Source: Eledone cirrhosa
Lineage: Eukaryota
Assembly (NCBI GenBank): GCA_964016885.1
Contig: CAXHJY010000049.1
Location: forward strand, 25,349 to 89,348
Reading direction: 5' to 3'
DNA length: 64,000 nt
The notes under the pieces were generated by a model. The model was not told the origin of the DNA and searched no databases. It saw nothing but the letters and a program-made list of their open reading frames with translations. Made by a program: the position numbers and the translations under genes. Below, piece after piece: positions 1-64,000 of this stretch. The stretch's first letter is position 1; each line of letters opens with the position of its first letter.

Positions 1-35
<35 letters not shown>

Positions 36-126
36 ATATATATGTGTATATATGTTTATATATATATTTATATCTATATATATATATATTTATATATATA
101 TATATATTTATATCTATATATATATT

Positions 127-185
<59 letters not shown>

Positions 186-302
186 ATATATATGTGTATA
201 TATGTTTATATATATATTTATATCTATATATATATATATTTATATATATATATATATTTATATCTATATATATATTTATATATATATATCTATATATATA
301 TT

Positions 303-373
<71 letters not shown>

Positions 374-410
374 GTGTATATATGTTTATATATATATATA
401 TATTTATATC

Positions 411-446
<36 letters not shown>

Positions 447-486
447 CATATATATGTGTATATATATATATATGTGTATATATGTT

Positions 487-517
<31 letters not shown>

Positions 518-643
518 ATATATGTTTATATATATATATATATATATATGTGTGTATATATGTTTATAAATATATTTATATATAAATATATATATATGTG
601 TGTATATATGTTTATATATTTATATATACACACACATATATAT

Positions 644-683
<40 letters not shown>

Positions 684-771
684 ATATATGTTTATAAATA
701 TATTTATATATAAATATATATATATGTGTGTATATATGTTTATATATTTATATATACACACACATATATAT

Positions 772-819
<48 letters not shown>
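1..819. repeat. Interrupted (TA)n array with internal ~150-bp and ~128-bp duplications
   Basis: Variant blocks recur at 41/191 and 551/679. Confidence 0.9.
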
Positions 820-821
<2 letters not shown>

Positions 822-1274
822 TTTCTGTCGTTACACTTCAAGACATTTTTGAGTAGTATCAGATAATTCTTTAACACAAATAGTTTTTCATTACAGAATG
901 TAATTAATAGCGTGTGATTAAACTAACCCTACCCACACACCTTTAATTAACACACGCCTACACACACACGCACATACACACACAGACACACACACTTCAC
1001 CGACCTATACACACACACACACTTCACCAGTAGTTTCGTATAGGACTAAGAACAGTATATAACACGATTGATGAAATGGGGGGGAATCCCTGTGGATGTG
1101 AAGACCCGTGGATTTGTGGTTAGGATATTCGGATCAAGATCGTTAAGTCGTGAATTCGATTCCCGGTAGTACGTTGTGTCTTTGAGCCGCTCAACACGGC
1201 TAAAACAACAACAGCAAAAAACATCAACAAAAATTCCAGCTAGTACAACCATTATTGTAGAGATTTCTCTAGTT

Positions 1275-1632
1275 CAGGGGTGGGCAAACTACGGTCCGCC
1301 GGCCAAATACCGCCCGCCAAAGAGTTTGGTGCGACCCGTGGAAGCATTCGGCGAATTAATTAAATAAATAAAAATAAACAAATTAAAAGAAAACTTTGTT
1401 TTAAGATTTTTTGTATTTAATCATTTTATTAATTTATTTATTATAATAATGCAGTTTATATTTTATATTTTCTAAATTCTAACTGAAGAAAAGTAAGGTT
1501 CCTGGTACACAATATCCAATACTATCTAGTACTATACTGTACTGTACTATATCTAATAATAAATGGTGCTGCCCTCTGGTGTTTATGACCCAGTCAATGT
1601 GGCCTCCGATCCCAAAAGTTTGCCTAACCCTG
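1275..1632. mobile_element. Non-autonomous hAT (Charlie/Buster-like) MITE
   Basis: TIRs CAGGGGTGGGCAAACT / AGTTTGCCTAACCCTG; 8-bp TSD CTCTAGTT (1267-74) vs CTTTAGTT (1633-40). Confidence 0.85.
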
Positions 1633-1971
1633 CTTTAGTTAATACTCCGAAATAGTTCAATATATCCTTAAATAAACCGATTGGTGAAAAAAAAACGAAT
1701 TATATGAGGTAGGTCTCAAAACTAATGTAATTAGATTTTCTCAAGTTAGATTGCTTACGGCTAGTAATTAACTTGGCCAAACATACGTAGACTTATGAAA
1801 ACAAACGTTGCCTCGATGTAGTCAAGTTTATCAAAGCTTCAAATAAATACCAGCAGCATTTTGAGAAAACAGCAACAAAGCAAATAATAATAATTATTAT
1901 AATCAGGCGCCGGGTTGACACTCGGCATGATTTGGGAAAGAAGCAGAATTCAAAGGAAGTTTCAAATAATA

Positions 1972-2090
1972 ATTGTTTCTACTTTTGGCACGAGGCCAGC
2001 AATTATCCCAGTGTATTACTGGTACTTTATTTTATCGACCCCATAAGGATGAAAGGCAAAGTTAACCTCGGCGAGATTTGAACTCAGACC
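1972..2090 (-). mobile_element. tRNA-head SINE (Deu/Nin-domain-like), 5'-truncated
   Basis: Reverse complement of GAGTTCAAAT..CGCCGAGGTTAACTTTGCCTTTCATCCTT..GGGGTCGATAAAATAAAGTACCAGT; matches many copies in the window. Confidence 0.85.
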
Positions 2091-2739
2091 ATTTGCTAAA
2101 ATCAGTTCAATTTCCAATCACAAGGTCATGGGTTCTAACCCTTACTGGTTCCTGTATATTCTCAAACATTACTCCTACATTTAATTCTGTAAAATATTTA
2201 GGATCATTAAACATTGCTAAGGGACTTCCCTGTAACCCTCATTGTTCTATTTCACTTCACCATGTTTTTATTTCTTCTACTTTTTTATTACCTTACCATT
2301 TTTACCAAACTCTCATTGCCGGGCTTCCCAATAACCAAATAACTTACTTTCTTATGTATATTTGTTTCCCCATATTCCACAATACTTCAAACAAACTACT
2401 ACACCTTATAATTATTTCTCTATGTCATTTGTAGATATACACTAAATAATATTTATGTAATTATATCCTAAAAATTAATTACCAAAATATCATTTTATCT
2501 TTATTTCATCCACGTGTCTCTAATCAACATACATTACAGGGTTTATTTTGTTATGTTAGAAATACCAGTTAGATAATGCAGAATTTAATTATTTTATTAA
2601 ATCCGTCCAAATTCTTGATTATTTTCACAATGATTTGAAAATCATTATCAGTATCTTTCATTAGAAATAATTAAAGAAAGGCTTAAATTAAATATTGATA
2701 GTCGCCGCTAGGATAATGGTATAAACAATCTTCTACTTC

Positions 2740-3275
2740 GCCTCTTTATTCCTGAGAGGGTCGCGGGGGGCAGAGTCCTGAAACACTCCTTCCAGCGGGT
2801 CCTGACAGAAGCAACCTTCCAGCGGGTCCTGACAGAAGCAATTTTCCAGCGAGTCCTGTCAGAAGCAACCTTCCAGTGGGTCCTGCGTGAAGCAATTTTA
2901 CAGCGGGTCTTGTTAGAAGCAATTTTCCAGCGGGTCCTGACAGAAGCAATTTTCCAGCTAGTCCTGTCAGAGCAACCTTCCAGTGGGTCCTGCGTGAAGC
3001 AATTTTCCATCGGGTCTTGTCAGAAGCAATTTTCCAGCGGGTCTTGACAGAAGCAATCTTCCAGCGGGTCCTGACAGAAGCAATTTCCAGCGGGTCCTGA
3101 CAGAAGCAATTTCCAGCGGGTCCTGTCAGAAGCAATTTTCTAGCAGGTCCTGTCAGAAGCATTAATCCCCAACCGATCCGACTGGATCCCCAAGCGAGAG
3201 CAGTAAAGCTCAATGGATGCTATCCAACCATCTTGCTCAGGGTCTACGCTTGGGTCCCTTGCTGCCGACTGGAGT
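2740..3275 (-). mobile_element. RTE-type LINE 3' remnant containing a 27-bp minisatellite
   Basis: Colinear with the 27095-27305 copy; ends ...WKECFRTLPP on the minus strand. Confidence 0.65.
2790..3160. repeat. 27-bp minisatellite, ~14 copies (CCAGCGGGTCCTGACAGAAGCAATTTT)
   Basis: Unit starts at 2792, 2819, 2846 and onward. Confidence 0.92.
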
Positions 3276-3841
3276 GGAAAATAAATTGATTAATTTCTGC
3301 TATAATTAATTTTTAGTTTTTGTTAATTTAGTTTATAATACATTTTTTCGAATTTTCTTTTTTTTTCCGTTTTGTATTTTCCGTCTTCTAGGTTTGCAAA
3401 CCGTTCAACGAAATTTAAAAGTACCAAATGCAGACTATATTGTTGACTCTACACCTACATGTGGATTTCCACTTCAATAAGTAATCTACTATGCTTAGAT
3501 TCCCCCCACGACCATCACCACCAATCATTTATATCAAACTAAACTATATTATCAACGTGAAATGAAACAAAACTAAAGAGATTGTAAAAATTAAATATAT
3601 ATATATACATTATTTTTATTATTTTTTTTAGTTCAATAAGTAGCTATTAACTATATATATATATATATATATATACACCTTTAGAATTACCTAACACACA
3701 CATATATAATATATATATATATATATATATAATGTATATACAAAGAATCGCTGCTTTCACCCGTTAAGGGTGAAAGCAGCGATTCTTTGCTTAAACTTTA
3801 ATCTGTTATTATAATCTCTATATATATATTTATTATTACTA

Positions 3842-3878
<37 letters not shown>

Positions 3879-4224
3879 TTTTACTATATATATATATATA
3901 TATAATTGTAAGGTAGTGACTAACCAATTTTTAAAGTTTAAGAATTTTAATTACTGACAATTTCTTACTCTTATAAATATTACACACATATATATATATA
4001 TATGTGTATGTATGTATGTATGTATGTATGTATGTATGTATGTATGTATGTATGTATGTATGTATGTATGTATGTATGTGTCAATAATTGCCACAAGTGT
4101 AGTGTTTGTACCAGAGTTTTCAAGTCGCTGGCTGGACTAAAAAGTCACACTCGTTCAGCGCATCGGTAGGGGTTCTCCTACATGGATATAAAGTAGTGGC
4201 CGTACTCGAAAACGAGTTGACAGC

Positions 4225-4327
<103 letters not shown>

Positions 4328-4392
4328 TCAGGAAAGAAAAACAGACAAACTTTACTAGAATATAGTATTAATTAAAATATAAATTTAAAAAT

Positions 4393-4693
4393 AATTGTTT
4401 CTACTTTCGGCACAAGGCCAGCAATTACCCCAGTGTATTACTGGTACTTTATTTTCTCAACCCTGTAAGGATGAAAGACAAAGTTAACCTCGGCGGGATT
4501 CGAACTCAGATCATAAAGGACATGAAATTTAATAATAATGATTTCTAGTATATGCACAAGGCCAGTAATTTTGGAGAAGGGGAAAGTCTATTAAATCGAC
4601 CCCAGTACATAACTGGTGCTTTATTTTATCGACCTTGTAAGAATGAAAGGCAACGTTTACCTCGGCGAGATTTGAACTCAGAACGTAAAAGAA
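4393..4693 (-). mobile_element. Two tandem partial SINE copies (same family)
   Basis: GGCACAAGGCCAGC...ATGAAAG..AA..TT.ACCTCGGCG.GATT.GAACTCAGA occurs twice. Confidence 0.8.
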
Positions 4694-5082
4694 CATAAAA
4701 TTTAAAAATAATAAAAACACGACAAATATAAAAAAAAAAGAGGCGTATAAAATGTTATAAATAATATCAATTGGTCGTATATATTATTAGCTCTAGTATC
4801 TATATAATACCACGGCTGTCTTTCGTACTAGGTGTGTGTTAAACTGATCAGGAAGGAGCGAAGCTGATTATATTTAGGCTTAATATGTAACGTGGTTTTT
4901 GTTGGCCAATAGAAATGCTAGTATTTCTGCGATGAAAGTTATTCAGCTCTGTTTTCATTCAGTTATTTCCTTGAGCAGCAGTCGCTATGGGGTAACAGCA
5001 CACTAGCAACTTATTACAAACTCCTGCCCTGATTGACTGTTAAAACTTAGAGAGAGTGGGCGGCTACTTTTTAACTTACCAG

Positions 5083-5100
5083 ACATATATACATACATAC

Positions 5101-5136
<36 letters not shown>

Positions 5137-5563
5137 ATTATATATATAAATATATGTATATATATATATATACATTATATATATAAATATATGTATATAT
5201 ATATATATACATTATATATATAAATATATGTATATATATATATATATATACATTATATATATAAATATATATATATATATACATTATATATATAAATATA
5301 TGTATATATATATATATATATATACATTATATATATAAATATATGTATATATATATATATATATATTTATATATACATTATATATATAAATATATGTATA
5401 TATATATATATATATATTTATATATACATTATATATATAAATATATGTATATATATATATATATATATTTATATACATTATATATATAAATATATGTATA
5501 TATATATATATATATAAATATATGTATATATATATATATATATATATACATTATATATATAAA

Positions 5564-5637
<74 letters not shown>

Positions 5638-5680
5638 TATGTATATATATATATATATATATATACATTATATATATAAA

Positions 5681-5727
<47 letters not shown>

Positions 5728-5739
5728 TATATATATAAA

Positions 5740-5783
<44 letters not shown>

Positions 5784-5940
5784 TATAAATATATGTATAT
5801 ATATATATATATACATACATATATATAAATGTATATATATATATATATATATATATACATAAATACATTATATATATAAATATATGTATATATATATATA
5901 TATACATACATACACGTACACACACACACACATATTTATA
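5083..5940. repeat. (TA)n-derived array with ACATT/TAAAT variants
   Basis: Direct reading of the sequence. Confidence 0.9.
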
Positions 5941-6869
5941 TACACAACAACTAGAACTGAGTTGATCCATGTCATGTGTACAACATTCTACATGTATTAA
6001 ACACACACACACACAATATATATATATATACACACACAGCTGCTAATTAAAACAAACACGATGTCAATCTTAATTACAATCCAATGGTTTCTATTCATTA
6101 GAAATTTTCCTGGGACCGAATACTGGAAATGTTTTGGATTCTGGTCACGGATTGGACTGTTCACGTGAGTTGGGTGTTCTAAATATCGCGAGAGTCACGC
6201 AGAAAGGAAAACAATCAACAGCTTAAAATACAAATATAGTAATAATAGTAATAACACAAACAACAACAGCACAATCAAATGGAAACAAAAACATTCAAAC
6301 TCAACCTCAAACGAGTTGGTTTTTCTTCTTCGCCTTCACCGAAAACATCACAAAAACCACAACCAACTCAAACACACCACAAACCACCACTACTAGAACC
6401 ACAAACACCACCATACTACTAACACCAACCACCAACACCACGCAGACAAACACAGCCACCACACCACCACACAACCACCATCAACACAGCCACCGCACCA
6501 CCACCATCAACACATCCCCAACCACTACCAAAACAAAGACAACCACCACCATAACAACCACTACTCCCCACCGCCACAACAACTACAACAAAAACAACAA
6601 CGAAAAGAACTCTAAACGAAAATGAATTTTAAAATTAAATAAAAATGGAGAATAAATAAAATATATAATTGACTAAAAACAAAAAGAAAATAGCGACAAA
6701 AAACAAAAAAAAAAACAATACAAAACCTAATCGAACTATTGATTCGTCTATCGGAACCATTAACTTCAGGAGTTATCAAATAAATAATAAAATCCTGGAT
6801 GGAGAAAATAAGTTGACAGCTTTACGGAAATCTCATGGAAAAGTATCTTAACAGCTGGATATAAATAAT

Positions 6870-7090
6870 GGTTTCTGATTTAGGCACAAGGACAGCAATT
6901 TGGGGAGAGGAGAAAGTCGATTAAATCTACCCCAGTGTATTACTGGAACTTTATTGTATATCGACACCAGAAGGATGAAAGGCAAAGCTAGCCTCGGCGG
7001 GATTTGAACTCAGAGCGTAGAAAGTCGTAATTGAATACTACATAAAACATTGTGTCATTCGCTCTACCGATTCTGTCTATCCACCGCCCT
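6870..7090 (-). mobile_element. Full-length SINE with 18-bp TSD
   Basis: Flanked by CAGCTGGATATAAATAAT (6852-69) and CAGCTGGACATAAATAAT (7091-7108); tRNA-like head GGGCGGTGGA..., B-box GAGTTCAAATCC. Confidence 0.9.
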
Positions 7091-7301
7091 CAGCTGGACA
7101 TAAATAATAACAATAATAATGTCTATATTGACCACAAGGGCCTACATATAGGGGGCAATACAATAGACAGGGACAGTGGGGAGTTACAATAAAATCGAAT
7201 AAAAAAAACTCCCAAAATTAACAAAAATAATTAATAATAAAATTACAACAATAAATAAAAATATTATTATCTGTGATTAATTTGCTACAATTTTTAAGGG
7301 C

Positions 7302-7424
<123 letters not shown>

Positions 7425-7654
7425 GGTGGGCTGGCTGTGTGTAAAGTAAATAAAAATGTCATATTTTCATTAAATAAAATTAATGGCCAGAAGAGTAGAT
7501 TACGGGAGAAATCTACACACGTCCGTGGATTAAATTAATAATTTCAATTAAGATGTGAACGCTAATAATAATAATTGTTTCTACTTTAGGCACAAGGCCA
7601 GCAATTACCCAGTGCATTACTGGTACTTTATTTTATCGGCCCCGTAAAGATGAA

Positions 7655-7860
7655 ATAATAATAATAATAATTTCTTTATTGGCCACAAGGGCCGACATAT
7701 AGGCGGACAATACAAAGAGAAGGGACAGTAGGGGCTTTACATATATAACATGTAAAAAGCGAAGGTAACAATAAAAATATAACAATACAAATTCCTCCCA
7801 ATAGGGGGCAGAACAACCGAGGGGTGACCCAGGAACCCCACCAGAAACCCCACCAGTCCT
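7655..7860 (-). mobile_element. LINE-like 3' end with AATAAA and (ATT)n tail
   Basis: CCCTTGTGGCCAATAAAGAAATTATT on the minus strand; related copies at 7105-7200 (-), 28435-28500 (+) and 48985-49100 (+). Confidence 0.55.
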
Positions 7861-7876
7861 AATAACAATAACAATT

Positions 7877-8045
7877 GTAGTGGTGGTAGTAGTGGTGGTG
7901 GTAGTAGTGGTGGTGGTGGTAGTGGTGGTGGTGGTGGTGGTGGTGGTAGTAGTGGTGGTGGTAGTAGTGGTAGTAGTGGTAGTAGTGGTGGTGGTAGTAG
8001 TAGTGGTAGTAGTAGTAGTAATGTTAGTAGTAGCAGCAGTACTAG
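7877..8045. repeat. (GTG/GTA)n trinucleotide repeat
   Basis: Direct reading; source of the poly-T/V/P pseudo-ORFs. Confidence 0.95.
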
Positions 8046-8230
8046 TAACAATAACAATAATAATTATAAACATAATTACAATCGTTATAATAGTAACAAT
8101 CTAAGAACCAGTAATACACTGGGGGAAAATTGCTGGCCTTGTGCCTAAAGTAGAAACAGTTATAATAGTAACAATAATTTGTTTTGTATTTTGTTTAGAT
8201 ATTAATAATTCAACAAAAATAGAGCAATTT

Positions 8231-8284
<54 letters not shown>

Positions 8285-8434
8285 TGTGTGTATATATGAA
8301 TGTGTATATATAGTTTAGATCGGATATAATATTATATGTAGGGAATATATGGTATATATATATATATATACTTAGATATATCCCACGTACTTTATATATA
8401 TATATTCATACAAATGTGTGTGTGTGTTCACATA

Positions 8435-8468
<34 letters not shown>

Positions 8469-8623
8469 GACACACGTATATAGATAGGTAGGTAGATACA
8501 GAGATATGTATATATAATATGTAAATACATATATATATCCACATATATATTTAAAATTACCACACTCACATACACACATGCAAACACACACACATACACA
8601 CACATGCATACATTCACACATAA

Positions 8624-8656
<33 letters not shown>

Positions 8657-8690
8657 CATACATAGGTATCACCAGCAGTAATTCACTGAA

Positions 8691-8726
<36 letters not shown>

Positions 8727-9126
8727 ATATATATATATATATACATATATATGTGTATATATTATACTAATATAGGTGTGTATGATGGATGCATGCATGC
8801 ATGTATTTCTAAATGTATGTACAAATCTGGTATATAAAACGCAACATATATGTGTATTAATGCCATTGTAAGCCAGTGCAAGTAAAGTATTTGGAAGGAA
8901 ATATTAAGATTTCATTAAGGTAGCAATGAGTATGTTTAAGTACGTGTATTTCACATCAAACTCCAAACGACTGTAAGTAGTAGCAGACATCAAAGTCATT
9001 TCTTTCCTATAGAACAATCCAAACAGTAATGATGTTCCAATAGAGACTGCCTGTATGTTATATGGATAATCATATATACACATAATTCATATTGACACAC
9101 ACATACACACACAAAGACACACACAC

Positions 9127-9157
<31 letters not shown>

Positions 9158-9587
9158 TGTGTACATATATATACACATATATATATATACAGTAAATATA
9201 TATTCTATATAGATATAGATTCACATATTCCTATATATTTTCACATATATACATATATATATATATACATATATATTTATATATATATTTACATATATTC
9301 ATATATATATATATACATATATATTCATATAAATTTACATATATTCATATATATGCATATATATTCATATAAATTTACATATATTCATATATATGCATAT
9401 ATATACATATATATTCATATAAATATACATATAAATTTACATATATTCATATATATATACATATATATTCACATATATTCACATATATACATATATATAT
9501 ATACATATATATACATATATATATACACATATATACATATATATACATATATATATACACATATATACATATATATTCACATATATA

Positions 9588-9629
<42 letters not shown>

Positions 9630-9799
9630 CTCTATCACGCAAACGTTCTGATTCCGGGCATCGTTTTTTGGTTTTTCTTCTATTCTTTTTTTTTTTATAC
9701 TTTTGAAATATTTTACACAAAAGGCATAAAAGAAAACCAAACAGTAATCCCCGTCCATTCTTCGTTTCTCTCTCTGTCTGTCTCTCTTTCACACACACA

Positions 9800-9802
<3 letters not shown>

Positions 9803-9875
<73 letters not shown>
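9803..9875. repeat. (CT)n tract ~100 bp upstream of the Wnt6 ATG (promoter/5'UTR region)
   Basis: Pure CT run; any regulatory role is unproven. Confidence 0.85.
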
Positions 9876-9878
<3 letters not shown>

Positions 9879-9974
9879 CCGTCCGCCAAATTTATATACT
9901 TATGTGACTTGCAGCAGCAGTAGCAACAACAGCAACACGTGTATAAAGAGTTAGATGAAACACGTTGCACAAAC

Positions 9975-10048
9975 ATGCGATTTCAAACTCTATTAGTCGG
10001 TCTTTATTTCTACTTGATGTTTCCAGTCAACATAATTGGACTTTGGTG
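9975..10048 (+). CDS. Wnt6: Wnt6 exon 1 (signal peptide MRFQTLLVGLYFYLMFPVNIIGLW-W)
   Basis: ATG at 9975 starts a hydrophobic peptide ending GLW+TG, followed by donor GTGAGT at 10049. The phase-2 junction joins the G at 37683 to give GLWWAVGSPL, the N-terminal motif of Wnt6. Absent from the ORF track. Confidence 0.9.
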
Positions 10049-10312
10049 GTGAGTACATATTTTTTATTTTTGTCTGTCTGTCTGTGTCTCTGTGTGTGTC
10101 TGTCTGCCTCTCTGTCTCTGTTTGTGTCTGTGTCTGTGTTTGTATGTGTACGTGTGTGTGTGTGTGTATGTGTGTGTGTGTAGTATTTCACTCACCAAAC
10201 ATTATTTCAGTATCAACAAACATACACACACACAGAGACACAAACACAAATATGTATACACAGACACAGAGACACACACACACAAGTAGACACACACACA
10301 TAGTCACACCGT

Positions 10313-10344
<32 letters not shown>

Positions 10345-11067
10345 TACACAGTAACACATCCATTCATCCACACATGTACACAGTGTACACAGCTGACTAA
10401 TATAATTAACAGCTTGAAATAATTTGCATAATTGGATTATATTTTTTTATTAGTTTCTATAGCAACATCATAGATACACAAATTATTTAATTATTTTATC
10501 ACATATTTCCTAATTCATTTATTTATATTATAATTATTTGAAGTGATCATAAACAGCAAAAGACGAGGGTGAAACACGTTTATAAATTAAGATGACATTC
10601 ATTGGAATATAACGGGAGTCGGACATTTCATGGTGGTTTCATATAATAGAAAAAACTACGGCATATTGTTGATGTTGTAGTTGTTGTTGTTATCATTATT
10701 GTTATTGCTAGCATCATCATCATCATCGAATTAGTTCAAGGACCTTATAAATGGTTTTGAAGAACTTTTTTAGGTATCAAAATACTTTATATATATATAA
10801 CGAAGGAAATGTGGTAAGGAACCAGATGGACCATAACGCACCAAAGTACTCAATACTTAGGGTAGTAGAGTATATATATATATACATGTATATTTATTTA
10901 AACTGCATGTATATATATATATAAACTATATGTATATACATATATATTTTATTAAGACTAAATAGTGAGTCTTTAAACACTATATATATATTTATTCATA
11001 CATATACATATACTATATATATATATTATATATATGTATATTATACATACACAATATTATACACACG

Positions 11068-11109
<42 letters not shown>

Positions 11110-11540
11110 AAAAGTACTATGATAGTTCAAGAATATATATATATGTATGTACAATTGTGTGTGTGTGTATATAGATATGTATATGTACATTATGGAAATG
11201 GGTGTGAAGGGAGATATTTTATCCAAGACCTTCGTAATAGCCATGTAAGATGTGTCAAATAGCTTCCATTGGCTGAATCCCCTTTATTGTGTTAACTTCT
11301 AAAACTTGTAACATTATCCAATAAAACCGGGGAAACCGCTGGTGGTCACACAGCACTTCGACAGTTTATTGACATGATTATATCATACAAATAATTGTGT
11401 TCGTAGTAAGATATATGTATATGCTGATATATATATATATCACTATATATATGTATACATACTCACACGCATAAATCTCTCTCTCTCTCTGTATACATAT
11501 ATATATATATATACATATATATTTACACATGCACACACAT

Positions 11541-11585
<45 letters not shown>

Positions 11586-11601
11586 CACATGCACACACAC
11601 T

Positions 11602-11634
<33 letters not shown>

Positions 11635-12232
11635 TTCAAATTCTCTACATAACATGTTATAACATTATCGTTAAAGTACAAATACGAAACAAATTTATTT
11701 TATTTAAATTTATTTAAATAATGTTTATCACATTTAAACATTTCTGAAAAAAAAAATTTCAAATATTTCACTATTTTATTATTTCTGCAAAAACTTTGAA
11801 ACTTAATTTATGAATGTAATATTTTTCAACTTTTCAGCGGATATTTTTAAACTAAAGTTGAAACCGAAAGATAATTTGTTTTATGTGGTAGTTTTTCTAA
11901 GATTATATACAGGGTGTTCCCTAAAACTGTACACACACTTTGATTAGAATGCTGTTGATGTGTGCATACATTTTTGGGACATATTGTCTGTATATAAGTG
12001 AGAATGTTGTAAATAACACTATTTTCACACAAAAATATCGTTTTGATAAAATTAGTTAGTATATCATGACGTAATTGACGTAATTTCTGTTATGGAATAA
12101 GTCACAATTTTATTTCGAGTTTGTATTTTAATCTTTCACTTTTAGTTAGCTCTGAAAATAAAGATTATATATATATATATATTATATATATTGTGTGTGT
12201 GTGAATATATATAAATATATTTATTTGTATTG

Positions 12233-12551
12233 AAAATGTTGAAAGTAGGTTTACAAGTATGAATTTTCAGTAGGTTTTTGTTACTGTGTCAGTGCACTGG
12301 CTGTAAGTACTAGAGACGGTGGAGATCCTGGTCTTGGATTCAATCTTGGTCGAGAGATACACGTAGTCTATTTCAGCTTTTATTTTACATTCGATAGGAA
12401 AAAAAAACTGTAAACGTTTCCTAGGAAACTACTCTCGACCAGGATCGAACTTCAGACAAGAATCACCACAGTCTATGATTCCTCCAACTCGGCCATCGAT
12501 TCAGATACGAAAGTATAATGAAAATTAATAATTATAAACCTACTTTCAAAA
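12233..12551. mobile_element. Fold-back element with degenerate tRNA-like inverted arms
   Basis: TTGAAAGTAGGTTTA...TTCAATCTTGGTCGAGAG mirrored by CTCTCGACCAGGATCGAAC...TAAACCTACTTTCAA. Confidence 0.55.
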
Positions 12552-13537
12552 TCAAAGTCATAGTAGTCATATTTAGGGTCGACTTGTCAATCTTCTGGCT
12601 CTATTATTCCTATGTGTGTTTTTGCTTAAACCTTAATCTGTTATTTTAATATATATATATATATTTATATAGTTTTCACCACAAAGAAATAAAAGTAATA
12701 TTTTCTCAAAATCCATGTTACTTTCGAGGTGTTACTTGTAATAGTTTATACGAAAACAATGTACCAGAACTATTATTTCATATATATAAATGTCACAAAC
12801 GGAAGTTATGTCACACATGTGATGAAATTATCTTTCGACAGATTCTTCGTCAATTGTTTTATTAATAGGAAAACTTATTTTATATAAAATAACTTATATA
12901 TATAAACCTCGGATAAAATTACATTAAATTATTTATTATTACATTAAAATATTTATTATTATTATATCAAATTATTTATTATTACATAATAAATGATTTA
13001 ATATTTAATCATCTAAATTATTTATAGAAATAATGTGATTGACCAACAGTTAAAGATATAAACATTGATTGCCAGTTAAATTATTTATAGAAATATAAAA
13101 ATATATTGAACTGAAGCGAAAATCAAACCAAACTGTTTTACTATATATTTCTGGCAATACTAGGACAACATGACCCTCCACAAATATAACAATATATAAT
13201 CAAACATATAGAAAACGAAACTACTTTTGGAAAGAACTATAAATGCTATAAATAAGAAGAAAGGGAACGAAAGATCAAAGATTATTAGGCAAGAAAACAA
13301 AGTAAAGACGAGGAGCTTAAATATCAATAATATTGGTATCGAATACTGATTGGTATATTGAATAGATTGGTTATTTAGGAGAATTAGTAATTATACTATA
13401 ACTTATATAAAACAATCGGCCCCACGATGAATAAATTGCATGGAATAACTTAGGAAAATACAACTTTAAACTTTAAACATCATATATATGGTATTACATA
13501 AGATGTTAAGGTGTGTATATATATATATGTATGCATG

Positions 13538-13573
<36 letters not shown>

Positions 13574-13881
13574 TATATATTATATATATATTATATATAT
13601 ATTATATATTATATATATATTATATATATATATATATTACATATATATATTATATATATATATATATGTGTGTTTGTGAATGTAACGTATATAACATATA
13701 TGTATATATATATATATATACATATTTCTATGGGTGTCTGTGTATATATATATGTGTACCTATATATATAAATATATATACGCATGTACATATATATATA
13801 TATATATATATAGGTATACATATGTATATATAAGCATATATATATGTGTGTGCACATATATATTTACATACACACACACAC

Positions 13882-13937
<56 letters not shown>

Positions 13938-14637
13938 ATGTGTATGTGAATATATATAAGGTCATTATCCTCTCTGCAGCCAGTAAAGCATGAAGGTTAA
14001 TATTTGTTTCAGCTCTTATTTTCGGCTCATCAGAAAATAGATGTTCCTCAGGTCCTCCTTACAAATATCCTCCTCACAAGAAGATCTTGATAACAACACC
14101 ACCTAGTGGGATATAGGCTAAACCTAAAGACATGGTTTAATTATTCCTGACGTGGATTTATTTCGTAAAATAATATATATATATTTATGGGAGATGCACA
14201 TGTTTCTGTTTATATATATCTATATATATATATATATATTGTGTGTGTGAGTGAGTGTGTGTGTGTTTGTGTGTATATATATACTTGTGTGTATGTGTAT
14301 ATATATATACTTGTGTGTATGTGTATTTATATATATGTGTGTGTGTGTGTATGTATACTTGTGTGTATGTGTGTATTTATATATATATATATATTATATA
14401 TATATAAATATATATATATAATATATGAATAAAAAATATGTATATTTAAGTATATATATATTTATGCATATATATATTTTTGCATATATATATATGTGTG
14501 TATATGTATATATATATGTGTGTATATATATATGTATATATATATGTGTGTATATATATGTATATATATATGTGTGTATATATATGTGTATATATATATG
14601 TATATATATATATATGTGTATATATATATATATATAA

Positions 14638-14676
<39 letters not shown>

Positions 14677-14824
14677 TATATACATAAGTATATATATACA
14701 TATATATATGTACATATATATATATATAAAGGAATTCCAATTTTGGCTCATTAACTCGTTTTATATATAATCCTTTAAAATTATAATGATATTATAATGA
14801 AATAGTATAGTAGAATATTAAATC

Positions 14825-14877
<53 letters not shown>

Positions 14878-15639
14878 AAGCATATATATATATGAATAAA
14901 ATAATATATACCATTATCATACATATATCAGATATGCATATATATGTTTATATCTGATAAGTAAATGTATATATATATGGATATCTATATATGCATACAA
15001 ATGCTTGCATATATATATATATGCACACATGAATTTATATATGTTAATACATATATATATATATATATATATATAGATATATATATATATGTGTGTGTAT
15101 ATATATATATATATATGTGTGTGTATATATATATATATAGACATATGTATTTATATGTTTATATATATATGTACGTATATATATAAATATATATAAATAA
15201 CTATATACATATGTATATCAATATATATATATATAAATATATGTATAGATATATCAATATATATAAATATACACAGATAAATCTACCAATCAGTCGTAAA
15301 ATAATGAGTTTTACTATGAATTAACCGTTTTGTGTTTAATTTCATTGTTTTAATATTTCTATATATAAATATATATATATTTTTAAATATATATATTTAT
15401 ATATAAATATATTTACATATATTTAAATATATATATACGTTGATAAACATATATAATTTTATTTATATATATCTATATATATTATTGATATAGTTATATA
15501 TATTCATATACATATATATTCGTTTATATATATATATATATCTTAATTTATATATTTATTTACTTATATGTATTTGTGTATTTATGTATGTATTAATATA
15601 TATCCTTATACTAAAATACAGACGCATATACGTATGTGT

Positions 15640-15712
<73 letters not shown>

Positions 15713-15824
15713 AGAAACTATGACCCCGACGGCAGAGCTCAAGCCGTTTGACGGCAATTTCTGCACCAAAGTATTGAGTACTGGTGTGTTATGGACCATC
15801 TGGTACCTTACCACAACTCCTTCG

Positions 15825-15870
<46 letters not shown>

Positions 15871-16089
15871 GCGTGTACTTTTATGTAAATATATATGTGT
15901 GTGTGTATACATAAATATACGTACATATATATTTATGTATGTATACCTAAATATACATGCATATATATATATATATGTGTGTGTACATATTTATATACAT
16001 ATAATCATAAATACGTTCATATATGTATGTGATTTTATAAATGTATATTCATATATTAGTGTGTGTATACATAGACACCCACGTACATA

Positions 16090-18412
<2,323 letters not shown>

Positions 18413-18736
18413 TAAGTATTTTCACATAAGTGTCATAAGTGTACACTCACATACACTGAAAATACTCGTATAATAATATATATGTATAAATGCGTGTGTT
18501 TGTGTGACTCTATACACATGTACTTTGATGTATACAAACATGGAGACACATCTATATTCCTGATGACAGAAATATTACTGTAGGATTACTTATATGAACT
18601 TATATCAACCGGAGGACTTATGTAAGAGAGATGTAAGAATGTCATCCCACTACATCTGGAAGCTGTGTGACTGTTGAAGGGGTTGAATTTGCCATTTATA
18701 AACGGTGTATGTTATAACGGTATGCATGTTATGATT

Positions 18737-20710
<1,974 letters not shown>

Positions 20711-21084
20711 AAATGGAATAGAATGAAACGAAATTTCATTTCTCACTCTTAGTACGGCACTTACTTAAATGCAAGTATGTATGTATGTATACGTACATAC
20801 ATATATGTATACAGACGTACAGTAGTATGTATATATATACATACATGCACACACATATATATATGCACGTATGGGTTTACCGAACATTTATTATAATGCT
20901 CGGTTTGTTTGTTTGTAAACAAATAAACAGCCCGAATTACGCCATACAGCGTTTAGGCAACCTCGTCCCTTTTTTGTTCAACACTGACACAGGAACGATG
21001 TACTAGTTTCAAGCTTATTAGCTATCGTCAGCATCGTATACCTTCCTGCCAGATGGTTGAACGTCTGAAAGTATATACTTTCCT

Positions 21085-21300
21085 TATATATACATATAAA
21101 TATAAATACATATATATACATATTCATATAAATATATACATATATATATATATATATGTACATATAAATATATATTCATATATACATACATGTACATGTA
21201 CATATCTATATATACATATATATATATATACACGTACATATACATATAAATGTACATGTAGATATATATACATATATATATACATGTACATATAAATATA

Positions 21301-21341
<41 letters not shown>

Positions 21342-21738
21342 ACATAAATATATATATACATAAATATATATACATATAAATATATATACACATAAATATA
21401 TATATACATAAATATATATACATATAAATATATATACACATAAATATATATATACATAAATATATATACATATAAATATATATATATACAAACATATAAA
21501 TATATATATATATAAACATATAAATATATATATATATAAACATATAAATATATATATATTCATATAAATATATATATATACATATAAATATATATATATA
21601 CATATAAATATATATATATATACATATAAATATATATATATATACATATAAATATATATATATACATATAAATATATATATATACATATAAATATATATA
21701 TATACATATAAATATATATATATACATATAAATATATA

Positions 21739-21779
<41 letters not shown>

Positions 21780-21794
21780 ATACATATAAATATA

Positions 21795-21851
<57 letters not shown>

Positions 21852-21857
21852 ATAAAT

Positions 21858-21889
<32 letters not shown>

Positions 21890-22073
21890 ATACATATAAA
21901 TATATATATATACATATAAATATATATATATACATATAAATATATATATATATACATATAAATATATATATATACATATAAATATATACATATAAATATA
22001 TATACATACAAATATATATACATACACATATATATACATACAAATATATACATATACATATATATATATATGT

Positions 22074-22128
<55 letters not shown>

Positions 22129-22619
22129 CATACATACATATATACATACATACATATATATATACATACATACATATATATATACATACATACATATAGA
22201 TATATATATACATACATATATATATATATATATACATACACATATATATATATACATACACATATATATACATATACATATATTTATATATATATATATA
22301 TATACATATATATACATATATATATATATACAGATATATATATATATACATATATATACATATATATATATATACAGATATATATATATACACATATATA
22401 TATATATACACATATATATATATACAGATATATATATATACACATATATATATACACATATATATACACACATATATATATATATACACATATATATATA
22501 TATATATACACATATATATATATACATATATATATATACACATATATATATACACACATATATATATATACACATATATATATATATACACACACACATA
22601 TATATACACACATATATAT

Positions 22620-22662
<43 letters not shown>

Positions 22663-22665
22663 TAT

Positions 22666-22705
<40 letters not shown>

Positions 22706-22710
22706 CACAC

Positions 22711-22743
<33 letters not shown>

Positions 22744-22752
22744 TATATACAC

Positions 22753-22783
<31 letters not shown>

Positions 22784-22814
22784 TATATATACATATATAT
22801 AAATATATATATAC

Positions 22815-22849
<35 letters not shown>

Positions 22850-23003
22850 AATATATATATACATATAAATATATATATATATATACATATAAATATATAT
22901 ATATACATATAAATATATATATATACATATAAATATATATATATATACATATACACATATATATATACATATACACATATATATACATATACATATATAT
23001 ATA
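21085..23003. repeat. Large (TA)n-derived array (CATATAAATATATATA variant block)
   Basis: Direct reading. Confidence 0.95.
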
Positions 23004-23127
23004 TTTCGTTTCTGAATTTTTTTAGCAAGATTCTTTATCTGAAATCGTGTGTTGAAACCGATATTGTTATACAAAATGGCGTAGGACAGAACAAAGGAGA
23101 GGCACAGAAACAAAGAAACGAATCCCC

Positions 23128-23172
23128 AGTCACTGAAGAGGTCACAGAGTGTATGACGAAAGAACTCTGACT
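23128..23172 (+). ncRNA. Candidate minimal type I hammerhead ribozyme
   Basis: AGTCA-CTGAAGA-G-GTCA(cagagtgta)TGAC-GAAA-GaaC-TC-TGACT: stem I AGTCA/TGACT, stem II GTCA/TGAC, both core boxes, CUC triplet. Confidence 0.55.
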
Positions 23173-23314
23173 ATATATAAACAACTATCTGGTTGTGGAA
23201 CCAACCAACCAACCAGAAATTTGTAAATTTATAAATATATAATAAATTGAAGTGAAACAACTGGTGCGTGTGTTTCTTATTGGCAACATGACCCTCCCAA
23301 AGTATAACAACAAA

Positions 23315-24985
<1,671 letters not shown>

Positions 24986-25369
24986 GTGTGTGTGTATGTG
25001 TGATTAGGACCATGAAAGCAAAACGCAAGTTAGAAATAATTAGTTAATTATTTCATTACGAGCGATTGAGAGGGTTGATTCGTCCTGGAATATCGATAAG
25101 CATGGTAATGATTACGTCGCCACTAGTTTCAGCCTCAAAACGAGGTTGCACATTGTGATATTTATTGATTATTCTCCGTTCCGCACGTTTCGCAGACGGA
25201 TGGCTCAGGATCCATGTAAATGTTATAGACTTGACTCCAGCCCCAATCTACTCATCAGACTTATCAATCAAGCGAAACTAAATTCTCATCAGAGAGCACC
25301 CCACCCCAAATCATTTTCATATACAAGGGAATGGACCAAACAACGCGCACACATCACCCAACATATCTC

Positions 25370-25454
<85 letters not shown>

Positions 25455-25949
25455 GAATAATACATATACATACCAATATATATTATGATGTGTGTGTGTT
25501 AGAAATTGAAGAAATAAAATGATGGTGGAAGATGAAAAATAATATTGAAGGAGAGAAATGAGAGAAGGGGGTAGGGCGTAGAAGAAGAACAAAGAAAGCG
25601 GAAGTAAATGTAAAGTAAGGCAATATGAGATCTCGAGGTATTTGTGTGACTTCAGCCTTGTGAAGGTCGTGTATTCCTGTTGGGTAACAGATGTTTTCTG
25701 AAGTGTCTACATATCCCTTGTGCTTAAATTTATGAATGTTATATATATATATGTGTAATGTATATCTAATGTATATATATAATATATATGCAATATATAT
25801 ATGTGTGTGTGTGTGTGTTACGGACGTTTGGATATGGGTGAGGGGTGTCTATGTATGTAATGGACACAGCGGACCAGGCGTCAAAATGGCAGACACGTTA
25901 GAACGTCAAAGACAATGATTTGCGGTATTGGTTCCGAGCCTCTGCGCCC

Positions 25950-26011
<62 letters not shown>

Positions 26012-26468
26012 TATGTGTGTGTGTGTGTGTGTGTTTTGTGTGTGTCTTATGGTAACTAAGATGCGTTCATAGGCGGTATGCCGGTTGAACACTCTATGCT
26101 CCTACGGAGCAGAGTATGATAACAAGGAAAACGAAGAATCAGTGATGTATTCGTAAGGTCCTCAGATACGTCTGTTTGTATCAGAGCAAGTTATCTTTCT
26201 GTTGAAACCAACAGACGTATCTGAGGAACTTGCGAATCCAGAGTCAGGTGCGATCCACAAACAGATCGCACCTCGAGCTGTTTGCCGGAGAAACAATTGT
26301 AATACGTAGTAAATTGAGTTCCGATGCATCACTGATTCTTCGTTTTCCATATATATATATATATATATATATTATAAGAACAGATTACAGTTTAAGCAAA
26401 GGATCGCTGCTTTCACTCTTCTGAAACTTATCGAGCCCTCTTCGGATTTTACTCTTCACATTTATTAT

Positions 26469-26508
<40 letters not shown>

Positions 26509-26527
26509 TATATATATATACACACAC

Positions 26528-26565
<38 letters not shown>

Positions 26566-27094
26566 GTCTGCTATCGGATTACTTTTAATTATAATTTACT
26601 TAAAAGAAAACACACTGCCTCGCTTTGAAAGTTAGAAAAATACTTCATCTCTCAAGTCGTATGCAGTACACCTGAGTAATATTCATAAATTCGGAGCAAT
26701 GAAGTCACAACAAATTAGCCCCCGCCACGGCCCGAGTCCCCACAAAACCCCCAATCCCAGACTACATACGAACATCGTTCGTATGTAGTCTATACACAAA
26801 AGCAATAAGACTAATTGGCAAACATCCAACAACAATTATACTCTACTAACCTCCAAATATGATGAGTTTTTTATTATTATTTCTCCTTCACCTGTAACGG
26901 CGGCTCCTAATTTCCTGGATAAACATGTTCAGGGCCCATATTTATAGCGTGAGCCTCATTTGTATTAATTAGCGTTTCTATTTCTAAATGAGTATCTTAG
27001 AAAATATTTCGTTACGAAAGATAAGTTTTTACACCAAAATCTGATACATATAATTGAATGTAAGTAAACGGAGACATTTCTTTTCTTCTTATTC

Positions 27095-27305
27095 CATCTT
27101 CGTCTTCTTCTTCGTCGTCTTCTTGAGAGGGTTGTGGGAGCAGAGTTCTCAAACACTCCTTCCAGTGGATCCTGACAGAAACAACCGTCTCCAACTGATC
27201 TGGCTGGATCTGCCAAGCGTTAACCAACCATCTTGCTCTCTGTCTACCCCTGGGTCTCCTGTTGGTTGGTTTTGCCCCGTAAAATCTGTCCAGGGATTCT
27301 TTCAT
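27095..27305 (-). mobile_element. RTE-type LINE 3' end with GAA-rich tail
   Basis: Minus-strand translation KPTNRRPRGRQRARW...HWKECLRTLLPQP resembles the RPRGRPxxRW C-terminal motif of RTE ORFs. Confidence 0.65.
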
Positions 27306-27635
27306 TGCTTAAACACTTGCTCTGAAGACCTGGAAAGTTTCTTACTACTTTTATTAGTATCTAATCACTAAATTCTTAATATAAAGATATTTTTCTTTGT
27401 AACCTTGAATCATATGTTTGAAATGGATAATATACCACTTGGAATGTCTTCATATTCCAGACAAGAAACCAGTGGTTTTCTTTTTATATCCAATTTAATA
27501 ACAACCTGCCCGAAACAAGTCTCTGGTTCTTGAAAACAAAACCACACATTAAAAAAGGTTGATATTTAAATTATAATCCACCAATATAAATGTTATACTA
27601 GAACCATATAGCAAATTCTTATCTTAATAATCGTT

Positions 27636-27832
27636 ACCATTTTAGGCACATTCCAGCAATTTGAAGGGGAGGGATGTTGATTAAATCGATCACACTGCGT
27701 GATTGGTACTTTATTTTATCGATCCCGTGATGATGAAAAGCAAAGTAGACCTTGACGGGATTTGAACTCAGGACGTAATGAGCCGGAATAAATGCCACAA
27801 AGCATTTTCTCCGACACTCTAACGATTCCGCG
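27636..27832 (-). mobile_element. SINE copy
   Basis: Family body plus head recognisable on the minus strand. Confidence 0.8.
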
Positions 27833-28213
27833 GAAATGATTAGTAAATTTAGTACATAAATCCTTCAAGATTTTTCATTAAGTAATCGAAATAGAGTCTG
27901 TTTTATTTTCTTTGTTTTTATTATTATTTCTTTTGAGAAATACGATCAGAAATGTGTTAAAATGTCTGACAAGAGTTAATATTAGATATGGAGGTTAGTA
28001 ACAGATGGCATTGCCAAGAATGTGGTACAAACTAATCCAGTATCTACGTCATAACAGCGTTCAGTTATAATAACAAAGATTTCTACCAGTGAAAAAGGTC
28101 AACACTGACGGTGGGTGGGGTTGTGAGTTGTGTATAGCCCCGAGTACTTGGCTCTCGTACTTCTTTCATTGATATTGGAAGGATTAAATATATATTTATA
28201 TTAAGATGTTATG

Positions 28214-28402
28214 AGGGCGGTGGATTGGCAGTATCGGTAGAGGGTCGGACGCCATACTTTGCAACATAGAGTTACGGCCCTTTATGATCTGAGTTCAATC
28301 CCCGCCGAGGTTAACTTTACCTTTCATCCTTACGAGGTCGATAGAATAAAGTACCAGTAATGTACTGGAATAACGACTGGCCTTGTGCCAAAAGTAGAAA
28401 CA
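28214..28402 (+). mobile_element. Full-length SINE copy, followed by further fragments to ~28860
   Basis: GGGCGGTGGATTGGCAGTATCGGTAGAG...GAGTTCAATCCCCGCCGAGG...CCAAAAGTAGAAACA. Confidence 0.88.
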
Positions 28403-29762
28403 ATCATTGTTATACCGTCCTGTACTGTCCTTAATGTATTTTTTGTAAACCCTTTGTGGTTAATAAAGAAAGCATTGTTATTATTATTATTATTATTATT
28501 CCCGTCTATTGTATTTTCCCCCATCTTTCATCCTTACGGGGTCGGTAAAATAAAGTACCTGTCACGCACTGGGGTCGATTTAATCGACTTTCCCCTCCCC
28601 CCAAATTGCTGACCTTGTGCCTATATAAGAAACTATATCAATATGTCCTGGGGCGGAATGTCAGACAGATTTGCTGCATTCGTTTCGGTTCTCTGAGTTA
28701 AACTTTACTTTTCATCCTTTGGAGGTCGATAAAAAAAACGTACTAGCCAAGTGATGGACCGGTAGAACATAGGACAACTGTATGCTTTATTACAGCATAT
28801 AGTTACGTTCCTTTATGTTCTGAGTTCAAATGCCACTGAGGTTAGCTTTGCCTTTCATTTTGTATTCTCAGTAACTTCATGCCACGGATAACGAGATAAA
28901 CATCAGCGCCCTGATGAGAGCTACGGGTTTGAGACAGACTTCAGACAATAAATCATAGGGGTGTTTTATTTAACTCCATTCTCTGATTAATGACACACAG
29001 ACACATACCAGATGACAAGATCTATATCCTTGATAGAAGGACTTTGTTGCGTGAAGACATATTGTATTAAAAGAAAATTAAGAAGACGGTCAAATAATTA
29101 TTAAAAGCGCCATGTCAAAGTTGAAAATACAAATTTCATGACGGCTTGGTGACATGGCCATAAAGAATGTCTCCTTTTGTTGTCAGAGATCAAACACTGT
29201 GTAGCGACTTGATATTCTGTTGTAAAAAGGGGGCCAATAATTAAATCAATTACGGGGTTTATCTCGTTATTATTCTTTATATTTTACCTCCTATATAATA
29301 AGTTGAACATGTACAACATTTAGGGGGCAAATTGTCAGAGTCATTAGGACGTTGGATAGAATGATTTGCGGAATTTGTCCCTCCCCCCTCTCTCTCTCTC
29401 TCTCTCTCCCTCTAGATATCAACATCAATGGACCTGTTATTTTTTATCTAAAGACATTTTTTCCAATTCCACCCCGCCCGTCCCTTCAATCTATCTTATT
29501 TCTCATTCTTTCTTCTGATGAAGGACTAGCGTCCGATATGTTAAGACCCTCTTCCTGCTATATCAAGCGTTAACCTAATATATCCCTTCCATATACTGTA
29601 CCGATTGTGTTGTTATTTCTCTTTATCTTGATATATATATATTTATATATATATATATATATACATATATATACACACACACATGTATAGCCGGTGTCTG
29701 GGAGATACGGAGTTCGATTCCTCGTAACAGCCTAACTCAGAAACCGGTATGTGTATTTCCGA

Positions 29763-29945
29763 AGGCGGTGAATTGCCAGTATCGGTAGAGCGTCGGATAA
29801 GATGCTTTACAGCATAGAGTTACATCTTTTTATGTTCTGAGTTCAAATCCCGTCAAGGTTAGCTTTGGCTTTCATCTTTACGGGGTCGAATAATTCAACT
29901 TTTCCCACCCCACAAAAAAATGATTGGCTTTGTACCTAAATCAGA
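29763..29945 (+). mobile_element. SINE copy
   Basis: GGCGGTGAATTGCCAGTATCGGTAGAG head plus family body. Confidence 0.8.
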
Positions 29946-30176
29946 TTGTCTTATTTGCTCTTCCAAAATCGATCAGTACGTTGTTGCTACTTGTACAAAA
30001 TCATCAATAGTGTATTTCGGTTCAAGCACTCAACGTCATGTATTTTTTATCGAAATATGGTTTGTCAGTGAGATGAGGGAGCGTGTGTAGATTAAGGAAA
30101 ATGCAAAGTTCGGTGTATATAAGCACACAGACACACATAGAGAATACCGCCCTCTATACACCGAACTTCGCATTTT

Positions 30177-30233
<57 letters not shown>

Positions 30234-30322
30234 CACACATATATATATATATTTGTATGTGTATATATATATATATATGCCCCAGCATGGCTTCAGCCGG
30301 ATGGCTGGAACAGGTAAAAGAG

Positions 30323-30354
<32 letters not shown>

Positions 30355-30510
30355 CATGTATGTGTGTATGTGTTTGTGTGTTCGTGTATATATAAACAGG
30401 GTGTCTGTCAAAAATGTATACACAATTTGATTACCTGTACAGTCAATATTTATTAGAATGCACAGCCTGTTTGACATTTTTTTTGGACTATATATATGTA
30501 TTGTATATAT

Positions 30511-30549
<39 letters not shown>

Positions 30550-30772
30550 ATACATGGGGAGGGTCATATTGTTGTAATAATATTGCCAGAATTAATAACA
30601 GAACACACTCACTGTTTGGTTGGTTTTCGCTTCTGTATCTTTTATATCAGTTAATTTATTCGGTCTAAGTGTAACAATATTTGTCTCGACACACGATTTC
30701 ATATCAAAAGCCCCGCAAAACAAATATATATGTATATATTTGTATAAATAATGTATATATTTAATATAGAAG

Positions 30773-30823
30773 AGCTTCTACAGGACTAGAACTGTTTCAT
30801 TCGTGAGAAATCATCAGGAAGCT
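30773..30823 (-). ncRNA. Candidate type I hammerhead ribozyme (antisense copy)
   Basis: Reverse complement reads AGCTTC-CTGATGA-TTTCtcacGAAT-GAAA-CAGttctagtcCTG-TA-GAAGCT. Confidence 0.7.
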
Positions 30824-30907
30824 GGCTGTCTAAGTGGCTGGAGGTAACTTCACATCGTTGGTAGATGCTCCAATGATTAGAAGTTACCTCCACCAACTTG
30901 GACAGCC

Positions 30908-30958
30908 AGCTTCCTGATGATTTCTCACGAATGAAACAGTTCTAAACCTGTAGAAGCT
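30908..30958 (+). ncRNA. Candidate type I hammerhead ribozyme (sense to Wnt6)
   Basis: Stem I AGCTTC/GAAGCT, core CTGATGA (30914-20) and GAAA (30933-36), stem II TTC/GAA closed by U.U, stem III ACAG/CTGT, GUA triplet with predicted cleavage after 30952. Confidence 0.7.
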
Positions 30959-31038
30959 CTTGTATATTAAAACATTTATACTCTGCTATGTGTTGAGTAC
31001 CCTACTTACTGTGGTTACCTCCGATTCAACCCGGAATA

Positions 31039-31075
<37 letters not shown>

Positions 31076-31180
31076 ACTGTGAACTGCGGAATACTCTTAA
31101 TTCCGATCCTAGTATATTACTCTTTTACCTGTTTCAGCCATCCGGCCGAGGCCATGCTGGCGCACCGCCCCATATAATCT

Positions 31181-31214
<34 letters not shown>

Positions 31215-31637
31215 TGTATATATATATAAATACGTGTGTGTGTGTATGAATGTTTATTGTATAGGGAGGTATTCTGTGTGTCTGTGTTTGTGTGTCTATA
31301 TACATAACATATATGGGATCCTTTCACTATCTATATGCGTATATGCGTATATGCGCATATGTATAAATGTATGTTTGTCTGTGTGTGTTTCTGTTGTTTT
31401 TCATATTCTTCGGTTTTCCACTTTCGTTTCTCTCTCTTTCTATAGTACCTTAAGCGAAATAAGCACAGCGCTTCTCCTGCATGTGGCAGACTCTATGTAA
31501 GTATTCTTCCGTTCATTTTCCTTTCTAAGAATTCAGTGTTGGCTATCAAACTTAACTTTGCTCCGCCGAGTTGTGAGAAAAACCACTGCTTAATAAACAC
31601 CACACTCACCCACCATTGTATTTACTAATTAGTTAAT

Positions 31638-31830
31638 TGTTTCTACTTTTGGCATTTATCTCGGTGCATTACTGGTACTTTATTTTATCGACCCCCCCCC
31701 CCCCCCCCCGTAAGGATGAAAGGCAAAGTTAACCTCGGCTCGGCGGGATTTGATCTCAGACCATAAATAGACATAACTATGCTCGAAAGCATGGCGTCCG
31801 ACCCTCTACCGATTCTGCTATCCACCACCC
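31638..31830 (-). mobile_element. Full-length SINE with ~17-bp TSD
   Basis: Flanks TTTACTAATTAGTTAAT (31621) and TTTACTAATTAATTAAT (31831). Confidence 0.88.
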
Positions 31831-31965
31831 TTTACTAATTAATTAATGCTAATATTAATAGGTTAAAAGTTTTTGGTGTTCTTTGATTTGTCTTGTCTTT
31901 GCATAGAAATTAATTAATCATTTAGATAGTGGTTGTCGTCACTATTAAGTCTTTAATGTCAATTA

Positions 31966-32159
31966 GAGACCTGCCAACCTCTAAAAACCCAACGGGAGTA
32001 CCATGAAAAAAAGTGCCCCAAAACGGGGAGATATGAGGTAAAATGGGGAGATTTTTACATAATGAAAGCTGTATCCATTTTCACAAGAGTAGACATCTCT
32101 GACCCACCCCAAAGTGGGTGGGAGATCTCCCTGTTGGATGGGCAGATTTGACAGGTCTG
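31966..32159. mobile_element. MITE with AGACCTGCCAA/TTGACAGGTCT termini
   Basis: Terminal inverted repeats; a second, inverted copy lies at 38558-38932. Confidence 0.75.
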
Positions 32160-32204
32160 CAACTAATTAAAATGTGAAAGTTTCAAATACAGGAAAATAA
32201 CCGT

Positions 32205-32460
32205 AATAGTTGAGAAAACCTGGGCAAATTACCCCTAATGATGGATAAAAGTGGTCAGTAGCGCTTATAAGAAAATGAGACCCGCATTTTTTAGTTTTCA
32301 GGTGCCCCTGTCCACTTTATTTTACCGTCATTAGGGATGATTTTCGGGAAAAAAGGGGACAGTGGTGCCTACAATGAAATAAGGTTCGTATTTTTAAGGA
32401 ACCTCTGAACACTTTTTTTTACCGTCATTAGGGGTAACTTACCCAATTTTCTCAACTATT
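32205..32460. mobile_element. MITE with ~40-bp TIRs
   Basis: AATAGTTGAGAAAA..TGGG.AA.TTACCCCTAATGA.GG mirrored at 32422-32460. Confidence 0.75.
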
Positions 32461-33102
32461 ATCTAAAGCAATCGACTGTTATTACAGGTATTTTTGGCGT
32501 TTGGGACTCTCACAATTTCAAACACTCCCAGCCCTTTCATAATTCATAAGGTTTAATTAATTAAATTTACTTGATCTAGTAGACCTTATTTTTTTACTGT
32601 TTAGTCAAAGAAGGGAGGAAGAGCAGAAAATATAACCATTTTCAAGGCCTGTTGGAGGCGGGGGATGGGCGAGGAAGGTTTCTTCAAACCCGAGACCTAA
32701 TCTGAATACTTGAACTAGAGTGGACTTTACTTAAAACATCCACGTGTCAGGTGCGAGTGTAAAAGAGAGCGCCGGATAGTCTTACCTCCCGACCGACTGA
32801 TGTACACTTTACTAAAACTTTGACATGCATCAGTCGTCACTATTTAATTTTTCCAAGCTCTGAACTCATCCGATTTCTTCTGGAGAGAGAGAGAGAGAGA
32901 GAGAGGGAGAGATGGAGATAGATAGAGGGGGGGGGGTGAATAAAACAAGGCGGGAGTTACCAATATGTATAGTAGTCCGTTGGTCGAGGGCCCACGCATA
33001 TCTGGGGTCCCACTGCTGAAATAAAAGTTGAAATTCGTATTTCCTACATTATAAAAATGATGGTATTATTTAGAATTGGTTGACATTTGGACATTACAAA
33101 CA

Positions 33103-33142
<40 letters not shown>

Positions 33143-33199
33143 AGATTCAGGACCCCGACAGCTGAGCTCCGGCCGTTTCAACAGCTAGATCCGAACTAT

Positions 33200-33263
<64 letters not shown>

Positions 33264-33269
<6 letters not shown>

Positions 33270-33362
33270 GTCCTAAATAATGTGTACACAAAGGTTGTGC
33301 ATTCTAATAAATATTGCCTGGACAGGTAATCAAAATGTGTATACATTTTTTGGGACACCCTG
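33264..33362. mobile_element. ~100-bp Tc1/mariner-type MITE
   Basis: AGGGTGTCC...GGGACACCCTG termini; family copies near 11910, 30397, 43911 and 52727. Confidence 0.75.
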
Positions 33363-33406
33363 AAATTACACTTGCATATTATATATACATATACATACAT
33401 ACACAC

Positions 33407-33437
<31 letters not shown>

Positions 33438-33653
33438 AATTGACAGAGAACTTTTCCTAAAATGGTTGCTGCTCTAATGCTCTTTCCTTTGTTTTTGCTG
33501 TCATTCTCTCTTTGTGTGGTTTCAAGTGTGACTTTATCTCCGCCTGTTGCGAGGCTTCACGTGTTAATTCTTCATTTAATCAATGGTAGCATGCACTGAT
33601 AACTATATAAACGTGTGGTTTGTGTTTTTAACCCTACCTCTTATCATTATGAC

Positions 33654-33824
33654 CAGTGTCAGATTGACCATTGTGCTTAGGTCTACTTAAGCACAGGTCC
33701 CCGTTGGCCGGAGGAAGAGGGGTATCTTCCTGCCATGAAATATTTTTTACGATGACATTTCCAAATGTTTGGGGCCTCATAACTTAACTAGCCTAGGGCC
33801 TCATTTGTGCTAAATCCGGCACTA
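33654..33824. mobile_element. hAT-like MITE (CAGTGCCGGATT-type TIR)
   Basis: CAGTGTCAGATT / AATCCGGCACTA termini; 8-bp TSD ATTATGAC/ACTATGAC; related copy at 35176-35336. Confidence 0.7.
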
Positions 33825-34234
33825 ACTATGACCCGCATTTCTAGGATTAACATGCAAATCTGAATATTGCTTTGGACGGAATTGCAAGATGGTCGAATAT
33901 AGGCATCGTTTTCTTTTATTTTTGGGCGGGGGGGGGGGGGGGGGGGGGATTTATTTTGCAATATTCTTGATGTGAAATCGTGTGCTGAAATAAGTATTGC
34001 CGTCAAAGAATGTACGTAAGCCGAATTTTCTTATAAATAAAAGATGCTATGCAGAAAATTCAGTTTATAATAGAGATTTCTAGAGTTATATTAATACAAA
34101 ATAAAAGGTTTGTCTAAACATATTGTCATAAGTTAATAAAGGACACACATACGCAAGCACATCATATACACACACAAACACAAACTATTTAATTTTTCTA
34201 AGCTCTGAACTGATGAACTCATCCGATTTCTTCC

Positions 34235-34267
<33 letters not shown>

Positions 34268-34719
34268 AAGAGGGGAAGTGAAGTAGGAAAGAGTTACAAA
34301 GGAAGAATCGATCTCACTACTTGACTGGTACTTTTTCTCTCATTCTACTTGTAAATATATACAATTAAATATGAACTTTTGAATCAATAAAATATTTCTT
34401 TTGTTAAATGTTAGAAGCAAAATCTATCGAGGCCAGTCGAAAAGGCGGAAAACCCAACATATTTTCTGTGAGCGTGTGTGTCTATGTATGCGTGTGTATG
34501 TCTGTGTATGCGTGTATATGTATGAATGTGTGTGTGTGTGTGTGTGCGTGTGTGAATGTGTGTGTGTCTTTCTAGTAATGTGATCTAGTTTCGGAATTTA
34601 ACAATAAAAAATTTCACTTCAGAAAGCGGTTGTTATATTAGAAGAATGAATAAAATATTTTCTACTAAGCGTAATTTGATCTGGGCTGAGTGTATGTCGT
34701 AAAACGTGACTCATATTAC

Positions 34720-35170
34720 ACCATCACGTCCCTCAACCCAGGAACTTGAGGGTGTATTAAACCGGGTAACAGGCTCAGACTCAACGAAATACAGCCAGGA
34801 ACTGGATAGATGGATTAAACCAGTGAACAAAGTGGACTCTACCAAACATACAATAACTGGGTGTTTTTTCTTAAATATATTACATTCTACCATAGGCACC
34901 TAAGAACTGGAAGTTCGGAGTGTTTTAAGCCGGGACCCAGGAACAGGATAGATGTATTAAACCAGTGAGCAAATAGACACCTACGAACTTGGTGGGCGTA
35001 TAATTAAACCCAAGAACTTTGGGGTGTTTTAGACCGGGACCCAGGAACTGGTTAGATGTATTAAACCATATAGCAAAGTGGACTCTTCCAAACACATCCA
35101 AGAAATGTGTGAGTGCATTAAACCAGACAACAAAGGCAACCAAGAACGGGGTAGCTGTATTAAACTGGGA
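34720..35170. repeat. Degenerate composite tandem repeat (ACCCAGGAACTGGATAGATGTATTAAACC motif)
   Basis: The motif GTATTAAAC(C) and close variants recur about 7 times with flanking similarity. Confidence 0.6.
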
Positions 35171-35175
35171 AGGGT

Positions 35176-35336
35176 CAGTGCCAGATTATCGTTTTGCCTA
35201 GGTGTGATTAAGCACACGGCCCCTGCCAAAACATTTTTTATGATGAATTTTTCAAATGCTTCTCCAACGTCAAACCTTCAAAGGGGCCTGATAACCTAAC
35301 TAGCGCAGGGCCTCATTTGTCCCAAATCCGGCATTG
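35176..35336. mobile_element. hAT-like MITE, second copy
   Basis: CAGTGCCAGATT...AATCCGGCATTG; shares GGGGCCT.ATAAC.TAACTAGC..AGGGCCTCATTTGT with the 33654 copy. Confidence 0.65.
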
Positions 35337-36248
35337 GCAACAGTCTGCACTCTACCAAAGGAATCCCAAGAATTTGGTGGGTGTATTAAACCGGACAAAT
35401 ATTGAGTGGCATGCACTGTAAATGTAATTCCGATTGATTTCTATTGCCAATGGAATCGATTTTGACTTAATATCTTCTACAATAGAGGTAGTGAATTGAC
35501 AGAGTTGTTAGAACGTCAAATAGGTTTTCTGGTTTTGTTTGTCACCCTGCGCTTTCAGTTCAAATCCCGCCGAGGTCAACTTTGTATTTAAACCATTCGA
35601 GGTCGATAAAAAAAGCACCAGTCACACACACACACACACAGACACATCGATTGACAAGATCCCAGACCTCATTCGCATACCGATCGGAGTGGAACTCCTT
35701 AGGTCTTTCCAATGCTGATACTATCGGCCAGTCGCAATTCCTGGCAGAACATACACACAGACACACAGACATACACACACACGTCCGATGAATTTTTGAT
35801 TCCAGAGTCGGACCCGATCGATAAAATTGGAACCTTGAACTGATAATTCACGAAACGCGCGTCACATCTCAATAAATGTAATAAAAATTTAAAACGTCGT
35901 CCATAAAGCACCAGTAATGCACTGTGGGTAATTGCTGGCCTTGCGCCAAACATTATATATATATATATATATAATAGTGAACAGAGGAAAAGAATAACAA
36001 AAACTAAAGTGGACATGGTAGAAATTGTGAATATTAATTAACCACTCTTGAGAAATGAGAAAAGGTTAGTGCTTGACGTTTCGGTTCACGTCCTCCTTTA
36101 GAAGATTACGGAAGAAGAAGAGAGAGAGAGCACGTGTGAATGTTTATTTAATTGCGGGTTGAAAGACGGAAGTGGTTGGCAAGCGTGATTATAGATACAC
36201 ACAGACACACATAGGTATTTACATATATACATGTACACACATACACAC

Positions 36249-36296
<48 letters not shown>

Positions 36297-36649
36297 ATAT
36301 ATATATATATATAAATTCAGCGAGAATCGCATTTCGGCGGGTATAAAAAGTGAAACGAAACGCAAAATCAGAAAGTTACGTTGCAAATGTTCTGTAAGTC
36401 TTAGACATGTTTTATTTACATTAACTTAAATGGTTTCCTGTCCTTCAAAGTTACTTTTGAGATGAGAGAACATGAAGCTATGGTGTAACTGTTCCAGCTT
36501 TGGTGGAACTTCCAAAACCCTTCCGCGTTTGCTATCTGTTTAATATTGGGTTTGATTGGCCGAAAATGGTTACGAGGTCAGACATCCGGACATTACGGTG
36601 ACGTGACAATATAATGATTAAGCACGCCAAAAGTCAAACCTTTTTTGGT

Positions 36650-36790
36650 CCAGTCAGTGTATCATAGGTCAGTTGTCCACTTCCAAGTATATCATAGGTC
36701 AGTTTTGTACCTTCCACTGTCTCATTGGTCAGTGTTGTACCTTCCAGTGTCTCATTGGTCAGTTTTGTACCTCCCAGTGTATCATTGGTA
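36650..36790. repeat. 30-bp minisatellite, ~4.5 copies
   Basis: CAGTGT.TCAT.GGTCAGT.TTGTACCTTC with 30-bp period. Confidence 0.85.
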
Positions 36791-37259
36791 GAAATGATTA
36801 TAATGATTTCTTTTGAATGAAACACTCCTTGTCCTGTAGAAGCCATTTCTATATTAAACCTGATGTTTACACTCTACTAATGTATTGAGTAGTTTACTAA
36901 GTGTGGTTACTCCCGTCGATTGAAACCGGGACTCACACACACATGTATATCTGGTCATCTAATTCCTCATGCCAACAGGCCACTATTCTCCTCCATCTTT
37001 CTGTGTCTCTGGGAAGGGTTGGTGCTTCAAACCAGTTTGTGGTACACCTGCACTGATCATCTTTTAAGGTGGATCTCTAGATCTTTTTTGGCCTCATCTC
37101 TGGTCTTTTCCCGCCAACAATGACATTATTTCAAGTAATGTTTCGAAAATAAGTTTCACTAAAGCTGGCTCTCAACGAAGCTTAAGATAACAGAGATATA
37201 TTCACAGTCAAGGGCTAACTATCATTTATGAATGTAAGATATTGGTGCGTGTGCAAATT

Positions 37260-37380
37260 GTGAAGGCACGTAGCTTCCTGATAAGAGAATTGGATTTGCA
37301 ATTGTGAGGTCGCGAGTTCGCTTCCCTGACAGGGCGATGTGTTATGTCTTTGAGGAATACACTTTATGTTACGTTACTCG
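37260..37380 (+). mobile_element. Second tRNA-head SINE family (CORE-like), partial
   Basis: GTGAAGGC...GAGTTCG...GTGTTATGTCTTTGAG...CACTTTAT; homologous to 56336-56456 (-) and 54471 (+). Confidence 0.65.
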
Positions 37381-37472
37381 CCCTGACACGACTTGTTTCT
37401 TATCTGACGACCTTTTGCTTTTCAGCTCTCCCGAGAGTTGCTTACCACTGAATAAAATTTGTATGTGTGAAT

Positions 37473-37509
<37 letters not shown>

Positions 37510-37518
37510 ACAAGATAT

Positions 37519-37558
<40 letters not shown>

Positions 37559-37682
37559 TGGAATGTATGTATACATGATGTTGGTCTGTGTGTGTGTAAT
37601 ATTGGTAAAATTATGAAATATATGAGAAATAATTAAACAATTTTTCTTATCCACTGACTTTTTATTCTACTTCACAATGTAG

Positions 37683-37903
37683 GGCAGTTGGTAGTCCTCT
37701 TGATATGGATCCAAACGCAATATGCCGCAAAAGCCGGCGACTTGAAGGAAAACAACGAAGAATTTGCAGAAAAGAGCAAGAAATTGTCCGTGAGATAGCA
37801 AAAGGTGCTAAGTTAGCACTGTCTGAATGCCAATATCAATTTGCAGCACGCCAATGGAATTGTACCACAGCGAGACGGTCTTTTGGAAAAATATTACGTC
37901 GTG
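37683..37903 (+). CDS. Wnt6: Wnt6 exon 2
   Basis: AG acceptor at 37681-82. Encodes (W)AVGSPLDMDPNAICRKSRRLEGKQ...ECQYQFAARQWNCTT...ILRR; AVGSPLxMDPxxICRK is Wnt6-diagnostic. Donor GTAAGA at 37904, phase 1. Confidence 0.96.
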
Positions 37904-38109
37904 GTAAGATCTTTTTTACTAAGCTTTTTTTGCAAACTCTTTCGTTGTTATATTTCTAATGAAAAAAATGCAGTAGATTGGCAGAATCGGTAGATCGCCG
38001 GACAACATACTACACGACATATAGTTGCGCCCGTATAACTTTCTAATTTTTAAATCCTGCCGAGATTAGTTTATATTTAATTGGCAGTAGCACTAAGAGT
38101 TAGAGTTAG

Positions 38110-38251
<142 letters not shown>

Positions 38252-38557
38252 CCCGGTTCAATCGGGGGTAACCACAGTTAGTAAGGTACCCAATATATTA
38301 GTAGAGTGTAAACATCAAGTTTAATATAAAAATGGCTTTTACAAGACTAGAACTGTTTCATTCAAAAGAGAAGCAGAATGAACCACAATACAGGACTGGT
38401 ACGTTTTGTATCGCCCTCGAAAGGATGGGAAGCAAAGTTGACCTGGAAAGGATTTAAACTTAGAGTTTCGTGGAGTCAGAATTAAAACCACACAGCTTAT
38501 TATTCGTTGTTCTAACAACTCCGCCAATTTGACGCCTACTCCACTTGTGCCATGTAG

Positions 38558-38932
38558 TTCTCCCTGTCGGACGGGGAGATCTCCCACCCACTTTGGGGTG
38601 GGTGAGAGATGTCTTTTCTTGTGAAAATAGTTATAGCTTTCATTATGTAAAACGGCGGTGGATTGGCAGTATCGGTAGAGGGTCGGACGCCATGCTTTCC
38701 AGCATAGTTACGTCCTTTTACGATCTCAGTTCAAATCCCGCCGAGGTTGACTTTGCCTTTCATCCTTACGGGGTCGATAAAATAAAGTACCAGTAATGCA
38801 CTGGGTAATTGCTGGCCTTGTGCCTAAAGTAGAAACAATTATGTAAAATGTCCCCATTTTGCCTTCATTTCTCCCCATTTCGAGGCACCTTTTTTATGGT
38901 AACCCCACCCCCGTTTAGCATTGGCAGGTCTG
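38558..38932. mobile_element. MITE (31966 family, inverted) interrupted by a SINE
   Basis: GGAGATCTCCCACCCACTTTGGGGTGGGT...TTGGCAGGTCTGC is the reverse complement of the 31966 copy. Confidence 0.75.
38653..38837 (+). mobile_element. Full-length SINE nested in a MITE, 11-bp TSD
   Basis: TSD ATTATGTAAAA at 38642-52 and 38838-48. Confidence 0.92.
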
Positions 38933-39864
38933 CGTGGCCGAGTGATGCTGGTGGTTAAACTATTTTACCTCCCTTAATAATTGATTTGTTGGCAAAAAAT
39001 CGAATATTTTGTCTCTTGTACTCCTTCCGCTTTACGAACACGTCGTTTGGAGAGAAACTACTGCAATACGGTTTGAATTTAAATTGTCAGACGCTCGGCT
39101 AACAGCAATAAGGGTTTAAAGAGATATTTTAATTCTATTTTCGCCAAGTACAGAATTCAACCAAACGAAATTAGCATCTTTATACATTTTTATAGTTTAT
39201 TAAATGCTTTGAAGAGGTCCTTATTTAGACCAAATGTCTAGATTTCGTTTCTACCGCAAAATATCAACGTGCTATTCAATATAAGAGCACTTTCAACACA
39301 CATGTGCAACACATTTTACGAACCCCCATCAAAATTATCTAATAGCTATCTTAGCAAACTTGTCGGACCGAAGATCTAAAGGGAAATCTACGCAAACCTT
39401 TAACATATGGCAAGAGTTCATTTCTCTTTAATCTTAGCTTAGAGACCGATGTGTTCAAACCACCGGGAAAAAAAAAAAAATAAAAAACAGAAGGAAAAAT
39501 CCAAATAAAACAGTTAATATCATTTGAAACTAAACTTGTTAATTTTCTTTACATAGTATATCAGTTTCAAAGTAAATGCTTCCACTTATAAACGGGTATG
39601 AATGTTTTTATGAACTTTCTGATCTAAATCTTCCAAGGTGTATTTCAAATCGCTAGCTATGTGTGTGTATGGGGGTGGGGGACTTTCGTTGTTGCTTGTT
39701 TTTTTTTTGCTTTTGTTTTCCTTTTTACTTTTAGCGTTTTGAGATAACATATTTGTGATACAAACAAACGTACAAGTATTTCGTGTAAACAATTTGTCTC
39801 GTCCACAAAGCCAGATCTATCGGAGATCTACAACCAAAGGCGAACCTCGGCTCCTTTGTACTGT

Positions 39865-40405
39865 ATTTTTGTCAGACCAAATTAAACATTCCCTCAACTA
39901 CGACCCTTTATCTGACCAAATTAAACATTCCTCCAACTACGACCCTTTGTCTGACCTAATTAAACATTTAGCGAACTATTGTTTGTTTTTATTTTGAAAC
40001 GTTTCTGCTTCACATTTGAAAAGTGGGTTTTAGCCCTGAAATATACTGGGTAAAACATTACTTTGTTTTGTTTTATCTGTCATCCTTTGCCCTTTATATA
40101 TTTTTACCGCAATGTACCGGTTCTTTTTACTGTGATTTTGTCTGACCAAATTAAAGAACTAGCAAACTACAAGCCTTTTGTATTGATTTGTAAGACCAAA
40201 TTAAACACTTAACTAGCTATAAACCTACTGTATTGTGTTTTGTCTGACCAAATTAAACACTTAACTAGCTATAAACCTACTGTATTGTGTTTTGTCTGAC
40301 CAAATTAAACACTTAACCAGCTATAAACCTACTGTATTGTGTTTTGTCTGACCAAATTAAACACTTAACTAGCTATAAACCTACTGTATTGTGTTTTGTC
40401 TGACA
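39865..40405. repeat. TCTGACCAAATTAAAC minisatellite (39-bp units, then 52-bp units)
   Basis: 52-bp period at 40243/40295/40347; shorter 39-bp units at 39870-39975. Confidence 0.85.
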
Positions 40406-41114
40406 AACTAAGATTGTACTTTTTATGGCCAAATATAAAGGAATGTTATTTAACAAATTTCAGTTGAATTAAATAACAAAAGGGGGACGAGCAGACCCTA
40501 ATTCCCAGCCCAGGTGGTATATCTCCTCTACACCCTACACTAGGTGGTATATCTCCGCTATACCCCAGACTAACTAGTTTCTTACTGAATCTATCCTATT
40601 TATATAATATAACCACGATGTAAATGACAGGAGTAATGAGGGAGAGAGTATGTGGTAAAATAGTGCGCTAGAAATAGCAGCCTTATCACCTTCAAATTCC
40701 ATCATACCAACATAATAGGGGAACGACAGATTAAATTTATTTTGGGTATCATGAACGCCGTTATGACGTGGACAGTTGTAACGAAACACTGGCAGGAGTT
40801 GTGGGCCTTTAGTCTTCAGTGAGAGAAGAAATGCCGTTGGTGATGGGTGGAGGGTGGTGTTCAGGGGGGGGGGGGGGTATCTATAGGTTTAATCTCTTGT
40901 ATTGAGATGATTGAAAAGATCGAATAGCTATCATGATAAACATACATATATACGTATCTGTATAGTCATATTCATACATATACACACATATATATATATA
41001 TATATACACATGGTTATTTACACACGCACGCATACGCTCACATCTATACACACATGCATACACACACACACACATATATATGGTTATTTACAAAGGCACA
41101 CATGCTCGAACATG

Positions 41115-41140
<26 letters not shown>

Positions 41141-41145
<5 letters not shown>

Positions 41146-41320
41146 AAGGAATTGTGGTAAGGAACCAGATGGACCATAACGCACCAGAGTACTCAATACT
41201 TAGGGTAATAGAGTGGGAAATAGGAAAAAGTATGACCCCGACGGCAGAGGTCAAGCTGTTTCGATGGCTATATAGCCGTCGAAACGGCTTGAGCTCTGCC
41301 GTCGGGGTCATACTTTTTCC

Positions 41321-41323
<3 letters not shown>
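41141..41323 (-). mobile_element. (TA)n-embedded fold-back element carrying the 3' half of a hammerhead motif
   Basis: 52-bp inverted arms at 41220-41323; family copies near 10799, 15709, 33140, 57428, 57664 and 59690. Confidence 0.65.
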
Positions 41324-41356
<33 letters not shown>

Positions 41357-41885
41357 TATGTGTCAGTGAGAGTGTGTGTGTATGTTTGACAGTCCAGAAT
41401 GTCATCATTCACGTGATCTAACGTAGGGCTTGTAATAGTTTCTTGTAGAGTGATTCTTTCTACCATTGTCACAAGGCCAGCTATTTAGGGGAAAGGGAAA
41501 GTCGTTAATATCTCTTGGGCCCCGGGACAATGTACCGGCTGGTGTTCCCTCCCTCCCTCTCATAGGCCCTGTCTATAAAGATATGATCTCGTAACTCCTG
41601 CTGGAGTTGTAGGGGCACAGTATTGACATACGAAGTTTCTTGGGCAATTTTAAAAAAAAAGCCTGGCCTGGTGCAAACCCCCCCCCCCCCTCTCCACGCC
41701 TGAGTAAAGCAGATTTCTTCCAGAGAAGACGAGAAAGAGATATAGAGAAAGAATCGAACTCAGTACCAGACGTATACATTTATTTATTATGTTACGTTCG
41801 ATTACAAAGTAACAAGGTTACACACACACATACACACACACATACATACATACATACATACTACATACATACATACATACATACA

Positions 41886-41916
<31 letters not shown>

Positions 41917-41997
41917 GTGTGTGTATATATAATATACATATATATATATTTATTAAAATAACAGATTAAAGTTTAAGCAAAGAATCGCTGCTTTCAC

Positions 41998-42035
<38 letters not shown>

Positions 42036-42643
42036 AATCCATATTTAATAAATACACCATGTTTTTTATTCATTCTGACGACTGAAGACAGACACAACAT
42101 CTGCCTTCAAGAAACCACTGGTAAATGAAATAATTATCTTATGTTGTTTATTATATAACTAATAAGTTCTGTAGCCTACATAGAGCACTCTTTTTTTCTA
42201 TCTCTCTCGATATACATATATATTAAAAACAATTTAATTGACAAAATAAAAAATAGATTGAGAAGAAAGAATAGAATGTAAAATAAAAATATAAAAAAAA
42301 AATCCGAAAGGGAAGGCGGGTATGTTTTTATTATCGTCCTCGAAAGGTTGAAAGTCAGAGTTGAACTCAGGGAACAGAGACCCGGAACGAATGCTACAAA
42401 GAATTCTATCTGACATTCTCACAACTCTGAAAGCACAATCTGTCTCCTACACCACCCTTCAGGGAAACGCCTCTCTTTTGTCCGCCGGAGCCGCAGCGCG
42501 GCCAACGCGTGGGACCCCATTTGCTCATAAAAGTGAGAGATGGGGAGAGCAGGAGGCAGTGACAGTGGGAGTTTGGTTCATTTGTGTTCGGACCTGGTGT
42601 GTCTAGATATATTGTTGCCAGGTTTTGTTGACATAAAAAAAGT

Positions 42644-43187
42644 CACAAGGCCAGCAATTGCAGCGGAAAGGGAAAGTTGATTAAATCAACCTCAATCCTT
42701 AACTGCTACTTTATTTTAGCGACCCTAGAATGATGAAAGGCAAAAGTCGACCTCTGTGGGATTTGAACTCAGAATGTAAAGAACCAGAACACATATCACA
42801 AAGCTGTTACACAACCTACCGCCACATAACATTGATATAATAATAGTTTCTGATTTAGGCACAAGGTCAACAATTTTGGGGGAGGGGAAAGTCGATAAAA
42901 TCGACTCCAGTGCGTTACTGGTACTTTATTTTATCGACCTCGTAAGAATGAAAGGCAAAGCTAACCTCGGCAGGATCAGTGCTTATATAATGCTTTATGT
43001 CTCCTAGTCTGAATACAGCAGCCACCTTTCAGAGAAAAACAGAGAGTGGGGGAATGGAGGAAGAATCGCATCCCAGTATTGACCTCGAGTGGATGAAAGG
43101 CAAAATTGACCTCGGCGAGATTTGAACTCAGAGAGCAGAGGCGGAAAGAAATATCACAAAACATTCTATCCGACGTTCTAACGATTG
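42644..43187 (-). mobile_element. Cluster of three SINE copies/fragments
   Basis: Family body at ~42644-42825, 42845-42975 and 43078-43187. Confidence 0.8.
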
Positions 43188-43910
43188 TTCACTATATGAA
43201 AACATTTAATTGATTTCTCAAAATATTCAGCGAAATGATTTACTCAATTAAATATTAATTAAAATTAGTTGAGCTTATATTTAATTTATTTTATTTTTCT
43301 GATTAAAACATTCGAAGTTCGAATTAGTACAAACTTGATCATAAAATAGAATCTGTTGTATATATATATATATATATATATAGCACCGTAACTTCTGGCG
43401 GAGTCGTAGTGTCACCATAGAGACATTTACAATGTCTCAGGGATTTTAAACCTGGCGGAGCCCAACCCTTTCCCCCATTGAAACAGCCGATTTCTTCCAG
43501 AGAGAGGGGGAGGGGAGAAAGAGATGCAGAGGAAAAATCGGCTCCAGTACTAAAAACTGGTATTTCTAGAAAAGGAGAATGAGAGAGAAGTGAAAAAGAG
43601 ATATAGAGGAAAAATCGATCCCAGTACTAAACTGGTACTTTATCAACCTTGAAAGGATGAAAGGCAAATTTGACCTCAGAGCCAAAAGGAATTCAGTAAA
43701 TCATTCTAACCGATGTTTTAACTACTATTAATTCGCCACAGCAGATTCTATTTACTACAAACAATAATAAAAGTAATAGTAATAGCGTATTTTGTACAAA
43801 ATCTTTCAAACAAAATAATCTTTATCAATGATCTAATTTTGTCCCGTTTGTATCTTTTGCATTATACCAAAAACATCAAATGTATATAGACAGCAATAAG
43901 TATAAAAATA

Positions 43911-44014
43911 CAGGGTGTCCCCCCAAAATATATACACACACTTCAACAGCATTCTAACAAATATTGCCTGTACAGGTTATCAAAGTATGTATACATTTTT
44001 TTAGGAACACCCTG
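43911..44014. mobile_element. Tc1/mariner-type MITE with TA TSD
   Basis: TA|CAGGGTGTCC...GGAACACCCTG|TA. Confidence 0.85.
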
Positions 44015-45096
44015 TATTTATAAATAATAAATCTAGTTATGAGCATCATAATAAGTGAAAGAGTCATAAATCTTATTTACCTTGTAATGTTTCTTATTTC
44101 GTCGTTAGTATTTGGTTTGGTGTTGGTAATTTTTGCACTGGAGTGGTAGTAATTTCAGGAAGCTGGTGTGGATGTGAAACATTTCTTTAAAAGAATTTTT
44201 TTATGTTTAGCCTTGTAAGAATATATATATATATATATATATATATTTGTGTACTAAAAGAGTGAGAATTTGCAGAGTCAGGAAAGATATTTAATTAATG
44301 CCATGATGTATCCAAACTTCGGTATTTCATTGTCCTGAATTGAAAACGAAAACGTTTACAAGTTCAGCTATTTATTCTGTTGATCCGTGTAGAGGAGTCG
44401 GGAGGGTCAGAAATATTGGTCCCAATAGAATATTTCTCAATATAATTGAAGATAATGGTCCCTTCTCAAAAGAAAAGAAAAAACCTTGCATTCTCTGTAC
44501 TCAAGAATTTTTTTCCTGGACATTTCGTGAAGTATTCTTTTGTTCCAGATTTCGTACTTGTAATATTCCAGATTAGAAACGCAATACTGATGAATGAATC
44601 AGAAGATTTCTTAACTAAATATTATAAGTTGGTTGCTCTATTTTGTCTTGGTGGTTCCATAAAGTAAATATATTAAGCTGTGGAGATGTTCTTCCTTTAG
44701 TATAATGACAGATTGTTGTTCCTTTAGTATAAATGCAGATAAATAGATACCTAGATAGATAGATACTTTGTGTTGTAATATTGAACGACATGAAACATAG
44801 TGCCACATAAGAAAGCTAAGAATATCTGCTTCCAAGAGAATCTTTGAAAGAACTGAAGGCAAAGAAAATAATGCTTTTCTTTTTTCTGTTTTCTTTTTTT
44901 TTTCTTTTAAACTCATTTCTTAATAAATCTAGAGCAAAATTCGAAAAGTATATTCACAGGAATCTAGTGTGTAAGCATCAAAGGCAACGTTTCACAATTG
45001 TGAGAAATCAAATTTACATCTACTTCCTTTGCAAAACATCTTTACACGGATTAGGTTATTTTTCATTTTTTTTTCTATTTTTTTAATATATGTATA

Positions 45097-45136
<40 letters not shown>

Positions 45137-45504
45137 TTATATATTTCTTTATTTATTTTATTATTTAAAAGCAAATGACCACGTCATGGTTTGCCTACTA
45201 AAACAACTTGTCGGAGCGGGGGGTGTTAGCGCGTAACAGAGATAAAGTACTACAAAGAAAGTAGGAAAAGATCTAAGCAAGACTAGGTAAATTTGAGATA
45301 TACACATCAGAGAAACCGCAAACGTCAAGAAAAAAAAATCACTTTTATCTTTTTCCGTCTCCCTTTCTTTACACTTTCTTCTACTGCATCTGGGATCAAA
45401 CGCTAGTATTTTCGTATATATTCACATGAAGATATTCAAATTTATACGCACATATATACGAATGCATCTTAAACACACATACATACATGAACATGTGAAT
45501 ATAT

Positions 45505-45592
<88 letters not shown>

Positions 45593-45691
45593 GTGTATAT
45601 ATATATATATATATATGTGTATATATATGTATATATATATATATGTATATACATATATGTATATATATGTATATATATATATGTATATACA

Positions 45692-45741
<50 letters not shown>

Positions 45742-46540
45742 CATATATACATACATACATATACATACATACAGACACAAGCATACACACATATAGTGAG
45801 CACACACGCATATACTTGAGAAGTTATGAAAAACGTGTGTTTGTGAGAGCGGAACATCAAAGGATATGTATGCAAGTACGTATTATATATATATATATAT
45901 TTGTGTATGTATATAATATATATTACATACATACATACACATATGTCATCATATAGTCTCATTCATAGTTGAGCCTGCGCATCCAAGTAAATGTTGCCAT
46001 AGAAAATACAAGCACACCAATTACACACATATACACACACATATATATATACACATACATATATACACCTACATATATACACATATACATATATACATAT
46101 ATATACACACTCCAAATTTAAGCTTTCAACAGTATCATATTTTACTGCTTGTTTTCAACCCAGAAATCTTTGGTTATATTTACCAGAGAATACACACAAG
46201 GGGATTGTTTGTTTTACTATTATTATTATTATTACTATTTTTTTTTATCATTATTATTATTATTATTATTATTTTTATATTTTACCTTTTTTTATATTTT
46301 TTTTTATTAGGTTTCTTATTTTATTTTATTTTTAAGTTATTTATTTATTTTTTGCTTGTGTTTTTATCAAGTTGCCCCCTTCATCCTATTTCTAACTCTC
46401 AGATCTCCTTGAAAAACGGCAGTTTAGACGTAGTTTAGTTAATATTAACCGAAACAGACTCGACAACAGCTGTGGAAGGAACTTTGAAGAATATTTCCGA
46501 AAGGAAAAAAAAAATTAGTTAATTTTTCACCACCACCACC

Positions 46541-46576
<36 letters not shown>

Positions 46577-46709
46577 CCCTTTTTAGTAAATTAACAATTT
46601 TCTGATATCTTTTTCCCAATTTTTTATTTAATAGTCTGAGTGTATATATGTGTGTATATGTGATGATGTGTATATAGATCTGTATATGTATATATGTATG
46701 TATGTATGT

Positions 46710-47265
46710 ATATATATATATATATATGGTATATATATATATATATATGGTATATATATATATATATATATATATGGTATATATATATATATATATGGTA
46801 TATATATATATATATATATGGTATATATATATATATATATATGGTATATATATATATATGGTATATATATATATATATGGTATATATATATATATATGGT
46901 ATATATATATATATATATATGGTATATATATATATATATATATATATGGTATATATATATATGGTGCATATATATATATATGGTATATATATATATATGG
47001 TATATATATATATGGTATATATATATATATATATGGTATATATATATATGGAATATATATATATATATGGTATATATATATATATATGGTATATATATAT
47101 ATATATATATGGTATATATATATATATATATATGGTATATATATATATATATATATGGTATATATATATATATGGTATATATATATATATATATGGTATA
47201 TATATATATATATATATGGTATATATATATATATATGGTATACATATATATATATGGGTATATAT
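46710..47265. repeat. (TA)n array punctuated by TGG
   Basis: Repeating unit (TA)4-10 TGG. Confidence 0.92.
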
Positions 47266-47398
47266 ACACACATGCTTATGGTATATACATAACTATAATA
47301 TATATATATATTATAGTTATGTATATGCCATAAGCATGTGTGTATATACCATAAGTATGTGTGTATATATAGACATATATATATATACCATAAGTATG

Positions 47399-47496
<98 letters not shown>

Positions 47497-47734
47497 ATTT
47501 AGCTTTGAATGTGTGAACGTTTTTTTATGTCATTTTAAATGATCTTATTACTTGAGATGTCTATTCATTGATTGTTATCGTAATCTTACCAAATTCCCAA
47601 CAGGGAAATTCTCGATGTTTTTCACACACATGTAAATACCAAAGACTTATTCCTTATTTCTCACACTTACCAATTCCTTCTCACTCTAATTTGCTGAGAT
47701 TCTTCACTAAAATTCATTTGTATTTGATATTGGG

Positions 47735-48465
47735 TTCTGATTTTAAGGCACAAGGCAAACCATTTTCTTAGCAAAGGAGAGTCGATTAAATCGACACCAG
47801 TGCATTACTGGTACTTTATTTTGCCTTCTTCTTCTCCTTCTTCTTCTTCTTCTTCTTCTTCTTCTTCTTCTTCCCCAGTACATTACTGGTATTGTATTTC
47901 ATCGACCCCGTAAGGATGAAAATCAAGGCCTGGCGTGGTTAACTTAGCCTTAAAATCCTTACGAGGTTGATAAATTAAGTACCAGTAATACACTGGGTCA
48001 TTTTAATCGACTTTTCCCCTCACCTTAAAATTCTGGCTTTGTGCCTAAATAATTCTTAGAGAAAATATCTACAATTTTCTTGTATAACCTATTTTTCTTT
48101 TCTTCCATATTGGAACTCAATTTTTATTTATCTTTTGGATTGACAGAACCGGTAGAGCGTCGAACACCATGCTTCGTGACATGGCCCTTTAAGTTCTGAG
48201 TTCAAATCCTGCCGAGTTTAGCTTTGCCTTTCATCCTTCCGAGGTCGATAAACTAAAGTACCAGTAACGCACTAGGTCGATTTTAATCGAGTTTTACCCC
48301 CAGAAAATTGCTGGCCTTGTGCCTAAATCAGAAACTATTATTATATTATTATCGAGTTCAAATCCCGCCGCGGTTAACTTTGCCTTCTATCCTTACGGGG
48401 TCGATAAAATAAAGTACCAGTAATGCACTGAATAATTGCTAGCCTTGTGCCAAAAGTAGAAGCAA
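47735..48465. mobile_element. SINE cluster in both orientations
   Basis: Minus fragment at 47735, palindromic chimera at 47875-48050, plus copies at 48138-48336 and 48352-48465. Confidence 0.8.
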
Positions 48466-49071
48466 TTATTATTAGTATTAGGTAGTTTTAAGGGGCTGGG
48501 CAGCTGTAAAGAAAGGCTATTTCCCCAATATAAACTACCGACATATTCTGTTTTGAGGCTACTTAAAGAAATATTCTGTACGGAGTGTAATACCCGTTTC
48601 TTTAAAGAATCAGTCCACCACCACACCTGCTTACATGAAACATATCATGTGAACAAGACATCAACAAAGCTAACGTAGATATAACGGAAGACAATCAACA
48701 AGCACTGATTCAATAGTTCTTAGCTTTTCATGTTGATGTATCCATCAGCCATGTTTACATCTGTAAAAGCCTGCTGTACCTAGAAACACCAACACTAGAA
48801 ACAGTTCGCTTTTTTTTTTGTTGAAACTTATTTAGGGTGTAAAGATTAAATTATTATATATTTTATATATTTTATATATTCATATATTTATATATTTTAT
48901 ATATTTATATAATTCTATATTTTTATATATTTTTTATTTTTATATATTTCTATTGTTAACTGTTTTTGTTATGGCGTATTTTTACAAGATTTTATAGTAC
49001 CCCTCCCCCACTGTCCCTGTCTTTGTATTGTCCCCTATATGTCGGCTCTTGTGACCAATAAATGAAATCAC

Positions 49072-49102
<31 letters not shown>

Positions 49103-49104
<2 letters not shown>

Positions 49105-49440
49105 GGGCAGTGGATTGGCATTATCGGTAGAGGGTTGGACGCCATGCTTTTTAGCATAGTTACGTCCCTTTACGGTCTGAGTTGAAATCCCGCCGAGGTT
49201 AACTTTACCTTTCATCCTTACGAGGTCGATAAAATAAAGTACCAGTAATACACTGGTTAATTGCTGGCCTTGTGCCAAAAGTAGAAAATTATTATTGAGG
49301 TTAGCTTTGCCTTTCATCCTTACGGGGTCGATAAATTAAGTACCAGTAATACACTGGGGTCGATTATATCGACTGTGCCCTTCCCTCAAATTGCTGGCCT
49401 TGTGCCTAAATCAGAAACCATTATTATTATTATTATTATT
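49103..49440 (+). mobile_element. Full SINE plus duplicated 3' body, (ATT)n tail
   Basis: Head GGGCAGTGGATTGGCA; body repeated from 49297. Confidence 0.85.
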
Positions 49441-49971
49441 ATGAATAGGGTGTTGTTTTTAGAAAGAAATACATTATACTGTTTAAAGGGTACCAGCTTT
49501 TTTTTTTTATGAAACTAACACATGTGACAGCTACATTTATTTTTATGTAATACAATAAACATATATACTAATTGAATCTTAACACTCCCTGAAAGATATT
49601 TTGTGATGCAGTCATCACATGTATAAAATGTCTCAGAATGATCTTAATGGGATTCTAAGTTAGGCACAGGACCAAGACATTTGTGGATAAGGTCAAGGCG
49701 ATTATATTTACCCTAGTGTGTTACTGGTACGTAATTTTATCGACTCCAATCAACATGTATCTTGACATTTTCTATAAGATATTTTGTGATGCAGTCATCA
49801 CATATATAGAATATCTCTGAATGATCTTAATGGGTTTCTAAATTAGGCAGCGTTGGGGCTGTGCCCCGCGGACAAGACAGCAAAAGCGTTTCTGCGGACA
49901 CGCCTTCGTCTGAAGACTTTTACCCTACTCCCGCCCTAATATTAGCTGTGTGTGTGTGTTTGAGTGTATAT

Positions 49972-50154
49972 CTGTGTATGAGTAGAGAGGTGGCCCTAGG
50001 GCCAAGGACACCAGAGGCCTCCACTTAAAATGACTGTGTATGAGTAGGGAGGTGGCCCTAGGGCCAAGGAACCAGAGGTCTCCACTTAAAATGACTGTGT
50101 ATGAATAGGGAGGTGGCCCTAGGGCAAAGGAACCAGAGGTCTCCACTTAAAATG
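49972..50154. repeat. 61-62-bp tandem repeat, 3 copies
   Basis: CTGTGTATGA.TAG.GAGGTGGCCCTAGGGC.AAGG..CCAGAGG..TCCACTTAAAATGA at 49972, 50034 and 50095. Confidence 0.9.
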
Positions 50155-51102
50155 AAAAAACTAATCAATTTACAATTCATTTTAGCCAACTATAAAATAC
50201 AACCTACAAATAATTACTAAGCCTTTAATTATTGTTAAGCTTTTCATTAGACTCTAATTTCTTAAGGGATTCTTAATTAATGGTTCTTTAATCTTTCTGC
50301 CTTTATTTATCATCTCACTCTCTCTCTCTCCTATTGTGTTTCAATATATCAATATGAACTCTAGCCGAGGTTTTAACAAGTCTCGTCTTATTAAATTTCT
50401 TCTCGTCTTTCTCTACTTCCTCTTGTGTCACGTGTTTTATAAACCTCTCACTTTCTTTCTCTTCAAGCCCTTCCCAGTTCACTGTTGCTGTTGTTGTATT
50501 ATATTATCATGATACGTACAAATCCTTAGTTTTGTCTTGTTCAATCTGTATATCGTTTATCTGTCTATTGACCCCTCATATATACCCCCCCCCCCCAGCC
50601 ACACAGACCCTAGTTACCTCACTTCTTCTTCTTTGCCTTCTTCTTCTTCTATTACAAGCCTCTTTCCTCTTCCCCTCCCTCCTCAATACCCCCCTCCCCC
50701 GAGTCCTTGTTATTCTGTCATCTCAATCACAATTTCTCTCCTCTCTTTCCTTTCTTCTTCATTCATTCTCATTCAATATCATTCACAATATCATTTCCTC
50801 TCGTCTTTGTAGTCGTTTCCTGTTTTTTTTTTCTTAAAAAAAAAAAACATTGTTTAATTTAAATTTTATTTCATTTTATTTTATTTTATATTATTTTTAG
50901 TTGTATTTATTTCCTACAAAAGTTTTCTTCTTTACTTAATGACTTGTTTTCTTTTTTCTTTCTTTTTTTTTCTTTCTTTCTTTCTTTCTTTCGATATTCT
51001 TCAGAAATGTCACCTAGATATTTTAACCCTTCTTCTTCTTTGCCTTCTTCTTCTTGCTTCTTTGCTTTCTTTTTTCTCTCTTTCTTATCCTCTCTCTTCC
51101 AG

Positions 51103-51377
51103 ATTTACGAGAAACTGCTTTCGTTTACGCCATAACTGCGGCAGGAGTGACATATTCTGTGACTCAGGCCTGCAGTGAAGGAGCACTTCTTCAATGTACA
51201 TGTGACAGAAATAACATTCGTGACAAATCAACAGACGGTAAATGGGCGTGGGGTGGATGTGGAGACGATGTCAACTTTGGTTATCTCAAGTCCAAGGAAT
51301 TTATGGATGCAAGAAAAAAGAAACGGTGTGATATAACCACGAAAATTCGAATGCACAATAACGAGGCCGGAAGATTG
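51103..51377 (+). CDS. Wnt6: Wnt6 exon 3
   Basis: Polypyrimidine tract plus CCAG acceptor. Encodes (D)LRETAFVYAITAAGV...ACSEG...CTCD...WAWGGCGDD...HNNEAGRL (Wnt core motifs). Donor GTAAGT at 51378, phase 0. Confidence 0.97.
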
Positions 51378-51486
51378 GTAAGTCTTTTATAAAGAACTTT
51401 TGTCAGCCATATTCTTCAGAAATGGCGCCTAGATATTTTAACCATTATTCTTGGCTTGTTGTTGTTGTTGTTCTTCTTCTTTTTTG

Positions 51487-51648
51487 ACCCCAGTGTGTTA
51501 CTGGTACTGTATTTCATCGACCCAGTAAGGATGAAAGTCAAGGCCTGCCGAGGTTTGCTTTGCCTTAAAATCCTTACGAAGCTGATAAAATAAAGTACCA
51601 GTAATGCACTGGGATAATTGCTGGCCTTGTGCCAAAAGTAGAAACAAT
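51487..51648. mobile_element. Palindromic SINE chimera in Wnt6 intron 3
   Basis: Minus-strand body joined to plus-strand body via AAGGCCTG.CG.GGTT..GCCTTAAAATCCTTACGA. Confidence 0.75.
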
Positions 51649-51708
51649 TAATAGTAATGATTTATAATGGCATTTTTTAAAAAATTCAATCTATTTTTTA
51701 TATTTTAG

Positions 51709-52170
51709 GCTGTGAAGAACCACATGAGGAGGGTCTGCAAATGCCATGGATTGTCTGGGTCTTGTACCTTACAAACATGTTGGCAAAAGATGCCATTATT
51801 TCGACATGTTGGAAATAGATTAAAAGAAAAGTTTAAAGGAGCCTCGAAGGTGATAATATCAAACGATGGACAACACGTAATTCCAGAGGGAGATACTATT
51901 AAGAAACCAAGTGCTACAGATTTAATTTATTCTGAGAATTCACCTGATTTTTGTAGACCAAGTCGAAAGGCAGGTTCTTTGGGGACAAAAGGACGGACAT
52001 GTGACTTGTATTCAAAAGACGTTGGTGGGTGTGATCTTCTATGTTGTAACCGGGGTTACAAACGAGGTTACCATGTAGTAACAGAAAACTGTAAATGTAG
52101 ATTTATTTGGTGTTGCGATGTTGTGTGCCAAAGATGTGTTAATAACAAGACTATGTACACGTGCTTATGA
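51709..52170 (+). CDS. Wnt6: Wnt6 exon 4 (terminal coding exon)
   Basis: TTTTAG acceptor. Encodes AVKNHMRRVCKCHGLSGSCTLQTCW (Wnt signature with the lipidated Ser), SPDFC, CDLLCCNRGY, CKCRFIWCCDVVCQRC; TGA ends at 52170. Confidence 0.97.
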   Translation, partial: AVKNHMRRVCKCHGLSGSCTLQTCWQKMPLFRHVGNRLKEKFKGASKVIISNDGQHVIPEGDTIKKPSATDLIYSENSPDFCRPSRKAGSLGTKGRTCDLYSKDVGGCDLLCCNRGYKRGYHVVTENCKCRFIWCCDVVCQRCVNNKTMYTCL

Positions 52171-52553
52171 CATGACATCGTTACTTACAGTATATCATCA
52201 GTGAAGAAGAAAGAAAACGATTCTATTATCTCTACAATGAAACTGGAACGTCACCTGACTCATTGATGCGCTAATTAAGAAGACACATTCAAACATTTAA
52301 CACATAACATCGAATAACTTGAACAATAGAGATATTTTTCTACTATTTCTTTTAGAAAATACCTCTCAATATAACCGTAATAATTTGAATTCGATATCGA
52401 TTTTGGAAGGGAAATCCATAGAAAGCTAAAATTGAAGTTGTTACAGTTATTTTTATCACTTATTTAAAATAAGTAATTGAACATATCAAAATGAATACAT
52501 ATTAATTTCATCGCTTGTATAAAGAAAAAAACCCCGATTGATATACTATACTA

Positions 52554-52598
<45 letters not shown>

Positions 52599-52726
52599 GT
52601 TTAGATGTGAACAGACAGAAGACTGGCTGTGATGGTGGTTTCTTTCGAAATCACAAAGATAGTGCAAAAGTGTCTACGAAACTTATTGTTACGTATAATA
52701 TATTCTAAAACATATATATATATATA

Positions 52727-52822
52727 CAGCGTATCCCAAAAATGTCTACACACTTCAACAGCATTCTAATATATATTGCTTGTACATGTAATCAACGTAC
52801 GTATACATATTTTGGGACACTG
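52727..52822. mobile_element. Tc1/mariner-type MITE downstream of the Wnt6 stop
   Basis: CAGCGTATCCCAAAA...TTTTGGGACACTG; internal similarity to the 43911 copy. Confidence 0.7.
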
Positions 52823-52949
52823 TATAATATATACATATATATATTTATATATATTGTGTTTATATATATATATATATATATAAACACAGTATATATATGC
52901 ATATATATATACAGTATATATATGCATATATATATACAGTATATATACA

Positions 52950-52995
<46 letters not shown>

Positions 52996-53245
52996 GGTCT
53001 GACCATAAAGACACCCGAAGATATAACTGTGAATATTGAAGAGGTATATAATATAAATATAATATACACACATATAAAATGAATATACACCAACACAAGA
53101 GAAATGAAACTATTATATATACAATCACGCAACATTTTGTTGTCATAGACTTTAAAAGAAATTATTGTACATTTAAATTAAGTTTTCTTTATAAACGTTA
53201 TTTTGAACATTCTCAATATATATATGCAGATGTATTGAACACTTA

Positions 53246-53286
<41 letters not shown>

Positions 53287-53319
53287 ATAAAAATATACAA
53301 TATATATGTATAGATAAAT

Positions 53320-53376
<57 letters not shown>

Positions 53377-53750
53377 ATATATTTATATTTATATATATAT
53401 ATATTTGTGTGTATGTATGTATATGCATATAAATAAAAAATATACAATATATATATACACATACGTACAAATACAATAAATATGTATATATATGAGTATA
53501 TATAAAGATACAATATATATATGTCAATATATATATATATATGTAAATATATATATATATATATATATGTAAATATATATATATATATATATGTAAATAT
53601 ATATATATATATATATGTGTAAATATATATATATATATATATATGTAAATATATATATATATATATATATGTAAATATATATATATATATATATATGTAA
53701 ATATATATATATATATATATGTAAATATATATATATATATATATATGTAA

Positions 53751-53786
<36 letters not shown>

Positions 53787-54102
53787 TAGGTACCACGAAC
53801 TTTCATCGCACACCCTGTCATAGTATGATTTTGTAAATATCCTGTTTAGTGAAATAAATGTTTATAATATTTGCTTGATGGCTCACAGACAACAGAAGAG
53901 GCCAGAATGCAGAGGAAAATATACACAATAATATTGTACTAATTAATATCTTGTCTTTAATGAGCAAAGAAACGAATAATCTATCTATGGCTTTTATAGT
54001 GCTTAATGAGAAAGCTTTAATATGTCGTTGCCAGCAGCAACCCTGTACTTTCGACAATCATAATAGAATTAATGACAGGACTCTCTTCAAATTGTTCCAT
54101 TA

Positions 54103-54405
54103 CGATGGTAGGCTGAAACGTTCATAGGCTGATTATGAAGAGTTGATGCTAGAGCTGTGAAATCTTGCATGTATTAATTTCAACTCATTAATAACTGCAT
54201 TATTTCCTTTCAGGGACTATGTTGAAAAATAAACCTCATTTGGTCATTCGTTGAGAGTATCTTGGTCAGACTATGAAGGAGAGATAAACCTTATTTGGTC
54301 ATTCCATGAGAGTATCTTGGTCAGACTATGAAGGAGAGATAAACCTTATTTGGTCATTCCATGAGAGTAGCTTGGTCAGACTATGAACCTTTAAACCGAC
54401 CCTCG
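54103..54405. mobile_element. Mariner-type non-autonomous element with internal tandem repeat
   Basis: TA|CGATGGTAGGCTGAAACGTTCATAG ... CTATGAACCTTTAAACCGACCCTCG|TA; ~56-bp unit present ~3 times. Confidence 0.75.
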
Positions 54406-54470
54406 TATTTGACAAAGATAAATATGAAACCTCAATCTTTTTTCTTTTGCTACATCGTATTCTAGAAAAG

Positions 54471-54737
54471 TGGAGGCGCGAGGCCTGGCGGTGAGGATGT
54501 TGGTATTACGATCATAATGCCGTGGGTTCGATTCTTGGGTTAGATTGCGTGTTGTGTTTTTGAGTTAAACACTTCACGTTGCTCCAGTATACTTAACTGA
54601 AAATGAGTACCAGTAGCAATAGCTGGGCATTTAACTCTGTGATAGATTGGCGTCCTGTCCAGGGGCAGTCTTGTACTCTCAGTCGCTTCACGTCACGAAA
54701 CCGGGATAAGGACTGGCCTGGTCAGCCTCCGAACTCG
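54471..54737 (+). mobile_element. tRNA-head SINE, diverged near-full-length copy of the second family
   Basis: B-box GGTTCGATTC, CORE-like GTGTTGTG..TTGAG..AACACTT, then GAT.GA.TGGCGTCCTGTCCAGGGG...GAAACCGGGATAAG. Confidence 0.65.
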
Positions 54738-54774
54738 AAACAACTTTAGACTTTTAGATACTAACAAAGAAATA

Positions 54775-55190
54775 ATTGTTTCTACGTTTGGCACAAGGCC
54801 AGCAATTACCCAGTGTATTACTGGTACTTTATTTTATCGGCCCCGTAAGGATGAAAGGCAAAGTTAACCTCGGCGGGATTTGAACTCAGAATGGCAACGG
54901 CCGTAACTCTACCGATACTGCCAAAGTTACGCCAGCAAATTTAAGCGGAAGGGAAAGTCGATTAAATCGACCTCAGTACATTACCCATACTTTATTTTAT
55001 CGACTCCATAAGGATGAAAGGCAAAGCTAACCTCTATATATAATAGTTATGAAATCCTGTTTGCAAACAAACTAGCAGACACTCAAAGGTATGTCTTCCT
55101 TCTACTTTGCCTTTCATCCTTACGGGGTCGATAAAATAAAGTACCAGTAATGAACTGGGTATGGCTGGCCTTGTGCCTAAAGTAGAAACA
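54775..55190. mobile_element. SINE cluster (two minus copies, one plus fragment)
   Basis: Family body at 54775-54925 (-), 54930-55033 (-) and 55102-55190 (+). Confidence 0.8.
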
Positions 55191-56335
55191 AATATTAAAC
55201 ATTGACAATCTTTCAACTTGTAAAACCTTCTGTAGCCATACATAGCAGCTATACTTTTAAAACATTTATAATTAGAATACTCATTGTAAATATTCGAAAG
55301 CCATATAATAATCATATTAAATCATATTGCTGCTTTTATATTCTAATAAATTTGTTGATAATATACTGTGGTGTTACACTTTTATTGCCTTATCAATACA
55401 TACACTTCTTCTGTGTTCTCACTGTCTGATATATAACATATTTTTTCTGTTCTATTTTTTCCCCTCATGTCTAAACAACCAATATTCCTCACACACAAAC
55501 GAATATTTTCCTATAACACTACAGCAATATTTTAACACTCAAATTTGTATTACTAATACTGATTTACTCTTTTACCTGTTTAACCATCCGGTTGAGGCCA
55601 TGCTGGAGCACTGCCTTTTTTTAGCTACACGTTCTATATCCAGCCTTCGTTTGCTGGCCATTGATATAGGAGGGAGTTCGTTGCTGCTGCCCTTAGGTTA
55701 CCTTCGTTCCGTGCTCATCTGGGGTCCTGGATAGCAGAGTGTGAAGATATTTCTCGAAAACATCCACGGCCACACTTTGCAGATCTCTCAAATTTCTTGG
55801 CTGCTTAGTAAAGAGTTAACTCGGGTAAAATAAACTAAAAAAAAAGTTATCATACTACAGTCGACTTCATATTCTCTTGACCCCATTTTTAAATATTGCT
55901 CCTTTTATCTTCTCTATTTTCTACGCTTTATAGTTTCCTAATGTGAAAGTGATGCTGTAAAATGTATGGAGGATAAGCAGAGCTGTTAGAACGTCAGATA
56001 GAATACTTTGCTGAATTCGTGTCGAATCTCTGCTCTCTGAGTTCAAAGCCGGCCGAGGCCAACTTTGTCTTTCATTCTGCAGAGAGAGAGAGAGAGAGAG
56101 ATAGAGAGAGTTCCTCAACAAAATTAGCAAACCCATAGTTGAGAACAGCTATTGTGGAACTAACTCTATACGAAAGTCGTCCTTCGGAGTGAGTGTTCTA
56201 CCAACATCGGATATAACCTCCCGGTTTATATATATCTCTAGCGATCGACTTTCGTCAAATCGGACCGAGGAAACAATGTTTCCGTTGGTCTTTCTAATTG
56301 CTAGTACTATCTATCGGTCGCAACTCCAGGTAGAA

Positions 56336-56456
56336 GGAGCAACGTGAAATAAAGTGCCTTGCTCAAGGACATAACGCATCGCCTGGTCCAGGAATCGAAC
56401 TCACAACCTCATGATTGCGAATCCAATTCCTTAACCACTCAGCCACACGCCTTCAC
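56336..56456 (-). mobile_element. tRNA-head CORE-like SINE, 5' part
   Basis: Reverse complement: GTGAAGGCGTGTGGCTGAGTGGTTAAGG (A box)...GAGTTCGATTCC (B box)...TGTCCTTGAGCAAGGCACTT. Confidence 0.75.
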
Positions 56457-56688
56457 TATATATATATATATAACAACCCAACCAGGAGCTGGGCATATCA
56501 GAGTATTGGGGAAGTTAAACACCTCAACAACACGTGGACTCGTCTCTACCACACTAATTCGGACTGCCTGAAGTGGTCACAGCCAAAGATGACTGTCACC
56601 GAAATATATATAGCAGTAATAAACGAAGCCAAATTTTAAATATTTGACTTATTTATTTTATTTTATTTTATATATGTATATATATATG

Positions 56689-56730
<42 letters not shown>

Positions 56731-56784
56731 AGAACCGATTAAAGTTTAAGCAAGGGGAAAGTCGATTATCAGAATAAAGTTTAA

Positions 56785-57151
56785 GGGAGGGGAAAGTCGA
56801 TTAAATCATCCCAGTACATTACTGGTGCCTTATTTTATCGACCCCCGTAAGGATGAAAGGTAAAGTTAACCTCGGCTAGATTTCAACTCAGAACGTAAAG
56901 GGCTCTATCTAGCCCCATATAATAATGTTTCTACTTTAGGCGCAAGGCCACCAATTTTTTTTTTTTTGGGGGGGGGGGGGGGGGAGGAAAGTTTATTAAA
57001 TCGTCACAATGCATTACTGGTACTTTATATTGTCGACCCCCGTAAGGATGAAAGGAATAGTTAACCTTTTGAAGTCAGAGCATAAAGGACCTTAATTCTC
57101 TACCACAAAGCATGGTGTCCGACGCTCTACCGATACTACAAACCCACCGCC

Positions 57152-57152
<1 letters not shown>
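56785..57152 (-). mobile_element. Two SINE copies
   Basis: Family body twice; head CCACCGCC at 57144-51. Confidence 0.8.
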
Positions 57153-57183
<31 letters not shown>

Positions 57184-57395
57184 TCACCCCCACCATGCTT
57201 GCTCTACTAGGTAATGTTTGTTTTATTCATTGTTTGGGGCTAACTATGTTTTCTGTATCTGATGTCGCTAAGTATCATTTTTGCTTATATGTTGTTTTTC
57301 TCTTCCTGTCTACCATGTAAAGTATCGTTTTATAACTGATGTCGCTAAAACTGTTTTATATATATTCTATTTTGAAGTTATCGCTGTGTCTAGTG

Positions 57396-57427
<32 letters not shown>

Positions 57428-57431
<4 letters not shown>

Positions 57432-57877
57432 CGAAGGAAATGTGGTAAGTAACCAGGTGGTCCATAATGCACCAGAGTACTCGATACTTTGGGTAGTAGA
57501 GTGGGTAATAGGAAAAGAGTCAGGACCCCGACAGCTAGATCTGAACTCAGATCTACCTGTAGAAACGGCCGGAGCTCAACCGTTGGGGGCATGACTCTTT
57601 TCCTATATATATATATATGTGTATTCTCTTCTCTTTTACAATTTCTCTCCCTTATATATATATAACAAAGGAAATGTGGTAAGGAACCAGATGGACCATA
57701 ACGCACCAGATTACTCAATACTTAGGGCAGTAGAGTGGGAAATAGGAAAAAGTATGACCCCGACGGCAGAGCTCAAGCTGTTTCGACGGCTATTTCTGGA
57801 CTCATTTCTGGACTATTTCTGAGTCCAGAAATAGCCGTCGAAACGGCTTGAACTCTGCCGTCGGGGTCATACTTTTT

Positions 57878-57922
<45 letters not shown>

Positions 57923-57950
57923 TCTTCTCTTTTACAATTTCTCTCCCTTA
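57428..57950 (-). mobile_element. Tandem pair of fold-back half-hammerhead elements
   Basis: Units 57428-57655 and 57664-57950, each followed by TATTCTCTTCTCTTTTACAATTTCTCTCCCTT; hairpin at 57742-57882. Confidence 0.65.
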
Positions 57951-58029
57951 TATATATATGTATATATATTCTCCCTTATTTGTTATTTAACGCACTTATG
58001 AGGCTCTTTCTTCTGTATTTGAGTAATGG

Positions 58030-58246
58030 TCTAAAGGCATAATGTATCTCTGGAATGAAGAGTATCAACCTTAATGAACCAAAACTGTAGTGATTTCCAG
58101 GGGCTGACTGAGGAAAGAGGACTGTCCATATGTAAGTGGTATGTAGACCACCACGGCTTGTCTGGGAGGTCAGTAGCCCCACTTAAGTACAGACTTGGTC
58201 CAACCCTCCTTGCTAGCAAGGAAAGCGGACGTTAAATGATGATGAC
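58030..58246 (+). mobile_element. Probable RTE-type LINE 3' end with (GAT)n tail
   Basis: Ends GGAAAGCGGACGTTAAATGATGATGA, a retroposon-type terminus recalled from octopus repeats (not verified by search). Confidence 0.5.
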
Positions 58247-58503
58247 TATATATATATATATATAGTAGTAATAATAAATTTTAATAAATATATTTATATA
58301 TATATATATATACAGGATAACAGGTTATCTTTATAGGCAGTCCACTTAGATGTAGTCCAGTTACATATATATATATTGGAAAGTGTGTGAGATCCTTGGT
58401 ACAGTTAGGTATATTTGAAAAAAAAGGAAAAGAATGACTTCACTTGTAGTGTTAAAAAAAATTATGATTTAATGTTATAATATAATATAATATAAGTTGG
58501 TAG

Positions 58504-58555
<52 letters not shown>

Positions 58556-58939
58556 GTATTGAAAGCAGTGTTTCAACATATCTTTAGCTTGTAATCGGTA
58601 AAGAACATTAAAAACAGTTGCTTTCATGTATGTAGATATACGTATGTATGTATGTATGTATATATACGTATGTATATATGTATATGTATTTATGTATGTG
58701 TATATCTGTACACGTATATATATATATATATATATGTATCTGAATGTATGTATATACACGAATGTGTGTAGACGTACGTATGTATATATACGTATGTATA
58801 TAAACGTACGTACATCTGTAATATGTCTGGCGGTATGTATGTGTGTGTTTTTGATGTATTTGTATGTAGCGTAGAAAAAAACCGCCAAAGTGAAAAATGA
58901 TGACAGAGTTACTTACCTTAGATCTTAGATCGCGCCTCT

Positions 58940-59235
58940 ACATTGTATACATAATTTCACCAAAGTAGCCTCTATACTGTATACAGCCTATGATGTCACC
59001 AAATAGCCTGTATATTGTATACATTCTCTGATGTCATCAAAGTCTCCTGTATATTGTATACATCCTATGATGTCATCAAAGTCTCCTGTATATTGTATAC
59101 ATCCTATGATGTCATCAAAGTCTCCTGTATATTGTATACATCCTTTGATGTCACCAAAGTCTCCTGTATATTGTATACATCCTTTGATGTCACCAAAGTC
59201 TCCTGTATATTGTATACATCCTATGATGTCACCAA
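58940..59235. repeat. 39-bp minisatellite, ~7 copies
   Basis: GTATATTGTATACATCCT.TGATGTCA.CAAAGTCTCCT; 13-aa periodicity in the ORF track. Confidence 0.92.
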
Positions 59236-59559
59236 CGTCAGGAGAACCGAAGGACCACCTGCGGCCAAATTAAAGTAGAAATTGTATTTTAGTTATTAAA
59301 CTGTAAATCACAATTAAAAAAGTTAAATTATGTTTGATAAAAGTAATAATATTGATTAAAAATGACAATTGATTGCATGAGTTTTTGTAGCTATTAACTA
59401 CTGTGTCTTACATAAACATTTGTATATAAGGACTCCCTCTACACACATGTATATATATATATATATATATATATAAAGTGGTGTGCTCAGGCGCGGAGAT
59501 GCTATAAGATAACTTTGAAAGCCTTTAAAGATAGAAAAAGAAGTTGCCACTGCCCACCA

Positions 59560-59649
<90 letters not shown>

Positions 59650-59797
59650 ATATATCAGGATGGATTCAGTTTGAAACTGGTTAGACCATTACTCGCCAGA
59701 GTACTCGATACTTGGTGTAGTAGAGTATGGTTATATTATATAAAAGTTAAGACCCCGACGGGTGAGCTCTCGCCGTTTCATCAGCTAGTTCCAGACC

Positions 59798-59833
<36 letters not shown>

Positions 59834-61416
59834 ATAGCTATGTTATATTAGTTACTAAGACAGACTCTAACAGCGATGTTGCAGATGTATTTTATTTAGT
59901 CGTAGATGTAACAAGTTCCAAGGTAAATAACTCTTAAGTGTCCCTACATTCGTTCAATCTTGTATTACAAATTTAAGGGAAAATACACGAAAAAGTCATA
60001 AATAAATAATTTTATTTATTTATTTAATTGTTTTATTTTTTAAATATAACTTAAGTGAAATTTTTATTTGGTTAAATATACAGAAAAAAAAGCAGCAGTA
60101 TTATCATTTTAATTTTCGAGACAGCCGTGGCTAATGTGAAAGAGATAGTGTATCGAGCGACAACATAGAAGCTTCCCCTGAGGTTTTTATTTTAGCCCAA
60201 GGTCAGGAAGACCCATGATCAAATGTATTCCAGTCGTGGCCCTCTCGTCTGTTTCTCTGTCACAGCACCTAGAACAACATTATCCTATATATGTCATTTT
60301 CATTTTCAAGACAGTCGTGTATAATGAGGAGATTTGAACGCAGAACGTAAATGACCGTAGCTATGTTGTTTGACGTTCTACCGACCTGGCCAAATCCATC
60401 GCTTTCTTAAATGAAGTAATATTTATATCACATTTAATTCCCTTTCTTCACTCACGTTCATTTTATTTGTATGTATAATATTATAGACCCGTAAATTCCT
60501 GGTGGAGTCCTAGGGGTGCGGCAGCGACATACAGCGTGTCTGAGGAATATTTTCAAGAGCCCCTCACTCATCAAACACTGACGGGGCCTCTACCATTAAG
60601 GTTGCCATGGTTAAGCACACTTTCTTTTTTAAAATCATAGCAACTGTGGCGACACACTCTGCACACCCTCAATATGAAATATTTTCTTTCATCAGTTGTC
60701 TCCCTTAGATCGATAAATGAATTTCTTTAATTTGGTAGAATGAAAAATTGTATTTTTAGACAAGTTTATTTGAGAGAACAAAAAGAATTTGAAAAAATAA
60801 AAAACAAAAAAAACCTAGAAAATTAATTTTATTGAAAATTCAAAAAAAAAAAAAAAAAAATTATTGAATCTATCAGAAATCATCCTGAATGTTATTGATT
60901 GAAAATAAACACGTCTTATATTGGCGGAGGGGATAGTCTTTGGACAAATTTCTCCAAGAAATTCCGGATAAACCTCCTACAGCCGGATAACTCTCTACTT
61001 GAGTGGGCCCTGATGTCTAAAGCCTGATTTGAAAGACTTCACCAGGTGTTGCTATTAAGATACACATGGTCTCGGCCAATATAATTACCGAAACCTATCA
61101 CATTTATCAATGCCTTGCGATATTCGTTCTGGCTATCTGCTCTTTGAGTTCAAATCCCACCGAGGTCAACTTTGTATTTTACCTTTTTGAAGACGATAAA
61201 ACAATTTCCAGTTCAGTGCTGGGGTCGATTATTTCTCTATATCTCTTTCATTTAATCTTTATCACTTTCATCCTCCTTCTCTTTAAAAAATCAACTGTGT
61301 TGAGCGCTGGGGATGGGTAGGAAAAAGGACCCTACAGCTCTTGTTGAGGTCAATCTTGCCCTGTATCACTTTGGAGACAGATACAGACACCAACCAAGTT
61401 TCCATAATCTAAACTC

Positions 61417-61456
<40 letters not shown>

Positions 61457-61846
61457 TAACTCATATTGATACCCTGCAATTAACAAGCTCAAAGTATAAA
61501 TACTGAGCATTTATACATCTTACGTATGCTTCAAGTTAAATCTTTCAAACCAATGTGGTATTTCTACCCTCGTCATGTACTGTTTATTTTTGCATATATT
61601 ATTATTATCATATATATATATATATATATATGCATCGCTGTAACTAGTAATATGTGTAAAAACATTGGGTAAAATACCCTTAGCGGAAGAAAAAAGCTGC
61701 CAATAGTCAATACAAGGAATCGAACTCTGTATTCATTTAACTTTTTCTAAAGCTACATTCCACAGAAATCTTGATGGCAAATATGATATATATATTAATA
61801 CAAAATAGGATAGAAAACCATGGTGTATCTATCTATCTATCTCTTA

Positions 61847-61948
<102 letters not shown>

Positions 61949-62419
61949 CTATATATGTATATAAAACAATCTCCATCTTTCTCTCTCCCTTGTCGCTCTC
62001 TCTCTCTTTATATATATTACACCCCCCCCCCCCATATATATATAAATATATATATATACACACCCCTTATAAAAGGCCACTTTGCACATTCAACATTCCC
62101 ACCCCATTCCTAAAAGTTTGTTCAGTCAGGCAAAGAGATCATGCAGCCTATTCATCAACGTTATCAGTTATTGGACTCAGTGAAGCATTTCATTAGATGT
62201 TGGGTGATTTTTATCTACAAAATATATCCTAAAGTATTATCAAGCTAAGTATGGTGTAGAAAGATAAGATTTTATTAGACGGTGTTCGCTAAAAATAAAT
62301 TGTTTCTTTACATTTCTTTCAATTATAAAAAAACTACATTCCAAAGAAACATTTTATTGCAAATATGATGTTTATCCTGTGTAGGAAATATGACACAAAA
62401 AAAAAGTGACGTGTATGTG

Positions 62420-64000
<1,581 letters not shown>

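Follow-up and report, generated by a model that had tools for sequence, protein, structure and literature searches.

Inverted, 5'-truncated pLTR copies with a tail on one side only have been published for endonuclease-bearing Penelope-like elements (PLEs; PMC8557442, PMC3846280), and hammerhead motifs paired on opposite strands 100-700 bp apart are reported for PLEs in PMC4209133, while the role of the hammerhead in these elements is called unclear in PMC8557442. The feature analyzed in this study, located in a 64,000-nt stretch of Eledone cirrhosa DNA (hereafter, the window) within intron 1 of Wnt6, shares with the endonuclease-bearing PLEs of PMC8557442 and PMC3846280 a head-to-head, 5'-truncated inverted copy, a tail at one end, a pLTR hammerhead and a (TA)n target, and its family has the Cys-rich linker between reverse transcriptase (RT) and endonuclease that these sources describe for Neptune and Nematis. 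It differs from the elements described there in the length of the tail (~70 nt vs. 30-40 nt), in that most copies of the family are tiny stubs with a junction at ribozyme stem I, and in the piece of 5' reading frame found at the centre of the Wnt6 copy. The type I hammerheads of PMC4209133 likewise share the pLTR topology, the thousands of dispersed copies and the close opposite-strand pairs, but the motif studied here is not minimal: its helix III consists of 3 bp and a loop of 8 nt, and its 3-bp stem II opens with U.U instead of G10.1-C11.1. The Poseidon element PAc of Anolis (PMC11167929), a member of another clade, has in common with our family an AT-rich target and a ribozyme near the start of the frame, and its two internal reverse-transcription start sites fit the two 3' ends described below; its ribozyme is reported to have cleaved only with the element's protein. 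Two further systems resemble the Wnt6 feature in part. Amniote intronic hammerheads such as that of RECK (PMC6155905) share the type I motif and the sense orientation relative to the host intron, but they are described as conserved across taxa, whereas the Wnt6 motif belongs to a young high-copy family and lies in a duplex. Palindromic ADAR substrates of the Xenopus Harbinger and lizard Penelope type (PMC5625713) share a self-folding repeat of ~200 nt that needs no partner copy; those repeats are described as ADAR substrates, whereas the Wnt6 hairpin is a predicted one.

Overall, the evidence assembled below makes it very likely that the Wnt6 feature is a truncated insertion of a high-copy PLE, likely of the Neptune clade, whose head-to-head hairpin is predicted to block the hammerhead, and which is likely a neutral, self-silenced relic. 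A regulatory role for this copy is unsupported. Coordinates are collected in Table 1.

Table 1. Wnt6 exons and parts of the intron 1 insertion, with positions counted from the first letter of the window.
Feature	Position	Strand	Basis or remark
Wnt6 exon 1, predicted signal-peptide exon, phase-2 donor	9975..10048	+	ATG/splice-site prediction
Whole insertion	30760..31040	+	Inverted 5'-truncated pLTR copy, then sense pLTR end with tail
Antisense arm	30760..30861	-	Ends at short family 3' end, without tail
Type I hammerhead motif, antisense in Wnt6 pre-mRNA	30773..30823	-	C3 at 30817
Palindrome centre	30846..30885	.	24 nt derived from the 5' frame of the element, shared by both arms
Sense arm of palindrome	30870..30971	+	Complementarity to antisense arm
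Type I hammerhead motif, sense to Wnt6	30908..30958	+	C3 at 30914, U.U at 10.1/11.1
One-sided element tail	30972..31040	+	Followed by (TA)n
Wnt6 exon 2, approximate 3' end	37683..37902	+	Pfam wnt match, protein similarity
Further Wnt exon	about 51103-51377	+	Pfam wnt match
Further Wnt exon	about 51709-52167	+	Pfam wnt match

The imperfect palindrome of ~210 nt from which the original prediction started is real, and measures 212 nt (30760-30971). Its two 102-nt arms (30760-30861 and 30870-30971) are 91% complementary, with 9 mismatches, and are separated by a gap of 8 nt that forms the unpaired loop (30862-30869), the left arm running 8 nt further than the right. Folding of 30750-30980 yielded -164.5 kcal/mol (z = -24.2), and none of 200 shuffled sequences was equally stable. 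The limits first proposed (30761..30970) hold for the palindrome and fall short of the element, which reaches 31040. At the centre, the 24-nt piece present in both arms matches the element's frame 321 nt downstream of the ribozyme in the full-length copy L082, and by this match the palindrome centre is frame-derived and not pLTR sequence. No target-site duplication is discernible at the insertion; both flanks are TA-rich.

Each arm carries a complete type I hammerhead motif, as had been claimed: the core (CUGANGA, GAAA and UH) and stems I-III are complete in both. For the sense motif, stem I (30908-30913/30953-30958) has 6/6 pairs and stems II and III have 3/3 each, with a GUA site and a predicted cut after 30952; the antisense motif has the same 6/3/3 pairs. 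The U.U at 10.1/11.1 noted in the original prediction is shared by the two arms and by most variants of the family, where it replaces the standard pair. According to PMC3088659, the U10.1-U11.1 mismatch occurs in natural hammerheads and is the best-tolerated mispair. With a strict type I descriptor, the window yielded 3 matches, one on the plus strand and two on the minus strand, whereas 200 two-base-block shuffles yielded none. A search with the Rfam hammerhead models, which had been suggested as a check, gave 0 matches over the window at the gathering threshold, and none of the 19 Rfam matches at E <= 10 over 30600-31100 is a hammerhead. Taken by itself, the motif is no more stably folded than its shuffles (z = -0.28). 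We refer to the feature in the Wnt6 intron as a hammerhead motif, or predicted ribozyme. The third descriptor match, on the minus strand, is probably the motif at 21031, a hammerhead-like core of a different repeat family (~20990-21031, minus strand) that is antisense in Wnt6 intron 1; an intact-core motif resembling it occurs at position 2790, minus strand, of another sampled locus (L032).

The long near-perfect hairpin between TA-rich flanks, together with weak scores of Rfam microRNA-precursor models, might recall a single mobile or functional unit, either a palindromic MITE or a microRNA-like hairpin. We consider this extremely improbable. The best of those scores is 66 bits vs. a gathering threshold of 200 bits, and reflects the long hairpin only. 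Pattern searches located the central junction of the Wnt6 hairpin at a single site in the genome, and junctions vary between copies; the two ends differ, with a tail on one side only, and the arms have their counterpart in the pLTR of an autonomous retroelement. A non-LTR retrozyme was rejected as well: the motif is not directly repeated within 28000-34000, and the arrangement is head to head.

The retroelement behind the arms was reached through copy L030, beside which an inverted endonuclease-like frame pointed to an extensive protein family (54,726 candidates, of which 150 were scored). Among ten loci fetched from this family, three (L080-L082) are full-length copies whose pLTRs match the Wnt6 copy at 88-90% over 143 nt (BLAST), with a near-identical ribozyme ~40 nt upstream of unbroken frames of 758-759 codons. 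This similarity to a region upstream of RT/GIY-YIG-like frames bears out the Penelope-like pLTR origin that had been proposed. The encoded protein has RT motifs, a Cys-rich linker before the endonuclease and a GIY-YIG-like C-terminus. SDK and YRDD are among its RT motifs. Pfam detected GIY-YIG in one of two full-length proteins with E = 0.026, which is below the cut-off, and a Pfam search of the full-length protein gave no RT family match, nor did a PDB search give a meaningful one. DKG is given as a diagnostic motif in PMC8557442, and the Cys-rich linker marks Neptune and Nematis in PMC8557442 and PMC3846280, which ascribe a microsatellite bias to Neptune. In our family, (TA)n follows the tail in most sampled copies, and on the basis of the linker and these flanks the element is likely Neptune-type.

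The three full-length copies (on G000:C2, C3 and C4) have many near-identical endonuclease matches in addition to their unbroken frames, which suggests a young, possibly active subfamily. Relative to the Wnt6 copy, their ribozyme has a compensatory swap in stem I, and its loop II is not the same. Two other loci (L041 and L059) have in common another type of sequence downstream of the core, one that lacks the stem I partner; these may represent a sister subfamily or a recurrent chimera.

Copies of this family are very numerous. An initial look at the genome with the arm repeat gave 1,050 candidates (40 scored), and exact searches found 1,783 copies of the 24-nt core and 9,510 copies of a 23-nt tail word. 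At 3,938 sites, an antisense core half is separated by 2-13 nt from a sense one. The control count was 0 in each of these three cases. The first 100 core matches listed include 12 head-to-head pairs (24 matches) whose members are no more than 200 nt from each other. A tail-anchored sample (L090-L159), comprising 70 of the first 74 tail matches listed after omission of 4 already-sampled loci, contains an inverted piece upstream in 39/70 and an inverted arm over the ribozyme in 37/70; both core motifs are present in 15/70 and both complete motifs in 9/70. Inverted pairing is the family's usual insertion form. The Wnt6 copy conforms to the inverted pLTR arrangement named in the original prediction, being inverted and 5'-truncated, head to head, with the tail on one end. 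With 96 nt between its cores, it belongs to the minority of copies that have a long spacer. The family has two 3' ends, one short and one tailed; the left Wnt6 arm ends at the short one and the right arm at the tailed one.

These features can be accommodated in a scheme in which the endonuclease would cut a TA-rich site and reverse transcription would begin at the two family 3' ends, the short one giving the left arm and the tailed one the right; a template jump to the 5' reading frame of the element would then be followed by head-to-head joining of the copies. The two start sites of this scheme fit the both-strand extension and two start sites described for the Anolis element (PMC11167929). 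An alternative route for the joining would be self-priming, as proposed in PMC3846280.

The positions at which copies are truncated and joined are not scattered. In the tail-anchored sample, the 5' end of the sense copy lies within -10..+5 of C3 in 25/70 loci, compared with 8 in the wider interval -50..-11, and 28 of the 37 inverted arms end within -12..+3; these positions are BLAST ends relative to two natural reference copies, with an accuracy of a few bases. Four contig sets (X1, X3, X5 and X6, from at most three samples) contain at least 15 inverted joints near the 5' edge of the ribozyme, all belonging to other copies; no piece in these sets spans the Wnt6 locus or covers the centre at 30861-30877. 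Among the 15 joints listed, 13 connect 30802-30822 to 30908-30915, and there are 168 more joints beyond those listed. The 5' strand of stem I is thus a hotspot of inversion and truncation junctions, and the 3,938 back-to-back sites agree with this; the Wnt6 copy itself lies outside the hotspot. In a few copies, e.g., L099, the antisense arm passes over into the sense strand via the complementarity of stem I itself.

We raise as a tentative idea, to which we give a rather low probability, that the hammerhead sets the inversion point, and that the element in this way mass-produces self-silenced ribozyme hairpins, which would allow it to persist in genes like Wnt6 and provide the cephalopod transcriptome with thousands of short-loop ADAR substrates. 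With a stem I hotspot in a family that has intact young copies, it would become possible to test how ribozyme structure and inverted integration are linked. Both inverted pLTRs and hammerhead pairs on opposite strands have been published already, whereas our literature searches, restricted to papers outside subscription, found none on junction clustering at stem I or on the cephalopod family. A genomic trace of ribozyme action in the form of cleaved templates was also considered and dropped: only 3/70 sense copies have their 5' end close to the cut site (+35..+39), and this amounts to no evidence.

In the family, the hammerhead fold appears to be retained. In a set of 33 distinct variants that keep their native upstream context, 93.9% of cells are paired and loop II is variable; in stem I, C-G is swapped to A-U and A-U to G-C, and changes on both sides amount to 13 cells vs. 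5.5 in shuffles, with 0/500 shuffles reaching 13. The variants were selected on their core, and the covariation consists of two column pairs separating a few subfamilies, which leaves it as moderate evidence that the fold is kept in the active element. The motif would then be maintained there and not at the Wnt6 locus. Private changes at the latter, scored against 46 same-subfamily stretches, number 5 in 144 nt of the sense arm and 1 in 74 nt of the antisense arm. None of them falls in the core or stems of either arm, an outcome that, by our estimate, chance alone would give about 1 time in 5 for the sense arm. Against the neutral reading stand the intact core and three stems that both arms retain, together with the long spacer and unique junction of this copy. 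Two of the sense changes (30945-30946) abolish the CTAG palindrome of loop III, a hallmark of PLE dimer hammerheads, which the antisense arm keeps.

The gene hosting the hairpin is Wnt6, on the plus strand. Exon 2 has 86% identity to wnt 6 of Doryteuthis pealeii, the other named matches being Wnt-6-like and the rest unnamed, and the predicted donor of exon 1 upstream is in phase 2, matching exon 2. With both exons on the plus strand, the hairpin lies in a 27.6-kb intron 1 and the antisense arm, being upstream, is transcribed first, as originally stated. A second Wnt6 copy or haplotig was rejected: exon 2 has one 100% match in the genome, and the 6 others are paralogues at 30-43%. The sole Wnt6 copy lies on an 89-kb contig (G000:C76), not on a large scaffold.

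Folding of the transcript supports the proposal that the sense ribozyme would be sequestered by the antisense arm, with which it is predicted to pair as soon as it is transcribed: in the Wnt6 transcript the hammerhead fold lies 77.6 kcal/mol above the duplex ensemble. Outside the duplex, the penalty is 2.2 kcal/mol for the motif alone and 4.8 kcal/mol for the sense arm with its tail, where the pair probability of stem II is 0.03-0.07. When two copies of the motif were folded together, no clean dimeric hammerhead emerged, an outcome that is not informative.

A more ambitious part of the original prediction held that this is a domesticated, gated ribozyme, in which opening of the hairpin, through ADAR editing or a helicase, allows a cut after 30952 that tunes Wnt6. 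Such a switch under the control of editing would be striking if true, and several observations speak for it: the motif is complete and in sense orientation within a developmental gene, the U.U mispair is a natural and well-tolerated one (PMC3088659), conserved intronic hammerheads are described in amniotes (PMC6155905), and Octopus is described as very highly hyper-edited and rich in double-stranded RNA, with lizard Penelope also heavily edited (PMC5625713). Nevertheless, we regard this reading as very improbable. The Wnt6 site is one of thousands of equivalent sites (the 3,938 counted above), its arrangement is the family default, and its private decay is ordinary. Gating by editing finds no footing in the energies: with edited A treated as G the duplex remains at -154.5 kcal/mol, with all 29 left-arm adenosines barred from pairing at -76.7 kcal/mol, and only when all 62 adenosines are barred, including those of the catalytic core, does the hairpin fall to -13.5 kcal/mol. 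Opening thus needs sense-arm adenosines, catalytic ones among them, so that editing would be expected to spoil the ribozyme while freeing it. Even a freed sense arm with tail would rarely fold, given the 4.8 kcal/mol penalty, and it is devoid of the loop-III palindrome. Moreover, the published single PLE motifs are inactive or protein-dependent as far as the available accounts go, with no cleavage reported for a single motif in PMC4209133 and cleavage only with the element's protein for the Anolis ribozyme (PMC11167929). Passive editing of the Wnt6 hairpin is plausible: the hairpin would act as a passive ADAR substrate in the pre-mRNA and leave with the spliced intron.

The introns of Wnt6 contain two older, core-broken copies of the same family, at 36803-36929 (plus strand) in intron 1 and at 38252-38363 (minus strand) in intron 2, with 73% and 78% identity to the sense arm and tail. 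The sole intact sense copy in these introns is the paired one, as would be expected if the inverted arm let the intron tolerate a sense ribozyme and if unpaired intact sense copies were purged from genes; a preprint (10.64898/2026.07.22.740005) describes the exclusion of hammerhead retrozymes from Xenopus introns. We hold such selected silencing to be unlikely: a single gene makes no statistic, inversion is common genome-wide whatever the context, so that selection is unneeded, and the free motif may be inactive anyway. Returning to the reading of a neutral relic, the hairpin is probably unimportant for Wnt6, being one of thousands of stubs and lying in a pre-mRNA with many inverted repeats (47 inverted alignments of >=50 nt within the gene).

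Other short palindromes in the Wnt6 introns lie at 41141-41323, 26146-26240 and 51489-51613. The stretch 41220-41323, which is 94% self-complementary with a one-sided extension and (TA)n flanks, looks like a second Penelope-type stub. On the left flank of the intron 1 insertion, 30555-30720 is, judging by depth in the contig sets, a very high-copy repeat between (TA)n runs, with 96-99% matches over 115 nt in two of the sampled loci (L101 and L105), and is probably another TA-targeting insertion.
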